64,000 bases of DNA, taken from contig JASEFU010000001.1 of the NCBI GenBank assembly GCA_030018455.1, positions 61,545-125,544 on the forward strand, written 5' to 3'. Below, in pieces: positions 1 to 64,000 of this stretch (positions within the stretch are counted from its first letter, which is position 1; every line of letters begins with the position of its first letter). Both the position numbers and the translations under genes were made by a program. Under the pieces are notes generated by a model. It saw nothing but the letters and a program-made list of their open reading frames with translations. It searched no databases and was not told the origin of the DNA. The stretch comes from Dehalococcoidia bacterium. GTDB taxonomy: Bacteria; Chloroflexota; Dehalococcoidia; DSTF01; JALHUB01.

Positions 1-127
1 CGAGGATTATGGGGATGCCCGCTTCGTCGAGGATGCGCGCTGTGGGGTAGTCGTAGGCGGTGAGCATGGGGATCTTTTCGCCCCGCTGCTTCATCGCCTT
101 CAACTCGTGGACGCTCAGTCGAGCCAT
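1..127 (-). CDS. panB: 3-methyl-2-oxobutanoate hydroxymethyltransferase PanB, N-terminal fragment (gene runs off the window start)
   Basis: Reverse-complement of 1-127 translates to [42 protein letters not shown], the canonical PanB N-terminus. ATG (rc) at 125-127, 7 nt after the panD stop. Confidence 0.6.
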
Positions 128-543
128 GGCTGGACCTCCTGGCTGAACGGATCGGCGCGGCCGTGCGCGAGAGCGAACTCCTCGACGCGGGGGCCGATCC
201 AGGAGATGCGGTTGTTCTCATCGACGTGCACCACGCGCGGCCTCAGGTTTCGCGCCTCTTCTTCCGTGCACGGCGCGTATGTAAGAACGAGGACGATGTC
301 GCCAGGATGGACGAGGTGCGCAGCGGCGCCGTTTATGCACGCTTCGCCGCTGCCGCGGCAGCCGGGGATGGCGTAGGTGATCAGGCGGTTGCCGTTATCG
401 ACATCCAGGACGTGCACCTGCTCATAGGGCAGGATATCGGCCGCTTCCATCAGCTCGGGGTCGAGCGTAATGCTCCCCATATAGTTCAGGTCCGCCTCCG
501 TGACGCGCACGCGGTGGATCTTGCTCTTGAACATCAGCCTCAA
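115..543 (-). CDS. panD: aspartate 1-decarboxylase
   Basis: M(R)[26 protein letters not shown] matches the PanD pyruvoyl-enzyme N-terminus (cleavage Gly-Ser). TTG start at 543 is preceded by AAGGAGG 7 nt upstream. Confidence 0.85.
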
Positions 544-592
544 GGCTCTACCTCCTTACTCCGCTCCGGACGCAGCGGTGGAAGCGATAACC

Positions 593-623
593 AAAAAGCC
601 CTTCCGGCCGGAACCGAAAGGGC
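593..623 (-). terminator. intrinsic terminator-like hairpin (GCCCTT...AAGGGC followed by TTTTT on the minus strand)
   Basis: Minus-strand reading gives GCCCTTTCGGTTCCGGCCGGAAGGGC followed by TTTTTGG. It lies downstream of the dmpA-like gene and upstream of panD. Confidence 0.45.
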
Positions 624-853
624 AAGCAAAGTCAGGCCATCTTGCACGTCTCGGTCGACCAGGCGATCCAAGCGGCTTTTATTGACTTTCGGAGGCTTCC
701 TGAGCCCCCTGGTTGGCGTCCGCAGCGCTTGCCCAGACGCCGGTTATTGCCCCACCCAAGGTCAATACCGACCATAGTATAGGTCTGAGAATGAGGGCTG
801 TCAAGCAAATCCGGGGAATGAATCCGGTGATTATTGTGTCGATGGGGTGCGGC

Positions 854-1831
854 CTACTGCCGCCCCGTCAGCCACTCCCGCGCCGACGGTACGCCCGCGA
901 GCCCCTTCGCCTCGCGGATGGCGTTCAGCACGGCCCGTTGCACCGCTTCTGCCGCCAGCGCGCCGATGACCCCGGCGTTCGCGGCGCCCGCGGCCTCGCT
1001 GGTCGCGAGCGCGAAGATCGCGTCGCCGTCGACGGGGCAGTGGGCAGGCCGGATGGCGCGGCTTATGCCGTCGTGCGCCATCTGCGCAACGGTCGTCGCC
1101 TGTGTTTTGGTTAGGGTCGCGTTCGTGGCCACGACACCGATGGTCGTATTCGCCAGCGGCAGCGTCGCGAACGGACCCGCCGTCCGCATGAGGTCGACCG
1201 CGCTCTCAAAGCGCCCCTGCTCGCCCCGCACGCCGGCCACGATCTGCCCCGTCTGCGGGTCGACGATCTCCCCAAACGCGTTCACCGCCACGAGCGCCCC
1301 GACGACCACCTCGCCGGTCCTCTCGCTCGCCGTGCCGATGCCGCCCTTAAGCCCGCGCGCTATCGTCCGCACCTTGGCGACGGTCGCGCCCGTGCCCGCG
1401 CCCACGCTGCCTTGCGCGACGCGCCCCCCTTTCGCTGCCTTGCAGGCCCGGTAGCCGGCCTCAGCGTTCGGCCGCACATCGTGGCGTCCGATGTTGAGGT
1501 CGAAGAGGACGGCGCCGCAGACGATCGGGATCACCGAACCGCCGTAGGAGAAGCCGATGCCGCGCTCCTCGAGGTAGCGCATGATACCGGAGCCGACGTC
1601 GAGCCCAAACGCGCTGCCGCCGGTGAGGAAGACGGCGTGCACCTGCTGGACGAGCGCCTCGGGGCGCAACAGCGACGCCTCGCGGGTGCCCGGGGCGCCG
1701 CCGCGCACGTCCACGCCGGCGACCGCGCCCTTCTTGCAGAGGACGACTGTGCAGCCGGTGGCGGCCCTCCGGTCCGTCCAGTGCCCGACGAGTATGCCGG
1801 GGACGTCCGTTATCGCGTCGTGTCTTCTCAT
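854..1831 (-). CDS. peptidase S58 / DmpA-family (L-aminopeptidase, D-Ala-esterase/amidase-like) protein
   Basis: 325 aa. The Gly-rich autoproteolytic-family pattern (…FLTGGSAFGLDVGSGIMRYLEERGIGF…IVCGAVLFDL…IGVVATNATL…) is typical of DmpA/ArgJ-fold P1 peptidases. Confidence 0.6.
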   Translation of the reverse strand: MRRHDAITDVPGILVGHWTDRRAATGCTVVLCKKGAVAGVDVRGGAPGTREASLLRPEALVQQVHAVFLTGGSAFGLDVGSGIMRYLEERGIGFSYGGSVIPIVCGAVLFDLNIGRHDVRPNAEAGYRACKAAKGGRVAQGSVGAGTGATVAKVRTIARGLKGGIGTASERTGEVVVGALVAVNAFGEIVDPQTGQIVAGVRGEQGRFESAVDLMRTAGPFATLPLANTTIGVVATNATLTKTQATTVAQMAHDGISRAIRPAHCPVDGDAIFALATSEAAGAANAGVIGALAAEAVQRAVLNAIREAKGLAGVPSAREWLTGRQ

Positions 1832-1939
1832 CTCATAGGGCGAGCATCTTGCCTGCCGCGCATGTCCTGGTTTATGCGCCTCTTCCGCAACATTGAAGCG
1901 TGGCCCGAATCGCCCCTGGTCGGGTACGGAGCGCCGACC

Positions 1940-2773
1940 CTACGGGGAACCGGGCGCAGGCTGGCAGCGCGGACAGAAGTGGGCGCTGCGGCCTCCTACC
2001 TTCGCCCGCTGGATTTCGGCGCCGCAAACATAGCACGGCTGCCCCGTACGGCGGAAGACCTTCACCTTGATCTGGTGCCGCCCTGCCTGCCCGTTCGCAT
2101 CGACGTAATCGCGGAACGACGACCCGCGGTTGCCGAGGGCCTCGCGCAGCACCTCACGTATGCCGCGCCGAACGCCCTTCACCTCTCGCTCCGACAGGGA
2201 ATCGGCGCGACGCAGCGGGTTGACGCGCGCCGCGAAAAGCGCCTCGTCGGCGTAGATGTTGCCGAGTCCCGCCAGCGTCTTCTGGTCCATCAGCACGGCC
2301 TTAACCGGCGCCCGCCGCCGCTCGAAGGCGCGTTGCAGGTAGCCGGCCGTGAACCGATCCGACAGGGCGTCGGGGCCGAGCTTGTCGGTTACCGCTCGCA
2401 AGTCCTCGACGAGGCGCAGTCGCCCCAGCTTGCGCAGGTCGGCGTAACGCAGGTCCGCACCGTTGTCGAGCGAAAGGACGGCGCGAAGATACGGGTCATC
2501 GGTGTCGCCGGCGTTGCGGAGGAGGAGCGAGCCGGTCATGCGCAGGTGGACGGCGAGGTGGAGCCCGCCCGAGAGCGCGAACAGGAGGTACTTCCCCCGC
2601 CGTTCGATCCCCTCGATGCGGCGTCCCTTCAGCTTGCTGCGGAACGTGACGGGCGAGGCGCCCTCGACGGTCGGCACGCGGTCGCGGACGATGCGGACGG
2701 CGGTTATGGAGCGTCCGACGACGCGGGGCGCGAGGTCGCGGCGTATCGTTTCTACTTCCGGCAGCTCAGGCAT
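1940..2773 (-). CDS. mutM: formamidopyrimidine-DNA glycosylase (Fpg/MutM)
   Basis: Starts MPELPEVETIRR (catalytic Pro2/Glu3). 277 aa with a C-terminal CxxC...CxxC zinc finger (CYVCGAEI…FCPRC). Confidence 0.9.
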   Translation of the reverse strand: MPELPEVETIRRDLAPRVVGRSITAVRIVRDRVPTVEGASPVTFRSKLKGRRIEGIERRGKYLLFALSGGLHLAVHLRMTGSLLLRNAGDTDDPYLRAVLSLDNGADLRYADLRKLGRLRLVEDLRAVTDKLGPDALSDRFTAGYLQRAFERRRAPVKAVLMDQKTLAGLGNIYADEALFAARVNPLRRADSLSEREVKGVRRGIREVLREALGNRGSSFRDYVDANGQAGRHQIKVKVFRRTGQPCYVCGAEIQRAKVGGRSAHFCPRCQPAPGSP

Positions 2774-3134
2774 GGGGAGCGCATTTGGGACGGGGTCGGC
2801 ACACGGTTCCGGGGTTTCAAACTCTCGGCCTAGCGCGACGCTGTCAGGCGCGGGCCGCGGGATTCATCCCACAGAACCGTCCAGTCATCCATCGTCTCTA
2901 CCTCGGGCAACTCAGCCAAATCAGGGGGAGCCCGGAGGGCGATGTCCCTCTCCGGCGGGAGTCTGGACCCGCCTCCCGGCAAAGCAGGTGTGTCCCCCCG
3001 GCACTAACAAACGCCCCGCGGGTGGGCGGCGGGAAGATGGGCGCAAGTGTTCCGGCGATAACGCCAACGCCGTACAGGAACGCCACGCTTCATTCCTGGT
3101 CAACACCTTACATCCGCCTGGAAGAGCACCGGGA

Positions 3135-5918
3135 TTACACTTCGCCCCAGTTCTTGCCCAGCTTCACGTCCACCTTCAGCGGCACGTCCAGCTCCAGCGA
3201 CGCCGGCATGATCCGCAGCACCATCTCCCGCAGGTCGGTCATCTCCGAGGCCGGCCCTTCGAAGATCAGCTCGTCGTGCACCTGCAGCAGCATCTTCGAA
3301 CGCATCTTCCGCGCCTCGAGCTCCGCGTCCAGCCTGTCCATCGCCACTTTGATGATGTCGGCGGCGGTCCCCTGCACCGGCATGTTGATCGCGATGCGCT
3401 CGGCGGCGCCCCGCACCTGCGGGTTCGCCGAGTTGATCGCCGGGATGTAGCGCCGGCGCCCCATCATCGTCTCCGCGTACCCCTTCACCCGCGCGTCGCC
3501 TATCACCTCCTCGCGCCATTCCTTCACGCGCGCGTACTTCTCGAAATAGCGGTTGATGAACTCTGTCGCCTCCTCGCGCGATATCCCCTCGCGCTGCGAC
3601 AGCCCGAACCCCGTCAGCCCGTACAGCACGCCGAAGTTGAACACTTTCGCCCGCCTTCGCATCGTCGGCGTCACCTCCTCGATGGGAACGCCGAACACCT
3701 GCGACGCCGTCGCCGCGTGGATGTCCTCGTCCTGCCGGAACGCTTCCAGGAGGCCGGGGTCTTTGCACAGGTGCGCCAGGATGCGCAGCTCCACCTGTGA
3801 GTAGTCGGCGGCGAGCAAGTAGGGGTCCGGGCCTACGTCTCGAGCGATGAACGCGGCCCGGATCTGGCCCCCCAGTTCGCCCCGCACGGGGATGTTTTGC
3901 AGGTTCGGGTCGTTTGACGACAGCCGGCCTGTCGCCGTGATCGTCTGGTTGAACGTCGTGTGGATGCGGCCGGTGTTCGGGTTGATAAGCGCGGGCAGCG
4001 TGTCTATGTAAGTCGACTTCAGTTTCGTAAGCTGGCGGTACGTCAGGATCATGTCGATAACCGGATGGGCGTCCCGCAGCGCCTCGAGCACCATCGCGTC
4101 GGTTGCGTAGCCCTGCTGCCTCACCTTGCGCGGCTTCGGCAGCCCGATCTCCTCAAACAGCACCACCGAAAGCTGCTGCGGCGACCCGATGTTGAACTGG
4201 TGCCCGCAGGCCTCGTATATCTGCTGTTCCAGCGCGACAATCTGCGTCTCCAGTTGCTGCGACATCTCCCGCAAGACCGCCACATCGATCGCTACGCCTG
4301 CCAGCTCCATGCGCGTGAGCACCGGCACCAGCGGCATCTCAACTTCCGTGAAGAGGCTCCACAGGTTCTGTTCCTTCAGCTCCTTCTCGAGTAGCGCGCG
4401 CAGACGGAAAGTCACGTCGGCGTCGCCGCATGAGTAATCGGCGACGGCGCTCACAGGCGCCTGCGCCATCGAGAGCTGCTTCGGCCCGCGCCTGCCGAGG
4501 ATCTCCGTGATGTCCGTCATCTCGATGCCTAGGCGGCGCGACGCCAGCCACTTCAGGCTCAGCGATCCCTCGCCCGGCCGGTACGCCTCCGAGCCGCCGC
4601 CCTCGCCGAGCAGATACGCGGCGACCATCGTGTCAAACGCAAGGCCGCGGACAGTCACGCCGTGGTTCGCGAGCACCACCATGTCGTACTTGCCGTTGTG
4701 CGCCACTTTGGGGCGCAGCCCGTCCTCCAGCACCGGGCCGAGCTTCGACAGCACGGTCGAAAGCGGCAACTGCGGCCTGCCGCCGAGCTCCGCGATGTGC
4801 CCGACGGGGATGTAGAACGCCTCCGCGATGGAATCGGAGAACGACAGGCCGACGAGCCGCGCGCGCATGGCATGTATCTCGTCCGTCTCGGTGTCGAACG
4901 AGAAACTCTCGGCCTTGGACAACCGTTGCGCCAGCGAGTCCAGCTCCTCTTCGTCGTAGATGCAGTGGTATATCTTCTCCGGCGCTCCCAGCTCGACCGG
5001 GGGCGCCTTCTCTTCCAGGGGACGCACGTACTCGGGCAGTCTGCCCATCAGGGTCCGGAACTCCAGCTCGCGGAAGATCTCCAGGACCTTCTGTCGGTCG
5101 TACCCTTTAAGCTCGGCGGCCTTGAGATCGAGGCTGACGGGCACGTCCGTGCGGATCGTCGCCATCTCCTTACTGTGGCGCGCTTCTTCTTCGTGGGCGG
5201 CGAGCGTCTCCCGCAGCTTCGACGGCTCGACGAGATCGAGGTGCTCGTAGATTGTCTCGACGCTGCCGAACTGCTCGATGAGACGCACTGCCGTTTTCTC
5301 GCCGACGCCGGGCACGCCGGGAATGTTGTCCGACACGTCGCCCTTGAGCCCTTTGAAGTCCGGCATCTGCTGCGGATCGAAACCGTAGCGCTCGCGCGCC
5401 GACCTCTCGTCGTAGACGACGGTGTCGCGCTGGTAAGGGCGGAACATGAAGAGTTTTACGTTCGGCCGCAGAAGCTGGACCATGTCGCTGTCCAGGCTGA
5501 CGACGTACGTCTCGATGCCCTGCTCCGCAGCCTGTCGCGCGAGAGTCCCGAGCACGTCGTCGGCCTCGAAGCCCTCGACCTGAAAAATGGGGATGTTGAA
5601 CGCCTCGATCAGCTCCACACAGCGCGCGAACTGCTCGCGCAGGTCTTCGGGCGCACCGGGGCGCTGCGCTTTATACGTGTCGTCAAGCTCGTGTCGGAAC
5701 GTCGGCCCCTTGGGGTCAAGGGCGACGATTATGTGCGTTGGGCGAAGCTGTTCGAGCACGCTCAGCAGCGTGTTGGCGAGCCCGTATACCGCGGTCACCA
5801 CTTCGCCCGTCTTGCGCACGACCAGCGGCTCGCGGAAAGCGTGATACGCGCGGTGGATGATGCCGTGTCCGTCGAGGAGCGCCAGCAGGGGTTTGTCGGT
5901 ATCCGAAGCCATCGACAC
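3135..5918 (-). CDS. polA: DNA polymerase I
   Basis: 927 aa. N-terminal 5'-3' exonuclease region (LLLDGHGIIHRAYHAF), 3'-5' exo-like middle region, and C-terminal polymerase motifs (…RRRAKVFNFGVLYG…, …QVHDELIFE…). Confidence 0.95.
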   Translation of the reverse strand: MSMASDTDKPLLALLDGHGIIHRAYHAFREPLVVRKTGEVVTAVYGLANTLLSVLEQLRPTHIIVALDPKGPTFRHELDDTYKAQRPGAPEDLREQFARCVELIEAFNIPIFQVEGFEADDVLGTLARQAAEQGIETYVVSLDSDMVQLLRPNVKLFMFRPYQRDTVVYDERSARERYGFDPQQMPDFKGLKGDVSDNIPGVPGVGEKTAVRLIEQFGSVETIYEHLDLVEPSKLRETLAAHEEEARHSKEMATIRTDVPVSLDLKAAELKGYDRQKVLEIFRELEFRTLMGRLPEYVRPLEEKAPPVELGAPEKIYHCIYDEEELDSLAQRLSKAESFSFDTETDEIHAMRARLVGLSFSDSIAEAFYIPVGHIAELGGRPQLPLSTVLSKLGPVLEDGLRPKVAHNGKYDMVVLANHGVTVRGLAFDTMVAAYLLGEGGGSEAYRPGEGSLSLKWLASRRLGIEMTDITEILGRRGPKQLSMAQAPVSAVADYSCGDADVTFRLRALLEKELKEQNLWSLFTEVEMPLVPVLTRMELAGVAIDVAVLREMSQQLETQIVALEQQIYEACGHQFNIGSPQQLSVVLFEEIGLPKPRKVRQQGYATDAMVLEALRDAHPVIDMILTYRQLTKLKSTYIDTLPALINPNTGRIHTTFNQTITATGRLSSNDPNLQNIPVRGELGGQIRAAFIARDVGPDPYLLAADYSQVELRILAHLCKDPGLLEAFRQDEDIHAATASQVFGVPIEEVTPTMRRRAKVFNFGVLYGLTGFGLSQREGISREEATEFINRYFEKYARVKEWREEVIGDARVKGYAETMMGRRRYIPAINSANPQVRGAAERIAINMPVQGTAADIIKVAMDRLDAELEARKMRSKMLLQVHDELIFEGPASEMTDLREMVLRIMPASLELDVPLKVDVKLGKNWGEV

Positions 5919-5977
5919 GATTATAGCATCGGAAGCGGCGGCTGCGAAGGAGCGCGGATGGCCTGCTCACCGGCGAC

Positions 5978-6598
5978 GTGCTAGGATCGCGGTCGGGGTC
6001 TCGATACGTGGTCCTTCACCTTCTGCTCGTGCGCCTGAAAGCGCGGGACCGTCACGAAAACGGGGAAGCGCTCGTCTCCCGATTCCTGCGCCTTCAACAC
6101 GCCTGCGAAGTGTTGCGCCTCGGCTGCGTCGTTGGCAGCCGCGCCGGCTCCACGCACGATCTCGCGCTCTTCGCCTACCTCGCGGACGCCGCCGCCCTCG
6201 AGCGCTTCGGCACCGACGCCCGCTACATGCGGTTTCTTCAGCAGTCCTTCCTGCCTGCCGTCGGCGATTTCGTGACCATGGACATCGTCATCGACGACGG
6301 CCCGCTGCCGGAGAACCGACCATCCGCTCTTTGCTTCTGCCTCAACGTCGCGCCGGCCACCTACGACTGGCAGGTGCGCTCGCTCCTCGAGAGGTTCATC
6401 GCCGCGCCGGGCGCGTCCGCGGCATCGCTGGGAATGGCGCTGAACGACCGCCAGCCGTACAGGGCAGGGGGTGTGGTGTATGCGCCGAAGGGGCAGATCG
6501 AGGCGTTTGCGGAGATGTTTCGGGAGCTGGCGGCTGAGGCCGTTGTCACCGGCGCAGTATCGGTTGCGGGCGGGCTGACCCTTCAGGCAACCGGCTGA
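5978..6598 (+). CDS. Dabb (stress-responsive alpha/beta-barrel) domain protein, possibly two tandem barrel domains
   Basis: VVLHLLLVRLKAR…LGCVVGSR…HDLALFAYLADAAALERF…FLPAVGDFVTMDIVID resembles Dabb/EthD-like ~100-aa barrels. The second half is weakly similar. Start codon uncertain. Confidence 0.4.
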   Translation: MLGSRSGSRYVVLHLLLVRLKARDRHENGEALVSRFLRLQHACEVLRLGCVVGSRAGSTHDLALFAYLADAAALERFGTDARYMRFLQQSFLPAVGDFVTMDIVIDDGPLPENRPSALCFCLNVAPATYDWQVRSLLERFIAAPGASAASLGMALNDRQPYRAGGVVYAPKGQIEAFAEMFRELAAEAVVTGAVSVAGGLTLQATG

Positions 6599-6602
6599 CG
6601 TT

Positions 6603-7697
6603 TCACTGTGCCGCCTGTCCCGCTTTCAATTGCTCGCGCGCCACTTTTTCGACAACCGTGAGCGCCTGCTCAATGTCCTCGCGGTCGACACCGTAGTGGG
6701 TGACCATCCGCACGCGGTCGGGCCCGACCGGCAACGCCAAGACTCCTCGCTCCGAAAGCGCCGTGAGAAAATCCCGCATCTCCCACCGCTCGTCGATCGA
6801 GAAGATCACGATGTTTGTAGGCGCGCGGGCGGGATCGATCGAAATGCCTTCAATAGACGAAAGCCCTTCGGCCAGCGCGCGTGCGTTCTCGTGGTCCTCC
6901 GCCAGCCGGTCGACCATCTTTTCAAGCGCGACGATGCCGGCCGCGCCCAGGATGCCGACCTGACGCATGGCGCCGCCGACCCATCGCCGCGACTGCCGCG
7001 CCCGCACGATGAACTCGCCACTGCCGCAGAGGACGGAGCCCACCGGCGCCGATAGCCCTTTCGACAAGCAGAACATCACCGAGTCCGCTTCTCTCGCCAG
7101 CTCGGCGGCAGGCACACCGAGCGCGACGGCGGCGTTGAATATGCGGGCTCCATCCAGATGCAGGGGGACGCCACGCTCGTGCGCCACCTCCGCCACCCGG
7201 GCCGTGTACTCGGCGCTCAAGGGGACGCCGCCGCAGCGCATGTGTGTGTTCTCCAGGCAAACGAGGGTAATGGGCGGGCCCTGGCTCTCCCACAGGACCT
7301 TGTCAAGCTCCGCGACGTCGATGCGCCCGTCCTCGTCGTTCGGCAGCTCACGCATATCGACGCCGACGAGGTGGCTTATCCCCTCGCCTTCGTAGTAGTG
7401 GATGTGGGCCTCGCTCCCGACAATTATGCGATCGTCGGCCTCGCAATGCGTCAGCACGGCCACGAGGTTGCCCATCGTCCCGCTGGCGACGAAAAGAGCG
7501 TCTTCTTTGCCCAGCTTTTCGGCGGCGATGCTCTCCAACCGCTTTATCGTCGGGTCCTCATGGTGGACGTCATCACCGACTTCCGCCCTGTACATCGCTT
7601 CGCGCATCTCTTGAGTGGGGAGCGTCACCGTGTCGCTGCGAAGGTCGATCGTCTTCACAGTTGCCTCCTCGGGCTTGCGCAACGTCTCATCGCCCAC
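6603..7697 (-). CDS. ltaE: low-specificity L-threonine aldolase (PLP-dependent)
   Basis: IDLRSDTVTLPT motif near the N-terminus, fold-type I PLP enzyme length (364 aa), and FCLSKGLSAPVGSV (PLP-lysine region). Confidence 0.8.
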   Translation of the reverse strand: MGDETLRKPEEATVKTIDLRSDTVTLPTQEMREAMYRAEVGDDVHHEDPTIKRLESIAAEKLGKEDALFVASGTMGNLVAVLTHCEADDRIIVGSEAHIHYYEGEGISHLVGVDMRELPNDEDGRIDVAELDKVLWESQGPPITLVCLENTHMRCGGVPLSAEYTARVAEVAHERGVPLHLDGARIFNAAVALGVPAAELAREADSVMFCLSKGLSAPVGSVLCGSGEFIVRARQSRRWVGGAMRQVGILGAAGIVALEKMVDRLAEDHENARALAEGLSSIEGISIDPARAPTNIVIFSIDERWEMRDFLTALSERGVLALPVGPDRVRMVTHYGVDREDIEQALTVVEKVAREQLKAGQAAQ

Positions 7698-7748
7698 ATT
7701 ATAGATGCAAGAAGGCAGGAGTTCATCTCCTGCCTTTCGCGTTCTGTA

Positions 7749-7825
7749 TGGTAGCGCATGCGGGATTCGAACCCGCGATCTCCGCCTTGAGAGGGCGGTG
7801 TCCTGGGCCGCTAGACGAATGCGCC
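7749..7825 (-). tRNA. tRNA-Glu (anticodon CUC)
   Basis: rc = GGCGCATTCGTCTAGCGGCCCAGGACACCGCCCTCTCAAGGCGGAGATCGCGGGTTCGAATCCCGCATGCGCTACCA. Cloverleaf with tRNA-Glu-typical D-arm (GUCUAGCGGCCCAGGAC), anticodon loop CUCUCAA, encoded CCA. First acceptor pair is G1·U72. Confidence 0.85.
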
Positions 7826-7861
7826 GAACCTATTATCGTTGAACCCGCGCTGCGGCGCAAC

Positions 7862-8092
7862 CTACTGCGCGTCTTGCAGGCTCTCAGCGCCCTTCGCCGT
7901 CAGCTCGTACCGCTCGCCCGCCACTTCGACGAGCCCGGCGTAGGAAAGCTCCCGCAGCCCGCTCCGAACACGGAAAAGTGACATGTTGGTCTTTTCGGCG
8001 ACCTCTTCGGGCGAACGGGGGCCTTCCTTCAGGGCGCTCAGCATCGCCCTTCCCGATGCCGTCGGCTTGCCTTCAGGCGTAACGCATGCCAC
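7862..8092 (-). CDS. small winged-helix DNA-binding protein (putative transcriptional regulator)
   Basis: …MLSALKEGPRSPEEVAEKTNMSLFRVRSGLRELSYAGLVE… is a wHTH recognition-helix pattern. True start may be the internal Met (about 60 aa). Confidence 0.4.
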   Translation of the reverse strand: MACVTPEGKPTASGRAMLSALKEGPRSPEEVAEKTNMSLFRVRSGLRELSYAGLVEVAGERYELTAKGAESLQDAQ

Positions 8093-8096
8093 GGCG

Positions 8097-8744
8097 TCAC
8101 ACCTTCTTCCGACACAGGTACCAGTCTGTGCAGTCGTAGCCCTCGGTGAGCCGTTCCTCCGCGCCTTCCTGCGTCAGCGGCGGCGGGACGATCACGGGGT
8201 CGCCGGGGCGCCAGTTGGCCGGCGTCGCCACGTTGTGCTCGTCCGTCGTTTGCAGAGCATCGATCAGTCGCACGATCTCGTCCATGTTCCGCCCCGCGCT
8301 CAGCGGGTAATACAGCATCGCCCGTACTATCTGGTTAGGGTCGATGATGAAAACGCAGCGCACGGCCTCGGTGTTGCTCTGATCGGGGTGGATCATGCCG
8401 TAGGCGTTTGCCACCACTTTGTTCAGATCGGCGATGATGGGGTACTGGATTTTCACGCCGGTCTTCTCCTCAATGTTGCGCAACCAGGCAATATGCGAAA
8501 AGACGCTGTCGATGCTGAGCCCGAGCAGGTCGACGCCGCGCTTCTGCAGCTCGTCGTATATCTCGGCGAAAGCGATGAACTCGGTTGTGCATACGGGCGT
8601 GAAATCGGCGGGGTGTGAGAAAAGGACAAGCCAACGGCCGCGAAAATCGTCAAGAGTGAGGGTTCCCTGCGTGGTCTGCGCTACGAAGTCGGGTGCGGGG
8701 CCGCCGAGCCGCGGCAGGCCGATTGTCTCACCCACCTCTACCAT
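8097..8744 (-). CDS. peroxiredoxin (1-Cys / Prx6-type thiol peroxidase)
   Basis: PAPDFVAQTTQG…WLVLFSHPADFTPVCTTE (peroxidatic Cys in the PxDFTPVCTTE motif). Start moved to the internal Met (MVEVGETIG) because the longer ORF (to 8813) would overlap tRNA-Gln. Confidence 0.85.
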   Translation of the reverse strand: MVEVGETIGLPRLGGPAPDFVAQTTQGTLTLDDFRGRWLVLFSHPADFTPVCTTEFIAFAEIYDELQKRGVDLLGLSIDSVFSHIAWLRNIEEKTGVKIQYPIIADLNKVVANAYGMIHPDQSNTEAVRCVFIIDPNQIVRAMLYYPLSAGRNMDEIVRLIDALQTTDEHNVATPANWRPGDPVIVPPPLTQEGAEERLTEGYDCTDWYLCRKKV

Positions 8745-8781
8745 TCGGCACCTCCCTGTGAATCGGCTGCGTAGAAAGAAT

Positions 8782-8855
8782 TGGCTGGGGAGGGAGGATT
8801 CGAACCCCCGCATACGGATCCAGAGTCCGCTGTCCTACCTCTAGACGACTCCCCA
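8782..8855 (-). tRNA. tRNA-Gln (anticodon CUG)
   Basis: rc = TGGGGAGTCGTCTAGAGGTAGGACAGCGGACTCTGGATCCGTATGCGGGGGTTCGAATCCTCCCTCCCCAGCCA. U1-A72 first pair as in bacterial tRNA-Gln, anticodon loop CUCUGGA, encoded CCA. Confidence 0.85.
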
Positions 8856-8979
8856 ACCGAACCTCATTCTATCATGGGGTTCTCAGGGCGTAAACAGAGA
8901 CGAATACGGCGGGAGCACGCCTGAGCTGCGCGCGCCGGGCGGCACAGCGCGAAACGATGTGCGCCGGGATATCGTGCCC

Positions 8980-10449
8980 TTAGCCGTGCAGCCGGCCGAG
9001 CGCGTCTTCCAGCCGCGCCAGCGACCGCTCGCGGCCCAGCACCTCCATCGTCTCGAAGAGGGGAGGCGTCGCCGTGCGGCCCGTCACCGCCACACGCACC
9101 AGCATGAAGAGATCGCCTGTCTTGAGCGACAGCTCCTCCGCCAGCGGTCGCAGCGCGCCTTCCAGCGCCTCGTGCCGCCAGTCCTCGATGCCGCTCACAC
9201 GCTTGACTACCGCATCCAGGACGCGCGCCGCCTCTTCCGGCTTGCCCGCGAACCGCTTCCCCAGTAGCGTGTCGAGGCCGTGGTCAAGCGTCCCCTCGAC
9301 GAAGAAGAAGCCCAGCAGGTCGACGGCTTCGTCGAGGCGCCGCATGCGCTCCTGGGCCAGCGGCACGAGCCGCATCACGAAGCCGGCGTCGAGCGGCCGT
9401 GGCGCCTCCGGCGGCAGGTCGCGCTCCAGTCGCTCCTTCAGAAGCTCGCCGAAGCGCTCCGGCGAAAGCTCGCGCATGTACACGCCGTTCATCCACGTCA
9501 GCTTGTCCACGTCGAAGATCGCCGGATTCTTCACCACGCGCTCGAGGCTGAAGTAGCGGATGAACTGCTCGCGCGAGATGATCTCCGTCCGGTCGTCCAG
9601 CGACCACCCGAGCAGCCCGAGGAAGTTGAACATCGCCTCCGGTAGGTAGCCCTGCCTCTCGTAGTCGAGTATCGACACGGCGCCGTGGCGCTTGCTCAGC
9701 TTCGCGCGGTCCTTTCCTAGCAGCATCGGCAGATGGCCGAACAGCGGCGGCTGCCAGCCCAGCGCGTCGTAGATCAGCAGGTGGCGCGGCGTGCTGGGGA
9801 GCCACTCGTCGGCGCGCAGCACGTGCGATATCTCCATCAAGTGGTCGTCGACGACGCTCGCGAGGTGATACGTTGGAAAGCCGTCCGACTTCAGGAGCAC
9901 GAAATCGTCCAGCGTTTCGTTCTCGAAACTCACGTGCTCGCGTATGAGGTCGAAGAACGACGTCTGCCCGGAGAGCGGCGTCTTGAACCGCACGACGGCG
10001 GCCAGCCCCTCGGCCTCCCGTTGCTCGCGCTGTTCGGGCGTTAGATTCCGGCAGAAGCGGTCGTAGCGCGGAGGCTCCTTGCGACGCGTCTGCTCCGCCC
10101 GCACCTTCTCCAGCCGCTCCGGCGAGCAGTAGCAGCGGTATGCCATTCCCCTCTCGATAAGCTCCCGCGACGCGCGGTCGTAGTGCTCCAGCCGCTGCGA
10201 CTGGAAGTACGGTCCGTAAGGCCCTTCCACGTCCGGCCCTTCGTCCCAATCGAGGCCGAGCCAGCGCAGTCCCCGCAGTATGGCGTCGAGCGCGCCCGGA
10301 ACGATGCGCGCCTGATCGGTGTCTTCGATGCGCAGCACGAACTTGCCCCCTTCGTGGCGCGCAAAGAGCCAGTTGAAGAGGGCGGTGCGGATGTTCCCCA
10401 CGTGGGGAACGCCGGTGGGACTTGGCGCAAACCGAACGCGGACGGTCAA
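8980..10449 (-). CDS. gltX: glutamate--tRNA ligase
   Basis: MTVRVRFAPSPTGVPHVGNIRTALFNW…RIEDTD (HIGH region) and KLSKRHG (KMSKS-type motif). 489 aa. Confidence 0.95.
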   Translation of the reverse strand: MTVRVRFAPSPTGVPHVGNIRTALFNWLFARHEGGKFVLRIEDTDQARIVPGALDAILRGLRWLGLDWDEGPDVEGPYGPYFQSQRLEHYDRASRELIERGMAYRCYCSPERLEKVRAEQTRRKEPPRYDRFCRNLTPEQREQREAEGLAAVVRFKTPLSGQTSFFDLIREHVSFENETLDDFVLLKSDGFPTYHLASVVDDHLMEISHVLRADEWLPSTPRHLLIYDALGWQPPLFGHLPMLLGKDRAKLSKRHGAVSILDYERQGYLPEAMFNFLGLLGWSLDDRTEIISREQFIRYFSLERVVKNPAIFDVDKLTWMNGVYMRELSPERFGELLKERLERDLPPEAPRPLDAGFVMRLVPLAQERMRRLDEAVDLLGFFFVEGTLDHGLDTLLGKRFAGKPEEAARVLDAVVKRVSGIEDWRHEALEGALRPLAEELSLKTGDLFMLVRVAVTGRTATPPLFETMEVLGRERSLARLEDALGRLHG

Positions 10450-10497
10450 AGACTAGACCCTGAAACCCTTCGAATACATTCTACATCTTCCGCGAGG

Positions 10498-10866
10498 CTA
10501 CTTCAGGAAGCGGGCCGGCACCCGCATCACGCCGAGCAGACCCATCACCACCATCGTCACCAGCGATATCGCCGTCAGCACGCCCGAAAGGGCGAAGGGC
10601 CTCTCTTCCGCGTACCCGACGAAGCCCATGTTGATGAAATCGGAAAGCTCTTCCCGGAGCCCTTCCCACCCCAGAGCGATGACCAGGACAACCATCGCCG
10701 CGACCGTCAGGAGCGCGAACGACAGCGTGAAGCCGGCGATCACCAGCTCCCACCGGCCCGGCTCCGACCCCCCGCCCGCAGTGCGCCAGCGGTTGGCGTA
10801 GTAGTTGATGAGGCCCGGCACGACCACAAACGCGCTGAGGATAATAACGAACAGCAGCAGGTCCAT
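10498..10866 (-). CDS. hypothetical small membrane protein (3-4 TM helices)
   Basis: 122 aa, strongly hydrophobic segments (LLLFVIILSAFVVVPG…, LVIAGFTLSFALLTVAAMVVLVIAL…, VLTAISLVTMVVMGLLGV). No recognisable motif. Sits between rluD and gltX on the same strand. Confidence 0.45.
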   Translation of the reverse strand: MDLLLFVIILSAFVVVPGLINYYANRWRTAGGGSEPGRWELVIAGFTLSFALLTVAAMVVLVIALGWEGLREELSDFINMGFVGYAEERPFALSGVLTAISLVTMVVMGLLGVMRVPARFLK

Positions 10867-10954
10867 CAGCCACCTCCGTGTGACCTGAAACTTGAGGACA
10901 TAGCGGCGGGCGCCGCCTCGGTCGCGACAATTCTAGTCGAAGGCAGGCCGAGCC

Positions 10955-11896
10955 TCAAGACGGGCGGGAAGGCGCTGCTCGCGCCAGACGAAGCGCCTGC
11001 TCCAGGTCATCCGGCAGCGGCGATTCTAGCTCCATGCGCCGCCCGTCGACGGGATGACGAAAGGCGAGCCGGTACGCGTGCAGGAACTGACGCGCGACGA
11101 GCGAAGAGGGGCGCCCGTAAACGGCATCCCCGACGACAGGGTGCCCGATAGCGGCGAGATGCACTCGTATCTGGTGCGTTCGCCCCGTCGAAGGCGCCAC
11201 CTCGAGCAGCGTGTAGCCGCCGATGCGCTCGCGCTTGCGATAGCGCGTGATCGCCTCGCGCCCGCCTGCGACAATCGCCATCCGCTTTCGGTTGCGCGGG
11301 TCTCGCCCGATGGCCCCCTCGATGACTCCTTCCGGCGGCTCGACATCTCCCTTCACCAGCGCCAGATAGCCCTTCTCGACTTGCCGCTCCTTCAACTGGC
11401 GCGACATCCCCTCGTGGGCGAGGTCGTTCTTCGCCACCAGCAGTAGCCCGGAGGTGTCCCTGTCGAGCCGGTGGACGATCCCGGGGCGCAGCCTGCCGCC
11501 GATCCCCGAGAGATCGGGGCTATGGGCGAGGAGGGCATTCACCAAAGTGTTGCGCGCGCGGCCGGCGCCGGGGTGGACGGCCATGCCGGCGGGCTTGTCG
11601 ACGACGATGATGTCGACGTCCTCGTGGATGATTCGCAACGGGAGAGGCTGCGGCTCCGCCTCAATTGGTTGGGGCGGCGGCACGCGAACCTCTACGTCGT
11701 CGCCTGCTTCGACGAGCAGCGACGGTCTGGCGGAACGTCCGTTCACCGTCACTTCCAGCTCGCGAATGAGACGCTGGGCCTGCGAGCGGGAAACGCCGGG
11801 GCAGTGACGGGCAACGAAGACATCGAGGCGCTCGCCTCCGCCCTCTGCGACGATGCGAAAGACGCGCTCCTTCAAGCTCCCTTCTTCCGCTGCCAT
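10955..11896 (-). CDS. rluD: 23S rRNA pseudouridine synthase, RluA family (RluD-like, S4 domain N-terminal)
   Basis: S4-like N-terminus (RLDVFVARH…SRSQAQRLI…VTVNG) and catalytic HRLDRDTSGLLLVAK motif. 313 aa. Confidence 0.9.
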   Translation of the reverse strand: MAAEEGSLKERVFRIVAEGGGERLDVFVARHCPGVSRSQAQRLIRELEVTVNGRSARPSLLVEAGDDVEVRVPPPQPIEAEPQPLPLRIIHEDVDIIVVDKPAGMAVHPGAGRARNTLVNALLAHSPDLSGIGGRLRPGIVHRLDRDTSGLLLVAKNDLAHEGMSRQLKERQVEKGYLALVKGDVEPPEGVIEGAIGRDPRNRKRMAIVAGGREAITRYRKRERIGGYTLLEVAPSTGRTHQIRVHLAAIGHPVVGDAVYGRPSSLVARQFLHAYRLAFRHPVDGRRMELESPLPDDLEQALRLARAAPSRPS

Positions 11897-12459
11897 ACCG
11901 TCTCGTTGAAGACGAAGAAGACTACTATGGTGCTTACGCCGATGACGATAGCCGAATCAGCTACGTTGAACGCAGGCCAGCAACGAAAATCGATGAAGTC
12001 GGTCACTTCGCCCAGGCGGATGCGGTCCGTCAGGTTGCCGATGGCCCCTCCCAGTTGCAGGCCGAGGGCGGTGCGCAGTAGCCCGTGCTCCATCGGCGGG
12101 TATAGGTAGTACAGGAGGATCGCCCCGAGGCCGAGGAGCGTGGTCGCTGTGAGGAAGAGGGTCTGACCCTGCAGAATACCGAAGGCGGCGCCGCTGTTTG
12201 CGACGTGGACGATGCGCACGAACCCCTCATCGGGATAGGCCTCCCCCAGGGCGAGGTTGGCGCGCACGATTGCCTTCGTGAGCTGGTCAAGGGCGAAGAC
12301 GGCTCCCACGACGAGAAAGAAGAGGGCGTCGCGGCGCAACCGCAGCCAGGGCCGGCTCCGCTCCACCGAACCACCGCTCTCTGTCGTCACGCTGCTTTCA
12401 GTCACGTATGCGAAGCCTGCCCCGCGCTTCCGAATCGATTCGCGATCATGATAGCACAC
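11872..12459 (-). CDS. lspA: lipoprotein signal peptidase II
   Basis: …LDQLTKAIV… and …FNVADSAIVIGV… (LspA catalytic Asp motifs). The ORF is long at the N-terminus, so the true start is probably internal. The 3' end overlaps rluD by 25 nt. Confidence 0.8.
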   Translation of the reverse strand: MCYHDRESIRKRGAGFAYVTESSVTTESGGSVERSRPWLRLRRDALFFLVVGAVFALDQLTKAIVRANLALGEAYPDEGFVRIVHVANSGAAFGILQGQTLFLTATTLLGLGAILLYYLYPPMEHGLLRTALGLQLGGAIGNLTDRIRLGEVTDFIDFRCWPAFNVADSAIVIGVSTIVVFFVFNETVWQRKKGA

Positions 12460-12521
12460 AACAGGAGGCGGCGCTGCGGGCTGCCGGGGGCAGCGAAGCG
12501 GAAATAACAGGAGCTGGGGAA

Positions 12522-13748
12522 CTATAGTGAAAGGATGTGCACGGATGCGGCCGCCGCCTCGCCGCGCACCATGCCGCCGCCGTTTTCCGTCAGCCCCACC
12601 TTGGCGCCCTCGACCTGGCGGTCGCCGGCCTCGCCGCGCAGTTGCAGGAACAGCTCGTAGAGCTGGGCAACGCCCGTAGCGCCGACAGGATGTCCTTTCG
12701 CGAGCAGCCCGCCGCTCGTATTCACGGGAATCCGGCCGCCGAGCTCTGTTGCCCCCTCATCGATGAGGCGGGCCCCTTCGCCGGGCGCGCAGAAGCCCAG
12801 CTCCTCGTAGATCAGCAGCTCCGCCGGGGCCGTCGCGTCGTGCACCTCCGCCACATCGACGTCCCCCGGCCCGATACCCGCCATCTCGTACGCGGCGCGC
12901 GCCACCCGCTCGGTGATCCCGGGCGGACGCTGATCGGTGCCGGAGGCAACCGCCGAGCCGCGGACCCAGACGGGCTTCGTCGTGTACTGGAACACCTTCT
13001 CTTTGGCGACGAGCACGGCGGCGGAAGCGCCGTCGCCGATGGGGGCGCACATCAGCCGCGTGAGGGGCTCGGCGACCAGAGGCGAAGCCAGTATCTCTTC
13101 GAGTGTGTACACTTCGCGGTACTGGGCGTGCGGGTTGAGGCTACCGTTGTAGTGGTTCTTCACCGCCACCTTACCAAAGTGCTCTTTTGTCACGCCGTAG
13201 CGCTCCATGTGCTGGCGGGCGCCCGCAGCGTAGATGTCCATGAACACGCTGCGCGACTTCCCGGGCTCGCCGACGGCTCCTGGCGCCGCCTTCGCAGCCT
13301 TCTCCGCCTGCTCCTTCATGTAGGCGAGCATCTGCTGCGCCAGCTCGACGTCCGTACCCGCCGTGAAAAGCGAGAAGACCTTCGCCTTGTCCTCGCTGTA
13401 CATCTTTTCCATGCCCACCGCCAGCGCGATGTCGTACATGCCGGAAGCGACGTAGAGCCACGCGAGCTGGAAGGCGGTGGAGGAGCTTGCGCATGCGTTC
13501 TCGGTGTTGATCATCGGTATGCCCTGGATCCCCATGTCGCGCAGCACCACCTGCGCCCGCACGCACTCCTGGCCCTGTCCCAGCCCGGCGGCGGCATTGC
13601 CCACGACCGCGACCTGCGGCACCGACTTGTCCATCCCGCAGGAATCAAGCGCGGCCGTAACCGCCTCGCGCGTGAGGCTCTTCAGGTTGCGGTCCAGGTA
13701 CTTTCCAAAGCGCGTCATCCCCGCGCCGACGATGGCGACATCCCTCAT
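12522..13748 (-). CDS. thiolase-superfamily protein (SCP-x/lipid-transfer-protein-type thiolase, acetyl-CoA C-acyltransferase-like)
   Basis: MRDVAIVGAGMTRFGK…, active-site NTENACASS (Cys), C-terminal …NTSGGLLAKGHPVGATG… 408 aa. AAAGGAG SD upstream. Confidence 0.8.
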   Translation of the reverse strand: MRDVAIVGAGMTRFGKYLDRNLKSLTREAVTAALDSCGMDKSVPQVAVVGNAAAGLGQGQECVRAQVVLRDMGIQGIPMINTENACASSSTAFQLAWLYVASGMYDIALAVGMEKMYSEDKAKVFSLFTAGTDVELAQQMLAYMKEQAEKAAKAAPGAVGEPGKSRSVFMDIYAAGARQHMERYGVTKEHFGKVAVKNHYNGSLNPHAQYREVYTLEEILASPLVAEPLTRLMCAPIGDGASAAVLVAKEKVFQYTTKPVWVRGSAVASGTDQRPPGITERVARAAYEMAGIGPGDVDVAEVHDATAPAELLIYEELGFCAPGEGARLIDEGATELGGRIPVNTSGGLLAKGHPVGATGVAQLYELFLQLRGEAGDRQVEGAKVGLTENGGGMVRGEAAAASVHILSL

Positions 13749-13842
13749 TTCTCACTCCTTTTCAGACGGTAACCGGGCCTAGGTCTATCTGGGTCTATCT
13801 CTAAGTTAGCCCTCGGTTATGTATACGGCAAGCGATGCGCTC

Positions 13843-16308
13843 TCAGACTACGTCGACGCCCGTGGGCGCGACCTCGCCCCCTCGCACCGGCCGCCGCGCG
13901 CCCCCGATCCGAAAGCGGCCCATCAACCGTATGTCCTCCGACGAGCTGCCCACCATCACTTCCACGTCTCCCGGCTCGACCACGAACTCCATCGCCCGGT
14001 CATAGAACGCGAGCGCACGCGGGTCGACGCGGAAGGTCACCGTGCGCGTCTCTCCCGGCGCGAGGGCCAGCCGCTTGAACCCGGCAAGCTGTTTGACGGG
14101 CCGCGTCACCGTGGCGACTACGTCCCGCAGGTAGAGCTGCACGACCTCCTCGCCCGCCCGAATGCCGCTGTTCGTTATGTCCACACTGATCGCGACCCTC
14201 CCGTCCGGGGCGACCACTTCCGGACTCACCTTCAGCCCGCTGTATTCGAACGACGTGTAGCTCAGGCCGTGCCCGAAGGCGTACAGCGGCGATACCGGCA
14301 AGTCCACGTAGTCGCCCTGCCACATCGTGCGACCCCCGGACGGCTTGTGCCCATAGTAGACCGGAACCTGCCCGACGGAGCGGGGAAACGTGATGGGCAG
14401 CTTCCCTCCCGGCGCCGTCTCGCCGAAGAGGACGCGGGCGACAGCGTTTCCGCCCTCCTCGCCGGGCAGCCAGGCGACGAGCACCGCCGCCACGTTCTCT
14501 GCTATCCACGGGACCGCGGCCGGGCGCCCGACGGTGAGGACGACGACGACGGGCCGCCCTGTGGCCGCTACCGCCTCGATCAGCGCCTGCTGCGCGCCCG
14601 GCAGCCCCAGATCGGCGCGGTCGCTCGACTCGCCGCTGGTGCAGCCGCGAACGAGACCCGACCTGTCGCCAACGCAAACGACCGCGACCTCGGCGCGAAG
14701 GGTGGCCTCCACCGCCGCGGCGAAACCCGCCGTCGAGGGGTCGAGCACATCACAGCCCTTCGCGTGGAAGACCTCCGCATCCGGCGCGATATTGCGGATG
14801 CCCTGCAATATCGACACCATCGGCACGAAATGCTGCGACAGATCGGGCGGCGCAGCGTCGGGGCGCGGCTCGGCGCCGGCTGCCGCGGGCGCAAACGTTA
14901 TTTCCAGGTGGGACGGGTAGTGATAGTCGCCCTGCATCAGGCGAATGTCGTCGGCGCTGGGGCCGATGACCGCGATCCGCTTGAGCGAGCGGCTCAGCGG
15001 CAGGAGACCGCCTTCGTTCTTGAGCAGCACGATCGACTTCTCGGCGACGCGAAGCGCCAGTTGCCGCTGCTCCGTCGTATCGAAGACGGCGGCCGCGGAC
15101 GGGGCATGCACGTACGGGTCTTCGAAGAGGCCGAGCCGGAACTTCATGCGCAGCACCCGCGCGACCGACCGGTCGATGAGCGACATCGCGATCCGGCCCT
15201 GTTCCAGCGCCTCCCGAAGCGGCCCGCCATAATAACGCAGCTCCGGCAACTCAACGTCGATTCCGGCTTCGAGCGCCAGCGCCGCCGCCTCCGGCTTTGA
15301 ATCCGTCAGGTGGTGGTAGTGCACCAACATGGGAAGCGTGGTGTAGTCGCTGACGACGACGCCCTCGAAGCCGAGCTCATCGCGTAGGAGCGCTTCGAGA
15401 AGCTCGCGCGAGGCGCCGCAGGGGACGCCGTCGAGCTCGTGGTACGCGTTCATCATCGACCCGAGGCGCGCCTCCCGTATCGCCGCCTCGAAAGGGGCCG
15501 CGTATACTTCCAGCAACTCCCGCCGGGGGATATGCGCGGGCGCCCAGTTGAGGCCCCCTTCTGAGGCGCCGTAGCCGATGAAGTGCTTTCCCGTGGCGAC
15601 GACACCGCTCTTCCAGTCGTCGCCCTGGAGTCCCTTCACATAGGCGACCCCAATGCGTGATATGAGGTGCGGGTCTTCGCCGAACGTCTCCTCCGTCCGC
15701 CCCCAGCGGGGGTCGCGCACGACATCGAGGACGGGCGCCAGCGCCTGGTGCGCCCCCACCGACCGCATCTGGAGCCGGATGACGGACGTCATTTCCTCGA
15801 TGAGCTCCGGCTCCCAGGTGGCCGCCAGCCCGATCGCCTGGGGGAAGCAGGTGGCGTCGCGGGCTGTGTAGCCGGCGCAGCTTTCCTCGTGGACTATTGC
15901 CGGGATACCGAGACGCGTTTGCTCACGGAGAAACCGCTGGATCTCATTCGCCAGCTGCGCCGTTTCCTCGGGACGCAGCGTCGTCGCGCCGCCGATGCGC
16001 GTTATGTGCCCGATCCCGTGGCCGATCAGCTCCCGCGCCTTTGCTTCCGCGAACGAACCGTCCTCCAGCAGCGACGTCGACCACGCTGCCCCCAGTTGCG
16101 CCACCTTCTCATCGAGGGTCATCCGGCCCAGCAAGTCGGCGACCCTTTCGGCCAGCGGCCTGCGGGCATCCTTGTATGCGGGTAAGCCTTTCGTTCCCTT
16201 CATGGGCAGTGCCTCGAGGTGGGAGAATCGGCCTGAGGGTATCATCGGGCGGCGCGAATCCGCAACAAGAACGCCGCCGTAAACCGGCGACGCGCCTGCC
16301 ATGTTCAA
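13843..16308 (-). CDS. bglX: glycoside hydrolase family 3 beta-glucosidase (BglX-like) with C-terminal fibronectin-III-like domain
   Basis: …RMTLDEKVAQLG…, …GFEGVVVSDY…, catalytic-region and FnIII-like tail (…LAGFKRLALAPGETRTVTF…). Start may be the internal ATG at 16203 (MKGTKGLPAYKD…). Confidence 0.85.
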   Translation of the reverse strand: MNMAGASPVYGGVLVADSRRPMIPSGRFSHLEALPMKGTKGLPAYKDARRPLAERVADLLGRMTLDEKVAQLGAAWSTSLLEDGSFAEAKARELIGHGIGHITRIGGATTLRPEETAQLANEIQRFLREQTRLGIPAIVHEESCAGYTARDATCFPQAIGLAATWEPELIEEMTSVIRLQMRSVGAHQALAPVLDVVRDPRWGRTEETFGEDPHLISRIGVAYVKGLQGDDWKSGVVATGKHFIGYGASEGGLNWAPAHIPRRELLEVYAAPFEAAIREARLGSMMNAYHELDGVPCGASRELLEALLRDELGFEGVVVSDYTTLPMLVHYHHLTDSKPEAAALALEAGIDVELPELRYYGGPLREALEQGRIAMSLIDRSVARVLRMKFRLGLFEDPYVHAPSAAAVFDTTEQRQLALRVAEKSIVLLKNEGGLLPLSRSLKRIAVIGPSADDIRLMQGDYHYPSHLEITFAPAAAGAEPRPDAAPPDLSQHFVPMVSILQGIRNIAPDAEVFHAKGCDVLDPSTAGFAAAVEATLRAEVAVVCVGDRSGLVRGCTSGESSDRADLGLPGAQQALIEAVAATGRPVVVVLTVGRPAAVPWIAENVAAVLVAWLPGEEGGNAVARVLFGETAPGGKLPITFPRSVGQVPVYYGHKPSGGRTMWQGDYVDLPVSPLYAFGHGLSYTSFEYSGLKVSPEVVAPDGRVAISVDITNSGIRAGEEVVQLYLRDVVATVTRPVKQLAGFKRLALAPGETRTVTFRVDPRALAFYDRAMEFVVEPGDVEVMVGSSSEDIRLMGRFRIGGARRPVRGGEVAPTGVDVV

Positions 16309-16334
16309 TCCGAGACGCTATCGAATGGCGCGCC

Positions 16335-17747
16335 CTAGGCGGCCCGCTCCTTCTTTGCCGGCCGCGCGTCCTCGGGATGCGGCACGGGCTGCATCTCAAG
16401 GCGGGCGGTATCGAGCCCGTACAATATGCCGACCGCCCAGTCGAGGGCGACCATTACCCGGTTGCGTACGCTGGCGATCTTCATCAGGTGGATGCCGCGC
16501 CATACGGCCCAGCCCAGGATGCCCTCGAACAGGAAGGGGCCGATCTCTGCCGCGCCCGCAAGGCCGCCCAGCGAGATCACGTTTCCCTTCGAGCGGAACC
16601 GGAAAGGCTTCTGAGGCCGTCCCCTGATGGACCGCACCACGTTCTCCGCGGCGGCTTTGCCCTCTTCCTCTGCCGACTGGGCGAGGAGCGGCACCGGCTC
16701 GCGTGTGCGAGGGTCTTCGATGTGGGCGTTGTCACCCACGGCGTACACACCTGGCCGTCCCTGTACCTGAAGAAACTGGTCTACCAGGAGCCCGCCGCTG
16801 GAGCCGTGTGGAGCATCAAGCGAAGTGACCAGGTCGGGAGCGCGAACACCCGTCGCCCAGATCATCGTTCTCGTCGCCAGTCTTCTTCCGTCCGCGAGCA
16901 ACAACTGGTCGGGCAGGACCTCGGCGGGCCGCGTGTTCAGCCAGACCTCGACCCCTGATTCCCTCAGCTTCGTGAGCGCGGCCTTCGCCATCCGTTCGCC
17001 CATGTGGCCGAGTAGCCTTCCCGCAAGCTCGACGACGACCACCCGCGCTTCGTCCATGCTCAGCAAGGGGTAGTCCGATGGTATCACCTTGCGCAGGAAG
17101 TCCATCAGTGCGGCGGCTGCCTCAACACCCGTCGAGCCGCCGCCGACTATCACGAACGTGAGCAGCCTGCGCCTTTCCTGCGCCTCCCGCGTCTGCACGG
17201 CCTCCTCCAGCATATCGATGACGTGGTTGCGGATCGCCAGCCCGTCCTCGATCCACTTCAGAGGGAGGGCGTGCCGCTGCGCGCTCTCGTTGCCGAAGAA
17301 ATTGGTGGCGGAACCGAGAGCGATGATCAGGTAGTCGTAGTGTTCTTCATCGCCGTCGAGAAGCACGCGGCAACGCTCGAAATCGATCCCCTGCACCGTC
17401 GCGCGCCGGAACTCGATGCCGCGGCGTCCCGCGTACTGCCGCAGCGGGCTCGCCACCTCATACGGGTCGAGCGCCCACGTGGCGACCTCGTACAGCAGGG
17501 GCGTGAAAAGATGGTCGTTGTGCCGGTCGATCAGCCGGACGTGAGCGTGGTCGCCAAGACGCCGGTGCAGCGTGCGGACGGCGGAGAGGCCGCCGAAACC
17601 CGCCCCCAGGACGACGATCCGCGGCCAAGCGTTGGGAGCCTCGATCCGCCGCCGATCGCGCAGGACAAAGCGGACAAAGCCTACCACGGCAAGAATCGCC
17701 AGGAAAGCGAGCCCCGCAGCTTTCATCGCTGTGCGCACGAGCGACAT
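16335..17747 (-). CDS. ndh: type II NADH:quinone oxidoreductase-like FAD/NAD(P)-binding flavoprotein (NDH-2 family) with N-terminal TM helix
   Basis: N-terminal hydrophobic helix (AAGLAFLAILAVVGFVRFVL) followed by RIVVLGAGFGGLS (FAD Rossmann), a second GGGSTGVE dinucleotide motif, and C-terminal hydrophobic segments. Confidence 0.75.
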   Translation of the reverse strand: MSLVRTAMKAAGLAFLAILAVVGFVRFVLRDRRRIEAPNAWPRIVVLGAGFGGLSAVRTLHRRLGDHAHVRLIDRHNDHLFTPLLYEVATWALDPYEVASPLRQYAGRRGIEFRRATVQGIDFERCRVLLDGDEEHYDYLIIALGSATNFFGNESAQRHALPLKWIEDGLAIRNHVIDMLEEAVQTREAQERRRLLTFVIVGGGSTGVEAAAALMDFLRKVIPSDYPLLSMDEARVVVVELAGRLLGHMGERMAKAALTKLRESGVEVWLNTRPAEVLPDQLLLADGRRLATRTMIWATGVRAPDLVTSLDAPHGSSGGLLVDQFLQVQGRPGVYAVGDNAHIEDPRTREPVPLLAQSAEEEGKAAAENVVRSIRGRPQKPFRFRSKGNVISLGGLAGAAEIGPFLFEGILGWAVWRGIHLMKIASVRNRVMVALDWAVGILYGLDTARLEMQPVPHPEDARPAKKERAA

Positions 17748-17980
17748 CTCTTTTCACCTGCGCCCGCCATCGAGGTGGCAACAGTCTCTTGTCGCGGCCG
17801 GTGTCCACGCCGCCATATTCAATATAGACGCCTTCCATGAAGAAGCCATGAAGGGGCGCACATCCGGCATGAACAGGACGTGAAAGGCTTTTCCGCCCGT
17901 TTCGACGGCAGTCGGGCTCGCGTCACACCTTTTCTCGCGGCAGGACAGTCCGACAATTACTGTGGGGGTACGCCAACACG

Positions 17981-18610
17981 ATGACCGGAACGAGGCCGAT
18001 ACGAGCAGCGCTCGCGGGAGCGCTCGTAGCCTCCGTCGTCGGTCTCGCCTCAACTCTTCTCCTACCCTCGGCCGCTGCCGCCGCATGCGCCGGCTTCGCC
18101 GCGCTGGCATGTGCCATCGCGTCCGCGCTTACGTGGCGCCGTCATTCCGCGGCCGGCGACGGGCTGGTGGAAAAGGCCGCGAAGGAGGCGGAGACGGGAC
18201 GCAAGCTCGTTATCTACGAGCGGACGACGGGGCTGTTCGCGTACTGGTACATGGCGATGAGGACGGAAGAGGAATGCGCCCGCGCCACCCGCTACGAGAT
18301 GCCCTTCGCCCTCGCCGTCGTCGAGCCCGCGACCGGCTCCAACGAATGGGCCCTGCACGGCCTGCTCAGCGACTGGCTGCAGGCCAACACGAGGGCGACC
18401 GACCTCGCGGGCTACGCCGGTAACGGACGCTTTCTCGTGCTGATGGTCCAGACGAATGAAGCGGCGGCTGTGGCCGTCCTGGAGCGGCTCAGAAGCCAGA
18501 TCGCCAACGTGGAGGCGGGCATAAGCGTCTTCCCCACCGACGGCGCCTCCTTCGCGGAGCTGTACGCCACAGCTCAGAGCCGGCTCGCCGGTCTGACTGA
18601 GGCAGCCTGA
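17981..18610 (+). CDS. membrane-anchored degenerate GGDEF-like domain protein
   Basis: Two N-terminal TM helices, then a GGDEF-fold-like region (…ERTTGLFAYWYMAMR…FALAVVEP…LAGYAGNGRFLVLMV…ISVFPTDGASFAELYATAQSRL). The GG(D/E)EF signature is replaced by AGNGRF, so it is probably catalytically inactive. Confidence 0.45.
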   Translation: MTGTRPIRAALAGALVASVVGLASTLLLPSAAAAACAGFAALACAIASALTWRRHSAAGDGLVEKAAKEAETGRKLVIYERTTGLFAYWYMAMRTEEECARATRYEMPFALAVVEPATGSNEWALHGLLSDWLQANTRATDLAGYAGNGRFLVLMVQTNEAAAVAVLERLRSQIANVEAGISVFPTDGASFAELYATAQSRLAGLTEAA

Positions 18611-18723
18611 GGGCTATCTGCAACGCTATTTCAATCGCCGTTTTGCCTCCTGAAAGCCCTGCGCCAACGGCTGGCGCGTAGAGTAGAGCAAGAGTAAGGC
18701 TGCCGGAAGAAGGAGACCGCACT

Positions 18724-19848
18724 TTGGGCAATGGCAATGGTTTCCTGAGGACTATTCTCCTGCTGTTGGCGGTAGCTGTCCTGCCGGCGGCGTGCCGCTC
18801 GCACGAAGAACCCCGCAAGGAGGAACAGGCCCAAGCGTTCGAGCGGCAGGAGCGGCAGGAAGTCGCTCACCCGCCGGAGTCCGAGCCCGAGCCTGTCATA
18901 CGGCTCCTCTTCACCGGCGATATCATTCTCGCCCGCTGCGTCTACCAGCAACAGGCTCTGCGGAACGATTTCACGTCCGTCTTCTCCGACCTGGCGCCCC
19001 TCCTTCGCGACGCGGACATCACCATCGGCAGCCTCGACTCTCCGCTGTCGGATGCCGGGCGGCCGATCGGGTGCACTCCCACGTTCAACCTTCTGGCGCC
19101 CGCCCGTAGCGTCGAAGGCCTGGCGCACGCCGGCTTCGATGTCCTCACCGTCGCGGGCAATCACGCGAAGGACTGCGGAGGCGGCGCTCCCTCATGCGAC
19201 CAGGCGCTCCTCGACACGGTCTCGAACCTCACTCGGGCAGGCATCGCGAGCGCGGGCGGCGGCGCGAATCTGGCAGAGGCGAGGGCGCCGGCCGTGGTGT
19301 CGGTAAGAGGCGTCGATTTCGCGTTCCTGGGCTACGACGATATCGCCCCCTACTATCACGCCTTCGACGGGGCGCCCGGCACAGCGCCCCTGCAAGAGGC
19401 GTACCTGACCGAAGACATCGCCGCCGCAAAGGCGCAGGCGGACGTCGTGATCGTCCTGCCACATTGGGGCGTGGAATACACCGCCACGCCGACCGAGCGG
19501 CAGGTCCGCCTGGCGAGGCTCGCCATCGAGGCAAGAGCGTCGCTGGTCGTGGGCAATCACCCCCACTGGGTCCAGGCGAGCGAAAGCGGCGCCGACGGGT
19601 TCGTCGCTTACGCTCTCGGCAACTTCGTCTTCGATCAGGACTGGTCGCTGCAGACCCAGCAGGGGGCAATCCTGGAGGCAACGTTCCAGGGCGCGCAGCT
19701 CGTCGAAACGCGGTTCCTGCCGGTGCGCATTGGGGAGGGCTATCGTCCCGCTCTCGCCGAACGGGAGGAGGCGGCGCAGATCCTGGCGAGAATCGAAGAG
19801 GCGTCGCGCCTGCTGCCCCGGCCCGCTCTCACGAGGCTCGGCCGCTAG
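18724..19848 (+). CDS. CapA/PgsA-family metallophosphoesterase-like lipoprotein (poly-gamma-glutamate capsule synthesis family)
   Basis: TTG start with AAGGAG SD. Lipoprotein signal (…LLLLAVAVLPAAC), then …LLFTGDIILAR… and …TVAGNHAKDCG… typical of CapA (PGA_cap) proteins. Confidence 0.75.
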   Translation: MGNGNGFLRTILLLLAVAVLPAACRSHEEPRKEEQAQAFERQERQEVAHPPESEPEPVIRLLFTGDIILARCVYQQQALRNDFTSVFSDLAPLLRDADITIGSLDSPLSDAGRPIGCTPTFNLLAPARSVEGLAHAGFDVLTVAGNHAKDCGGGAPSCDQALLDTVSNLTRAGIASAGGGANLAEARAPAVVSVRGVDFAFLGYDDIAPYYHAFDGAPGTAPLQEAYLTEDIAAAKAQADVVIVLPHWGVEYTATPTERQVRLARLAIEARASLVVGNHPHWVQASESGADGFVAYALGNFVFDQDWSLQTQQGAILEATFQGAQLVETRFLPVRIGEGYRPALAEREEAAQILARIEEASRLLPRPALTRLGR

Positions 19849-19890
19849 CGGGCGCGCTCTCCCACAGCGCACGTGTCTCAGGAATGCTGC

Positions 19891-19966
19891 TGGTGCCCCC
19901 AGGGGAAATCGAATCCCCGTTTCCACCTTGAAAGGGTGGCGTCCTAGGCCACTAGACGATGGGGGC
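19891..19966 (-). tRNA. tRNA-Glu (anticodon UUC)
   Basis: rc = GCCCCCATCGTCTAGTGGCCTAGGACGCCACCCTTTCAAGGTGGAAACGGGGATTCGATTTCCCCTGGGGGCACCA. Textbook tRNA-Glu, encoded CCA. Confidence 0.9.
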
Positions 19967-20052
19967 CACCTGATTAGTCTAGCACCTGCCTGGACGCCCC
20001 GCAAATAGAGCGCCCGGGCAGGTGCCAGATTGTCTTTCCGTTCAGTCTGTCG

Positions 20053-20601
20053 CTATTCGGACAGCAGCTCCAGGTCGGCGCAGGCAGGCTCGTTCTCGAA
20101 AGCGTCCTGGTACTCCTGCGGAAGTTCACCGACGCCCGCGAAGGCCGTCTGCATCTCTTCCAGCTCCGGCATCAGTTCCTCCAGCGCCCCCATAGCCTCG
20201 TCCAGCGGCTTGTCGAGCACGTCTCCAAGCTTGCCGAACAGCTCCGACGCCTGTGAAAGGGCCGATACCATACTGTCGTGCCATTCCTCGACTTCGGCGG
20301 GAGGGTCGATGTCGTCGAGGTCGTTCGACAGGTCTTCGAGGACCGGCCGTGCCTCGTCTATGGCTTCGCGCAACTGTTCCGGGTCCTCGAAATCGCTGCC
20401 CTCCATCAGCCGGTCGAGCTCGTTGAAGCGGTCGCCCAGGGTCTCGCATACCTGCTTCGCGTACTCGTCCGGGCTCTCTGCCGCTCCGCCGCCGCCGCCG
20501 TTCCCGTCGTCATCACCGCCGCAGCCGCTCATTAGGGTCACCGCAACCAGCAGGCTTACGACGACTGCTCCTGCCAGCCCCGGCCACTTGCCGATCTTCA
20601 C
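20053..20601 (-). CDS. acidic putative lipoprotein, hypothetical
   Basis: GTG start at 20601 with GGAAGGAG SD. Signal/lipobox-like VKIGKWPGLAGAVVVSLLVAVTLMSGC, then CGGDDDGNGGGGGAAE linker and a highly acidic helical domain. No known motif. Confidence 0.45.
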   Translation of the reverse strand: MKIGKWPGLAGAVVVSLLVAVTLMSGCGGDDDGNGGGGGAAESPDEYAKQVCETLGDRFNELDRLMEGSDFEDPEQLREAIDEARPVLEDLSNDLDDIDPPAEVEEWHDSMVSALSQASELFGKLGDVLDKPLDEAMGALEELMPELEEMQTAFAGVGELPQEYQDAFENEPACADLELLSE

Positions 20602-20837
20602 GATTTGCTGCTCCTTCCTGCTCTGTTGAACATCCGGCCTCCAGCCTGGAGGACGCCGGGAGCGTCCTCGCGCCAACTATAGGTGGGGCCGGCTGTTCAG
20701 TCTAGATATGCCGTACTCTCTTATCGGCAAGAAGGCCGTTCCGGCGTAGTGCGTCCGCTTCCGGGTCCCCCGATCGGCAGACGCGACGTGACACCGTGTT
20801 GCCCGTGCGCGGCCGAACTCGACGGCGGCCCGAATCG

Positions 20838-22085
20838 CTAGCGCGAATAGACGTAGCTTCTGACCATCGACGGCGCCGCCGACAGCGCGAGCGAATCATT
20901 CGCCCCGTCTTCGATGAGACCGGCCCGTGCGTCGCGGAAGAGCTTCTCTATCAGCATGCCCTTGCACAACCCGATGCCGCCGTGCAGTTGCACGCCCTGG
21001 TCGGCGATCTCATAGGCGACCTGGGTAGCGTATATCTTCGAGGCGTTGCTGTAGAAGCCGAAGCCCAGGGGGTTGGCGCTGTTGTAAAGCGACACGGCGC
21101 GTGCGTAGGCGCGGGCCGTCTCCACTTTTGTCATCATGTCGAAGAGCTTGCGCTGGACCAGTTGGTGCTCTACGAGCGGCGCACCCCCCTGAACGCGGTT
21201 TTTGCAGTACTCGAGCGTCTCCTCGAACGCCGCCCGCGCGACGCCCACAAAAGCCACTCCCAGCGCCGCGTTGGGGTTGAAGCCCGTACTGCCCGTTGGC
21301 GCATCCTCGGGCTTGCGACGAGGTAATATCACCATCTCGCTACGCGGCACCGCCACTTCGTCGAAGAAGATCTCCCCCTGGTTCAGCGCCCGCTGACCGA
21401 TCTTGTTGAGTGGCTTCCCCTTCGAGACTCCCGGCTGGTCGAGCGCCACTACGCACACACCAACGGCCGGCTCCTTACCGTCTTCTGTCTCAGCGCTCAC
21501 AAATGTCAGGGCGTGCTTCGCCACCGTGCCGTTGCTCACCCACGCCGACTTCTGTCCGCTGATAATCCAGTTGTCGCCGTCGAGTTTTGCGCGCGTGTCG
21601 AAGCTGATGCCGCTCCCGTCGACGAACGTGAGCATGACATCGTAGCCGCGCGCCGGCTCAGTGATCGCCCAGCAGCCGATGCACGTCCCGTCTTTGTCCT
21701 CAATGTAGGGGATGACCACCTCCTCCACGAGCCGCGGGCTGCCGATGACGTTGGCGAAAATGTAGGGCATCGAGCTCGCCCCGAAGGCCACCGCCCAATC
21801 GATTGACCCCCACGACAGCTCTTCCATGAGGATGCAGTTCTGGATTGGCGTGAGCATCACCCCTCCCAGGTGTTCCGGCATGCCCCGCTTGTGGAGCCCC
21901 AGCTCTTTTATCTGCCGCCAGACGTCCCAGTACACGGAGCCTTTCGCTATCGCTTGCTCCGGCGTCATCTCGTCCAGCGCCATCGCGGAGGGGCGCAACA
22001 CTTCCTTGGCAAAGCGATGTATGTGCTCCTTCAGCGCGCGATCATCGTCGGTCAGACCAACGCTGAGCTCGTGATAGATGTCCAT
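20838..22085 (-). CDS. acyl-CoA dehydrogenase family protein
   Basis: ACAD three-domain architecture (…GSIDWAVAFG…, …ITEPARGYD…, C-terminal catalytic region …YATQVAYEIADQGVQLHGGIG…). Start reassigned to the ATG at 22085, preceded by AAGGAGGTGAAAGG. Confidence 0.85.
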   Translation of the reverse strand: MDIYHELSVGLTDDDRALKEHIHRFAKEVLRPSAMALDEMTPEQAIAKGSVYWDVWRQIKELGLHKRGMPEHLGGVMLTPIQNCILMEELSWGSIDWAVAFGASSMPYIFANVIGSPRLVEEVVIPYIEDKDGTCIGCWAITEPARGYDVMLTFVDGSGISFDTRAKLDGDNWIISGQKSAWVSNGTVAKHALTFVSAETEDGKEPAVGVCVVALDQPGVSKGKPLNKIGQRALNQGEIFFDEVAVPRSEMVILPRRKPEDAPTGSTGFNPNAALGVAFVGVARAAFEETLEYCKNRVQGGAPLVEHQLVQRKLFDMMTKVETARAYARAVSLYNSANPLGFGFYSNASKIYATQVAYEIADQGVQLHGGIGLCKGMLIEKLFRDARAGLIEDGANDSLALSAAPSMVRSYVYSR

Positions 22086-22348
22086 CCTTTCACCTCCTTG
22101 GCGGTGCCGTTGCTTCCCGGATGCGGCAAGTCTACTCCCAGCGACGACGATGGAACAATAAGCCCAACCGGAGGCTCGTACAGCCATTCGTCACGTTCTC
22201 CGCGTCCATTTTCATGCTTCTGCTAGCCGCAGGTCTGTAGATTAGCGCTGAGCGCCGGGAGTCCGCTTCTTCATCAATCGCCCGTTGGGCGGTAGAATCA
22301 CTGACTCAGAGATATGCGGCGAAAGATTGTCCCGGGGGGAGGGAAAGC

Positions 22349-22720
22349 GTGTCTGTTCGCGTGAAAAGGGCTTACGAGCCTTCGTCGCCGGAAGACGGCG
22401 TAAGGGTGCTGACCGAACGCCTCTGGCCGCGAGGTATCGCAAAGGAGAAGCTGGCGATCGACGCCTGGCTGAGAGAGATCGCTCCGTCGCCCGAGCTGCG
22501 CCGCTGGTACAACCACGAGCCTGAGAAGTGGGACGAGTTCCAGCGGAGGTACCGCCGAGAACTCCAAGGGCCGCGCCAGCAGGACCTCGTGGCGGAACTG
22601 GCCGAAAAGGCCGCCGCGGGCACTCTAACGCTTGTCTACGGCTCGCGCGACACCGAACGCAACAGCTCGGTCATCCTCGCGGAAGTGATCAGGGAGCGCA
22701 TAGCGCGAAAGGACCGATGA
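22349..22720 (+). CDS. DUF488 (YeaO-like) family protein
   Basis: VKRAYEPSSPEDGVRVLTERLWPRGIAKEKLAIDAWLREIAPSPELRRWYNHEPEKWDEFQRRY is the conserved DUF488 signature. GTG start after GGGAGGGAAAGC. Confidence 0.8.
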   Translation: MSVRVKRAYEPSSPEDGVRVLTERLWPRGIAKEKLAIDAWLREIAPSPELRRWYNHEPEKWDEFQRRYRRELQGPRQQDLVAELAEKAAAGTLTLVYGSRDTERNSSVILAEVIRERIARKDR

Positions 22721-24141
22721 CGAAGCAGAGAAAGGGCGTTTCGGCTCGCGCGAAGTTCTACCCGCTGCTGGCGCTGCTCGCCGTCACGCTCGCCGTGCGG
22801 CTTCCGCTGCTGCCCCTCACGGCGCACCTCTCCGGCGATTACTCAGACGGGCTAATCTTCAAGCAGTGGGCAGCGCTGATCTATGAGCATGGCCTGGCGA
22901 ACGTCTACGAAGACCCCGAGGTCAACTACATAGGCTACAACTACTTCCTCTGGGCTACCGGTCTGGCGTACGGGTGGCTCTCGCCAGGCTTCGACACGTC
23001 GTCGTTCCGGCTCGACCTGCTGGTGAAGGCGTCGCCCGTCCTCTTCGATCTGCTCCTCGTCTGGGCGACTTTCGCCGTTTCGTCCCATCTGCTGAAGTCA
23101 CGCCCGGATGTCGTCGACGCTGCCGTGAGCCGCTTCCCCGCTCTCCGGCGTCTCCCGATGACGCCCGGCGTCTCCCTTGCGTTGCTCCCGGCGGCGGCGG
23201 TCGCCTTCGCACCCGCCCTGGTCTACGATTCAGCCGTCTGGGGGCAGACGGACGGCATCATCACCTTCTTCATCCTTACCGCTGTCTTCGCGCTGGCGAC
23301 AGGCCGGCCCGCACCCGCGTTTTTCCTGTGGGCCGTGGGCTTCGCGATCAAACCGCAGCCGCTGTTCGTGCTCCCGTTGCTTATCGCTTTCGTTTGGTGG
23401 CAGTGGCGATGGACGGGACTGGGCAAGGCGTTCATCGGCGCCGTTGCCGGAGTCGGCCTCATGTACGGCTACTGGCTGGCAAATGGCAAGGCGGCGGAGC
23501 TGCTGCACGTCTACGAAACGCTTTTCACCCCACAGCCGACCCTCTCCATGCAGGCCTGGAACCTTTGGTGGCTTCCCGCTATCCACACCCATCCGCTGCC
23601 GGACGACACCCTGCTGTCGATTGCCGGAGCATCCCTGAGCTACAAGAACGCCTCGATTCTCGTCTTCGGGGCGGCCGCTTTGCTGGCCCTCGCCTACCTG
23701 CAACGCCGCCGCGACCTGACGGGACTGCTCGAAGCGTGCGCTTTCATGGCTTTCGCGTTCTACATGCTTCCCGTCTCCGTCCACGAGCGCTACCTCTACC
23801 CATTCTTCGTTCTCGCCGCGCCCATGCTGGTGATCCGCCCACGCTGGCTCCTCCTCTATGCGCCGCTGAGCGTCACCTTCTTCCTAAACGTCTTTATCGT
23901 TGGGCCGGCGTACAAGCCGTTCGCCACCCGTTACCTCTACTCTGAGCTGACAGTGGGGGTCGCCGCCTTACACACGCTGGTCTTCGCGGTCCTCTGCCTC
24001 GCGCTGCTGCGGGCGGCGCTGCCGCCGCTTTCGGCCTCGCTTGTGGCCCGTCTGGCCCGAACACGCGCCCGAGTACCGGCTGCCGGGTCGCGAGCAGGAT
24101 GGGCCGACGTTCAGGAAGAGCGGCCCGCCTCTTCACGCTGA
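22717..24141 (+). CDS. integral-membrane GT-C-fold glycosyltransferase (DUF2029 / GT87-like mannosyltransferase family)
   Basis: ATG at 22717 overlaps the DUF488 stop (ATGA). About 12 predicted TM helices, aromatic-rich loops, …VYDSAVWGQTDG…, and …HERYLYPFFVLAAP… typical of PimE/DUF2029-type GT-C enzymes. Confidence 0.6.
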   Translation: MTKQRKGVSARAKFYPLLALLAVTLAVRLPLLPLTAHLSGDYSDGLIFKQWAALIYEHGLANVYEDPEVNYIGYNYFLWATGLAYGWLSPGFDTSSFRLDLLVKASPVLFDLLLVWATFAVSSHLLKSRPDVVDAAVSRFPALRRLPMTPGVSLALLPAAAVAFAPALVYDSAVWGQTDGIITFFILTAVFALATGRPAPAFFLWAVGFAIKPQPLFVLPLLIAFVWWQWRWTGLGKAFIGAVAGVGLMYGYWLANGKAAELLHVYETLFTPQPTLSMQAWNLWWLPAIHTHPLPDDTLLSIAGASLSYKNASILVFGAAALLALAYLQRRRDLTGLLEACAFMAFAFYMLPVSVHERYLYPFFVLAAPMLVIRPRWLLLYAPLSVTFFLNVFIVGPAYKPFATRYLYSELTVGVAALHTLVFAVLCLALLRAALPPLSASLVARLARTRARVPAAGSRAGWADVQEERPASSR

Positions 24142-25721
24142 GCCTGCGCCGCGTAAACGGGCGGCCGCGAATCGCCGGCAGGGCCTCTCAAAGCAGAGGC
24201 GATAATCCCAATGATGATCACGATAACCGCGGCATGCATCGCCAGGTGCATACCGTCCAGGAACACCGGCATCACCCTCTCCGCCAGGCCGGGATTCGAG
24301 ACCGTCGCCTGCAAGTCTCCTTTGAACCCGTGCGAGGCGAGCTGCGAGGTGACTATGGTGCCCCACACGGCGATGCCCAGCGAGCTGCCCGCATTACGAA
24401 GCGTGGCGATAAAGCCGGAAGCAACGCCGTAGAACTCGCGCGGCACAGCGCCGAAGATGAAGCTGTTGTTCGGCGACTGGAACAAACCCATCCCCAGACC
24501 GAGGAGCACGAAGGCGCCCAAGATCGGCCCGTAATCCTGCGACTCGGTCGTGATCGACGACAGGAGGAAGAGCCCTGCCCCGACAACGGCGAGTCCAGCC
24601 GTCGCCAGCCCGCGTGAGCCGTAGCGGTCGGAGAGGCGCCCGCTTATCGGCGCGACGACGGCCATGCTGAACGGAACGGCCGTCATCAGCACACCGGCCG
24701 TGCGAGCGCTCAAGCCGAGGGCGAGCTGGAGGTAGAACGGCATGAGAAAGACACTCGCCTGCTGGCCCATGAAACTGGCGAAGCTGGCGGTCGAGCCCGC
24801 CGAGAAGCCCCAGACCCTGAACAGGCTCAGCCGGATGGTGGGGTTGCTCACCTTTAGTTCCCTGACGAGAAAACTCGCCAGCAAGAGCCCCGAGGCGGCG
24901 AATAGCGCCACCACCGCCGACGACTTCCACCCGAGCAGAGAGCCCCGGTTGAGCCCGAAGAGGAGGCAGAACAGGAAACCGGCCCAAAGCGCCGCCCCCG
25001 GCCAATCGAAGCGACGCTCCAGCAAACGAGCGCCGGTGGAAATCAGGCGCTCCCGCAAGACGAGCGCGGCGAACGGTATCGCCGTCAGTCCCACCGGTAT
25101 CGCGATATAGAACACCGACCGCCACCCCAGCGCGTCGGTAAGCACGCCGCCGATCGTCGGGCCGGCGACGAGGCCGGAGGCGACGATCGTCCCGTTCAGC
25201 CCCAGCGCCTTCCCCCTCTCCTCCGGCGGGAAGACAGCAGCGGTGATCGCCGCGCCGTTGGCCTGGATCATCGCGCCGCCCACGCCGGCGAGCGCCCTCG
25301 CCACGATGAGCAGGACGACATTGGGAGCGATCGCCGCAAACAGGTTGCCGAACGTGAAGACGGCGAAGCCGGCGACGTATACCTTCTTGCGGCCGATCAG
25401 GTCGGCGAGGCTGCCGAAGGCAAGCAGCAGCGACGTAATGGTCAAGAGATAAGAGAGCACGACCCACTGCACGGCATCGAAGCCCGCGTTGAGGCCGGTC
25501 ATGATGCGGGGGAGCGAGATGTTGACGATGCTGACGTCGAGGGTGGACATGAAGACGCCGATGGAGACAGCAGCGAAGGCCCACCACTTGTAGGCCGGGC
25601 CTTCCACCGCCTTTCCGAGCCGTTCAAACAGCGCCTTCCGCAAGCAGACCTCCCGATCGCAGGACCACGCGTGTAATCGCAGCGTCGGTTCCAGAATAGC
25701 GGACGGCCCGCTTCGCTTCAA
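24111..25721 (-). CDS. MFS transporter, DHA2 (EmrB/QacA-like, 14-TM) family
   Basis: …FMSTLDVSIVNISLP…, …LADLIGRKKV…, 14 hydrophobic segments. N-terminal start is uncertain. 3' end overlaps the convergent GT gene by 31 nt. Confidence 0.8.
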   Translation of the reverse strand: MKRSGPSAILEPTLRLHAWSCDREVCLRKALFERLGKAVEGPAYKWWAFAAVSIGVFMSTLDVSIVNISLPRIMTGLNAGFDAVQWVVLSYLLTITSLLLAFGSLADLIGRKKVYVAGFAVFTFGNLFAAIAPNVVLLIVARALAGVGGAMIQANGAAITAAVFPPEERGKALGLNGTIVASGLVAGPTIGGVLTDALGWRSVFYIAIPVGLTAIPFAALVLRERLISTGARLLERRFDWPGAALWAGFLFCLLFGLNRGSLLGWKSSAVVALFAASGLLLASFLVRELKVSNPTIRLSLFRVWGFSAGSTASFASFMGQQASVFLMPFYLQLALGLSARTAGVLMTAVPFSMAVVAPISGRLSDRYGSRGLATAGLAVVGAGLFLLSSITTESQDYGPILGAFVLLGLGMGLFQSPNNSFIFGAVPREFYGVASGFIATLRNAGSSLGIAVWGTIVTSQLASHGFKGDLQATVSNPGLAERVMPVFLDGMHLAMHAAVIVIIIGIIASALRGPAGDSRPPVYAAQAQREEAGRSS

Positions 25722-25802
25722 CGAAAGCAGACGCAGTCTTCGCTTGCTGCGGGAAAAGCGGGAAGCCGGGCGAAGAATACCCCGGCCCGGATCAAAGGGG
25801 CG

Positions 25803-28800
25803 TCAGTTGGGCACGTCGGCGAGGCGCAACGAGAGGACGCGCGAGACGCTGTCCTGTCCCATCGATACGCCGTAGATGTGGTCGGCCATCTCGATGGTGC
25901 GCCGGTTGTGGGTGACGAGGATGAACTGGCTGAGCCGCGACAGCTTCCGCACGGCGTCGACGAACCGCCCCACGTTCGCCTCGTCCAGCATCGCGTCCAC
26001 CTCGTCGAGGAGGCAGAAGGGCGACGGACGCGTTTGGAGAAGAGCGAAGAGCAGCGCGACCGAGGTCAGCGCCCTTTCGCCTCCCGAAAGCATGGAGAGG
26101 CTGCTGACGCGCTTTCCCGGCGGCTGCGCCACGATATCGACCCCCGGCTCGTCGCCGTCTTTGCCGGTCAGCATAAGCCGGGCGCTGCCTCCCTGGAAGA
26201 ACGTGGCGAAATACTCCTGGAACCGTCCGTTGACCTGCTGGAATACCTCCCCGAAACGCTCCCTGATCTTGGTCTCGAGCTGCGCGATAACTTCCTGCAA
26301 CGAGCGCTCCGCCTGCTTGAGGTCGTCGACCTGGCCGGCGAGGAAGTCGTAGCGCTGCCGGCGCTCCGCGTAGTCGGCAGGCGCCTGGGCGTCGACCGGG
26401 CCGAGCGCGCGGATTCGCGCCCGCAGCTCCGATATCGTCTCCCTCAGGGCGACGGGATCGACGGGCGCTCCGCCCTGTATCGGCGGCAGGAACTCCTCAC
26501 GCCCCATCCCGCCCTCAACACCGCCGCTGAGCCACACGGGGACCTCTCTCGCAGGCTCCGCCTTTATCGGCACGACGTCGCCCGTCGGAGTGGGCATGAG
26601 CCCTTCCGCTTCCATGTTCTCCTGCAGCGCCTTTAGCTCGTCCGACTTGAGCTTGACCTGCGCCTGCGCTTCGAGCAGGAATCGCTCCGCTTCCAGCCGC
26701 TGCGCGAGGGCCCGTTCGAGCTCCGCTCTCAGCGTCTTCTCGCGCGATTCGAGCTGGGCCAGCTCCTCCTGACCGGGCCCCTGGACGCGCGTCACGCTCT
26801 CGAGCTGCTCGCGCTGCTTCAGCACGAGGAGGCGCGAATCCTGGAGACGCCGCGCCACCATCGAAAGAGACTTTTCGAGTTCGGAAAGCTGGGCGCGCTT
26901 CTGTTCAAGCTGTCCGTCGACGCGGGCGAGGGCGGCCTGCTGCTCCTCTTGCCGCAGGGCGACGGCCTGACGCTCCCCCTCTACCGCCGCCAGCGCTACG
27001 CTCGCGTTGCTCACAGCCTCGGTGAGCGCCGGCAGACGCTCGCTGAGGGCGGCCACCGCTTCCTCTTGGCGCTCCGCCCTCTCACGCGCCGCCTTCGCCT
27101 CCCCGAGCATGGCGTCCCGCTCCCGCTCCAGCGTCTTGACCTCCGTTACGAGCTGCCGCGCCGATTGTGCGGCCCGAGCGCTCTCGCGGCGCAATTCGTT
27201 GAGCTGTCCTCCCACCGACGCCAGCCGGCTGCGGTACTCGACAAGCGACTGCTCGAGACCGGCGCGCTCCTGCCACAAACGCTGCTGTCGCGCCGCTTCC
27301 TTCGCGAGCGTCGCCTCGCATTCCTTCACCGTCTCGCGTCCGACCTCGATCTCCTTCTGAAGCCCTTCCAGCTCCGCCTTCGCCTGCGACGCCTGCTCCG
27401 GCAGATGGTGCAGTTCGCTTTCGCGCCGCACAAGCTCGCCCGCGCTGCGGATGGTGCCGCTGGTCATGGCGCCGCTGGGGCGCAGCAGCTCGCCGTCGAG
27501 CGTCACCACGTTGCCCAGGCCACGGCGCACGACCTTCTGCGCCAGCGGCAGCGTCTCGACCACTATCGTGCGCCCGAGGAGCGTCTCGACAAGGGGCCGG
27601 TAGCGCGCTTCGCAGCTCACGAGGTCGGACGCTACCCCAAGTATTCCCTTCTCCTTCAACAGCACCAGCGGCCGCGATACCTTCAGGCTGTCGAGGGCGT
27701 ACATCGTGACGCGCCCGTTCTGGTACTGGCGGAGCAGCTCCATCACGGCGAGGGCGTCGGTGTAGCTCTCCAGCACGATCGCCTGCAGACTTTCGGCCAG
27801 CGCCGCCTCGATCGCTTTCTCCAGTCCCGGCGCCACGCGCACCAGCCGCGCCATGATGCCAAGCACGCCCTGAAGGCTGCCCGGCTCGGGATAATCGTCG
27901 TCGTCGGCGGGCGGAATGCGCCCCGCGGCGACGAGGAGCATGCGCACGGCGTCCTCGAACCCTTCGTACTGCGCCTGGACACGCCCCAGTATCTCGAGCC
28001 GCGCCTCCGCGTGCTGGACCTGGGCCTGGAGCCGGGGGACCTGCTCTTCGGCGCGGAGGATCGCCGCCCTCGCCTCGGCGATGCGCGCGTTGGCCGACGT
28101 CTGCGCGTCGGCGGCGTCCGCCAGCTCGCGTTCGAGGCGCCGCTTCTCGTTGTGGTAAAGGAGGAAGTCCTGCGCCAACGAGCCGAGCCGTCTCAGCGAC
28201 TCTTTGCGCCGCCCCTCGATCTCGGCGAGCTCGTTTGCGAGGCCCTCCTGCGCCCTCTTGAGCCGCTCGATGCGCCCTTCTGTTTCTCGCACCGATGTCT
28301 CGAGACGCAGTGCCTGCTCCTCAGCCTCCACTTGTCCGCGGCGAAGCTCGGCGTGTTCCCGCTCAGCCTCCGTCAATTCTTGACGCCGCGCCACGAGCTG
28401 CGCGCGACAGCGCTCGACCTCCTCGTCGAGGGCCGCCTGCCGCTCGCCGCCGCCGGCCGCCCGCTGAGATTGGCGCTCCCGCTCCGCCTCTAGGCTCTCG
28501 ATGTCGGAGCGCAACTCCTGCCTGCGGTCGCCGAGAAGGCGCTGCCGCTCCTCGTCGAGGGCAAGCTGGTGTTCGAGGCGGCGCACGTCATCGCTGAGGC
28601 GGCGCTCCGCCTGCGTCCGCTCCTCAATCTCGCGCCGTCGCTTCTCGATCGCCTTTTGCAGCGCCTGCAAGCCCTCCTGGTACGTCGCGATGCGCGTCTC
28701 CGCCTGGCGGTACTCTTCTTGTTTCTGGTCGGAAGCGGCGAGCGCGGCCGTAAGGTAGTCCTGCGCCTCGCGCCAGAGGTGGCCGTACAGCGCCTGGAGC

Positions 28801-29474
28801 GCCTGTTCAAGCTCGCGGCTGAGCTGACTGTGCAGCATTGCCCGCTCGGCCTGCCGTTCGAGACGGCCCAGCGTCGGGCCGATCTCCGCCAGAAGAAGGT
28901 TGACCCGATCGAGGTTTTCGCGGGTGGCGGCGAGACGGCCGCGCGCCTCTTCCAGGCGCAGGCGGTGCCGGCGGACGTCGGCGGCCTCTTCGACAAGCGC
29001 GCGGCGGTCTTCCGGCCGCAGAGCCAGCACTTCCTCGACCAGCCCCTGCCCGATGAAGGCGTAACCGCCGTGCCCCACGTGCGCGCCCGCGAACAGGTCC
29101 TGTATCTCGCGAAGGCGCACGCGGTTCCCGTTGAGCAGGTACTCGCTCTGGCCGTCCCTGAAGGCGCGGCGGCCGATGCGCACTTCCGTAAAATCGATGG
29201 GGAGGGCGCCGTCGCTGTTGTCGAGGATGAGATCGACCTCGGCCATGCCGACAGGCGACTTCACGCTGCTGCCGGAGAAGATGACCTCTTCCAGCTTGCG
29301 CGCCCGCAGCGCCCGCGAGTTGTGCTCGCCGAGCACCCAGCGGATAGCGTCGCCGACGTTGCTCTTGCCGACGCCGTTGGGCCCGATGATGCAGGTCACG
29401 CCGGGGCTGAACTCAAGCGCGGTGCGAGAGGCGAAGCTCTTGAATCCCTGCAGCTCGAGTCGCTTGAGGTACAT
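25803..29474 (-). CDS. smc: chromosome segregation protein SMC
   Basis: MYLKRLELQGFKSFASRTALEFSPGVTCIIGPNGVGKSNVGDAIRWVLGE (Walker A), long coiled coils and hinge, C-terminal …LSGGERALTSVALLFAL…LLDEVDAMLD (signature/Walker B). 1223 aa. Confidence 0.95.
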   Translation of the reverse strand: MYLKRLELQGFKSFASRTALEFSPGVTCIIGPNGVGKSNVGDAIRWVLGEHNSRALRARKLEEVIFSGSSVKSPVGMAEVDLILDNSDGALPIDFTEVRIGRRAFRDGQSEYLLNGNRVRLREIQDLFAGAHVGHGGYAFIGQGLVEEVLALRPEDRRALVEEAADVRRHRLRLEEARGRLAATRENLDRVNLLLAEIGPTLGRLERQAERAMLHSQLSRELEQALQALYGHLWREAQDYLTAALAASDQKQEEYRQAETRIATYQEGLQALQKAIEKRRREIEERTQAERRLSDDVRRLEHQLALDEERQRLLGDRRQELRSDIESLEAERERQSQRAAGGGERQAALDEEVERCRAQLVARRQELTEAEREHAELRRGQVEAEEQALRLETSVRETEGRIERLKRAQEGLANELAEIEGRRKESLRRLGSLAQDFLLYHNEKRRLERELADAADAQTSANARIAEARAAILRAEEQVPRLQAQVQHAEARLEILGRVQAQYEGFEDAVRMLLVAAGRIPPADDDDYPEPGSLQGVLGIMARLVRVAPGLEKAIEAALAESLQAIVLESYTDALAVMELLRQYQNGRVTMYALDSLKVSRPLVLLKEKGILGVASDLVSCEARYRPLVETLLGRTIVVETLPLAQKVVRRGLGNVVTLDGELLRPSGAMTSGTIRSAGELVRRESELHHLPEQASQAKAELEGLQKEIEVGRETVKECEATLAKEAARQQRLWQERAGLEQSLVEYRSRLASVGGQLNELRRESARAAQSARQLVTEVKTLERERDAMLGEAKAARERAERQEEAVAALSERLPALTEAVSNASVALAAVEGERQAVALRQEEQQAALARVDGQLEQKRAQLSELEKSLSMVARRLQDSRLLVLKQREQLESVTRVQGPGQEELAQLESREKTLRAELERALAQRLEAERFLLEAQAQVKLKSDELKALQENMEAEGLMPTPTGDVVPIKAEPAREVPVWLSGGVEGGMGREEFLPPIQGGAPVDPVALRETISELRARIRALGPVDAQAPADYAERRQRYDFLAGQVDDLKQAERSLQEVIAQLETKIRERFGEVFQQVNGRFQEYFATFFQGGSARLMLTGKDGDEPGVDIVAQPPGKRVSSLSMLSGGERALTSVALLFALLQTRPSPFCLLDEVDAMLDEANVGRFVDAVRKLSRLSQFILVTHNRRTIEMADHIYGVSMGQDSVSRVLSLRLADVPN

Positions 29475-29480
29475 CCTTCC

Positions 29481-30212
29481 TCAGGACCTTTTCTTCCTGG
29501 CGCGCCGCCGCGAGCCCTCGCCTTCGAGGCTCTCAAGAGCGCGCGTCGCTGCCGCCTTCTCCGCCTGCTGCTTGCTCTTCCCCTGTCCCGTGCCGAGCAC
29601 CTTTCTGCCCGCCGATACCTGCACCGTGAACACCTTCGAGTGATCGGGGCCTTCGTCGCGCACCACCCTGTAGACGGGCGGCCGCTGATAGCGGGCCTGC
29701 AGTATCTCCTGCAGCCGCGATTTCGGGTCGCCGGGAATGCGTCCCTTGGGGAGCGCGCCCAACTCCGGGGCCAGCGACCGGATGACAAAGCGCCGCGCCT
29801 TATCGATTCCCCCGTCCAGATAGACAGCGCCGACGACGGCCTCGAACGCGGCGGAGAGGTTCGAGGGGCGGTTCCTCCCCCCTGCCGACTCCTCACCCTT
29901 CCCGAGGTACAGGTACTCCCCCAGAGTGAGCCGCTTCGCCACCTTCGCCAGCGCGTCGCGGCGCACGACCGCCGCCCGCAGCTCCGTAAGCTGGCCCTCC
30001 TGACGGTCGGGGTAGTCGCCGTAAAGCTTGGCTGCGACAACCAGTCCCAGGACGGCGTCGCCCAGGAACTCGAGTCGCTCGTTGGAATCAAACCCCGACT
30101 CGGGGACCTCGTTCAGGTAAGAGCGGTGCACCAGCGCCTGCTGGAGTAGCGACGGATTACGGAACTTTACACCCATGCGTTTTTCCAACAAGCTCCAGTC
30201 CGGCAATTTCAA
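29481..30212 (-). CDS. rnc: ribonuclease III
   Basis: …HRSYLNE…ERLEFLGDAVLGLVVA… (RNase III signature) plus a C-terminal dsRBD. Immediately upstream of smc, as in the Firmicute rnc-smc arrangement. Confidence 0.95.
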   Translation of the reverse strand: MKLPDWSLLEKRMGVKFRNPSLLQQALVHRSYLNEVPESGFDSNERLEFLGDAVLGLVVAAKLYGDYPDRQEGQLTELRAAVVRRDALAKVAKRLTLGEYLYLGKGEESAGGRNRPSNLSAAFEAVVGAVYLDGGIDKARRFVIRSLAPELGALPKGRIPGDPKSRLQEILQARYQRPPVYRVVRDEGPDHSKVFTVQVSAGRKVLGTGQGKSKQQAEKAAATRALESLEGEGSRRRARKKRS

Positions 30213-30437
30213 GCCCTCGCTAACATGGTCTTCTCGTCGGACAAATATGATAGACCGCCCAGAGGCGGTCTCTCCACCACAACGATCGCGTTCGTGATCG
30301 GAAAAACGGGGCCGGATGCATACTTGCTGGCCGTCCCCCTCATCAAGACGAGCGCCCCCGGCGGCTCCCTTCAGCTAGCCTGGGCCGACTCTAGCCGCAT
30401 GATATGAATCGAACGTAGGTTTGTCAAGCCGCGTGCT

Positions 30438-30449
30438 ATAATTGGCCGA
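30438..30449 (+). promoter_or_regulatory. extended -10 promoter element (TGcTATAAT) upstream of cca
   Basis: gtgcTATAATtgg lies about 30 nt upstream of the GAAGGGGGA SD and ATG of the CCA-adding enzyme, in the divergent rnc/cca intergenic region. Confidence 0.35.
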
Positions 30450-30479
30450 CCCGCAGTCTGAAGGGGGACCTTTCGCACT

Positions 30480-31739
30480 ATGCCAGCACGCCCGCTGCTG
30501 TCCGTGCTGAAGAAGCATCTCCCGGGGCCCGCCCTGAACGCTCTCGGGCAACTCACGCGGCTGGCTGAGACCCGAGAAGAAGCGCTGTACCTCGTGGGCG
30601 GCAGCGTCCGCGATCTGCTGCTCGACCGCCCGGAGGTCGATCTCGACATCGCGGTCGAAGGTGACGCCATCGCCCTGGCCGGGGAGATGGCGGCGCTTAC
30701 GGGCGCAAGGGTCACGGTCCACTCGGCCTTCGGCACCGCCTCTGTCGCCGGTCAGGGCTTCCGCCTCGACCTCGCGCAAACACGCGCGGAGAGCTACCCC
30801 CGGCCGGGGTCGCTTCCCGTCGTGCGGCCCGCCAGCCTCCAAGACGACCTGTCGCGGCGCGACTTCACCGTCAACGCGATGGCCCTGAAACTGACGCGTC
30901 CCGGCGCCGGACGCCTGATCGATCCCTTCTTCGGCAAGCGCGACCTCGAGCAGAGGACGATCCGCGTGCTCCACGAGGCCAGCTTCCGCGACGACGCGAC
31001 CCGGATCCTGCGGGCGGTGCGCTACGAGGGCCGGCTCTCGTTCACGATTGACGGCCCGACGCTGGCTCTGGTGGAGCGCGATCGCGCGTATCTCGACACG
31101 ATCAGCGGCGCCCGCATCATGCACGAGCTGACCCTCATGTTCTACGAGCCGCGTCCCGACGTCCTCCTCGCCCGCTGCGAAGAGCTGGGGTTGCTGCGCG
31201 CTATCCACCCGGCGCTGCATTTCGATGCCGGCGGGGCGGCGGCGCTGGCGCTGGCGGAAGAGGAGCGTGCCGCCCCCTGGGACGAAGTATGCCTTTGCCT
31301 CATCGCCTGGGGAAGCAGCGAGCAGGAGGTAGAATCACTCGGAGAGCGCCTCAGCCTGGCGCGACGTCATCAGCAGGCCCTTCGTGATGCAGCGAAGGCG
31401 CGCGAACTCGTGCCGACGCTGCTCGACCCCCACCTCGCGCCCAGCGCCGTCGTGGAGATGCTGGAGCCGCTCGCCGTCGCCGGCGTCTGGGCGTTGCGGC
31501 TCATGCTCCGCGAAGGGACAGCGGCGGAGCGGACAGACATGTTCCTCAAGGAATGGCGGCGCCTGCGGCCGTTCCTCAACGGGCGCGCTCTCAGGCGCAT
31601 GGGCGTGCCGGAGGGCCCCCGCCTGGGCGCGCTGCTCAGAATGCTTCGCGCCGCCCGACTGGACGGCCTGACGTCAAGCCGCGAGGACGAGATCGCGCTG
31701 GTGGAGCGTCTCAGGCCCCTGGGCCCGGCTCACGGCTGA
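30480..31739 (+). CDS. cca: CCA-adding tRNA nucleotidyltransferase / poly(A) polymerase family protein
   Basis: …LYLVGGSVRDLLL…DLDIAV… (Pol-beta nucleotidyltransferase GS…D.D motif) and …RRDFTVNAMA… (head-domain signature). Confidence 0.85.
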   Translation: MPARPLLSVLKKHLPGPALNALGQLTRLAETREEALYLVGGSVRDLLLDRPEVDLDIAVEGDAIALAGEMAALTGARVTVHSAFGTASVAGQGFRLDLAQTRAESYPRPGSLPVVRPASLQDDLSRRDFTVNAMALKLTRPGAGRLIDPFFGKRDLEQRTIRVLHEASFRDDATRILRAVRYEGRLSFTIDGPTLALVERDRAYLDTISGARIMHELTLMFYEPRPDVLLARCEELGLLRAIHPALHFDAGGAAALALAEEERAAPWDEVCLCLIAWGSSEQEVESLGERLSLARRHQQALRDAAKARELVPTLLDPHLAPSAVVEMLEPLAVAGVWALRLMLREGTAAERTDMFLKEWRRLRPFLNGRALRRMGVPEGPRLGALLRMLRAARLDGLTSSREDEIALVERLRPLGPAHG

Positions 31740-34557
31740 GCCAGTCCCGTACTGCCTGCGGCATCGCCCGCAGCGGCTCCTCCCGCAACGTGCATGCCGG
31801 CAGCGATTCCAAGAAGGCCCGTCCGTACGCCTTGCTCTTGATCCGCCGGTCGAGGACGACGACTACCCCACGGTCTGTCTTTCGGCGGATGAGGCGCCCA
31901 AAGCCCTGCTTGAACCTGAGTACGGCCTGCGGAAGGGCGTACTGCATGAACGGGTCGTCGAACAGCTCGGAGCGGGAAGCAAATATGGGGTCGGTAGGAA
32001 CGGAAAACGGCAGACGGGCGATCACCAGCAGCGACAGCGCCTCCCCGACTACGTCGACCCCTTCCCAGAAGCTCGCCGTCCCCAAGATGACCGTCCGGTG
32101 GTCCTCCCGCAGCGTGTTCAGCAGGTTCTTCGGCGCGCCGTCGATCCCCTGCGCGAGGACGAGGACATCGTCTTCTTCCAGCCGGCCCCTTATCGCGTGG
32201 TATGTCGTCTGAAGGGCGCCGTGCGACGTAAAGAGGACGAGGGCGCGGCCCCCGCTGGCGCGGCACAATTCGACAAGAGCCTGCTCCAGCAGCGGCTGGT
32301 AGGCGTTTTCATTAGGCTCCGGCATGTTCGACGGCAGCAGCATGAGGGTCGAGCGCTCGTAGTCGAACGGCGAGCCGAGGAGCAGCTCCCGCGCGCCTTC
32401 GATGCCGATCCGGCTGCAGAGGTAGTCCATCCGGCCCGCCACGCTAAGGGTGGCGCCGCTCAGAATGACGCTCTCCTTTTTCGAGAACAGGCCTTTTTGC
32501 AGCAGGCCGGCCACCTCCAGCGGCGCCGCCGACAGGACAATGCGCCCGCTCGACCGCTCCAGAGTCATCCAGGTGATCGCCTCACGGTCTGACCCTGAGA
32601 CCACGGACGCCACGCCCCGCCGCAGGCGATGCCCGTCTTGCAGGAGGCCCAGCGTCTCAGAAAGCAACTCCTCTTGCAGCGGACTGCCGCCTGCTCCCAG
32701 CGACACCGCCTCCGCCGTCGCCGCCAGCGCCTCGACGGCCTGCCGCATGGCCGAATCGAGCTTCTCCCATGCTACTTCGACAGCCGTCCACCCGGGTTGC
32801 GCGCGCGATGCCCGCGTCAAGAGCATCCGCTGGTCGTAATCGCCTTCCCTTGCGGCGTGGGTGGTCAGAAACCCGCTCAGGACGTCGAACAGGGGCGGCA
32901 CTGCCCGCCTTCCTTCCTGGGAGGCCGACGCCAGCCTGTCGATCAGACTCTGCGCCTCTGCATGCGATTCCGCTGGGAGCGTTCGCAGCGCGTGCAGCAG
33001 GCCGGCGATCAGCCCCGACATGCGCGTGCGCGTGCGCGACCCCACTCTCTCGAAGAAAGCGGCCAGGTCCGCCTCGCCGGCCTCGAAGCCGAACTGGTCA
33101 GTGGCCTCCTCCTCCAGGTTATGGGCCTCGTCGATTATCAAGTGGTCGTACTCGGGAAGCACGTGACCGCCGGTCGCCACGTCTGCCAGCAGCAGGGCGT
33201 GATTGACGACCACCAGATGGGAGGACTCCGCCTGCTTTCGCGCGTGCTGGAGGAAGCACGTCCCTCGGCGCAGGTGCTCGCAGGGGAGGCCCAGACACTC
33301 CTCGCTGTCGGCGCTCACACGGCCCCACAGCGTTTCCTGCTGCGGGGGGAGCCTCAGTTCGGCGCGGTCGCCGGTCGCCGTCCTCGATAGCCAGAGCAGG
33401 ATGCGGGCCGCCAGCTTCGCCTCCTGAAGGTTGCGGGGAGCGCTGAGGAAAGCGGCGAAACGGCGCGGACAGAGGTAGTTGCGGCGGCCCTTCAACTGAC
33501 AGTGGCGCAGCGGTTCGCTTCCTGTCTTTTTGCCCGCCGCTTCGAGGAGCCGCTCCAGCGCGGGTATGTCCTTGCTCATGAGCTGCTCCTGGAGATTGAT
33601 CGTATCCGTAGATATGACGACGCGGGCGCCGTTGCGCAGTGCGTGCAATGCGGCCGGAACGAGGTAGGCAAGCGATTTGCCTGTCCCCGTGCCCGCTTCG
33701 ACGACGAGGTAGCCGCCCTCGCTCAAGGTCTCCGCCACGCTCCGCGTCATCGCCAGCTGTTCCGCCCGGTGCTCATAGCCCGCGAACGCCTCCGGCCGCC
33801 TTTGTGGGCTTTCCAGCGTGGCCAGCGCTTCTTCGGGGTCAACGGGACGGCGGGACGCGGCGGCCGCAAGGGGAGGCGGGACCCTCGGCAAAGCAGGCAA
33901 CGTCTCTCCTCCTGCCCCTGGGGTGGAGAGCGCGGGCGCCTCACGCAAAATCTCTTCGAGCAGGTATGACAGAGGCCACTGGAAGGCCCGGGCCAAACGC
34001 TGCAGCTCGATCAGGATCGTCAGCGGCTGCTCAGCAAGGCGCGAGCGCAGGCGCAGGAAGACATTCGCCGCGGCCTGCGCATCGGCGAGGGCCCGGTGTC
34101 GCTGCGGAAAGTCGACACCCAGGTGCTGCGCCACCGACTGCAGGCTGTACTCGCCCGCCTCCCAGAGGAGCAACGACGCCAGGTCGTACGTGTCGAACGC
34201 GACGGCGGGCGGAGCGAAGCCCTGCGCGGCGAGAAACGACAGGTCGAAGGAGGCATTGTGCGCCACGACGGGCAGGTCACCCAGGAATGCGGTCAGTCCG
34301 GGCGCGATTTCTGAGAAGGTAGGCGCGCGCTTGAGGTCTTCCGCCCTTATGCTGGTGAGACGGTGAACGAAAAGGGGCACGCGCCCCCGCGGACGCACGA
34401 GAGCCTGAAAGCTCTCGATCTCCCCGTTGAGGTCGAACCTCACGGCGCCGACCTCGATAATCTCGCAGCTTTCGGGACTGAGACCCGTTGTCTCAAGATC
34501 GAGGGCTACGTAGGCAGGGGTCACGCGGTCTCCGGGAGGAAGAGATGACAGACTCAT
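31711..34557 (-). CDS. dinG: DinG-family ATP-dependent DNA helicase with N-terminal DnaQ-like 3'-5' exonuclease domain
   Basis: N-terminus YVALDLETTGLSPESCEIIEVGAVRF (Exo I motif). Helicase motifs …VEAGTGTGKSLAYL… (Walker A) and …DHLIIDEAHNL… (DEAH). 948 aa, Firmicute-type exo-DinG fusion. Confidence 0.9.
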   Translation of the reverse strand: MSLSSLPPGDRVTPAYVALDLETTGLSPESCEIIEVGAVRFDLNGEIESFQALVRPRGRVPLFVHRLTSIRAEDLKRAPTFSEIAPGLTAFLGDLPVVAHNASFDLSFLAAQGFAPPAVAFDTYDLASLLLWEAGEYSLQSVAQHLGVDFPQRHRALADAQAAANVFLRLRSRLAEQPLTILIELQRLARAFQWPLSYLLEEILREAPALSTPGAGGETLPALPRVPPPLAAAASRRPVDPEEALATLESPQRRPEAFAGYEHRAEQLAMTRSVAETLSEGGYLVVEAGTGTGKSLAYLVPAALHALRNGARVVISTDTINLQEQLMSKDIPALERLLEAAGKKTGSEPLRHCQLKGRRNYLCPRRFAAFLSAPRNLQEAKLAARILLWLSRTATGDRAELRLPPQQETLWGRVSADSEECLGLPCEHLRRGTCFLQHARKQAESSHLVVVNHALLLADVATGGHVLPEYDHLIIDEAHNLEEEATDQFGFEAGEADLAAFFERVGSRTRTRMSGLIAGLLHALRTLPAESHAEAQSLIDRLASASQEGRRAVPPLFDVLSGFLTTHAAREGDYDQRMLLTRASRAQPGWTAVEVAWEKLDSAMRQAVEALAATAEAVSLGAGGSPLQEELLSETLGLLQDGHRLRRGVASVVSGSDREAITWMTLERSSGRIVLSAAPLEVAGLLQKGLFSKKESVILSGATLSVAGRMDYLCSRIGIEGARELLLGSPFDYERSTLMLLPSNMPEPNENAYQPLLEQALVELCRASGGRALVLFTSHGALQTTYHAIRGRLEEDDVLVLAQGIDGAPKNLLNTLREDHRTVILGTASFWEGVDVVGEALSLLVIARLPFSVPTDPIFASRSELFDDPFMQYALPQAVLRFKQGFGRLIRRKTDRGVVVVLDRRIKSKAYGRAFLESLPACTLREEPLRAMPQAVRDWLSREPGPGA

Positions 34558-34592
34558 TCTAGCATGGCCGCGAACGTCGAGATATCCGGAGG

Positions 34593-35297
34593 TCAGACGC
34601 CCCCTGAAGGCGAACTCAGGGTGAAGCGCTCGACCTTGCCACGAAGCAGCCCGTGCGCGGGATAGAAGCGCCCCGCCTTGAGCTCGCGCAGGAGGTCTTC
34701 CTCGCTCTCAAGAGTATTCTCGAAGACCGTGGTGTACAGACCGATGCCCTGGTCCGAGTGGGCATCGCTGCCGCCGATGCCCGGCTTCCCCAGGATGTCG
34801 GCTACCTGCAGCGCAAAGCGGTTCTCCTCGTAGTTGTTGCCGCCGTTGAGCACCTCGATCGCGTCCACGAGATCGAACAGCGGGAGCTTCGCGGCCTCTT
34901 CAGGGGTCATGTTGAAGGGCTCCCAGCCCTGGCGAACCCAGTAGACGCGGTAGAAGTAGTGACGGAAGGGGTGGGCGGCGATCATGTAACCGCCCGCTTC
35001 GAGGACCACGCGGCGAAGCTCCTCAGCGTAGCGGATCCCCGGCAGGTACTTGCGCAAGCCGACGACCAGGATGTGACCGAGCTCCGTCGAGACCTCCATC
35101 CCGCCGGCGATGAACAGGGAATGGGTGTCGTGGAAACGCTCCAGCTCCAGCGGGTCCCACACGCGGTCGTGCTCCGTCACCACCACGCCGTCGAGCCCGA
35201 CGCGTCTCGCCTCGCGGGCGAGCTCCGCCGGGCGCAGGCTGCTGTCGGCGGCACCGTGGGTCGTGTGGATGTGCATATCGATGATGCTGCCGGACAT
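34593..35297 (-). CDS. PHP-domain metal-dependent phosphoesterase
   Basis: IIDMHIHTTHGAADSSLRPAELA… (HxH PHP N-terminal motif), …VVVTEHD…, …EVLNGGN… Lies 35 nt upstream of dinG on the same strand. Confidence 0.75.
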   Translation of the reverse strand: MSGSIIDMHIHTTHGAADSSLRPAELAREARRVGLDGVVVTEHDRVWDPLELERFHDTHSLFIAGGMEVSTELGHILVVGLRKYLPGIRYAEELRRVVLEAGGYMIAAHPFRHYFYRVYWVRQGWEPFNMTPEEAAKLPLFDLVDAIEVLNGGNNYEENRFALQVADILGKPGIGGSDAHSDQGIGLYTTVFENTLESEEDLLRELKAGRFYPAHGLLRGKVERFTLSSPSGGV

Positions 35298-35352
35298 GAC
35301 GCGAATGCTCGCCCTCCTCGCGCCTCTTACTGTATCACAGCACCGACGCCGC

Positions 35353-35778
35353 TCACGAATTGGGGCCGATCTGCGCCAGATACGGCGTCACCCAGCCGAA
35401 AAGCGCAACAAAGCACGCGGCAAGGAAGAGCGCCATCCTTCGCGCGGACGGCACCAGAACAAAAGGCGGCACGAAAATCATCACGGCGAGGATGAGGATA
35501 ATGGCGGTGAAGAGCAGGTTCGGGCTGCCGAGGCCCCCCTGCGACGTGGCGCGCTCAACGAGGATCAGCCCCATGCCGAGCACGATGCCGAGCGCAGTCC
35601 AGAGGAGAAAGGCGACGTTCGCCGCTGGTATGGTGATGAGCAGGACGGGCACGCCCCGCGCCGCTTGACGCACGAACGCGACATTCTCGCGCGACCTCAC
35701 GATCCAGACGGCGAAAAGCGGCGTGCTTATGAGGGACAGGACAAACCCGCAAATGAAACCGGCCAGTACCTCCGCCAC
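35353..35778 (-). CDS. hypothetical membrane protein (4 TM helices)
   Basis: GTG start at 35778 directly after GGAGGAG and overlapping the ispE stop. Four hydrophobic helices. No known motif. Confidence 0.45.
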   Translation of the reverse strand: MAEVLAGFICGFVLSLISTPLFAVWIVRSRENVAFVRQAARGVPVLLITIPAANVAFLLWTALGIVLGMGLILVERATSQGGLGSPNLLFTAIILILAVMIFVPPFVLVPSARRMALFLAACFVALFGWVTPYLAQIGPNS

Positions 35779-35779
35779 G

Positions 35780-36676
35780 TCACTCCTCCACGCGGAGTGC
35801 GGTGGCAGGCGTCGCTTCGAGCGTCCCGACCAGGAAAAGGTCGAGGCCCGCCGCGGCGAGACGGTCCAGGTACTCCTGGGTTGTCTCGCCGGGGCAGAGG
35901 AGGAAGAAGAAGGCGGGCCCGCTGCCGGCAAGATGGGGCCGGTTCGAGCCGATTGTGCCCGCGAGCGTCATCGCCTCGGTGGCCGCAGGGACTACATCGG
36001 AGACAACCTTCTCGAAAACGTTATAGAGGTCGCCATCGCCGACAGGCTCTCCGCCGCGGAGCTTCTCCACGAGCGCAGCAGTCCGGCTTCCGTCCGTGTA
36101 ATGTTCCGGCGTCAGCCGCGCGTACATTAGCGCCGTCTTGCGGGGAATGAGCGTATGCGGGACGACCAGGAGCAGCCGGCACTGAGGGCTATCCGGCAAC
36201 GGCGTCACTTCCTCTCCGCGACCGCCGGCCCGGGCAGTGCCCCCGTGAAGGAAGAACGGGACATCGGCGCCGAGCTTCGCCCCGATCGACGCCAGCTCCC
36301 CAACAGACAGCCCGAGGCCCCAGAGCGCGTTGAGCGCTCTCAATACCGCCGCCGCGTCGGAGCTGCCGCCGCCCAGTCCGGCCGCCGCCGGCACGACCTT
36401 TTCCAACTCGATGAGCGCCCCCCGCTGGCGGTCTCCCGCCGCTTCCAGGAGCGCCGTCGCCGCCCGCTGCGCGAGGTTCTCTTCCGGCACGGCCGGCAGC
36501 CCCTCGACGCGGCCTCTCACCGACAGCCGAAGCTCCTCGTCCGGCGATACCACCACCCTATCGGCGAGGTCGATCGTCTGCAGTACCGTCGCGACCTCGT
36601 GGTAGCCGTCGTCCCGGCGTCGCAGCGCTTCCAGCGTCCAGTTCACCTTCGCCGGAGCAAACGTCGATATCCTCAC
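35780..36676 (-). CDS. ispE: 4-diphosphocytidyl-2-C-methyl-D-erythritol kinase
   Basis: MRISTFAPAKVNWTLEAL… (K-x-N), GHMP-kinase motif …PAAAGLGGGSSDAAAVL…. 298 aa. Confidence 0.9.
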   Translation of the reverse strand: MRISTFAPAKVNWTLEALRRRDDGYHEVATVLQTIDLADRVVVSPDEELRLSVRGRVEGLPAVPEENLAQRAATALLEAAGDRQRGALIELEKVVPAAAGLGGGSSDAAAVLRALNALWGLGLSVGELASIGAKLGADVPFFLHGGTARAGGRGEEVTPLPDSPQCRLLLVVPHTLIPRKTALMYARLTPEHYTDGSRTAALVEKLRGGEPVGDGDLYNVFEKVVSDVVPAATEAMTLAGTIGSNRPHLAGSGPAFFFLLCPGETTQEYLDRLAAAGLDLFLVGTLEATPATALRVEE

Positions 36677-37653
36677 CGGGCGGTGCCTCCCGATTTATGT
36701 AAACCGGACGCCGAGAACGCCCCGTAGAGTCGCGCCCAGTCTTCCAGGCCCAGCGCCTGCGCCCGCACCCGCGGATCGACTCCCGCCTCCGCGATCGTCG
36801 CCGCAACGTGGGGCGCAGACGCGCCGAGGGCATGGCTGAGGGCGTTGCGCAGTTGCTTGCGCGGGGCGCTGAAGCCGGCGCGCACGAACCGGAAGAAGCC
36901 GCCGGTGTCTTCCACTTCGACCGCCGGGCGCGCGCGCACGTCGAGCCGCAGCACGGCCGACTGCACTTTCGGCGGCGGGTAGAAGGCTGAGGGCGGAACC
37001 GTGAAGAGCAGGCGGGGCGACGCGTAGAACTGCACGCTCATTCCCAGCAGACTCGTTTTCCCCGGCCCGGCGACGATGCTCTCCGCCACCTCCTTCTGCA
37101 CCATGACGACGAGTCGCGACGGTGGCGCCGTAGCCTCGAGGAAGAAGCGCAGCACCGGCGCGGCGATGTAGTACGGGAGGTTGGCGACGACGACGTACGG
37201 CGGCGATGCGCCCGCCTCCCGCAACAGTTGCGAGGGGGTGAGCGACAGCACGTCGGCGCAGACCAGCGAGAGGTTGGGCGTCTCCGCGAACCGCTGCCGC
37301 AGGTGGTCGCAAAGCTCCTCGTCTACCTCGACCGCGACAACCCTGGCGGCGCGCTTTGCGAGCAGGGCCGTCAGCGTGCCCAGCCCGGCGCCCACCTCCA
37401 CCACCGTGTCGTCGGGAGACAGTTTGGCGGCGCGGACGATCCGCTGTAGTATTCGGCGGTCGCGCAGGAAGTGCTGCCCTAGCCCCTTGCGCGCGAAGTG
37501 GCCTGCTTCTCGAAGCGCGCGGGGGGCGCGGGGGAAGCGGCGGGTTGGGGGAATGCGCCAGTCGTCTTCGACGGCTTGCCGCTTCTTTCCCTCGTCAGGG
37601 GCCGAGGATGTAGATGTCAACCCAGCGCGAGGTCCAGTTCGGGGTGACCCCAT
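36673..37653 (-). CDS. rsmA: 16S rRNA (adenine1518-N6/adenine1519-N6)-dimethyltransferase
   Basis: …GLGQHFLRDRRILQRIV…VVEVGAGLGTLT… (SAM motif I), …ANLPYYIA… (NLPY motif). Has a roughly 30-45 aa Arg/Pro-rich N-terminal extension; a TTG at 37620 is an alternative start. Overlaps the ispE start by 4 nt. Confidence 0.85.
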   Translation of the reverse strand: MGSPRTGPRAGLTSTSSAPDEGKKRQAVEDDWRIPPTRRFPRAPRALREAGHFARKGLGQHFLRDRRILQRIVRAAKLSPDDTVVEVGAGLGTLTALLAKRAARVVAVEVDEELCDHLRQRFAETPNLSLVCADVLSLTPSQLLREAGASPPYVVVANLPYYIAAPVLRFFLEATAPPSRLVVMVQKEVAESIVAGPGKTSLLGMSVQFYASPRLLFTVPPSAFYPPPKVQSAVLRLDVRARPAVEVEDTGGFFRFVRAGFSAPRKQLRNALSHALGASAPHVAATIAEAGVDPRVRAQALGLEDWARLYGAFSASGLHKSGGTAR

Positions 37654-39094
37654 CGGGAAAACCGAGGTCGATAATATTGCCCTTGATGGCGCCGCCGCAG
37701 TCCGCGGCTACCCCAAAGCCGTAGCCGGGAATGTACATGCGTGTTCCATATGGTATCACGGTCGGGTCGACGGCCACAACGCCGATGGTGACGGGGACGC
37801 CGGTGCTGGTGATTCCGTACCCTGGCGAGGAGCGGGGCTTCCCCGCCGACGCAGGGTTGTACCACGTAGCGTATACCCGCATGACCTGCACAACGTTCAG
37901 GCCATCGGGCACGGAAACGGCGGCAGCGGCGACCGCGCTTCGGGTCGAGTAGTACACGACAGCGTCCACCGGCTCTTTCTCCACCCACTCGCGGCTCAGC
38001 GTCCTCGCCACTTCAACGCCGTTCTCGTATGTCACATCGTACTCTCTGGCGAGGATGCCCGGCTCGCCGTCGACCTCCCGCACCTTACCCCAGGGCAGGT
38101 CGGGGTCGGCGCGCGCCACGGTGTCGTACGGGATGTCCTCCCACTCGACCAGCTTGTCGACGTCGACGGCGAAGACCTGGACCGTCATCCCGTCTACCAC
38201 CGCTTCGTCCCGCCCCGGCTCGACGCGGTCCATCGCTCCCAGTTCGATTCCCGCCTCTTCGAGCGCGTCCCCGACGACGGGTTGGTGCGTGTAGACGGTC
38301 CTCTCGCCGTCCGGCAGCAACACGTTCAACTTCTCGGCATGGGTGACGTGCACGGACATCCCGGCGACGAGCGGCGTATCGAGATCGGGGACGACGCGGT
38401 CACCAGGGCGGATGAGGACGCCGCCCTCCTTTAGCGCCAGAGACAGGTTCAGCTCGCTGGAACGCAGATGAAGCGTATGGCCGTCCTCGATGACCGTGAA
38501 CGATACTGCCCGGCGCAGGGACAGCGAAAGCGGCGCTTTGGGGCTGGCAACAGCGGGGAAGCTGCCGATCCCCCGCGAGCGGTATACCATGAGCATCCTG
38601 CCGGCGGCGAGCGAATCGTCCGGACTGACACGCACGTCGTTCACGAAAACGCTGTCGGCGTCCGCGATGCGCACCCCGATCTCCGCCAGGGCCTCCCCCA
38701 CCGTCTTCGCCGTAGTTCTCCAGTAGACGAGGCGACCATCGACCTCGGCGATCACGGGGACCGCGCGCTCGACAGTCACGATCTCGTCGCCCCGCCTGCT
38801 CTGCCGGTGAGTTACGACGTCGCCTTGCGACAGGGTGACGCCGGCCGAGCGGAGGAGAGCCGCCTCCGACCGCAGATGAGTGGCCACAGTCCGCTCGGTC
38901 CCGTCCGCCACAACTACGAAACGGCGGGCAGGGAGAAGCAGAAGGGCTACGGCAGCTATGAGCGCGAGCGCTGAGAGAAAAGCTACGTGTGAGCCGTGGA
39001 TTAAGAGTCTTGCTTCCGGTGTTTGGTGAGTCCCGGCCTGCCACCCTGCCGGAACCCTGCTACGCATTCGCGCTCCGTTGCTTTTCTCGGGCAA
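37595..39094 (-). CDS. YabE-like protein: N-terminal TM anchor, DUF348 repeats, G5 domain and C-terminal 3D (MltA-like) domain
   Basis: TTG start after AGGGAGG. TM helix (VAFLSALALIAAVALLLL), repeated ~40-aa modules (…VTLSQGDVV…, …VRIADADSV…, …VLIRPGDRV…), a G5-like segment, and C-terminal …YATWYNP…G…TSTGVP…GVVAVDPTVIPYGTRMYIPGYG…DCGGAIKGNIIDL (3D domain). Sits upstream of ksgA as in Bacillus yabE-ksgA. Confidence 0.7.
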   Translation of the reverse strand: MPEKSNGARMRSRVPAGWQAGTHQTPEARLLIHGSHVAFLSALALIAAVALLLLPARRFVVVADGTERTVATHLRSEAALLRSAGVTLSQGDVVTHRQSRRGDEIVTVERAVPVIAEVDGRLVYWRTTAKTVGEALAEIGVRIADADSVFVNDVRVSPDDSLAAGRMLMVYRSRGIGSFPAVASPKAPLSLSLRRAVSFTVIEDGHTLHLRSSELNLSLALKEGGVLIRPGDRVVPDLDTPLVAGMSVHVTHAEKLNVLLPDGERTVYTHQPVVGDALEEAGIELGAMDRVEPGRDEAVVDGMTVQVFAVDVDKLVEWEDIPYDTVARADPDLPWGKVREVDGEPGILAREYDVTYENGVEVARTLSREWVEKEPVDAVVYYSTRSAVAAAAVSVPDGLNVVQVMRVYATWYNPASAGKPRSSPGYGITSTGVPVTIGVVAVDPTVIPYGTRMYIPGYGFGVAADCGGAIKGNIIDLGFPDGVTPNWTSRWVDIYILGP

Positions 39095-39131
39095 ACAACC
39101 TCCCTGTTAAAGGCGGAGCAGGGCATATAAT

Positions 39132-39407
39132 CGCGGCCGTGCACCCGCTGTCGATCTGGCCCGCAGGCTTCACACCGCTCGCTAGCTCAAACCCGGTTGC
39201 CCTGCGGCACCCGAAGACCGCTACTTACCGCTGCTTCCTTCCGGACCTGACGGGGTTCATAGGGTTTCGCTGCGTAGGACCAGGTCGTCAACACTGCGCT
39301 GCGGCGCTCAGTCCCGCGAACTTAAGACCTCGAGCGGGAGTTCAACCCCGCTATAGCGGCTTGCGGGTTCAGGGCACCGCTAGCTCCCCGTCTAGCACGA
39401 CCGCGCG
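39132..39407 (-). ncRNA. ffs: signal recognition particle RNA, long (Bacillus-type, Alu-domain-containing) form
   Basis: Minus-strand reading contains …GTGCTAGACGGGGAGCTAGCGGTGCCCTGAACC… (Alu-domain 5' region). It also has the universally conserved domain IV …CCCGTCAGGTCCGGAAGGAAGCAGCGGTAAG…GTGCCGCAGGG… The 5' CGCGGTCGTGC pairs with the 3' GCACGGCCGCG. Total length is about 275 nt. Ends are approximate (±10 nt). Confidence 0.85.
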
Positions 39408-39409
39408 AA

Positions 39410-39454
39410 ATACTAACACGGCGCTTTGGCCTAATGTCAATCCTTTTTTGTCAA
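39410..39454 (-). promoter_or_regulatory. sigma70-type promoter for SRP RNA (tandem TTGACA -35 boxes, TAGTAT -10)
   Basis: Minus-strand reading gives TTGACAAAAAAGGATTGACATTAGGCCAAAGCGCCGTGTTAGTATTTCGCGCGG. The -10 TAGTAT lies about 7 nt upstream of the inferred SRP RNA 5' end, with an A-rich UP-like stretch. Confidence 0.5.
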
Positions 39455-39712
39455 GTAATGAACAAAAACCTTGCTATCCAAAGCTGTAAACACGTCCACT
39501 TCATTATACCAGAAGCGCGCAAACGCTGTTCTCGCCCTCTCCTCCGAATGGCCGCCCGGTCGCTGAGCCACCCATGCGCCGGCCGCCTGTAGAGCCTCTC
39601 GCCGCCCCGGCGACGGGAACGCGACGCCTGCCTCTCTCGGCTTCGACTGCTTGCCGGGCGCTTAGACAGCATCGTAGAATTAGGCAAATCTGTCATTCAG
39701 GCGAGAGCTTTC

Positions 39713-40576
39713 GTGGAAATCCGCAAAGGCGTCATTCTCTGCGCCGGTCACGGCACCAGGCTCCTTCCCGCCAGCAAGGCCCAGCCGAAGGAGACCTTTC
39801 CCCTCGTCGACCGGCCAATCATCCACTACGTCGTGCAGGAGGCGCTCGATTCCGGCCTCGAACAGATAATCATGGTCACTTCTGCCGCCAAACGCGCCCT
39901 TGAAGACTACTTCGACCGCGCGCCCGCCCTCGAAAAGGCGCTGGAGGAAAAGGGCGACGCCGAACGGCTGCGCGCCGTCGTCGACGCGGCGGAGATGGCG
40001 GACCTAGTCTTCCTGCGGCAGAAGGAACAGAAGGGCATCGGGCATGCGGTCTCGCTCACTGAACAGATCATCTGCGACGAGCCCTTCGTCCTCTTCTTCC
40101 CCGACGACGTCATCCTGGCCAGGACCCCGGTGACCCGCCAGCTTATCGACGTTTACGAGCGCTACGGCGGCCCTGTGCTCGCCGTGCAGCGCGTGCCCGA
40201 GGCCGAGGTGGAAAGCTACGGCGTGATCGACGGCGAACGCGCGGGCGAACGCGTTTTCCGCGTGCGCGGCCTCATCGAGAAGCCGAAGGCAGGCGAGGCG
40301 CCGTCCAATCTGGGGATAGTGGGACGCTACGTGTTGACGCCGCACATCTTCGGCGCGCTGAGGCGCACGTCTCCCGGCATTGGCGGCGAGCTGCAGATCA
40401 CGGACGCCATCGCCAACATGCTGGCGCAGCAGCCCGTGTTCGCCTGCGAGTTCGAGGGAAAACGCTTCGACACCGGTCGGCCGCTGGGACTCCTCCAGGC
40501 GTCCATCGAAATCGGACTGCTGCACCCCGAAATCGGCCCGCAACTCCGGCAGTACCTGCGCGATCTGAAGCCATGA
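39713..40576 (+). CDS. galU: UTP--glucose-1-phosphate uridylyltransferase
   Basis: RKGVILCAGHGTRLLPASKAQPKETFPLVDRPIIHYVVQEA… (G-x-G-T-R-x-L-P nucleotidyltransferase motif), …EQKGIGHAV…, …FVLFFPDDVI… 287 aa. Confidence 0.85.
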   Translation: MEIRKGVILCAGHGTRLLPASKAQPKETFPLVDRPIIHYVVQEALDSGLEQIIMVTSAAKRALEDYFDRAPALEKALEEKGDAERLRAVVDAAEMADLVFLRQKEQKGIGHAVSLTEQIICDEPFVLFFPDDVILARTPVTRQLIDVYERYGGPVLAVQRVPEAEVESYGVIDGERAGERVFRVRGLIEKPKAGEAPSNLGIVGRYVLTPHIFGALRRTSPGIGGELQITDAIANMLAQQPVFACEFEGKRFDTGRPLGLLQASIEIGLLHPEIGPQLRQYLRDLKP

Positions 40577-40604
40577 CCGCGCGCTTCACGAAAGGTTCGA
40601 CACC

Positions 40605-41981
40605 ATGAGAGTCCTCTCCCTGGGCTTTGCCCTGCCGAACCCCAGCATCGATAACTACAGCTTCGCCAGCGCGCCCTCTTTCTTCGACTACGACGCCCTT
40701 GTCGTCGACCCCGCCGCTCTCTCCCGGCTGATCGAGGAGATAGCGGACCAGGCCGCGGAGCATGCGAGCAACGCCGGCGAGCCGCTGGTCAACGGCGCTA
40801 CCAGCCCTGTCGCCGTTGGCCTCGCGGACATGCTGCGACGCCGTCAGACGGAGACGGTGCGCCTGCTCTCTAAGGGCGGCGCTATCGTCTGCTTCGCCTA
40901 CCCGGATGTCTACCATCACCGCGTCGTCGGCTTCACCGGCTGCGACCGCTACTACTGGCTGCCCGCTCCCCCGGGGCTGCAGTACCGGGAGCCGCACCTG
41001 CTGCCGGGCGATGGTACCAGCGTCATCCCGACCGATCACGAGCACCCGTTCGCCGCCTACATCGACGCGTTCCGTGACCGCCTCGCCTATCGCGCCTACT
41101 TCAGCGACGCCATCCCCGGCTTCGACGGCTTCGGCCGGGTGTTTGCCCGCAGCGCCGGCGGCGCGGCCGTGGGTGTCGAGCTGCGGGTTGAGGCGGGACG
41201 GATAGTCTTCCTGCCGCCGGTCGCCGAGCCGGGCCGGGGCGCCGAGCGCCACCCGCTGGCAGAGACAATCGTCAATTGCCTGCGGCGCCTGCTCGCCCTC
41301 ACAGCGGAGGAGTCGCCGCCGCGCTGGGTGCGCGACCACACGCTGCCCGGCCTGCCGGAGCTCGAAGCCGAGCGCTCGGCGGCGCAAGAGGCGCTTTCGG
41401 GAGCATACGCGCGACTACAGGAGACCGAAGCGCGATTGAGCGATGTCGAGAAACACCGTCGCCTGCTATGGCAGGAAGGCAAGTTCGGGCTGGAGACCGC
41501 CGTTCGCGACGCCTTCGCGCTGCTCGGCTTCCAGGTGACCAAGGACATCGACGAACAGGGAGCCGTCTACATGGCGGGCGAGAAGCTCCTGCTCGAAGTC
41601 GAAGGCTCGCCGGAGGCCGTGGGAATGGAGCCCCACTACCGCCTGCGACGCCGTCTGGAGCAGGCCATAGCGGAGACCGGACGCCCGCAGAAAGGGCTCA
41701 TCGTAGTGAACGGCTTCCGACTCGCCCCGCCGGGGGAGCGCCCGCCGCAGTACTCCGACGCCCTGCGGGTCGCCGCCGAAAGCATGCACTACTGCCTCCT
41801 CGCTTCAACCGACCTGTTCGCCGTTGTGAAAAGGCATCTGGAGGGTGACGCGTCGGCGGCGAAGTCGTTGCGCGAACTGCTCCTCTTGTGCGAGGGGGCG
41901 CTATCGCTGGAGGACGGGAGTGAGGTCAAGCCCGGTGAAACGACGGAGCCGGAAGCCCCGCAACCCAAACATGAACGTTAA
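40605..41981 (+). CDS. uncharacterised 458-aa protein (N-terminal alpha/beta domain, central coiled coil, C-terminal alpha/beta domain)
   Basis: No signal peptide or TM. Coiled-coil segment …LPELEAERSAAQEALSGAYARLQETEARLSDVEKHRRL… The C-terminal alternating pattern (…EKLLLEVEGSPE…KGLIVVNGFRL…YCLLASTDLF…) is nuclease-fold-like, but this is inference only. 28 nt after galU, 12 nt before the next gene. Confidence 0.5.
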   Translation: MRVLSLGFALPNPSIDNYSFASAPSFFDYDALVVDPAALSRLIEEIADQAAEHASNAGEPLVNGATSPVAVGLADMLRRRQTETVRLLSKGGAIVCFAYPDVYHHRVVGFTGCDRYYWLPAPPGLQYREPHLLPGDGTSVIPTDHEHPFAAYIDAFRDRLAYRAYFSDAIPGFDGFGRVFARSAGGAAVGVELRVEAGRIVFLPPVAEPGRGAERHPLAETIVNCLRRLLALTAEESPPRWVRDHTLPGLPELEAERSAAQEALSGAYARLQETEARLSDVEKHRRLLWQEGKFGLETAVRDAFALLGFQVTKDIDEQGAVYMAGEKLLLEVEGSPEAVGMEPHYRLRRRLEQAIAETGRPQKGLIVVNGFRLAPPGERPPQYSDALRVAAESMHYCLLASTDLFAVVKRHLEGDASAAKSLRELLLLCEGALSLEDGSEVKPGETTEPEAPQPKHER

Positions 41982-41993
41982 GAAGGAGGACGA

Positions 41994-42807
41994 CGTGGCT
42001 ACAGCGAGGGAGAACGCGAAGGACTGGGCGCTCATTTTGGGGGCATCGAGCGGCTTCGGGGCCGCCACCGCCCTCGAACTTGCACGCAGCGGGATGAACG
42101 TCTTCGGCGTCCACCTCGACCTCCGTTCTACCCTGCCCAACGCCCAGCGCGTCGTCGCCGAAATCGAGGGCATGGGCCGCAGGGCCGTCTTCTTCAACAC
42201 CAACGCCGCCGACGCCGAAAAGCGCGCCGCCGTGCTGGAATCCGTCCGCGAGACGCTGAGCGCCCAAGGCCCCGATGCATCCGTGCGCGTCTTCCTGCAC
42301 TCGCTCGCCTTCGGCACACTCGTCCCCTTCGTCGCCGACGACCCGAAGGCGCGCGTCTCCCAGCGCCAGCTCGAGATGACGCTCGACGTAATGGCCAGCG
42401 CCCTCGTCTACTGGGTGCAGGACCTGGTGGCGATGAAGCTGATGCGAGCGGGCGGACGCGTCTTCGCCATGACCAGCTCCGGCTCGACCCGCGTAATCAG
42501 GAACTACGGCCCCGTGTCGGCGGCGAAGGCAGCGCTCGAATCATACGTCCGTCAGCTTGCCTACGAGCTGGCGCCGCTCGGCATCACCGTCAACGCTATC
42601 CGCGCCGGCATCACCGACACGCCGGCGCTGCGCAAGATACCGGGCGGCATGGAACTACTCGAGCGGGCGCAGCGCCAGAACCCCAGCGGCCGCGCGACAA
42701 CGCCCGAGGACGCCGCCCGGGCCATCGCCGCCCTCTGCGACCCCCGGACGCAGTGGATAACGGGCAACGTCATCGGCGTGGACGGCGGCGAAGACCTGAC
42801 GGCGTAG
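41994..42807 (+). CDS. SDR-family oxidoreductase, enoyl-ACP-reductase-like (FabI/FabL-type Y-x6-K active site)
   Basis: GTG start 5 nt after AAGGAGGA. …ALILGASSGFGAATA… (dinucleotide-binding) and …YGPVSAAKAALES… (Tyr-x6-Lys, as in FabI/FabL rather than the classical SDR YxxxK). Confidence 0.7.
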
Positions 42808-42810
42808 CCC

Positions 42811-43488
42811 ATGACGGCCCCCAGAGCATGGCTGGCATGGAGCAGCGGGAAAGATAGCGCCTGGGCTTTGCGCGTCGCGCGGCAGGCCGGTGAGCTCGAT
42901 GTGGTCGCCCTTCTCACCACTGTGACGGACGACCACCGGCGCGTCTCCATGCACGGCGTGCGCGAAACGCTGCTCCACGCTCAAGCCGGGGCCCTGGGGC
43001 TGCCTCTCCACGTTGTCCGCATCCCCGCGCCTTGCCCGCAAGAAGTGTACGACGACGCCATGCGCCACGTCCTGCGGGATGCGCGGGAGGAAGGGGTCAC
43101 GCACGTCGTCTTCGGCGACCTGTTCCTGGCCGATGTCCGCGCCCACCGCGAGGAGCGCTTGGCAGAGGTGGGGATGGCCGCCTGCTTCCCTCTCTGGCAG
43201 CGGGACAGCGCAGCGCTCGCGCGCGAGATCATCGCCGATGGTACGAAGAGCGTAGTCGTCTGCGTCGACCCGGCGAAGGCGCCGCGGGAGATCGCGGGCA
43301 GGGCCTACGACGAGGAACTCCTCGCCTCGCTGCCCGCATCCGTCGACCCGTGCGGCGAGAACGGCGAATTCCACACCTTTGTGTGGGACTGCCCATCGTT
43401 CGCGCGGCCTGTCGCCGTCCGCGTCGGCGAAACGGTGGAGCGCGACGGCTTCCTGTTCACGGATTTGCTGCCCGCGCCACAGCGCTGA
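42811..43488 (+). CDS. PP-loop ATP pyrophosphatase, Dph6/MJ0570-like (DUF71) family
   Basis: …AWLAWSSGKDSAWAL… (SGGxDS-type PP-loop) and …CGENGEFHTFVWDCP… (the EnGEYHT signature of diphthine-ammonia-ligase-like N-type ATP PPases). 225 aa, 3 nt after the SDR gene. Confidence 0.7.
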   Translation: MTAPRAWLAWSSGKDSAWALRVARQAGELDVVALLTTVTDDHRRVSMHGVRETLLHAQAGALGLPLHVVRIPAPCPQEVYDDAMRHVLRDAREEGVTHVVFGDLFLADVRAHREERLAEVGMAACFPLWQRDSAALAREIIADGTKSVVVCVDPAKAPREIAGRAYDEELLASLPASVDPCGENGEFHTFVWDCPSFARPVAVRVGETVERDGFLFTDLLPAPQR

Positions 43489-44764
43489 CTTCCCGGCCGT
43501 TGAACGGTCGCTGGTCGCCCGGGCGCTCCTTGACAAGGGCGAGGAACAGCAGCGCCGCCAGGAACCTCCCCCCGCTCGATACGATGAACACCAGCGGCAG
43601 GTTCCACAACTCGCCGATAAGGCCGCCGAGGAGCGGCCCCGCAAACGCTGAGCTGAACACCATCGACTGGTAGACCGCCGAGTAGAATGCGCGCTTCCCG
43701 CTCGGAGAGATGTAGAGGAGCAGGCTGAAAGCGCCGAGGTTGAAGCCTGCCCACAGCGCTCCCCCTACGCCGTTGATGAAGATCACGTGCCAGGGGGCGG
43801 TCGCTGCGACCCACGCCAGGGGAAGGAACGGGATCGCCAGGCCGGTTACGGCCATCAGCCACCGCGACCCGCGCTCGTCGAGGAGACGGCCCGCTATCGG
43901 CTGTCCCGCCAGCGCCGAGACGGAGTTGATCGCCGAAAGCCCTCCTACCCAAGCGGCGTTGCCCCCCATGTTCTTGACGAGATGAACGTTGAAAAAGGGG
44001 GCCGCCACATACAGCGCAAGGTTCCAGATGAAGGTGACGGCGCAGAAGGTAACGAAGTTCTTGTCGCTCAGGAGGCCGCCCCTCGTCTGTCCGTCCCCCT
44101 CCCGCTGGCGGATCGTCCGTTCGATGTCCTGGTCCGGTATCCGGGAGTAGAAGGCTGTCGCCAGGAGGCCGGCGACCAGCGCCAGCGCCCAGGCGGACTG
44201 CCATCCTTCGGGGAAACCGACGCGATTGATCATGAGCCCCGCCAGGGGCGCCCCTATCAGCGCGCCCACGCCCATGCCGAAATTGCGCGACGAGAAGAAC
44301 CGCCCCCGCACCGAGAGCGGCACTATGTCGGCGGAGAGCGAAGTCCAGGCGGGAATGCCCAGGTTGACAAAGAAGATGCGCGCCGCCCCCAACCCCATTA
44401 TCGCGTAAACGACCTCTTTCCCCTGGGAGAAGAAGGGCAGCACCGCCAGTCCTAGCAGCATCATTCGGGCCATGCCCCCTCCCGTGAGGAGGACGAGCAG
44501 CTTGCGACGCCCCCAGCGCTCCGCCAGCCGCGCGCCGGGAAGCAGCGCCACGGCGCCCGACAGGCTCACCAGCGCCGCAAGGTAGCCGATCTGGGAGTCG
44601 GAGGCGCCGAATGCGAGAGCGTAGACCGCGAGGTACTGGACGACGATCCACTCGCTGAACCAGGCAAAGAAGCCGTCGAACCAGAAGGCGCGCATCCCCC
44701 TTTCCTGCGCGGCCGTCGGCTCGTCCGGCGAAGGACGCGGAAGATCGGCTGTGAGGTCATTCAT
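43457..44764 (-). CDS. MFS transporter (12 TM)
   Basis: 12 hydrophobic segments, MFS motif A-like …LAERWGRRKLL… 435 aa. Convergent overlap with the preceding gene. Confidence 0.8.
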   Translation of the reverse strand: MNDLTADLPRPSPDEPTAAQERGMRAFWFDGFFAWFSEWIVVQYLAVYALAFGASDSQIGYLAALVSLSGAVALLPGARLAERWGRRKLLVLLTGGGMARMMLLGLAVLPFFSQGKEVVYAIMGLGAARIFFVNLGIPAWTSLSADIVPLSVRGRFFSSRNFGMGVGALIGAPLAGLMINRVGFPEGWQSAWALALVAGLLATAFYSRIPDQDIERTIRQREGDGQTRGGLLSDKNFVTFCAVTFIWNLALYVAAPFFNVHLVKNMGGNAAWVGGLSAINSVSALAGQPIAGRLLDERGSRWLMAVTGLAIPFLPLAWVAATAPWHVIFINGVGGALWAGFNLGAFSLLLYISPSGKRAFYSAVYQSMVFSSAFAGPLLGGLIGELWNLPLVFIVSSGGRFLAALLFLALVKERPGDQRPFNGREVSAVARAANP

Positions 44765-44866
44765 CGGGGCGGCTCAGCGTGATCGTAGGGTAGCGTCGGG
44801 GCTGGAAGCAACATCCGAGGAGGAGCGAACCGGAAGCCGGCGCGACGAATGAGGAGGAGGACCGCC

Positions 44867-47179
44867 TCACTCGGCCATGCGGATGTGCGGCAGCCACTCA
44901 AGCCAGCGCGGCAAGTACCAGTTCCAGTCGCCCAGAAGTTTCATCGTCGCCGGCAGCAATATCGAGCGGATAATCGTGGCGTCGATGAAGATCGCCAGCG
45001 CCAGCCCGAAGCCGAACTGCTTGATGCCGAGAAAGCGCGTGAAAGCGAAGATCATCGCCACCGCAATCATGATAGCGGCCGCGCTCGTGATCGTACCTGC
45101 CGTCGCGCGTACTCCCAACGAAACAGCGCGATCGCTGCCCGCGCCTCGCTCCCAGGCTTCCTTGATCCGCGCCAGGATGAACATGTGGTAGTCCATCGAC
45201 AGGCCGAAGAGGATGGCGAACAGGAACAGCGGCAGCCAGGACTCGATGATGCCCGTGGCCTCGAATCCGAGCGGGCCCTCCAGCAACCAGCCTTCTTGAA
45301 AAACGAGCACCAGTATGCCGTATGCCGCGCCCACCGAGAGGAGGTTCAGGATTATGGCCTTGACGGCGATGACAAACGAACGGAAGGTCAGCAACAGCAC
45401 GAAAAACGCCAGCCCGAGAACGAACGCGAAGACAATCGGCGTGCGGCCGTCTATATGACTCCGGAAGTCGATGTTGGCGGCCGTCGCTCCCGTGACGCTC
45501 ACCCTCGCAGACGACCCCTCGAACGCCGCGGGGATCAGCTCGTTGCGCAAACGTCTCACGTCGTCGAGTGCCCGCTCCTCGCCCGTGTCGGCGTTGAGTG
45601 GTATGCGGATCACCTCCGTGTCGCCGGCGCCGTTGACATCCGTCTGTATGGGAGCGCCGAAAGGAGCGTCCGGCCGTTGCGCCGAGGCAGTCTCCGCCTG
45701 GACACGCTCGACCAACTGCCGCACGCCCGACTGGATATCCTCAGCGTAAACGTTGCGGCTCTCTCCTGCGTCGACCACGACCAGCGCCGGAGAGGTGAGC
45801 CCGAGGGTGAAGTTCTCCTCCAGGGCAAGCAGCGCGCGCTTCGCTTCAACGTCATCGGAGAGGGCTTTGGCGCCGTTGAAGCCGAGATTAAAGGTCACTA
45901 TCGGCGCAGCAGCCGCCAGCAGGAGGCCGGTGGCAAGAATGGCGAGAATCGCCGGTCGGGCGAGAACGAAATCGGTGATGTGTCCCCACACACCGCCACG
46001 TTCCTCGCCGCGCACGAGGAAGGGAAGGGTAAAGCGGTCGATGTACCCCGCGAGCGCGCCGAGCAACGTCGGCAGCAAGGTCACGGAAATGATGATCGCG
46101 ATCATGACGACAATGACGGCCGCGAGGCCAAGACTGGTGAACGTCGCCTCGCCCACAAGGAACATCCCGCACACAGCCAGCACCACCGTCGCCCCCGCGA
46201 AGACGACCGCCTTCCCCGACGTCCCCGCAGCGATGCGGAGCGCCTCCTCGTCGCTGCGCCCCGCGCGCCGCTCATTGCGAAAGCGGGTGACCACGAACAG
46301 CGTGTAGTCGATGCCCGTGGCGAGCCCCATGAGCAACACCATCTCCGTGTAGATGGGACTCAGGGTGTAGGACTGGCTAATCACGCTGAGAACCCCGAAG
46401 GCGGTAAGGACGGCGGCGATAGCGAGAGTGAGAGGAATGAGGGCCGCAACCGGTGCCCGAAACACCAGCAGCAGTATGACCAACGTGACGGTCAGGTTGA
46501 GCATGAGCGCCCGACCCAGGTCTTCCTCGATGATCTTGTCCTGCTCCGCGAACGTCGAAGCCTCTCCGCCGCTCAGGATCGTGAAACCGGGCGACTCCTC
46601 GCTCACCTGCGCCACGGTCCGGACCACGGGGTCGATGTTCTCTTTCGCGGTCAGCACGTCGCCCTGCAGGCTCACAAGGGCAAGGCTGACGTCGCCGCTG
46701 TCGCTCGGCGCCACAAGTGGCGACGCCTCACGGGGAAGGCCGGTATCGTAATGAGTGAAGCTCCCTGAGACGATGCGCTTGTACTCGGAGACTCTCGTTC
46801 CGCCGACGTCTCGAATCTCCTCCGTTCGCAGCTCGCTGAGCCGCGTCATCAGGTCCTCGACCGTCCGGCGATACGCGGGGTCGTCCACCTGCGTCGCCGA
46901 GGAGAAGACGACGACCTCCTGCGGCGGGACTTGCCGCTCGCCGAAGCGTTCCTCGTACAGCCTCAGGGCGTCGCCGGCCTCGCCGATCCCCTCCTGCTCC
47001 CACGACGTCTTCGTCGGCATCACAATCGACGCGCCCATGGCAACGACGATCACGAGCAACCACCCCAACCCAACCAGGAGCCGGTGGTGACTGCTCCAGA
47101 CCGCCATCCGGGCCGTAAACGATGTCTCTCTGTGCCGAGCTGAGTCCAACTTGTTCTCCCGGCTATCGACCGATCTCAC
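44867..47179 (-). CDS. MMPL-family (RND-superfamily) membrane transporter
   Basis: 770 aa, two 6-TM bundles each preceded by a large periplasmic domain, …FVVTRFRNERRAG… and duplicated MMPL-domain signatures. GTG start overlaps the stop of the upstream binding-protein gene (TAGTG). Confidence 0.85.
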   Translation of the reverse strand: MRSVDSRENKLDSARHRETSFTARMAVWSSHHRLLVGLGWLLVIVVAMGASIVMPTKTSWEQEGIGEAGDALRLYEERFGERQVPPQEVVVFSSATQVDDPAYRRTVEDLMTRLSELRTEEIRDVGGTRVSEYKRIVSGSFTHYDTGLPREASPLVAPSDSGDVSLALVSLQGDVLTAKENIDPVVRTVAQVSEESPGFTILSGGEASTFAEQDKIIEEDLGRALMLNLTVTLVILLLVFRAPVAALIPLTLAIAAVLTAFGVLSVISQSYTLSPIYTEMVLLMGLATGIDYTLFVVTRFRNERRAGRSDEEALRIAAGTSGKAVVFAGATVVLAVCGMFLVGEATFTSLGLAAVIVVMIAIIISVTLLPTLLGALAGYIDRFTLPFLVRGEERGGVWGHITDFVLARPAILAILATGLLLAAAAPIVTFNLGFNGAKALSDDVEAKRALLALEENFTLGLTSPALVVVDAGESRNVYAEDIQSGVRQLVERVQAETASAQRPDAPFGAPIQTDVNGAGDTEVIRIPLNADTGEERALDDVRRLRNELIPAAFEGSSARVSVTGATAANIDFRSHIDGRTPIVFAFVLGLAFFVLLLTFRSFVIAVKAIILNLLSVGAAYGILVLVFQEGWLLEGPLGFEATGIIESWLPLFLFAILFGLSMDYHMFILARIKEAWERGAGSDRAVSLGVRATAGTITSAAAIMIAVAMIFAFTRFLGIKQFGFGLALAIFIDATIIRSILLPATMKLLGDWNWYLPRWLEWLPHIRMAE

Positions 47180-48219
47180 TACGGAAAGAGATTAACAAGC
47201 CTCCCGCCCTGTACCTGGCACGCGGCCACCCCGAAGTCGAGCGCCTGGGCCGTAAGGTCAGTCTCGCTGGTAGAGCGGTCTCCGTGCTCGTCGAAGGTGA
47301 TGCGGCCCGAAAGGCCGTCCTCCAGCTCGCCGGCGCTAACGGCGTCGCGGAGGGCGGCGCGGTCTATCACCAGGCTTCCGTCTTCTCTCTCCTCTGCAAC
47401 GCGGGCGACGGCATCGAGCAGCAGCGTCGCCGCGTCCGCGTACTGCGCCACGAAAGCGCTAGCGTCCGGCCGGTCGCCGTGCACACGCTCGAAGTCCGCC
47501 AGGAAGTCCTCGGGCAGGGTCAGCGGGCAACCCACGAAGTAGACGCCCTCCGCAGATTCGCGCCCGACCGGCTCCACAAACGTCTGCACGGAAGCGGCGG
47601 CATCGCCGGCGCCGAACTCTCCCGCGTACCCGGCGTCGCGGAGCTGACGGTAGAGCAGGGAAACGTCCGGGTTGAAGCTGGCAAAGCCGACGAAGTCGGG
47701 CTCTGCCTCCATGATGCGCTGCACAACCAGGCCGAAGTCGACGGTGCCGAGTGGCGCGGTGTCGCGGCTGACGGCGATCCCCTGCTCCCGCATCACCGCC
47801 TCCGCCGCATTGATCAAGTCGATGCCGTAGGTCTCGCCGTCGTCGATCAGGTAGGCTGTCGTTGCGCCCAGCTCGGTGGCGACGAAGAGACCTCCTACGA
47901 GCCCCTGGAAGGAGTTGCGGTAGGCGGTGCGGAAAAAGAAGCCGCCGGGCGGCTGCGTCGACGCAAGGTCAGAGTCGGTCGCAGAGCCCGAGATGGCGAC
48001 GACGCCCGCTCCCTCGTACAGAGGGAGGGCCGCGCGCGCGCCCGTGCTGCAATCGGGCCCGATCACGCCGATGAGTCCCGGCGTGTCTATGAGACGCCGC
48101 GCCGCCTGCATCGTGATCTCCTCCTCGGTGCACCCGTCGTCCTCCATCCGCAGCTCTATCTCGTGGCCCTTGATGCGCTCCCCGTTCGCCTCTTTCCAGC
48201 GGACCACACTCGTGATCAC
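47179..48219 (-). CDS. LivJ/LivK-type (type-I periplasmic-binding-protein fold) branched-chain-amino-acid-binding lipoprotein. N-terminus continues in frame to about 48460 without a canonical start.
   Basis: …LIGVIGPDCSTGARAALPLYEGAGVVAISGSATDSDL…FFFRTAYRNSF… (Peripla_BP_6 pattern). In-frame upstream translation gives …LFVAILSVALTACGSAAPVASGAPPFERDPEEIVIPAGQPIVIGVSVPLTGS… (lipoprotein signal), but there is no ATG/GTG/TTG after the preceding stop. Confidence 0.7.
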   Translation of the reverse strand: MITSVVRWKEANGERIKGHEIELRMEDDGCTEEEITMQAARRLIDTPGLIGVIGPDCSTGARAALPLYEGAGVVAISGSATDSDLASTQPPGGFFFRTAYRNSFQGLVGGLFVATELGATTAYLIDDGETYGIDLINAAEAVMREQGIAVSRDTAPLGTVDFGLVVQRIMEAEPDFVGFASFNPDVSLLYRQLRDAGYAGEFGAGDAAASVQTFVEPVGRESAEGVYFVGCPLTLPEDFLADFERVHGDRPDASAFVAQYADAATLLLDAVARVAEEREDGSLVIDRAALRDAVSAGELEDGLSGRITFDEHGDRSTSETDLTAQALDFGVAACQVQGGRLVNLFP

Positions 48220-48578
48220 GGCGTCGCCGTCTTCCGTGCCCTCCGGCTGCTGCGAGCCCGTGAGGGGGACGGAAACGCCGATAACGATGGGTTGTCCCGC
48301 GGGAATGACGATCTCTTCGGGGTCGCGCTCGAAGGGGGGCGCGCCGCTGGCGACGGGCGCTGCGCTGCCGCACGCCGTCAGGGCGACGGACAGTATCGCA
48401 ACGAAAAGAACAGGCGCCGCCGCGCTCCAGCGCGGGAGACGGGCGGCACGTGCAGAGCAGACGCCGGGCCGGTCAGGCAGTACCGGGATGCTTCACCCTC
48501 CAAAGTTTGAGGACGGCGCAGGACTGGTCCTGGCCGTCCTGTTCAGAATACACCGTGCCGTTACGGCGGTCTACCCGT

Positions 48579-49337
48579 CTACCGGAACCGCGCCTGCCAG
48601 ATGTCCGGGCATTCCTGGCCCGTCAGGTAGAAGACCTGCGCCTCGCTGTCCCAGGCGATGCCGTTCGGCGTGCCCCCCGGACAGACTTCCGGCGGGAGCT
48701 CGAAGCGCGCCACGTCCGAAGGGTCGCGCTCCTTGATACGGTAGACGTAGCGCGTCTGCCACTGGTTCGCCCAGATATACGTGCCGTCGAACTCCAGCTC
48801 GTTGAGCCGCGCCACGGGCTGCCCTTCGTAGGAAATCGTGACCTCTCGCTCCACCTCAAACGTCTCGGGGTCGCGATAGTAGAGTGTGGCGCTGCCGTTC
48901 GAGTTGACGAGGTGGCTGTCCGTCGCCGTCAGACCCCAACCTTCGCCCTTGTAGCGCGCGAAAAGCCGGTACGGCTCGTCGGCATTGCGGTCGAACAGAT
49001 AGGCCTCACCCTCTTTGTACGTCAGCAGGTACGTCCTGCCGAACGCGCGCGCCAGCCCCTCGCCGAAGAAGCCCTGCGGGTTGGGCACCGCCCACAGCAC
49101 TTCCCCCGTCTCGGTGTCCAGCCCGCGCACCTGCGACTTGCCCTCGAGGCCGGTGCTTTCCCAGAGAACGCCTTCGCTGATCAGCAGCCCCTCCGTCCAG
49201 GCGTTTCCCTCGTGAGGCAGCGACTCCAGGAGCTCGACGCGTCCCTGCGGCGTCCATTCTCCCGACGGCGTCGACTCGCCGCAGGAGACCACCAGCGCGA
49301 CGACGAAGGCGATGGCGAGGAGACGGACTGCTTGCAT
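48579..49337 (-). CDS. glutaminyl-peptide cyclotransferase (bacterial/plant beta-propeller type) lipoprotein
   Basis: Signal with lipobox (…LAIAFVVALVVSCG), …EGLLISEGVLWESTGLEGKSQVRGLD…, …GWGLTATDSHLVNSNGSATLYY…, …NGIAWDSEAQVFYLTGQECPDIW…, all characteristic of plant-type glutaminyl cyclase. Confidence 0.8.
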   Translation of the reverse strand: MQAVRLLAIAFVVALVVSCGESTPSGEWTPQGRVELLESLPHEGNAWTEGLLISEGVLWESTGLEGKSQVRGLDTETGEVLWAVPNPQGFFGEGLARAFGRTYLLTYKEGEAYLFDRNADEPYRLFARYKGEGWGLTATDSHLVNSNGSATLYYRDPETFEVEREVTISYEGQPVARLNELEFDGTYIWANQWQTRYVYRIKERDPSDVARFELPPEVCPGGTPNGIAWDSEAQVFYLTGQECPDIWQARFR

Positions 49338-49405
49338 TCAGGCGGTATGATAGCAGGCGATGACGGCCAATGCACGGGTCGGCGCCGACGGTGGAACAGG
49401 GCAGC

Positions 49406-51241
<1,836 letters not shown>

Positions 51242-51302
51242 TGACTCGATGGTAGCATAGAAGAAGACAGCTCTCAATTTGGACACTCGGAAAGGGGGAC
51301 TC

Positions 51303-51860
51303 GTGGAGCGCGCAAGCGAAGTATTGACGGCGGAGCACCGCGGCATCGAGCGGATGCTGCGGATTCTCGAAACGGCGGCGGCGAAGGCCGAGCGGGGCGA
51401 GAAGGTGTCGGTGGAAGTCTTCTCCGACGCCATCGACTTCATCAGGGGCTTCGCCGACGGCTGCCACCACGCGAAGGAGGAGAAGACGCTATTCCCCCTG
51501 CTGGAGCAGCGCGGGATACCGCGGCAGGGGCCTATCGGAGTGATGCTGTCGGAGCACGAAGCAGGACGGCGCTACGTGGCGCAGATAGCGGCGTCGCTGG
51601 AGGGCTACGCCCGCGGCGATGCGGCGGCCACGCGCACGCTCACCGAAAACGCGCGTGAGTACGTGGCGCTTCTCCGCCAGCACATCACGAAGGAAGACAA
51701 CGTCCTCTTCCCCATGAGCGACCGCGTCCTCACCGAAGACGACCAGAAGGGCCTGGTGGAGCGGTTCGAGGAGATCGAGCGGGAAGAGATCGGCGAGGGC
51801 GTCCACGAGCGGTACCACGGCATGCTCGACCGCCTGGAGCGCGAGATGGGTATCGTCTAG
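51303..51860 (+). CDS. hemerythrin HHE cation-binding-domain protein
   Basis: GTG start after AAGGGGGA. …[12 protein letters not shown]…, …[12 protein letters not shown]…, …MLSEHEAG…, …[11 protein letters not shown]… (His/Glu di-iron ligand pattern). Confidence 0.7.
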
Positions 51861-51861
51861 C

Positions 51862-52383
51862 GTGGCGGAGCCGCCATCAATGGACTCCTACGTCATTACG
51901 GAAGTGGGAGAAGGCGACGCCGATCTGCTGGCCTCGCTCATCCGTGAAGCCTTCGCTACCGTCGCGACGGAACTGGGACTAACACCCGAGAACGCCCCGA
52001 GGCACCCGTCGAACTGCACGCCGGAGTGGGTGCGCGCTGCGTTTGCGAAGGGCATCAGGCACTTCGTGCTCGAGACGCCAAACGGCCCGGCGGGCTGCGT
52101 CGCGCTGGAACAGGCCGATTCCGAAGTCTGCTACGTGGAGCGTCTGGCAGTGCTGCCCGCGCACCGTCGCAGCGGCTTCGGCGAGGCGCTGGTGGACTAC
52201 GCCGTGGGCAGGGCGCGCGAATGCGGGGCGCGCCGCGTCGAGCTGGGGATGGTCGCCGCTCAAACGGGGCTGCGGGAGTGGTACGAGAAGCTGGGATTCT
52301 CGCTGACATCGATCGTGCAGTTTGAGGGCGCCCCGTTTGAGGTGGCGTTCATGCGGAAGTACCTCGAAGGAGGCGACGGCTAG
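51862..52383 (+). CDS. GNAT-family N-acetyltransferase
   Basis: …CYVERLAVLPAHRRSGFGEALVDYAVGRARECGARRVELG… (acetyl-CoA-binding motif A, R-x-x-G-x-G/A). The ATG at 51880 is an alternative start. Confidence 0.75.
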   Translation: MAEPPSMDSYVITEVGEGDADLLASLIREAFATVATELGLTPENAPRHPSNCTPEWVRAAFAKGIRHFVLETPNGPAGCVALEQADSEVCYVERLAVLPAHRRSGFGEALVDYAVGRARECGARRVELGMVAAQTGLREWYEKLGFSLTSIVQFEGAPFEVAFMRKYLEGGDG

Positions 52384-52542
52384 GGCACACGGCGGCGGCG
52401 ACTGCTCAGGGCCAGCGGGTGCACGTACTTCCTCCGCGGCGCACGCAACCTGTACTACGATGCCCCGGGCGTCACCACAGCCGAGGCAGAAGAGATCAGC
52501 AACGAAACGAACGCTCCCCTGACTTACACCGCCGAGCCACTG

Positions 52543-53295
52543 GTGCAGGACCCGACCGATTGGGACGGCGACGGGGTCGCCGACGGCGCCGACAACTGCC
52601 CTTATGTCTACAACCCGGCCCAGACGAACACCGACGCCGAAACCATTGACAACGGCCCGGTCGTGGTCGGCGACGATGTCACGGCGCCTTACGGCGACGC
52701 TCTGGGCGACGCGTGCGACGACGATGACGACAACGATTGGCTTCTTGACAGCGGTGAGGTAGCTGCGGGCACGGACCCGCTCGATCAGGACACTGACGGC
52801 GACCGCGTGCTCGACGGCGCGGAAGTCCTCCTCGGCTCCGACCCGCTTGATCCGGGCAGCCGCCCGTCGTGCACGGGCATCGTCGATGCCGACAAGGACT
52901 GCCTGCCGGCGGACGTGGAAGCGCTGTTCGGCTCGTCCGACGTCGCCAGGGACAGCGACGCCGACGGCATCACCGACAGCGTGGAGGTGAAGGGCTGGGG
53001 CACGTCTCCCGTCGCGGGGGACAGCGACGGCGACGCGTGCGACGACGACAAAGAGATCGCCGACGTGAACGGCGATGCGGTGGCGAACAGTCTCGACTAC
53101 GTGCGGGTGGCCCAGCGCGTCTTCGGAGTGCAGGACGACGACCCGGACGACGGCAACCCCGTGCCTGACCCCGACATGCAGGTAAGCCCTGCCTTCGACG
53201 TCAACAAAGACGGGGTGATGAGTTCACTCGACTCGACCCTCGTGGGTCTAAACTCCAACCTCGTGGAAAACACGGGAAAATGCAACTGCAACTAG
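52543..53295 (+). CDS. thrombospondin type-3 repeat and dockerin-like Ca-binding repeat protein with no signal peptide
   Basis: DWDGDGVADGADNCPYVYNPAQTNTD (TSP3 DxDxDGxxDxxDNCP motif) repeated in variants. C-terminal pair DVNGDAVANSLDYVRVAQRVF / DVNKDGVMSSLDSTLVGL fits the dockerin DxNxDGxxNSxD-helix repeat. First canonical start is GTG 52543. The frame is open back to the GNAT stop at 52381-52383. Confidence 0.6.
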   Translation: MQDPTDWDGDGVADGADNCPYVYNPAQTNTDAETIDNGPVVVGDDVTAPYGDALGDACDDDDDNDWLLDSGEVAAGTDPLDQDTDGDRVLDGAEVLLGSDPLDPGSRPSCTGIVDADKDCLPADVEALFGSSDVARDSDADGITDSVEVKGWGTSPVAGDSDGDACDDDKEIADVNGDAVANSLDYVRVAQRVFGVQDDDPDDGNPVPDPDMQVSPAFDVNKDGVMSSLDSTLVGLNSNLVENTGKCNCN

Positions 53296-53318
53296 GCCTT
53301 TGCAGCGCGGCGTCAACA

Positions 53319-53347
53319 GAGAGGGCCTCCCTTCGGGAGACCCTCTC
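53319..53347. terminator. bidirectional terminator-like hairpin between convergent genes
   Basis: GAGAGGGCCTCCC-TTCG-GGAGACCCTCTC (about 12-bp stem, one mismatch, TTCG loop) in the 72-nt gap between the dockerin-protein gene (+) and oppF (-). No strong U-tract. Confidence 0.4.
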
Positions 53348-53367
53348 AACTTCGTCACTATCAGCGG

Positions 53368-54387
53368 CTAGATGCGGTGGCAGGCTACCCAGTGGTCGCG
53401 CGAAAGCTCGCGCCACACCGGCACGTGCTCGCGGCACTCCGTCGTCACCAGCGGGCAGCGCGTGTGGAAAACGCAGCCCGACGGCGGGAACAGGGGGCTG
53501 GGCACGTCGCCGCTGAGGATGATGCGCTCCCGCTTCGCCTCCACGACCGGGTCCGGTATGGGCACCGCCGAGAGCAGCGCCTTCGTGTAGGGGTGAAGCG
53601 GGTTCTCGTACAGCTCCACCCTGTCCGATAGCTCCATCAGCTTGCCCAGGTACATCACCGCCACGCGGTCGCTTATGTGCCGCACTACCGACAGGTCGTG
53701 GGCGATGAACAGATAAGTGAGGTCGAACCTCTCCTGCAGGTCCTCCAGCAGGTTGATGATCTGCGCCTGAATCGACACGTCGAGTGCCGAGACCGGCTCA
53801 TCGCAGACGATGAAGTCGGGCTCCACCGCCAGCGCGCGCGCCACGCCGATGCGCTGTCGCTGCCCGCCGCTGAACTCGTGAGGGTAGCGGCTGGCGTAAT
53901 ACGGGTTCAGACCGACGATCTGCATCAGCTCCTGCACACGCTCGCGCCGCTGCTTCCCCTTGAACAGGTTGTGGATCACAAGCGGCTCGCCGATGATGCT
54001 CCCCACGCTCATGCGCGGGTTGAGCGAGGCGTAGGGGTCCTGAAAGATCATCTGCATGCGGCGGCGGAAGCCGCGCAGCTCGCCGCCCTTGACCTTCGTG
54101 AGGTCTCTGCCGCCGAAGAGTACTTCGCCGCTTGTCGGCCGGTACAGTTGCAGGATGGCGCGGCCGGTCGTCGACTTGCCGCAGCCGCTCTCACCCACCA
54201 GGCCGAGGGTCTCCCCCTTGCGAATGAAGAAGGAAATGCCGTCGACGGCCTTGACGTCCGCTATCTTGCGCTGAAAGATGATCCCCGAAGTCACGGGAAA
54301 ATACATCTTCAGGTCGGTCACGCTGATAAGGACGTTGTCTCCGCCGAGCTGTCTCTCGGCGTCGGCGATGCGTTGTTCGGTAGTCAT
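53368..54387 (-). CDS. oppF: oligopeptide/dipeptide ABC transporter ATP-binding protein (OppF-like)
   Basis: …[13 protein letters not shown]… (Walker A), …[15 protein letters not shown]… (signature), …[11 protein letters not shown]… (Walker B), and a C-terminal oligopeptide-ABC tail with Cys cluster. ATG overlaps the oppD stop (ATGA). Confidence 0.85.
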
Positions 54388-55376
54388 GCGCTCACGGCCT
54401 TTCCAACGGTTGGCATCACCCAGCAGGCGGCGTAATGCTTCTCGCCGCCGAGCATCAGCGGCGGCTCCTCGACCTTGCACCGCTCTATCCGGTACTCGCA
54501 CCGCGGATAGAAGCTGCAGCCTTCGGGCATGTGTATGAGATCGGGCGGGAAGCCCTCGATAGGTTCAAGCTTGTCCTTCCGCACCTGGTCGAGCCGGGGC
54601 ACCGACTTCAGCAGACCGATCGTGTACGGGTGCCGGGGGTTGCCGTACACTTCGCGCGAAGTCGACGACTCGACGATCTTGCCCGCGTACATGACGTTCA
54701 CCCGCTGAGCGTACCTCGCTATGACGCCCAGGTTGTGCGTGATGATGATGACGGCTGTCCCGAACTCACGGCTCAGGCGCGCCATGATCTCCAGGATTTG
54801 CGCTTGAATCGTGACGTCGAGAGCGGTTGTCGGCTCATCGGCCAGCAGGAGCTTGGGGTTGCAGGAGAGGGCCATCGCGATCATGACGCGCTGTCGCATC
54901 CCTCCTGAGAACTGGTGCGGGTAGTCTTTGATGCGGGCGGCGGCGGAGGGGATACCGACCATCTCCAGCAGCTCGACCGCCCGCCTGACGGCGCTCGAGC
55001 GGTCCATCCGCATGTGCAGCTCGAGCGACTCCGTGAGCTGGCGCCCGATGGTAAGGACGGGATTGAGGGAGGTCATCGGCTCCTGGAAGATCATGGCGAT
55101 TCGGTTGCCCCGGATGTGCCTGATCTCGTCCTCGTCGACCTTGAGGAGGTTCTCGCCTTCGAACCAGATTTCGCCGTCGACGATCTTGCCGGGAGGATTG
55201 GGGATGAGGCGCAGGAGCGAGAGGGCGCTGACGCTCTTGCCGCAGCCGCTCTCGCCCACGAGACCTATCGTCTCGCCCTCCTCCACATCGTAGTCGATCC
55301 CGTCAACCGCCTTCACCACGCCGTCGTCAGTATAAAAGTAAGTGCGAAGGTTCTTCACCTCTAACAGGGTTCCCAT
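54384..55376 (-). CDS. oppD: oligopeptide/dipeptide ABC transporter ATP-binding protein (OppD-like)
   Basis: …[13 protein letters not shown]…, …[15 protein letters not shown]…, …[11 protein letters not shown]…; start at the internal ATG 55376 ([10 protein letters not shown]…). Confidence 0.85.
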
Positions 55377-55463
55377 ATATCGTCCCCGTTCAGCTACTTG
55401 TATATGTACCGCCGCAACCCGTGTTGCGGTAAGCGCCATGATCAGGACGGCAGGCGAGCGGAC

Positions 55464-55548
55464 TGGTGGGGAAGAGGGGACTCGAACCCCTACGCCTTGC
55501 GGCACATGATCCTAAATCATGCTCGTCTACCAGTTCCGACACTTCCCC
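55464..55548 (-). tRNA. tRNA-Leu (anticodon UAG), long variable arm
   Basis: rc = GGGGAAGTGTCGGAACTGGTAGACGAGCATGATTTAGGATCATGTGCCGCAAGGCGTAGGGGTTCGAGTCCCCTCTTCCCCACCA. 85 nt, class II tRNA, encoded CCA. Confidence 0.85.
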
Positions 55549-55556
55549 TCTAGGTT

Positions 55557-55632
<76 letters not shown>

Positions 55633-55639
55633 AGAGCGT

Positions 55640-55882
55640 CACTCATATGATACTTTACTGATTATGCTTCGCGCCAGACGGCGCCGACGACGCACGAAGC
55701 GATCAACCGGAATCGCGCATCGTCCCGGTTCGGCAAGTTATCATGCTTCAGTTGGACAGTCAAGCCGGAGGCTCGTGTTGACCAAGTATCGGCCGCAATC
55801 CATAATAGTCGATGGAACGTACTACTTCCAGCCCCGATGGCACGGCGCGGGTCCGCGGACTGCCATCGGTATTTCTGTGCTT
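55640..55882 (+). promoter_or_regulatory. pheST leader with terminator/antiterminator-type hairpin, a candidate T-box (tRNA-Phe-sensing) attenuator
   Basis: 243-nt untranslated region. Near-perfect inverted repeat CCGATGGCA-cggcgcgggtccgcggac-TGCCATCGG followed by TATTTCTGTGCTT immediately before the pheS ATG. The 5' arm contains GATGGCACGGCGCGG, resembling the T-box core GGUGGNACCGCGG. UUC triplets are present upstream (GCUUCAG). Not verified. Confidence 0.35.
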
Positions 55883-56917
55883 ATGACCGCCGATCTCAGC
55901 GATATCGAAGCCCAGGCGAGACGCGATCTCGCCGCCGCCCAGGACGCGGAGGCGCTCGACGCCTGGCGCGTCGCCTACCTCGGGCGCAAGGGGCGCCTCA
56001 CGCAGGTACTGCGCAGCCTCGGCACGCTCCCCCTCGAAGAACGGCGTGCCCTGGGAGCGGCCGCCAACCGTCTGAAGGAGGCGCTGGAGCGGGCGCTCGC
56101 GGCGAAAGAAGAAGAGATTGAGGCCCGGAAGCTCGCCGTGATCGAGAAGGGCAGGATCGACGTCACGCTGCCCGGACGCCCCAAACCCGTGGGCCGCCTT
56201 CATCCCGTAACCCGCACCCTGCGCGACGTCCTCGAAGCCTTCGTCTCGATGGGGTTCTCCATCGTCGAAGGACCTGAGATCGAGCTCGATTACTACAACT
56301 TCGAGGCGCTCCGCATCCCCAAGGACCATCCGGCGCGGGACACCATGGACACCCTCTATGTCGATATCCGCCGTGATGGCGAATACGAGATCGTCATGAG
56401 GACTCACACCTCGCCTAACCAGGTGCGGGTGATGGAGAAAACGCAACCTCCCATCCGCATCGTCTCACCCGGGCGCTGTTACCGGCACGAGGCGACAGAC
56501 CCCACGCACGAGTGGATGCAGACGCAGATCGAGGTCCTTGCCGTCGACGAGGGGATAAGCATGGGCGACCTCAAGGGCACCCTGTTCGAGTTCGCCAAGC
56601 GCATCTTCGGGCAGGAGCGCCGCGTCCGCTTCCGCTGCGACTACTTTCCGTTCGTCGAGCCGGGCGCGGACATGGCGATAGATTGCGTCATCTGCGGCGG
56701 CGAGGGATGCCGCACCTGCGGCTACGAAGGCTGGATCGAGATTATGGGGGCGGGCATGGTCCACCCCGAGATCCTCGCCAACATGGGCTACGACACGGAA
56801 CGCTATACCGGTTTCGCCGCCGGCATGGGCATCGAGCGCATCGCTATGCTGCGCTACGGCATCGAAGACATACGTCTCTTCTACGCCAACGACCTGCGCT
56901 TTCTGAAGCAGTTCTGA
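55883..56917 (+). CDS. pheS: phenylalanine--tRNA ligase alpha subunit
   Basis: Class II aaRS motifs (…FRCDYFPFVEPGADMAIDC…, …GAGMVHPEILANMGYD…, …GFAAGMGIERIAMLRYGI…). Start at the internal ATG 55883 (MTADLSDIEAQ…). Confidence 0.95.
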   Translation: MTADLSDIEAQARRDLAAAQDAEALDAWRVAYLGRKGRLTQVLRSLGTLPLEERRALGAAANRLKEALERALAAKEEEIEARKLAVIEKGRIDVTLPGRPKPVGRLHPVTRTLRDVLEAFVSMGFSIVEGPEIELDYYNFEALRIPKDHPARDTMDTLYVDIRRDGEYEIVMRTHTSPNQVRVMEKTQPPIRIVSPGRCYRHEATDPTHEWMQTQIEVLAVDEGISMGDLKGTLFEFAKRIFGQERRVRFRCDYFPFVEPGADMAIDCVICGGEGCRTCGYEGWIEIMGAGMVHPEILANMGYDTERYTGFAAGMGIERIAMLRYGIEDIRLFYANDLRFLKQF

Positions 56918-56919
56918 CC

Positions 56920-59325
56920 ATGCGAGTCTCGCTACGCTGGCTATCCGACTACGTCGACATCGATCTGCCGGCCGAGGAGATCGCCCGCCGCCTTACGATG
57001 GCCGGCCTCGAGGTAGAGAGCATCGAGCGCCTGGGCGGCGCCTGGGAGGGCATCTCTGTAGGGCTCGTGACCCGCGTCGCGCCGCACCCCAACGCCGACC
57101 GGCTATCACTGACAACCGTCTTCCTCGGCGACAACGAGGAGATGACGGTGATCTGCGGCGCTCCTAACGTGGCTGAGGGGCAAAAGATCGCTTTCGCCCG
57201 CGTGGGCGCGAAGCTGATCGACGGCCATACTGGCGAGCCGACGGTCCTCAAGCCGGCACGCATCCGCGGCGTCGAGTCGGCGGGCATGGTCTGCTCGGAG
57301 AAGGAGCTCGGCATCTCCGACGAGCACACGGGGATTCTTGTCCTGCCGCCGGAGGCGCCCGTCGGCGCGCCCCTCCAGCAGTACATGGGCGATACCATCC
57401 TCGACGTCGCCGTCACTCCCAACCGCGGCGACTGCCTATCGATGATCGGCATCGCCCGGGAGGTGGCCGCCCTCACCGGCAAGCAGGTGCGCGAGCCCGA
57501 CACCGGCTATTCGGAGGAGGCCGCACCCATCGGCGGGCGGGTTGCCGTCGAGATCGCCGACCCCGACCTCTGCTCCCGCTATGTTGCCACCCTCATCGAA
57601 GGCATCGAGATACGGCCGTCACCGCCATGGATGCAGCAACGGCTTGTCGCCGCGGGCATGCGGCCCATCAACAACATCGTCGACGTCACGAACTACGTCA
57701 TGCTGGAGCTGGGGCAGCCGCTCCACGCGTTTGACTTTGAGCAGATCGCTCAGTCACAGATCATCGTCCGCCGCGCCCGCGACCGCGAGCCTCTCGTGAC
57801 GCTGGACGGTGTCGACCACCGGCTCGACCCCGACATGCTGGTCATCGCTGACCCGGAGCGCGCGGTAGCGCTCGCGGGTGTAATGGGCGGCACCAACAGC
57901 GAAGTCAGCGAGGGGACGACGAAGGTCCTCCTCGAATCGGCGAACTTCAACCCCGCGAGCATCAGGCGCACGTCCATTCGCCTGCGGGCCCGCAGCGAGG
58001 CGTCGAGCCGGTTCGAGAAGGGCCTGAGCCCCGAGCTATCGATTATTGCCGCCCGACGGGCAACCAAGCTGATGCTGGAGGTTGCCGGCGGCAAAGCGGC
58101 GGCGGGCGTCGCGGACACGTACCCGCGCAGGGCCGGGAAGGTCGTCATTCAACTGCCGCGCCGGCGGCTCGCCACTGTGCTGGGGCTCGACCTGCCGCCC
58201 GAGACCGTTTGCTCAGCGCTGCGCGGCCTCGGCTTCGGCTGCGACGCGTCGGAGGCAGAGCGATACGTCGTAGACGTGCCCTACTGGCGGACAGACGTCC
58301 GCATCGCCGACGATGTGGCGGAAGAGGTGGCGCGCATGATCGGCTACGAGGAGTTGCCCACCACGAACCTGAGCGGAGGGATACCACCCGCGATCCCGCA
58401 GCCTCTGCGCGACCTTCGCGAGCAGGCGCGCGACCTGCTGGTGGCCGCGGGCATGCAGGAGGTCATCACCTACCCGCTCACAACGCTCGAGGCGCTGCAA
58501 AAGGTGGTGGCGCCCGACGTCATCGCCGGGCAGCCGCCGCTGCGTATCGCCAACCCAATGAGCAGCGAGCAGGAGTACCTCCGCACCACCCTCCGCGCCG
58601 ACCTTCTCCAGACGCTGGCTTCAAACCTTAGATATGAGGAGGGGGAGATCGCGCTCTTCGAGGCGGCGCGCGTCTATCTGCCGCGGGGCGCCGATCTGCC
58701 GGACGAGCAGGAGCACGTCACCGGCGTCGTCGCCGGCCGGCGCGAGGACCGATGGGGCCACTCCAGCGACGATCCGGTCGATTTCTACGATGCCAAGGGA
58801 TACGTGGAACAGCTACTGCGCGGACTGGGCATCGACGCCGCTTACGAGGAAGCCCCCGTGTTCGCGATGGCGCCCGGCCGCTCGGCAGAGGTTCGCGTCG
58901 AGGGTGAAGTCATCGGCGTGCTGGGCCAGGTGCACCCGCAGACCGCGGCAGCCTTCGATATCGGGGGCGACGTCTTCCTGTTCGAGATCGTGCTTAACAG
59001 ACTGTCACCGTTCGCGGGCAAGCACCGACGTTATGAGCCCGTCTCGCGCTTCCCGCCCGTCGTGCAGGACATCTCCCTGATCGTCGATGAAGGGTTGCCG
59101 GCCGCCCGCCTTCGCGAGGCTATCGCCCGGGCAGCCCTGGTGCGGCAGGTGCGCCTGTTCGACGTATACACCGGCGAGCAGGTCGGGCCGGGGAAGAAAT
59201 CGCTCGCCTTCTCGATCACGTACCAGTCTTCAGAGCACACGCTCACCGACGAAGAGGTTGCGCGGGCGCAGCGTGGCATCGTGGAGCGGCTGAAGCGGGA
59301 GTTCGGCGCCGAGCTACGTGGCTAG
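56920..59325 (+). CDS. pheT: phenylalanine--tRNA ligase beta subunit
   Basis: MRVSLRWLSDYVDIDL… (tRNA-binding-domain N-terminus), B3/B4, B5 and FDX anticodon-binding regions. 802 aa. ATG 2 nt after the pheS stop. Confidence 0.95.
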   Translation: MRVSLRWLSDYVDIDLPAEEIARRLTMAGLEVESIERLGGAWEGISVGLVTRVAPHPNADRLSLTTVFLGDNEEMTVICGAPNVAEGQKIAFARVGAKLIDGHTGEPTVLKPARIRGVESAGMVCSEKELGISDEHTGILVLPPEAPVGAPLQQYMGDTILDVAVTPNRGDCLSMIGIAREVAALTGKQVREPDTGYSEEAAPIGGRVAVEIADPDLCSRYVATLIEGIEIRPSPPWMQQRLVAAGMRPINNIVDVTNYVMLELGQPLHAFDFEQIAQSQIIVRRARDREPLVTLDGVDHRLDPDMLVIADPERAVALAGVMGGTNSEVSEGTTKVLLESANFNPASIRRTSIRLRARSEASSRFEKGLSPELSIIAARRATKLMLEVAGGKAAAGVADTYPRRAGKVVIQLPRRRLATVLGLDLPPETVCSALRGLGFGCDASEAERYVVDVPYWRTDVRIADDVAEEVARMIGYEELPTTNLSGGIPPAIPQPLRDLREQARDLLVAAGMQEVITYPLTTLEALQKVVAPDVIAGQPPLRIANPMSSEQEYLRTTLRADLLQTLASNLRYEEGEIALFEAARVYLPRGADLPDEQEHVTGVVAGRREDRWGHSSDDPVDFYDAKGYVEQLLRGLGIDAAYEEAPVFAMAPGRSAEVRVEGEVIGVLGQVHPQTAAAFDIGGDVFLFEIVLNRLSPFAGKHRRYEPVSRFPPVVQDISLIVDEGLPAARLREAIARAALVRQVRLFDVYTGEQVGPGKKSLAFSITYQSSEHTLTDEEVARAQRGIVERLKREFGAELRG

Positions 59326-59874
59326 GGCGGCTAGGACTTTCCACTCCTGCTCCAGGATGGCGTAGAGATAGCTGTCGCGCCATCTCCCCTTTTGAAGCCT
59401 GTCCTCGCGAAGATGACCCTCGCGCCGCATCCCCAGCTTCTCCAGCACCTGCCAGGACGCAACGTTTTCGACATCACAGGTGGCGAAGATGCGGTGCAAG
59501 TCGAGTCCCCTGAAGCCGAAAGCCAGAAGCCGGTAGGCGGCCTCGGTAGCATACCCGCGGCCCCAGAAGTCGCGCGCCACCGCGTACCCTATCTCCCCCT
59601 GGCTATCGGGCAGGACTTGGATCCCGCAGCCGCCGATGAGCACGCCGTCGGGCTTGAGAACAATCGCGAGGTCGTAGCGTTTGCGCGGCTCCCGGCCCCT
59701 TGCCGCTATGGCCTGGCGCAAGAACCTCCGCGTGTCCCTCCGGTGGTTCGGACCCCAGGGCACGAGACGGGCTACCTCCGGGTCAGACCCGTAGCGATGG
59801 ACGGCGGCGAAATCGGACTCTTCGAAGTCGCGCAGGACGAGGCGGGGTGTCGGCAGCGACAGTAAGGCGCCCAT
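59314..59874 (-). CDS. GNAT-family N-acetyltransferase (RimJ/RimL-like)
   Basis: …FAAVHRYGSDPEVARLVPW…, …IGYAVARDFWGRGYATEAAYRLLAFGF… (motif A/B of Rim-type GNATs). 186 aa. Follows rplT on the same strand. Confidence 0.75.
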   Translation of the reverse strand: MGALLSLPTPRLVLRDFEESDFAAVHRYGSDPEVARLVPWGPNHRRDTRRFLRQAIAARGREPRKRYDLAIVLKPDGVLIGGCGIQVLPDSQGEIGYAVARDFWGRGYATEAAYRLLAFGFRGLDLHRIFATCDVENVASWQVLEKLGMRREGHLREDRLQKGRWRDSYLYAILEQEWKVLAALAT

Positions 59875-59899
59875 GACCTTATAGCGAGAATCCGGTCGA

Positions 59900-60259
59900 T
59901 TACGCGCTGAGAGCGCCCCTGGCGGTCTTGACGAGGGCGGCGAAGGCGGCGGAATCGCGGACGGCGAGGTCGGCGAGCATCTTACGGTCGACCTCGACGC
60001 CGGCCTTGCTGAGCCCCTCGATGAAGCGGCCGTATGTCATGCCTTCGGCGCGGGCGGCGGCGTTTATTCGCTGGATCCATAGCCGGCGGAACTGACCCTT
60101 GCGGTCGCGCCGGTCGCGGTAAGCGTAGTCGAGCGCGTGGAGGACCGATTCATTGGCGCGGCGGAAGAGGCGATGCCGCTGGCCGCGGTGGCCCTTCGCC
60201 ATGCCGATTATTTTCTTGTGGCGTCTTCGGGCGGTCACGCCGCGCTTCACACGAGTCAA
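59900..60259 (-). CDS. rplT: 50S ribosomal protein L20
   Basis: [39 protein letters not shown]… 119 aa. Confidence 0.95.
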
Positions 60260-60278
60260 CGCACTCCTCCCACAGACT

Positions 60279-60482
60279 CTAGCGTGTTCCGTACGGAAGC
60301 AGCCGTCGCAGACGTTTGACTGCTGAGCGATGCACCGGCAGCATCTCGCTCATCTCCCCGCTGGCGCGCGTCGCCTTGCGGCGTCGGAGGTGGCTTATGT
60401 TGCCCTTGCGGCGCATTATTTTGCCGCTGCCCGTCATGTGGAAGCGGCGCTTGGCCCCCTTGTGCGTCTTGAGCTTCGGCAA
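60279..60482 (-). CDS. rpmI: 50S ribosomal protein L35
   Basis: [39 protein letters not shown]… 67 aa. Confidence 0.95.
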
Positions 60483-61043
60483 CTACTGCTCCCCGGCCGT
60501 CTCCCCCGGCGTTGTTTCTCTCGGCGCCTTGGCCTTGATCGCCGGCGTGAGCACCATCGACATGAACCGCCCCTCGAGCGACGGCGCCTTCTCGATGGTG
60601 GCTATCTCTTTGACCTTGTCGTATATCTGCTCCAGCAGGTTCCTCCCGAGCTCGGAGTACGTCACCTCACGACCCCGGAACATCACCGATACCTTGACCT
60701 TGTCGCCTTCGCGCAGGAGCTTCTCAGTCGTCCGCGCCTTCAGCTCCATGTCATGCGAGGAGATCTTGGGGCGAAAACGCACCTGGCGTGTCTCGACCTG
60801 CCTCTGGTGCTTGCGCGCCTCTCGCTCCCTTCGCGCCTGCTCATACTTAAACTTGCCGTAGTCAAGTATGCGGCACACAGGAGGCTGGGCGTTAGGGGCG
60901 ACCTCCACAAGGTCCGCGTCCTGTTCACGCGCTATTTGGAGGGCGCGCGACGCAGGCATAACACCTAGACGCTCGCCGTTCGCTCCGATCAGCAGGACTT
61001 CCGGGGCCCTGATTGCCTGGTTGACGCGGAGTTCGCGAACTAT
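60483..61043 (-). CDS. infC: translation initiation factor IF-3, probable non-canonical AUA start
   Basis: …VRELRVNQAIRAPEVLLIGANGERLGVMPASRALQIAREQDADLVEVAPNAQPPVCRILDYGKFKYE… GAGGGTAAGGG SD sits 2 nt before the ATA codon at 61043. infC classically initiates at AUU/AUA. The six-frame ORF's ATG is far upstream in the non-conserved region. Confidence 0.8.
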   Translation of the reverse strand: MVRELRVNQAIRAPEVLLIGANGERLGVMPASRALQIAREQDADLVEVAPNAQPPVCRILDYGKFKYEQARREREARKHQRQVETRQVRFRPKISSHDMELKARTTEKLLREGDKVKVSVMFRGREVTYSELGRNLLEQIYDKVKEIATIEKAPSLEGRFMSMVLTPAIKAKAPRETTPGETAGEQ

Positions 61044-61194
61044 GCCCTTACCCTCAAGGAAGTCGTTTTCAGAGCAATACCCCTCGCTGCGAGTGTCACT
61101 GTAGCATAGGAAAGACGCGTAGTCAATGGGCTGCCTCACCGCCCGTCCGATTCCGGGCGGAGCGTCCCTCGCCGCGCTACCGACCACCGCCGGC

Positions 61195-61206
61195 GTCGGC
61201 TATAAT
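61195..61206 (+). promoter_or_regulatory. -10-like element (gGCTATAATtgg) upstream of the O-methyltransferase gene
   Basis: TATAAT hexamer 11-40 nt upstream of the candidate starts (61217/61247). It lies in the infC/methyltransferase divergent intergenic region, which also must house the infC operon promoter/leader. Confidence 0.3.
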
Positions 61207-61216
61207 TGGCTTTTCG

Positions 61217-62254
61217 ATGCGACCAGCCACACGGAGGCAACCCATCATGACCGCACCCGAACGTCCGACACCCCGCAACCCGATAACGCGCGCTCTCATG
61301 GGCTGGCAGCCCGCCCGTGTCCTCATGACCGCAAACCGACTCGACGTCTTCAACGTACTCGGCGAAGACGCGTGCACGGCGCCGGAGATCGCGCGCCGCT
61401 GCGCCTGCCATCCCCGCTCGATGACGTTGCTCCTCAACGCCTGCGTCGCGCTCGGCCTTCTTCACAAGGAAGGCGGCCGCTACCGCAACACCCCCGAGGG
61501 GCTCGAGTTGCTGATTAGGGGAAAGCCGGCGTATATCGGGGATGGCATCAATCACGCCGACGGGCTTTGGTTCCGTTGGGCCCATCTGACGGAATCGGTG
61601 CGGACGAACCGCGCCGCATCGACACCCTCCGCTCCCGTCGACCCGGCGACCGGCTACCGCGACTTCATTCTCGCCATGCACAACCGTGCGATGCGCAATG
61701 CAGGCATCCTCGCCGACAGCTTCGACCTGCGCGGCCGGCGCCGGCTCTTCGATGCCGGAGGCGGCCCCGGCACCTACTCCATCTTCCTCCTGCGCGCAAA
61801 CCCTGACCTACACGCCATCCTCTTCGACCTTCCGCCCGCTGTCGAAATCGCCCGCGAGATAGTCGCCGCGTCCGGCGTCGCCGACCGTGTTGAATTCCGC
61901 GCCGGCAACTACTTCAAAGACGACTTCGGCACGGGGAACGACGTGGTGCTGCTTTCAGCGATCGTTCACTCGATGTCGCCGAGGCGGGCGAAAGTGCTGC
62001 TGCGCAAAGCGCACGATTCCCTCGTTTCCGAGGGAATCGTCGCCGTACACGAATCGCTCATTGACGACAGCAAGGTAGCGCCGGTGGGCGCGGTGCTCTT
62101 CTCGCTCAACATGCTCGTCAACACCGGCGAAGGGCGCTCGTACAGCGGCAGCGAGGTCGCCTCCTGGATGCGCGAGACCGGCTTCGTTGCGCCGCGGGTT
62201 CAGCACCTTCCTCCCGCCGCCGGCACCTCCCTGGTCATCGGCAGGAAGCCTTGA
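61217..62254 (+). CDS. class I SAM-dependent O-methyltransferase (COMT/ASMT-like, with N-terminal dimerisation wHTH)
   Basis: …LFDAGGGPGTYSIFLL… (SAM motif I VLDVGGGxG-type), …DVVLLSAIVHSM… Overall length 345 aa. The internal ATG at 61247 (MTAPERP) is an alternative start. Confidence 0.75.
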   Translation: MRPATRRQPIMTAPERPTPRNPITRALMGWQPARVLMTANRLDVFNVLGEDACTAPEIARRCACHPRSMTLLLNACVALGLLHKEGGRYRNTPEGLELLIRGKPAYIGDGINHADGLWFRWAHLTESVRTNRAASTPSAPVDPATGYRDFILAMHNRAMRNAGILADSFDLRGRRRLFDAGGGPGTYSIFLLRANPDLHAILFDLPPAVEIAREIVAASGVADRVEFRAGNYFKDDFGTGNDVVLLSAIVHSMSPRRAKVLLRKAHDSLVSEGIVAVHESLIDDSKVAPVGAVLFSLNMLVNTGEGRSYSGSEVASWMRETGFVAPRVQHLPPAAGTSLVIGRKP

Positions 62255-62597
62255 AACGCGGCCACTCCGCTCGTCTGCATCCCTGTCCTCCGTCCAGCGT
62301 GGCGCCGCCGAGTCGCTCACCCGTCGAGGAAGCGCAACCGGCACGGTATTCCTGCAAGTAGGTTTCGCAGCAGCCCAGCCTGAAGGCCGCGGCATATGTA
62401 GATGGGTCCGCGCCCTTGCGCTCAGGCGGGTCGGTACTGTTGCAGGGAGGCTTGTCACCCCCGCCGAGGTGTTCCGTCCCTCCTACAGCCTTCAATCGGG
62501 ATAAGAAACCCCTCTTCCTCTGAAGATCGCTCCCGGTTCGAGCAATGCCCTCTTTTTTTGCTAAGATATGTGTAGAAAACCTGTGAGGAGCTGACAG

Positions 62598-62972
62598 GTG
62601 CACGAACTGACGCTCGCGAAGCAGATCGCCGACACGGTGCTCGCGCATGCGGCCGAGCGCAGCGCGAAAAGAGTGCTTGCGGTGGAAGTTGAGCTCGGAG
62701 ACCTCGCTTTCCTCGACAAGGAGAACATGGAGATGTGGATCGGCGCGTCCCTGCGCGACAGCAGCGGCAGCGAGCCCGCGGTCAGAGTAACCACCCTCCA
62801 GTCGCTGCTGCGCTGCCACGCGTGCGGATTCGAGGGCCCGCCCGTCCTGCCCGAGTCCCACGATCACCACCTGCCGCTGCCGTCTCTCCAGTGCCCCCGG
62901 TGCGGCTCCAGCGATTTCGAGCTGGACGAGCAGAAGGGCTGCCTCCTCAAAAGAATCGAGATCGAAGTCTGA
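62598..62972 (+). CDS. hypA: hydrogenase nickel-incorporation / maturation factor HypA
   Basis: GTG start. MHELTLAKQIADTVLAHA… (MHE-Ni site), zinc knuckle CHACG…CPRCGS. 124 aa. Confidence 0.85.
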   Translation: MHELTLAKQIADTVLAHAAERSAKRVLAVEVELGDLAFLDKENMEMWIGASLRDSSGSEPAVRVTTLQSLLRCHACGFEGPPVLPESHDHHLPLPSLQCPRCGSSDFELDEQKGCLLKRIEIEV

Positions 62973-64000
62973 TGCAGCGCCTCAAGATCACAATCCGCGG
63001 CGCCGTGCAGGGCGTCGGCTTCCGCCCGTTCGTCTACCGCCTGGCGACTGAGATGTCGCTGACCGGCTGGGTAAAGAACAGCCCCCAGGGCGTCTTCATC
63101 GAGGTCGAGGGGCCGAAGGAATCGCTGGACACATTCCTGCTGCGCCTCGAACGCGAGAAACCGCGCCTGTCGTTCATCCAGAGCCTCGAATACTCCCTCC
63201 TCGAGCCCGCGGGCTACGCCGGCTTCGAGATCCGGCACAGCGAGGCCGCCGGCGAGCGCCTGACCGTCGTCTTGCCCGACATCGCCACGTGCCCAGATTG
63301 CCGGCGCGAGCTCTTCGACCCCGCGGACCGGCGCTATCGTTACCCGTTCATTAACTGCACCCTTTGCGGCCCCCGTTTCAGCATCATCCGCTCGCTTCCA
63401 TACGACCGCGCCAACACGACGATGAGCTCGTTCGTGATGTGCCCCGATTGCCGCCGCGAGTACGGCGACCCACCCGACCGCCGCTTTCACGCCCAGCCCG
63501 ATGCCTGCGGCGTATGCGGCCCCCACATATCGTTATGGGACGGACGCGGCGAGACGATCGCCGAGCGCGACGACGCGCTGCTGGAGGCTGCGAACGCGCT
63601 GCGAAGGGGCGATACGCTCGCCCTCAAGGGGATCGGCGGCTTCCAGCTCCTCGTCGACGCCCGGAACGAGGCGGCCGTCTTCCGCCTGCGCGAGAACAAG
63701 CGTCGCGAGGAGAAGCCCCTCGCCCTCATGTTCCCCGACATCGAGACGTTGCGGCGTTATGTCTACCTCGACCCTCTCGAGGAACGCCTCGTGCAGTCGA
63801 CCGAGAGCCCCATCGTCCTGCTCCGGCGCCGGTCTCATACCGACATCGCCCCTGCCGTCGCCCCCGACAACCCTTATATCGGCGCCATGCTGCCCTACAC
63901 ACCCCTCCACCACCTGCTGATGCGCGAACTCGGCTTCCCGGTCGTCGCTACCAGCGGGAACCTGCACGACGAGCCGATCATCACCGAAGAGGCGGAGGCC
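62972..64000 (+). CDS. hypF: [NiFe]-hydrogenase maturation carbamoyltransferase HypF (N-terminal ~340 aa; truncated by window end)
   Basis: ATG overlaps the hypA stop (ATGA). Acylphosphatase domain (…ITIRGAVQGVGFRPFVYRLA…GWVKNSPQGVFIEVEG…), two Zn-finger CxxC…CxxC pairs (CPDCRRE…CTLCGPRFS, CPDCRREY…CGVCGP), start of YrdC domain (…ALKGIGGFQL…). Confidence 0.85.
   Translation, partial: MQRLKITIRGAVQGVGFRPFVYRLATEMSLTGWVKNSPQGVFIEVEGPKESLDTFLLRLEREKPRLSFIQSLEYSLLEPAGYAGFEIRHSEAAGERLTVVLPDIATCPDCRRELFDPADRRYRYPFINCTLCGPRFSIIRSLPYDRANTTMSSFVMCPDCRREYGDPPDRRFHAQPDACGVCGPHISLWDGRGETIAERDDALLEAANALRRGDTLALKGIGGFQLLVDARNEAAVFRLRENKRREEKPLALMFPDIETLRRYVYLDPLEERLVQSTESPIVLLRRRSHTDIAPAVAPDNPYIGAMLPYTPLHHLLMRELGFPVVATSGNLHDEPIITEEAEA

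Follow-up and report, generated by a model that had tools for sequence, protein, structure and literature searches.

A LivJ-type solute-binding lipoprotein gene conserved beside an MMPL (RND) transporter gene in uncultured Chloroflexota and some Actinomycetota

Type I solute-binding proteins (SBPs) are routinely annotated as parts of ABC importers. The window analyzed here, a 64-kb stretch of DNA from a Dehalococcoidia metagenome-assembled genome (MAG), carries one such gene directly beside the gene of an MMPL transporter of the RND superfamily, and raises the question of whether the two belong together and, if so, what a LivJ-type binding protein would do for an RND transporter. The order of four minus-strand genes proposed by the first-pass annotation (cyclase, SBP, MMPL, MFS) is borne out by Pfam profile matches to each product (Table 1). 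All four run in one direction, separated by gaps of only 68-102 nt, in a wider neighborhood of housekeeping genes. A tblastn search with two LivHMGF sets found no LivH/LivM-type permease in the whole 64-kb window and no LivHMGF permease in the MMPL-linked loci described below; the sole ABC ATPases in the window are Opp-type (53368-55511). The earlier statement that this is not a Liv importer therefore holds. Promoter and terminator scans gave matches at chance level and are uninformative on the operon limits, and a search for a riboswitch as a clue to the ligand returned no Rfam match at gathering thresholds upstream of the pair in the window and 15 further loci.

Table 1. Features of the locus, in window positions
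Feature	Position	Strand	Details
LepA	49406-51442	minus	Housekeeping gene, upstream of the cyclase
Glutaminyl cyclase (Glu_cyclase_2) lipoprotein, lipobox VVSC	48579-49337	minus	Pfam 4.5e-58; upstream neighbor, outside the conserved module
SBP translation start region	48487-48501	minus	GGAGGG (48501-48496), 6-nt spacer with in-frame TGA, then ATC 48489-48487
SBP: LivJ/LivK-fold (Peripla_BP_6, type I) solute-binding lipoprotein	47179-48489	minus	436-codon precursor including stop 47181-47179; Pfam PF13458
SBP lipobox L-T-A-C	48370-48381	minus	Lipidated Cys codon 48372-48370, read from the sequence
SBP-MMPL junction	47147-47181	minus	TAG 47181-47179, GTG 47179-47177, GGGAG 47160-47156, TTG 47149-47147
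MMPL (RND superfamily) transporter, MmpL3-like	44867-47149, 47179 at most	minus	Pfam PF03176 3e-88
12-TM MFS transporter (MFS_1)	43457-44764	minus	Pfam 2e-42; 102 nt downstream of MMPL

We find that the SBP-MMPL pair is conserved in related genomes, the test that the first-pass annotation had itself proposed. An MMPL ortholog (40-67% identity) is adjacent in all 36 assessable loci from GTDB species, in which the SBP is 46-64% identical to that of the window. Four further metagenome loci also carry the adjacent pair, and three of these were found starting from the MMPL rather than from the SBP. Every one of the 40 other non-redundant loci with an SBP at least 46% identical thus has an adjoining MMPL gene. 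The two genes are co-directional in 30 loci and divergent in 10, and since the divergent arrangement occurs in three separate SBP clusters, the adjacency has outlived repeated rearrangement. The flanks of the pair are unrelated: 124 Pfam families are represented among 113 flanking genes, the commonest only six times, and beyond the SBP, the MMPL, and antisense ORFs there is no homology cluster found in more than nine loci. The same census of 113 flanking genes revealed no conserved third partner or regulator beside the pair and no mmpS-like or recurrent small accessory gene near it, homologs of MmpS and TtfA being absent.

Two more distant SBP relatives lack the MMPL. At 41% identity the SBP (locus L049) is an orphan, and at 37% identity it adjoins a LivG-like ATPase; judged from these loci, the MMPL linkage has a sharp boundary, between 41% and 46% SBP identity. 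The distance matrices of SBP and MMPL co-vary (r = 0.55; 0 of 2000, Mantel test), a result without a control that lends weak support to the pairing, being expected from co-inheritance alone. No SBP-MMPL fusion was seen among 150 representatives or 120 MMPL homologs. The carriers of the pair fall in two phyla, Chloroflexota and some Actinomycetota, and are all uncultured MAGs. Complete genomes with the pair include OY969814.1, OY969584.1, and CP070630.1, and metagenomes contain hundreds of further pairs. The hosts of this MMPL clade include abundant uncultured Chloroflexota of soil and sediment.

At the junction of the two genes (ccgTAGTGaga), the stop codon of the SBP overlaps a GTG, and it was this overlap that had suggested translational coupling. 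The overlap is present, but the GTG is probably not a start codon, and the overlap is no trait of the family. The MMPL product in the NCBI record has 760 aa and begins at the TTG at 47149, which is preceded 6 nt upstream by a Shine-Dalgarno sequence (GGGAG); the alternative starts are the GTG at 47179 and an ATG at 47107. TAGTG, GGGAG, and TTG are all kept in a close relative (L052), and the MMPL homologs in other genomes begin 6-77 nt past the SBP stop. From these features, the TTG at 47149 is probably the real start rather than the GTG at 47179, which leaves the argument for coupling by overlap weak. The linkage is tight with either start (spacing of 29 nt from the TTG or -1 nt from the GTG).

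The upstream end of the SBP gene is unusual. In the window the start codon is ATC, at exactly the position where a relative of ~90% identity has ATG, and both the frame and the start position are fixed by a relative of 436 aa (P0391). The open frame of 436 codons contains no ATG, GTG, or TTG ahead of residue 91 (none in frame until 48219). The public annotation (MDI6856789.1, 367 aa) begins within the mature domain, without a signal peptide, and public pipelines call it the SBP of an ABC transporter. The full frame has a predicted signal peptide and lipobox (APVLFVAILSVALTAC), and the lipobox Cys is kept in 24 of 25 family members. One other account of the missing start was rejected, namely that the T-run at 48407-48404 contains a frameshift or an indel from assembly; translation from a GTG at 48449, in a different frame, would then yield a signal peptide of the textbook RRR type. 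A second assembly (Logan L051) has the identical run and matches the window throughout its span (48451 and below, with the ATC codon outside), and the 436-aa relative uses the SBP frame from the position of the ATC.

The SBP scores 143.2 bits against PF13458 (cut-off 31.7 bits, E = 2e-41), above the Pfam gathering score, and only 86 bits against the NCBIfam model PRK15404 (cut-off 477 bits). Its AF2 model (pLDDT 92.4) shows a type I PBP fold with two lobes, most similar to amino-acid binders: the best PDB matches by Foldseek, at TMt 0.84, are LivK (3td9, E = 1e-27), LivJ (4gnr), and 4n0q. Equivalents of the LivJ disulfide Cys53-Cys78 and of Ser79, Thr102, and Tyr150 are invariant in the SBP family; Glu226 corresponds to an Asp, likewise invariant, and Tyr202 to a Phe. 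We take Ser79, Thr102, Tyr150, Tyr202, and Glu226 of LivJ to be the residues that bind the ligand at its alpha-amino and alpha-carboxylate groups. The positions that contact the side chain in LivJ (equivalents of Tyr18 and Leu77) are variable within the subfamily. A closed cleft of the LivJ type with amino-acid anchors would suit a small polar ligand. The subfamily is also discrete: it has a second Cys pair of its own (C287/C390), W64, and E82, and the non-linked relatives have lost every one of these.

The MMPL has a single PF03176 domain (296.4 bits) and matches MmpL3 in the PDB at 2e-54; its AF2 model superposes on MmpL3 (7n6b/6n40) with a TM score of 0.82-0.85 and on MmpL4/5 with 0.75-0.78, and NPC1 and Dispatched are among its structural matches. 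Hydropathy and the AF2 model agree on 12 TM helices and two porter domains. Two Asp-Tyr proton-relay pairs lie in TM4 and TM10, GIDY (D291-Y292) and SMDY (D663-Y664; numbering of both on the 770-aa ORF from the GTG). Both pairs are invariant among 23 aligned homologs and kept in at least 95% of 117 in a larger alignment, and they align with the Asp-Tyr pairs of MmpL3, presumably D256-Y257 and D645-Y646. The score against the MmpL3 equivalog NF052608 is 229.8 bits (cut-off 1400 bits), and the 760-aa protein ends just past TM12, without a C-terminal cytoplasmic domain. On sequence grounds, it is not an ortholog of MmpL3, the trehalose monomycolate exporter. The known substrates of MMPL transporters are lipids, siderophores, or polyketides.

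We consider that SBP and MMPL form a functional module (probability about 0.85), in which the SBP is most likely the extracytoplasmic ligand-handling partner of the MMPL. Such a module would be self-contained, with two genes and no dependence on any ABC transporter. The SBP lipoprotein would be tethered on the outer face of the cytoplasmic membrane, and the MMPL, driven by the proton-motive force through its intact Asp-Tyr relay, would export a small amphiphilic metabolite from the membrane or the cytoplasm. The SBP would dock onto the two porter domains and accept the substrate, recognizing an amino-acid-like head group (amino and carboxylate) through the anchors inherited from LivJ. In this model we infer the docking, the identity of the ligand, and the direction of transfer, and that the hand-off serves export specifically is a tentative reading, to which we give somewhat less than even odds. 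Extracytoplasmic binding partners of MMPL or RND transporters have precedents in LpqN with MmpL3/11 (PMC7458404) and in BstB, of PBP fold, with the MMPL-family BstA (PMC10942540). The first-pass annotation had called a type I PBP partner atypical for an MMPL, and our literature searches agree, having turned up no paper that describes a pairing of a PBP6/LivJ protein with an MMPL.

The strongest alternative, which we regard as unlikely though deserving of attention, is that the SBP is a sensor or regulator: it would bind an extracellular amino-acid-like signal, dock on the porter domains in either its liganded or its unliganded form, and switch the export of a different substrate (lipid or metabolite) on or off. 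The retained putative anchors and the closest folds fit such a role, as does a match to ANF_receptor (1e-12), and set against the known MMPL substrates, the polar-ligand cleft suggests that ligand and substrate may be different molecules, which favors this alternative. Long relatives of the SBP are either tandem PBP6 proteins or fusions that join PBP6 to WD40 repeats, a Ser/Thr kinase, or a different type of SBP; the fusions to the kinase and to other non-transport domains indicate that the fold serves sensing in this lineage. Strict 1:1 adjacency fits a sensor as well as it fits hand-off, and its parallels would be the regulatory LivBP-like domains of eukaryotic receptors and the signaling of bacterial SBPs to partners in the membrane. 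One clade, moreover, has the pair beside leuA, leuC, ilvB, and ilvD, but this neighborhood is limited to that clade and is probably a single event. Also against a sensor, the MMPL has no signaling domain beside its one PF03176 domain, and we know of no RND transporter that is gated by a binding protein.

It is improbable, in our judgment, that there is no partnership at all, and that an orphan SBP serves a LivHMGF-type ABC transporter encoded elsewhere and has only its location or regulation in common with an unrelated MMPL exporter. Orphan LivJ-type SBPs do exist (the relative at 41% identity is one), the public annotation names an ABC transporter, and the search for Liv genes covered the window and the linked loci. 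However, adjacency in 40 of 40 loci, across two phyla, two orientations, and unrelated flanks, would scarcely be expected unless the pair were under selection, and the features that make the SBP subfamily discrete disappear where the MMPL does.

The favored assignment of ligand handling could also be turned inward: the SBP would capture a scarce amino-acid-like nutrient, and the MMPL would take it up by the proton-motive force, as an RND counterpart of the TRAP and TTT transporters. The pair would then represent a third class of SBP-dependent secondary transporter, in which a LivJ-type SBP has exchanged its ABC partner for an MMPL. We think this doubtful at best. For import speak the descent of the SBP from uptake SBPs with the presumed ligand anchors kept, and the one-for-one replacement of the ABC partner by the MMPL between the SBP at 37% identity and those at 46% or more; the eukaryotic RND relatives NPC1 and NPC1L1, which are among the structural matches of the MMPL, take sterol from the extracytoplasmic side. 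Against it, MmpL3-like proteins have no known route across the membrane for a polar solute, and in its form the proton relay matches that of exporters. Hand-over of heme by a binding protein to MmpL3/11, which would count for import, has been proposed (cited in PMC6751184), but MmpL-type RND pumps are regarded as unidirectional exporters only, and the proposal is contested on that ground (PMC6751184).

A four-gene export operon, in which a secreted peptide would receive its N-terminal pyroglutamate from the cyclase and then be handled by SBP, MMPL, and MFS, is very improbable and largely refuted, since the cyclase and the MFS are not conserved with the pair, despite the compact co-directional layout, its recurrence in near-identical strains, and the existence of a LivJ-type SBP that binds L-pyroglutamate (PDB 8wch, among the structural matches of the SBP model). 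The cyclase has no homolog beside the pair in loci L001-L050 and recurs there solely in the near-identical strains L052 and L053. The MFS of the window has no tblastn match in other loci; in its place, a convergent MFS of the DHA2 type occurs in seven loci of the closest clade. Except in the near-identical strains, no locus has a cyclase or an MFS of the window type less than 10 kb from the pair, and the cyclase itself has the housekeeping gene lepA as its upstream neighbor. Both genes are probably incidental neighbors, and the suggestion that they are parts of the system, acting on a pyroglutamate peptide, is not supported by the comparison: they are absent from all 40 other non-redundant loci.

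The adjacency of SBP and MMPL therefore points to an unstudied system of binding protein and RND transporter in uncultured Chloroflexota and some Actinomycetota, with a whole SBP subfamily locked to an RND transporter outside any ABC context. Should the two proteins interact, the accessory proteins of MMPL/RND transporters would come to include the classical LivJ fold, the ligand of the SBP would provide a tractable soluble handle on the substrate of an opaque MMPL clade, and a systematic misannotation would be corrected. Were the direction of transfer inward, the export-only view of MmpL-type pumps would be overturned.

Several known systems share parts of this arrangement. In the eukaryotic NPC2-NPC1 and Dispatched-Scube2 systems, a hydrophobic ligand passes between an RND-superfamily membrane protein and a soluble binding protein outside the cytoplasm, although the folds of these binding proteins are unrelated to that of the SBP and the ligands are sterols or lipidated proteins. 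TRAP and TTT systems likewise encode an SBP beside a membrane transporter driven by an ion gradient, but their membrane part is DctQM or TctAB rather than RND and their SBP is of type II (DctP/Bug) rather than the type I LivJ kind, and import by the MMPL is a proposal only. With LivJ/LivK the SBP of the window shares its fold, the first disulfide, and the putative anchoring Ser, Thr, Tyr, and Glu/Asp; it differs in the extra Cys pair and in the Phe for Tyr202, and the LivH/M permease and LivG/F ATPase of the LivHMGF importer have no counterpart in the window or in the linked loci. The MMPL itself resembles mycobacterial MmpL3 and MmpL11 in its fold, its 12 TM helices with two porter domains, and its Asp-Tyr pairs. 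To our knowledge, the hosts of the pair are not among the mycolic-acid-producing actinobacteria. MmpL3 and MmpL11 also have extracytoplasmic lipoprotein partners, LpqN (and TtfA), of which LpqN is proposed to take over substrate (PMC7458404). However, LpqN is not of PBP fold, and its gene shows no strict adjacency to mmpL3.

The nearest precedent, by a likeness of working principle only, is BstA-BstB(-BstC), the sterol transport system of Methylococcus capsulatus (PMC10942540). Both systems combine an MMPL-family (PF03176) RND transporter with a bi-lobed protein of PBP fold and have no ABC transporter. The components are otherwise distinct. BstB is a PhnD-type PBP (PF12974, type II) that holds sterols in a hydrophobic cavity, whereas the SBP is of type I with putative amino-acid anchors; BstA is HpnN-like, and the MMPL scores far below the BstA cut-off (NF045600; 35.7 vs. 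1400 bits). No third component like BstC is conserved with the pair, and the host of BstAB is a diderm methanotroph, as against Chloroflexota and Actinomycetota here. BstB binds the molecule that BstA transports, and an equivalent role is what we propose for the SBP of the window.

We searched one genome per GTDB species with an alignment of the window's LivJ/LivK-fold solute-binding lipoprotein (SBP) family and found 38 loci with an SBP 46–64% identical to it. Host labels are mostly Dehalococcoidia or other Chloroflexota, the remaining bins being labeled Gaiellales, Miltoncostaea, Acidimicrobiia, and one Gemmatimonadota. In two loci the contig stops within the SBP, and these fall outside the pairing count; in all 36 loci with flanking DNA, an orthologue (40–67% identity) of the window's MMPL transporter gene directly adjoins the SBP, co-directional and downstream in 27 and divergent and upstream in nine. 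Four metagenome loci (one reached from the SBP, three by way of MMPL homologues) are paired in the same way, so the pair seen in the first-pass annotation, whose conservation was there left to be checked, does recur in related genomes. With the window counted, the nonredundant loci total 41, of which 31 have the pair co-directional and 10 have it divergent. Divergent pairs turn up in three distinct clusters of SBP sequences, which indicates that the pair has been repeatedly rearranged and never separated. SBP relatives at 55–68% identity number in the hundreds, all with a lipobox and almost all on Dehalococcoidia-type metagenome contigs. In loci L038 and L030, the SBP and/or MMPL align only partly though the contig continues; decay of the copies, frameshifts, or masking of the sequence may account for this.

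The linkage stops sharply as identity falls: The SBP found at 41% is an orphan, that at 37% adjoins a LivG-like ATPase, and those at 22%–29% lie within ordinary ABC operons. The MMPL-linked SBPs are thus a discrete subfamily descended from ABC-coupled amino-acid binders. No MMPL-linked locus has a Liv permease, and none turned up in the 64 kb of the window by tblastn with LivH, LivM, LivG, and LivF queries taken from two other loci; ABC genes there are limited to two Opp-type ATPases. The earlier claim that Liv genes are absent nearby therefore stands.

Minus-strand gene calls also reproduce the gene order first described (see table), in a region of ~66% G+C from a Dehalococcoidia MAG; the matching NCBI records come from a 719-kb contig. 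Its wider surroundings are housekeeping (ksgA, ispE-like, SRP RNA, pheST, infC, and a dinG-like gene). The glutaminyl cyclase (with a plausible lipobox) and the MFS transporter, originally grouped with the pair, have counterparts adjoining it only in near-identical strains among the loci compared. When all flanking ORFs were clustered by homology, no real further conserved family appeared beside the pair in more than nine loci, and a Pfam census covering the nearest two genes to either side gave 124 families in 113 proteins.

Window features and compared loci (L numbers; own coordinates). Proteins with accessions are identical to those NCBI records.
Feature	Sequence	Position	Strand	E-value	NCBI protein
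lepA	window	49406-51442	-		
Glu_cyclase_2 protein	window	48579-49337	-	4.5e-58	MDI6856790.1
Peripla_BP_6 protein (SBP)	window	47179-48489	-	2e-41	MDI6856789.1
MMPL transporter	window	44867-47149/47179	-	3e-88	MDI6856788.1
MFS transporter	window	43457-44764	-	2e-42	MDI6856787.1
Two Opp-type ATPases	window	53368-55511			
458-470-aa ORF	window	40569-41981	+		
TSP3/dockerin-like protein	window	52384-53295	+		
Partial SBP and/or MMPL	L038	10001-11880			
Partial SBP and/or MMPL	L030	5851-7053			
Pair beside leu/ilv genes	L020	1140-2780			
Pair beside leu/ilv genes	L023	2712-6619			
Pair beside leu/ilv genes	L027	5783-7357			
Pair beside leu/ilv genes	L046	1-2946			
Peripla_BP_6 paralogue, multi-PAS, MFS	L001	3303-7855			
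Peripla_BP_6 paralogue, multi-PAS, MFS	L004	363-7277			
Peripla_BP_6 paralogue, multi-PAS, MFS	L007	3550-9200			
Peripla_BP_6 paralogue, multi-PAS, MFS	L008	5598-9671			
c-di-AMP riboswitches	L017	6680-6810; 8286-8428			

Some neighborhoods are clade-specific. The commonest flanking family, DHA2-type MFS, occurs six times, always in the window's nearest clade, where it lies convergent and downstream; immediately upstream of the pair, this clade has a second Peripla_BP_6 gene, paralogous to that of the pair, and a very large sensor protein with multiple PAS domains (1003–1794 aa). An MFS gene adjoining MMPL is reminiscent of ActA/ActB of the actinorhodin cluster. In one divergent SBP clade, genes for the biosynthesis of branched-chain amino acids (leuA, a leuC-like aconitase, ilvB-like, and ilvD) neighbor the pair, probably a single ancestral event and a weak hint of a tie to that metabolism. 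The L017 riboswitches, just downstream from MMPL, precede the next two genes rather than the pair. In the window, an ORF whose coding statistics are good and which matches no Pfam family is kept in the close relatives L051 and L052, between NTP-transferase and short-chain dehydrogenase genes. The window also encodes a protein that combines bacterial thrombospondin type 3 (TSP3) repeats with a dockerin-like domain; L052 carries a 712-aa TSP3 protein in the equivalent position.

The SBP structure model is of high confidence (pLDDT 92.4) and superposes best on LivK and LivJ-type amino-acid binders; by sequence, Escherichia coli LivJ is the best solved relative. Equivalents of the LivJ Cys53-Cys78 disulfide and of Ser79, Thr102, and Tyr150 are invariant in the subfamily, Glu226 is an invariant Asp, Tyr202 is Phe, and Tyr18 and Leu77, which make side-chain contacts in LivJ, are variable. 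A second Cys pair (C287/C390), W64, and E82 are specific to MMPL-linked SBPs and lost in nonlinked relatives. LivJ-type domains of this lineage also occur as tandem fusions and fused to SBP_bac_3, SBP_bac_5, SBP_bac_8, WD40 propellers, or a Ser/Thr kinase (SBP relatives with unusual architectures: P0254, P0289, P0322, P0344, P0367, and P0368).

The SBP frame, open from a stop at 48495-48493, encodes a signal peptide and lipobox (LTAC), but no ATG, GTG, or TTG occurs in it ahead of codon 91. We rejected a T-run indel as the cause, the run being identical in a second assembly. In a ~90% identical relative, the protein has 436 aa, and its ATG falls precisely at the position of ATC 48489, so the window gene has an ATG-to-ATC change at its start. 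In this start region (48487-48501, minus strand), the ATC lies 6 nt past a strong GGAGGG that the relative lacks; either the allele has lost its start or AUC initiates translation, a rare event offset by the strength of the ribosome-binding site. The public annotation, from an internal ATC (367 aa), misses the signal peptide.

Of the coupling first proposed at the SBP–MMPL junction, the TAGTG sequence is present, but the overlap is not a family trait: In co-directional loci, the first possible MMPL start lies mostly 6–77 nt past the SBP stop, usually preceded by a GGAG-like motif. In the window, no ribosome-binding site precedes GTG 47179; TTG 47149, NCBI's choice (760 aa), lies 6 nt downstream from GGGAG and agrees with the start of homologous genes. 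Since a close relative keeps TAGTG, GGGAG, and TTG alike, the overlap may still serve as a start. ATG 47107, from another gene caller, would drop a conserved S-F/L-x-A-R-I/M-A-x-W-S motif. Whichever start applies, the two genes are tightly linked.

Both in sequence (2e-54) and in fold (TM 0.82–0.85), the nearest match to MMPL is MmpL3, and MMPL retains both proton-relay Asp-Tyr pairs. It does not qualify as an MmpL3 orthologue: Its score against the NCBIfam model falls far short of the cut-off, and the C-terminal domain is absent.

From these sequence comparisons, we consider it highly probable (about 0.85) that SBP and MMPL form a functional two-gene module. No riboswitch, fusion protein, or third gene revealing the substrate was found in the loci and relatives examined. 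We favor a hand-off in which MMPL would export and the SBP would act as a tethered acceptor recognizing an amino-acid-like head group. Chloroflexota are generally taken as single-membrane bacteria, and in such a host, the lipoprotein would share a membrane face with the transporter's porter domains. Two further points favor the hand-off: MMPL/RND proteins make repeated use of binding partners outside the cytoplasm, LpqN (PMC7458404) and BstB (PMC10942540) among them, and pumps of the MmpL type are considered to work in the export direction only (PMC6751184). The chief competing reading gives the SBP a sensor role, in keeping with a LivJ cleft suited to small ligands and with the fusion of this fold to kinases in relatives. 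That the pair is an importer seems improbable. Public records label the SBP an ABC transporter component, and service as an orphan to such a transporter is unlikely given its strict adjacency to MMPL.

Full-text literature searches found no description of a LivJ/PBP6–MMPL pairing. The pair should be easy to test, since the SBP offers a soluble, crystallizable handle on the system, and BstA–BstB provides a precedent for its working principle.

Follow-up and report, generated by a model that had tools for sequence, protein, structure and literature searches.

Cellulosomal dockerins (PF00404; C. thermocellum Xyn10B/Cel48S, PDB 1ohz and 2mte) are built from two tandem 12-residue Ca-binding loops with a helix each, and they occupy the C-terminus of secreted enzymes. 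In the type-3 repeats of thrombospondin and COMP (PF02412) and in the bacterial TSP3 repeats (PF18884), Ca is bound through the motif DxDxDGxxDxxDNCPxxxNxxQxNxD...GDxCDxDDDND, which combines paired Cys with acidic Ca ligands. The co-occurrence of TSP3 and dockerin has been reported for giant proteins of Omnitrophota (bioRxiv 10.1101/2023.11.21.568195); our literature search on a TSP3+dockerin module in Dehalococcoidia found no paper. A further point of reference is provided by bacterial 5′-truncated pseudogenes that are mis-called as short ORFs. In these cases, homology is confined to the 3′ portion of full-length relatives and extends upstream beyond the first start codon, the segment is missing at the orthologous site of relatives, and the fortuitous start is not preceded by a Shine-Dalgarno (SD) sequence. 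Here we analyse a 250-aa TSP3+dockerin ORF within a 64,000-nt stretch of Dehalococcoidia DNA (the window). With a probability of about 0.8, we read this ORF as the 5′-truncated relic, or 3′ remnant, of a gene that encoded a secreted surface protein (Table 1).

Table 1. Coordinates of the TSP3+dockerin ORF, its parts and its neighbours in the window
Feature	Position	Strand	Remarks
Hemerythrin (HHE cation-binding domain) gene	51303..51860	+	PF01814, 7.8e-25
GNAT N-acetyltransferase gene	51862..52383	+	PF00583, 2.5e-16; TAG at 52381-52383
Possible relic of an earlier slot gene (tentative)	52389..52416	+	Last codons (RRRR tail) and 3′ spacer, by alignment to the L008 slot gene
N-domain tail relic	52414..52539	+	~42 residues, including LYYDAPG; in the ORF frame
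TSP3+dockerin ORF	52543..53298	+	GTG start, 250 aa + TAG; complete C-terminal module
TSP type-3 / bacterial TSP3 Ca-binding repeats	52549..53058	+	PF18884, PF02412; includes DNCP...GDACDDDDDND
Dockerin type I-like module	53059..53244	+	PF00404; two Ca loops, helix after each
G+C-rich hairpin in the spacer of the ORF and oppF (convergent)	53319..53347		Fold -27.5 kcal/mol, z = -2.5
oppF-type oligopeptide ABC ATPase gene	53368..54501	-	Right-hand insert border; 81-86% identity to syntenic genes of L005-L008

The ORF is present in the ORF listing of the window as a first-pass annotation had described it, and the reading given there, Ca-binding TSP type-3 repeats followed by a two-repeat dockerin, is borne out by Pfam. 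TSP3_bac (PF18884) matches three stretches at 33.6 bits against a cut-off of 25, and Dockerin_1 (PF00404) matches two stretches at 27.8 bits against 22.9 (residues 226-287 of the 303-aa read), while TSP_3 (PF02412) reaches 24.4 bits, slightly below its cut-off of 25. The acidic motif is repeated and carries the DNCP...GDxCD cysteines, as expected of TSP3. A profile of the module family finds COMP (4.9e-20), thrombospondin-2 (1.9e-15) and the solved cellulosomal dockerins (5.6e-9 to 1e-5), and the NCBIfam TSP3-containing equivalogs score far below their cut-offs (MtsC 36.8 against 350, CglD 31.8 against 400). Both dockerin loops, DVNGDAVANSLD at 53062-53097 and DVNKDGVMSSLD at 53197-53232, match the pattern D-x-N-x-D-x(6)-D, so that the EF-hand-like positions D1, N/D3, D5 and D12 are duplicated, and each loop is followed by a predicted helix (residues 183-193 and 228-236). 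D185, D219 and D230 are invariant or near-invariant in the module family, and the seven Cys of the module include the family-conserved C58 and C247.

The loop sequences are very close to those of cellulosomal dockerins (DVNGDxxxNSxD), and the C-terminal placement on secreted proteins is also found in the intact homologues of the module. In contrast to the cellulosomal dockerins, the loops are separated by a long linker of 33 aa, the AF2 model (pLDDT 90.8, pTM 0.86) packs the dockerin against the preceding TSP3 repeats in a single unit, the host is a Dehalococcoidia MAG and not a cellulosome producer, and the window copy stands without the rest of its protein. Unlike the animal thrombospondins, the module has no C-terminal lectin-like domain and continues instead into the dockerin. 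Foldseek comparison of the model with TSP-1, TSP-2 and COMP gives E of about 2e-4; solved dockerins reach target-normalised TM values of 0.6-0.67, but with E of 0.1-0.3. The sequence-profile matches to those dockerin chains are significant. The ten neighbouring proteins scanned for a cohesin yielded none, and all are housekeeping or transport proteins.

The observations that made this ORF appear anomalous also hold. From 52384, immediately after the GNAT stop codon, its frame stays open up to the TAG at 53296-53298, giving 303 codons without a stop or frameshift. No GGAGG-type SD sequence precedes GTG 52543, no ATG, GTG or TTG was found in the ORF frame upstream of it, and no signal peptide is encoded, the 159 nt between the GNAT stop and the GTG leaving no room for one. 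The window copy thus differs from the secreted carriers of type I dockerins, which bear a signal peptide. The homology, however, does not begin at the GTG. A profile built from 53 tails of a secreted N-domain family matches a single peptide among the 1080 six-frame peptides of the window, the one encoded at 52414-52539 (E 2.4e-9), which is in frame with the ORF and precedes every canonical start codon. This peptide, sGCTYFLRGARNLYYDAPGVTTAEAEEISNETNAPLTYTAEP, spans HMM positions 33-74 of 77, and the match begins abruptly at position 33. Consistently, BLAST aligns the relic stretch to residues 261-313 of the homologue P0041 (E 3.6e-10), and tblastn of P0041 residues 1-313 recovers only these residues in the window, the rest of the N-domain being absent. 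GC3 of the relic stretch is 0.79 in the ORF frame, a coding-type value, and that of the module frame is 0.85. The window holds no second copy of the TSP3+dockerin module.

Since the codons that precede the GTG are homologous to the end of the N-domain, the ORF represents the 3′ portion of a longer gene, and GTG 52543 is probably just the first start-like codon of the surviving frame. The intact ancestor would have encoded a signal peptide, an uncharacterised N-domain of ~440 aa and the Ca-binding TSP3+dockerin module of ~240 aa at the C-terminus, and its product would have been secreted, probably to the cell surface. The last ~42 N-domain codons would have survived in the GNAT-oppF spacer along with the entire C-terminal module and the hairpin 3′ of it, whereas the 5′ ~1.3 kb would have been lost together with the signal peptide. 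The missing export signal would then reflect this loss and not an unusual export route, which removes the apparent paradox of an extracellular module without a signal for secretion. Unconventional translation or non-classical secretion, as proposed in the first-pass annotation, accordingly gives way to truncation of a gene whose homologues have signal peptides. The predicted product is identical to the database protein P0001, named by NCBI 'dockerin type I domain-containing protein [Dehalococcoidia bacterium]', and if the ORF is a relic this entry is a mis-called gene fragment.

The expectation that such modules are extracellular agrees with their homologues, in which a signal peptide and a large N-terminal domain precede the module. 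Many secreted Dehalococcoidia proteins end in this conserved TSP3+dockerin module of ~240 aa. It is present in multiple copies in these genomes and follows N-domains as varied as beta-helix, esterase, papain-like peptidase, LamG, SGNH and subtilase, among others. A crude test assigns a signal-peptide-like start to 31 of the 120 listed matches. In most of these 31, ~150-320 residues precede the first DNCP-type motif; P0104 (motif at residue 58) departs from this, as do five matches in which the motif search found none. A profile search of 1.8 billion representatives returned a list dominated by giant multi-TSP3 proteins and was uninformative on the composite module. The N-domain to which the relic belongs, typified by P0121, is widespread, ~440 aa long and secreted, with a signal peptide in 80 of 119 full-length members by the same kind of crude test, and matches no entry in Pfam, NCBIfam or PDB. 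The window copy has neither the complete domain nor the signal peptide of this family. After the shared tail motif, family members carry a TM helix with an RRR tail, a T9SS sorting domain, a dockerin or TSP3+dockerin, so that the module stands where other C-terminal surface anchors are found in this family.

The genomic context provides a second line of evidence. The left flank (lepA-GNAT) and the right flank (oppF-oppD-tRNA-pheST) are both syntenic with relatives on one contig. GNAT orthologues occur in the related loci L005-L009 (64-77% identity), and the start of the window gene is likely the ATG at 51880, as in these orthologues. In L005, L006 and L007, GNAT converges directly on oppF at a distance of 0-95 bp, and the segment is missing at this site; in L006 and L007 the oppF stop overlaps or nearly abuts the GNAT stop. 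Together with the normal GNAT ends of the relatives, this convergence indicates that the ~1-kb segment is the 3′ end of a gene inserted specifically in this lineage. In L008, the GNAT-oppF slot holds a different gene, which encodes a 434-aa surface protein with a signal peptide. The hemerythrin gene is also lineage-specific at its position, as L007 and L008 have no counterpart between lepA and GNAT; its longest ORF starts at TTG 51279, and the GTG at 51303, preceded by GGAAAGGGGG, is the likelier start. Hemerythrin and GNAT are ordinary genes. The hairpin downstream of the ORF is terminator-like but has no T-run.

The first-pass annotation had also raised readthrough of the TAG at 52381, giving a GNAT-TSP3-dockerin fusion protein, and this we regard as hardly credible. 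The frame is indeed shared and open, but such sharing has a one-in-three chance and is most likely coincidence. The C-termini of GNAT orthologues differ in position from that of the window protein by only a few residues, and none of these proteins is a fusion; in L006 and L007 the end of oppF follows at once. Locally, TAG serves as a stop codon, ending the hemerythrin gene, the ORF and oppF as well as GNAT. In addition, the 11 codons after the TAG resemble spacer or relic sequence, and no GNAT Pfam domain is recorded for any listed homologue of the module. An error in the MAG contig, either a deletion or a chimeric join near 52384-52416 with a complete gene in the real genome, appears very unlikely. 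P0001, and with it the junction, is known from one contig only and has no entry in the gene-position index, the module is multi-copy and repeats can mislead assemblers, and related long-read assemblies contain many errors. A chimera, however, would break synteny on one side, and here both flanks are preserved. Moreover, the break falls in the unique tail of the N-domain and outside the repeated module, no flanking repeat pair able to cause a collapse is present, and composition is smooth across the junction. The first-pass annotation had named orthologues with an upstream signal-peptide part, and hence an assembly error here, as an outcome that would refute its reading. The homologues do have such a part, and this outcome is in essence what we see, but genomic truncation is the likelier cause.

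A functional orphan is an unlikely reading, and its appeal lies in the condition of the module. In contrast to typical 5′-truncated pseudogenes, the window relic has no internal stops or frameshifts and shows no loss of conserved residues: all columns that are invariant or near-invariant in the family are preserved, and the module takes 19th place among 47 when scored against a leave-one-out profile. Decay is thus undetectable, and purifying selection may still act on the fragment. In such a scenario, a protein of 250 aa or slightly more, translated from GTG 52543 or an upstream near-cognate codon, would act in the cytoplasm or be exported without a signal peptide, or else the DNA would be kept as an intact cassette that recombines with other module-bearing genes. 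The GC3 of the module frame fits this idea, as does probable co-transcription with hemerythrin-GNAT, no terminator-like site having been found on the + strand between GNAT and the ORF. Short forms that consist of a signal peptide and the module alone also exist (P0104, P0006), and P0044, a second module-only ORF without a signal peptide, is found in two independent assemblies of another genome, so orphan copies may be more than accidents. On the other hand, homology upstream of every canonical start indicates a truncated gene and not one designed to be short, the SD sequence is absent, and seven Cys with many Ca sites are typical of extracellular proteins and make cytoplasmic folding unlikely. 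P0044 is moreover the only homologue with a verified intact 5′ end that has no signal peptide. The remaining short homologues that we examined owe their length either to a contig edge or to frameshifts that split the gene in an error-prone assembly. P0022 and P0025, with M-Y-Y/F starts that might have marked a genuine short form beginning near LYYDAPG, both lie at contig edges, and the homology in L001 runs to the edge; P0016 and P0026 are frameshift-split genes, and P0003 is cut by a contig edge with a PT linker upstream. We infer that the fragment is non-functional, and the absence of decay implies that the truncation was recent or that the fragment has somehow been retained. It is a long shot that leaderless module-only copies (window, P0044) serve as silent 3′ cassettes from which exoprotein genes swap or repair their C-terminal anchor by recombination, or as expressed free competitors for the docking site; such copies would stay intact because TSP3+dockerin would be a surface-tethering module used across Dehalococcoidia.

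The truncated-gene reading of the window copy leaves the module itself of modest wider relevance. In the P0121-type family, a T9SS CTD or a TM helix with a basic tail holds the position that TSP3+dockerin holds in P0041 and the window relic, which suggests an equivalent surface-retention role by analogy, although the module is unrelated to these anchors in sequence or fold and has no TM segment. Given this shared position and its dockerin/TSP3 identity, the module would, in intact proteins, act as a Ca-dependent tether that holds exoproteins at the cell surface. In uncultured Dehalococcoidia it recurs at the C-terminus of secreted enzymes of many kinds, is predicted to form a single compact body and, within one N-domain family, alternates with TM anchors and with T9SS sorting domains. 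These properties make it a candidate surface-retention device in a group with a poorly understood cell envelope.

The borders of the insert hold two minor features. A 7-bp CGGCTAG occurs at both (52377 and 53365), and as a target duplication it is weak evidence, being mostly explained by the conserved oppF end; no IS-like terminal repeats were found around the insert. At the left border, the 28 nt at 52389-52416 align to the KRRRRVS* end and spacer of the L008 slot gene and include the exact 11-mer TCAGGGCCAGC. As 0.12% of 5000 random 141-nt segments reached this score and ten comparisons were made, the match tentatively points to a possible relic of the end of an earlier gene in the GNAT-oppF slot.

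Three successive forward-strand ORFs at 51.3-53.3 kb encode a hemerythrin, a GNAT acetyltransferase and a 250-aa protein, the last of which exceeds the Pfam cut-offs for bacterial TSP3 repeats (33.6 bits against 25) and Dockerin_1 (27.8 against 22.9), and falls marginally under that for the eukaryote-type TSP_3 (24.4 against 25). NCBI names the identical protein (P0001), on a 718,989-bp MAG contig, 'dockerin type I domain-containing protein [Dehalococcoidia bacterium]'. The first-pass annotation described an extracellular-type module without a signal peptide in a frame open to the GNAT stop, and this arrangement is real. The frame stays open back to the base following the GNAT TAG, no ATG, GTG or TTG occurs in it between that stop and 52543, and the ORF has neither a signal peptide nor space for one upstream. 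No GGAGG-type ribosome-binding site precedes the GTG. A strong SD-like GAAGGAGG (52366-52373) lies within the final GNAT codons, 8 nt ahead of the TAG, where it encodes E-G-G; no start codon follows it at a usable distance, and it is probably incidental.

Features located in the window (forward-strand coordinates)
Feature	Position	Strand	Evidence
Hemerythrin HHE-domain protein	51279-51860	+	PF01814, 7.8e-25
GNAT acetyltransferase	TAG at 52381-52383	+	PF00583, 2.5e-16
250-aa ORF	GTG 52543 to TAG 53296-53298	+	TSP3_bac and Dockerin_1 matches
G+C-rich hairpin 3′ of 250-aa ORF	53319-53347		-27.5 kcal/mol
Bacterial large SRP RNA	39137-39400	-	195.7 bits
tRNA-Glu (CTC)	7749
tRNA-Gln (CTG)	8782
tRNA-Glu (TTC)	19891
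tRNA-Leu (TAG)	55464
tRNA-Lys (CTT)	55557

The missing signal peptide would be explained by 5′ truncation of a gene for a secreted protein, a reading to which we assign a probability of about 0.8. Across the 159 nt from the GNAT stop to the GTG, GC3 in the ORF frame is 0.79, a coding-type value, and the encoded peptide, GCTYFLRGARNLYYDAPGVTTAEAEEISNETNAPLTYTAEPL, matches internal residues 261-313 of the 520-aa homologue P0041 (E 3.6e-10) as well as the starts of two further homologues, P0022 and P0025. All three of these genes start at contig edges, and their apparent starts were rejected as artefacts because homology in the related locus L001 reaches the contig edge itself. A search with the N-terminal part of P0041 yielded a family of secreted ~440-aa domains (1349 matches with E of 0.001 or better among 3533 scored candidates) for which Pfam has no model and the PDB no relative. 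Its members are ~450-530 aa long and are found in Dehalococcoidia, Thermoleophilia, Acidimicrobiia and Latescibacterota; a crude test based on hydrophobicity and charge detects a signal peptide in 80 of the 119 listed (P0121-P0239). A common tail motif (SCTSYLQSARTMYYGAPGMTVANAQTLFNDAAAPLTYTVAPY in P0121, for example) is followed by differing endings, namely a TM helix with an RRR tail, a T9SS sorting domain (P0233), a dockerin (P0173) or TSP3 plus dockerin (P0041). The C-terminal ends of this family are interchangeable. When a profile of 53 such tails, with P0041, P0022 and P0025 excluded, was compared with all 1080 six-frame window peptides, the sole match was 52414-52539 (E 2.4e-9), which starts abruptly at position 33 of 77. 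Other pieces of the N-terminal domain, and a second module copy, are absent throughout the 64-kb window. Since the upstream stretch is the tail of this domain and the rest is absent from the window, the 250-aa ORF appears from its sequence to be what is left of a longer gene: the 3′ ~0.9 kb survives, and the 5′ ~1.3 kb, signal peptide included, has been lost.

In related loci retrieved via the GNAT protein, the ancestral gene order is lepA(-) GNAT(+) oppF(-) oppD(-). In L006 and L007, GNAT and oppF meet at overlapping or almost abutting stop codons; in L005 the two stops lie ~95 bp apart, and in L008 the intervening slot (2787-4091) encodes an unrelated 434-aa YVTN-repeat protein that begins with a signal peptide and ends in a TM plus RRRR anchor. 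The GNAT/oppF spacer is a variable slot, empty in L005, L006 and L007 and filled differently in L008 and the window. Compared with L005-L008, the window alone carries the ~1-kb TSP3-dockerin fragment (slot 52384-53367), a lineage-specific insert. The hemerythrin gene is a second such insertion beside the same GNAT gene, present between lepA and GNAT in the window only; L007 and L008 have just 84-180 bp there. No IS-like terminal repeats flank the fragment, and a 7-bp CGGCTAG at both borders is explained mostly by the conserved oppF end. A stretch of 28 nt just past the window's GNAT stop (52389-52416) is similar to the final codons (KRRRRVS*) of the L008 slot gene and the spacer 3′ of them. 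Only 0.12% of random segments reach this score; with ten comparisons made, the likeness is suggestive of a remnant and no more. If it is real, two surface-protein genes would have left remnants in the slot. L005 has a TSP3-dockerin gene some 3 kb away from the slot, flanked by oppD and pheS.

The module itself belongs to a large family, with 880 relatives at E of 0.001 or better among 8000 candidates scored from a large protein collection. In these relatives the ~240-aa unit is C-terminal, often preceded by a Pro/Thr linker, and follows parallel beta-helix, carboxylesterase, papain-like peptidase, LamG, SGNH hydrolase, subtilase, metallophosphatase, PHB depolymerase or Kelch domains. By the same crude test, 31 of 120 listed relatives carry a signal-peptide-like N-terminus, as the first-pass annotation had proposed checking. 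The first DNCP-type module motif lies ~150-320 residues into most of the 31 (five gave no match to the motif), and P0104 consists of a signal peptide and the module alone, with the motif at residue 58. Across a 47-module alignment the acidic Ca-ligand columns are invariant, the Cys of GDACD is conserved and a near-invariant Cys falls within the final one to five residues. Such cysteines and Ca sites are typical of extracellular proteins. In the AlphaFold2 model built from this alignment (m4cb1247fdefc, 52543-53295; pLDDT 90.8, pTM 0.86), the TSP3 repeats and the dockerin are predicted to pack together into one compact unit, unlike beads on a string. The whole module is spanned by no solved structure (best query-normalised TM to PDB chains, 0.21). 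Foldseek matched the model to the type-3 repeats of TSP-1, TSP-2 and COMP (E about 2e-4) and weakly to dockerins (E 0.1-0.3, target-normalised TM 0.6-0.67). The family profile matched COMP (4.9e-20), TSP-2 (1.9e-15) and solved cellulosomal dockerins (5.6e-9 to 1e-5). The original domain calls are sound. TSP3 and dockerin repeats also co-occur in giant surface proteins of Omnitrophota (bioRxiv 10.1101/2023.11.21.568195); no publication on the module in Dehalococcoidia came to light.

The ORF could instead be a functional orphan module, which we consider improbable though not negligible. Against a dead relic, the window copy has no stop or frameshift, retains all invariant and near-invariant family columns and places 19th among the 47 modules when the profile leaves it out; its closest relative is 66% identical. 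A single further module-only ORF that lacks a signal peptide is known, P0044, found in two independent assemblies (L002 4923-5666; L003 1098-1763). It sits directly 3′ of a radical-SAM/DUF5131 gene in a prophage-like region with integrase, GpA terminase, ParB and methyltransferase neighbours. The other short homologues checked were contig-edge or frameshift artefacts. Under the preferred reading, 5′ truncation, the intact module means either that the truncation is recent or that the fragment is maintained.

An assembly error at the fragment junction is unlikely, and we give it little weight. The junction is seen in one assembly alone, but both flanks are syntenic and on the same contig (lepA and GNAT to the left; oppF, oppD, tRNA-Leu, tRNA-Lys, pheS and pheT to the right), the break falls in unique sequence and not in the repeated module, and composition is smooth across it. 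Readthrough of the GNAT stop or fusion with the GNAT gene, which the first-pass annotation entertained, is barely credible: every GNAT orthologue stops no more than a few residues from the window's GNAT stop, none being extended; TAG is also the stop codon of the hemerythrin gene, the 250-aa ORF and oppF; and two frames would coincide by accident one time in three. The first-pass domain assignments and missing signal peptide stand, with truncation in place of fusion as the probable explanation.

TSP3 repeats are Ca-binding elements of extracellular adhesion, and dockerins are Ca-binding elements of protein-protein docking. In the N-terminal domain family the module takes the place occupied in other members by membrane anchors or T9SS sorting domains. 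On the simplest reading, the module of intact proteins would probably hold exoenzymes on the cell surface in a Ca-dependent manner, with a cohesin-like protein or an envelope glycan as its putative receptor. What is mildly new here is only that this composite C-terminal module recurs and is interchangeable with further kinds of surface anchor.

In the ERZ250395xx assemblies, many genes (pheT, oppD/oppF, ASST-TSP3-dockerin) are split into adjacent or overlapping ORFs, as at L005 3706-5885 and 8018-10275 and at L004 3723-5783. Splits of this kind typically come from frameshift errors, and they account for several artefactual 'short' homologues in the databases. Genes around the window's SRP RNA and tRNAs are housekeeping (SMC, infC, pheST, lepA, oppDF). 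The longest lepA ORF (49406-51442, reverse strand) has a ~70-codon in-frame 5′ extension overlapping the hemerythrin start region, conserved LepA sequence starting at MDQSHIRNF near 51235, and the pheS ORF (55664-56917, forward strand) has ~90 extra N-terminal codons ahead of its first Pfam domain; the two calls are probably too long.
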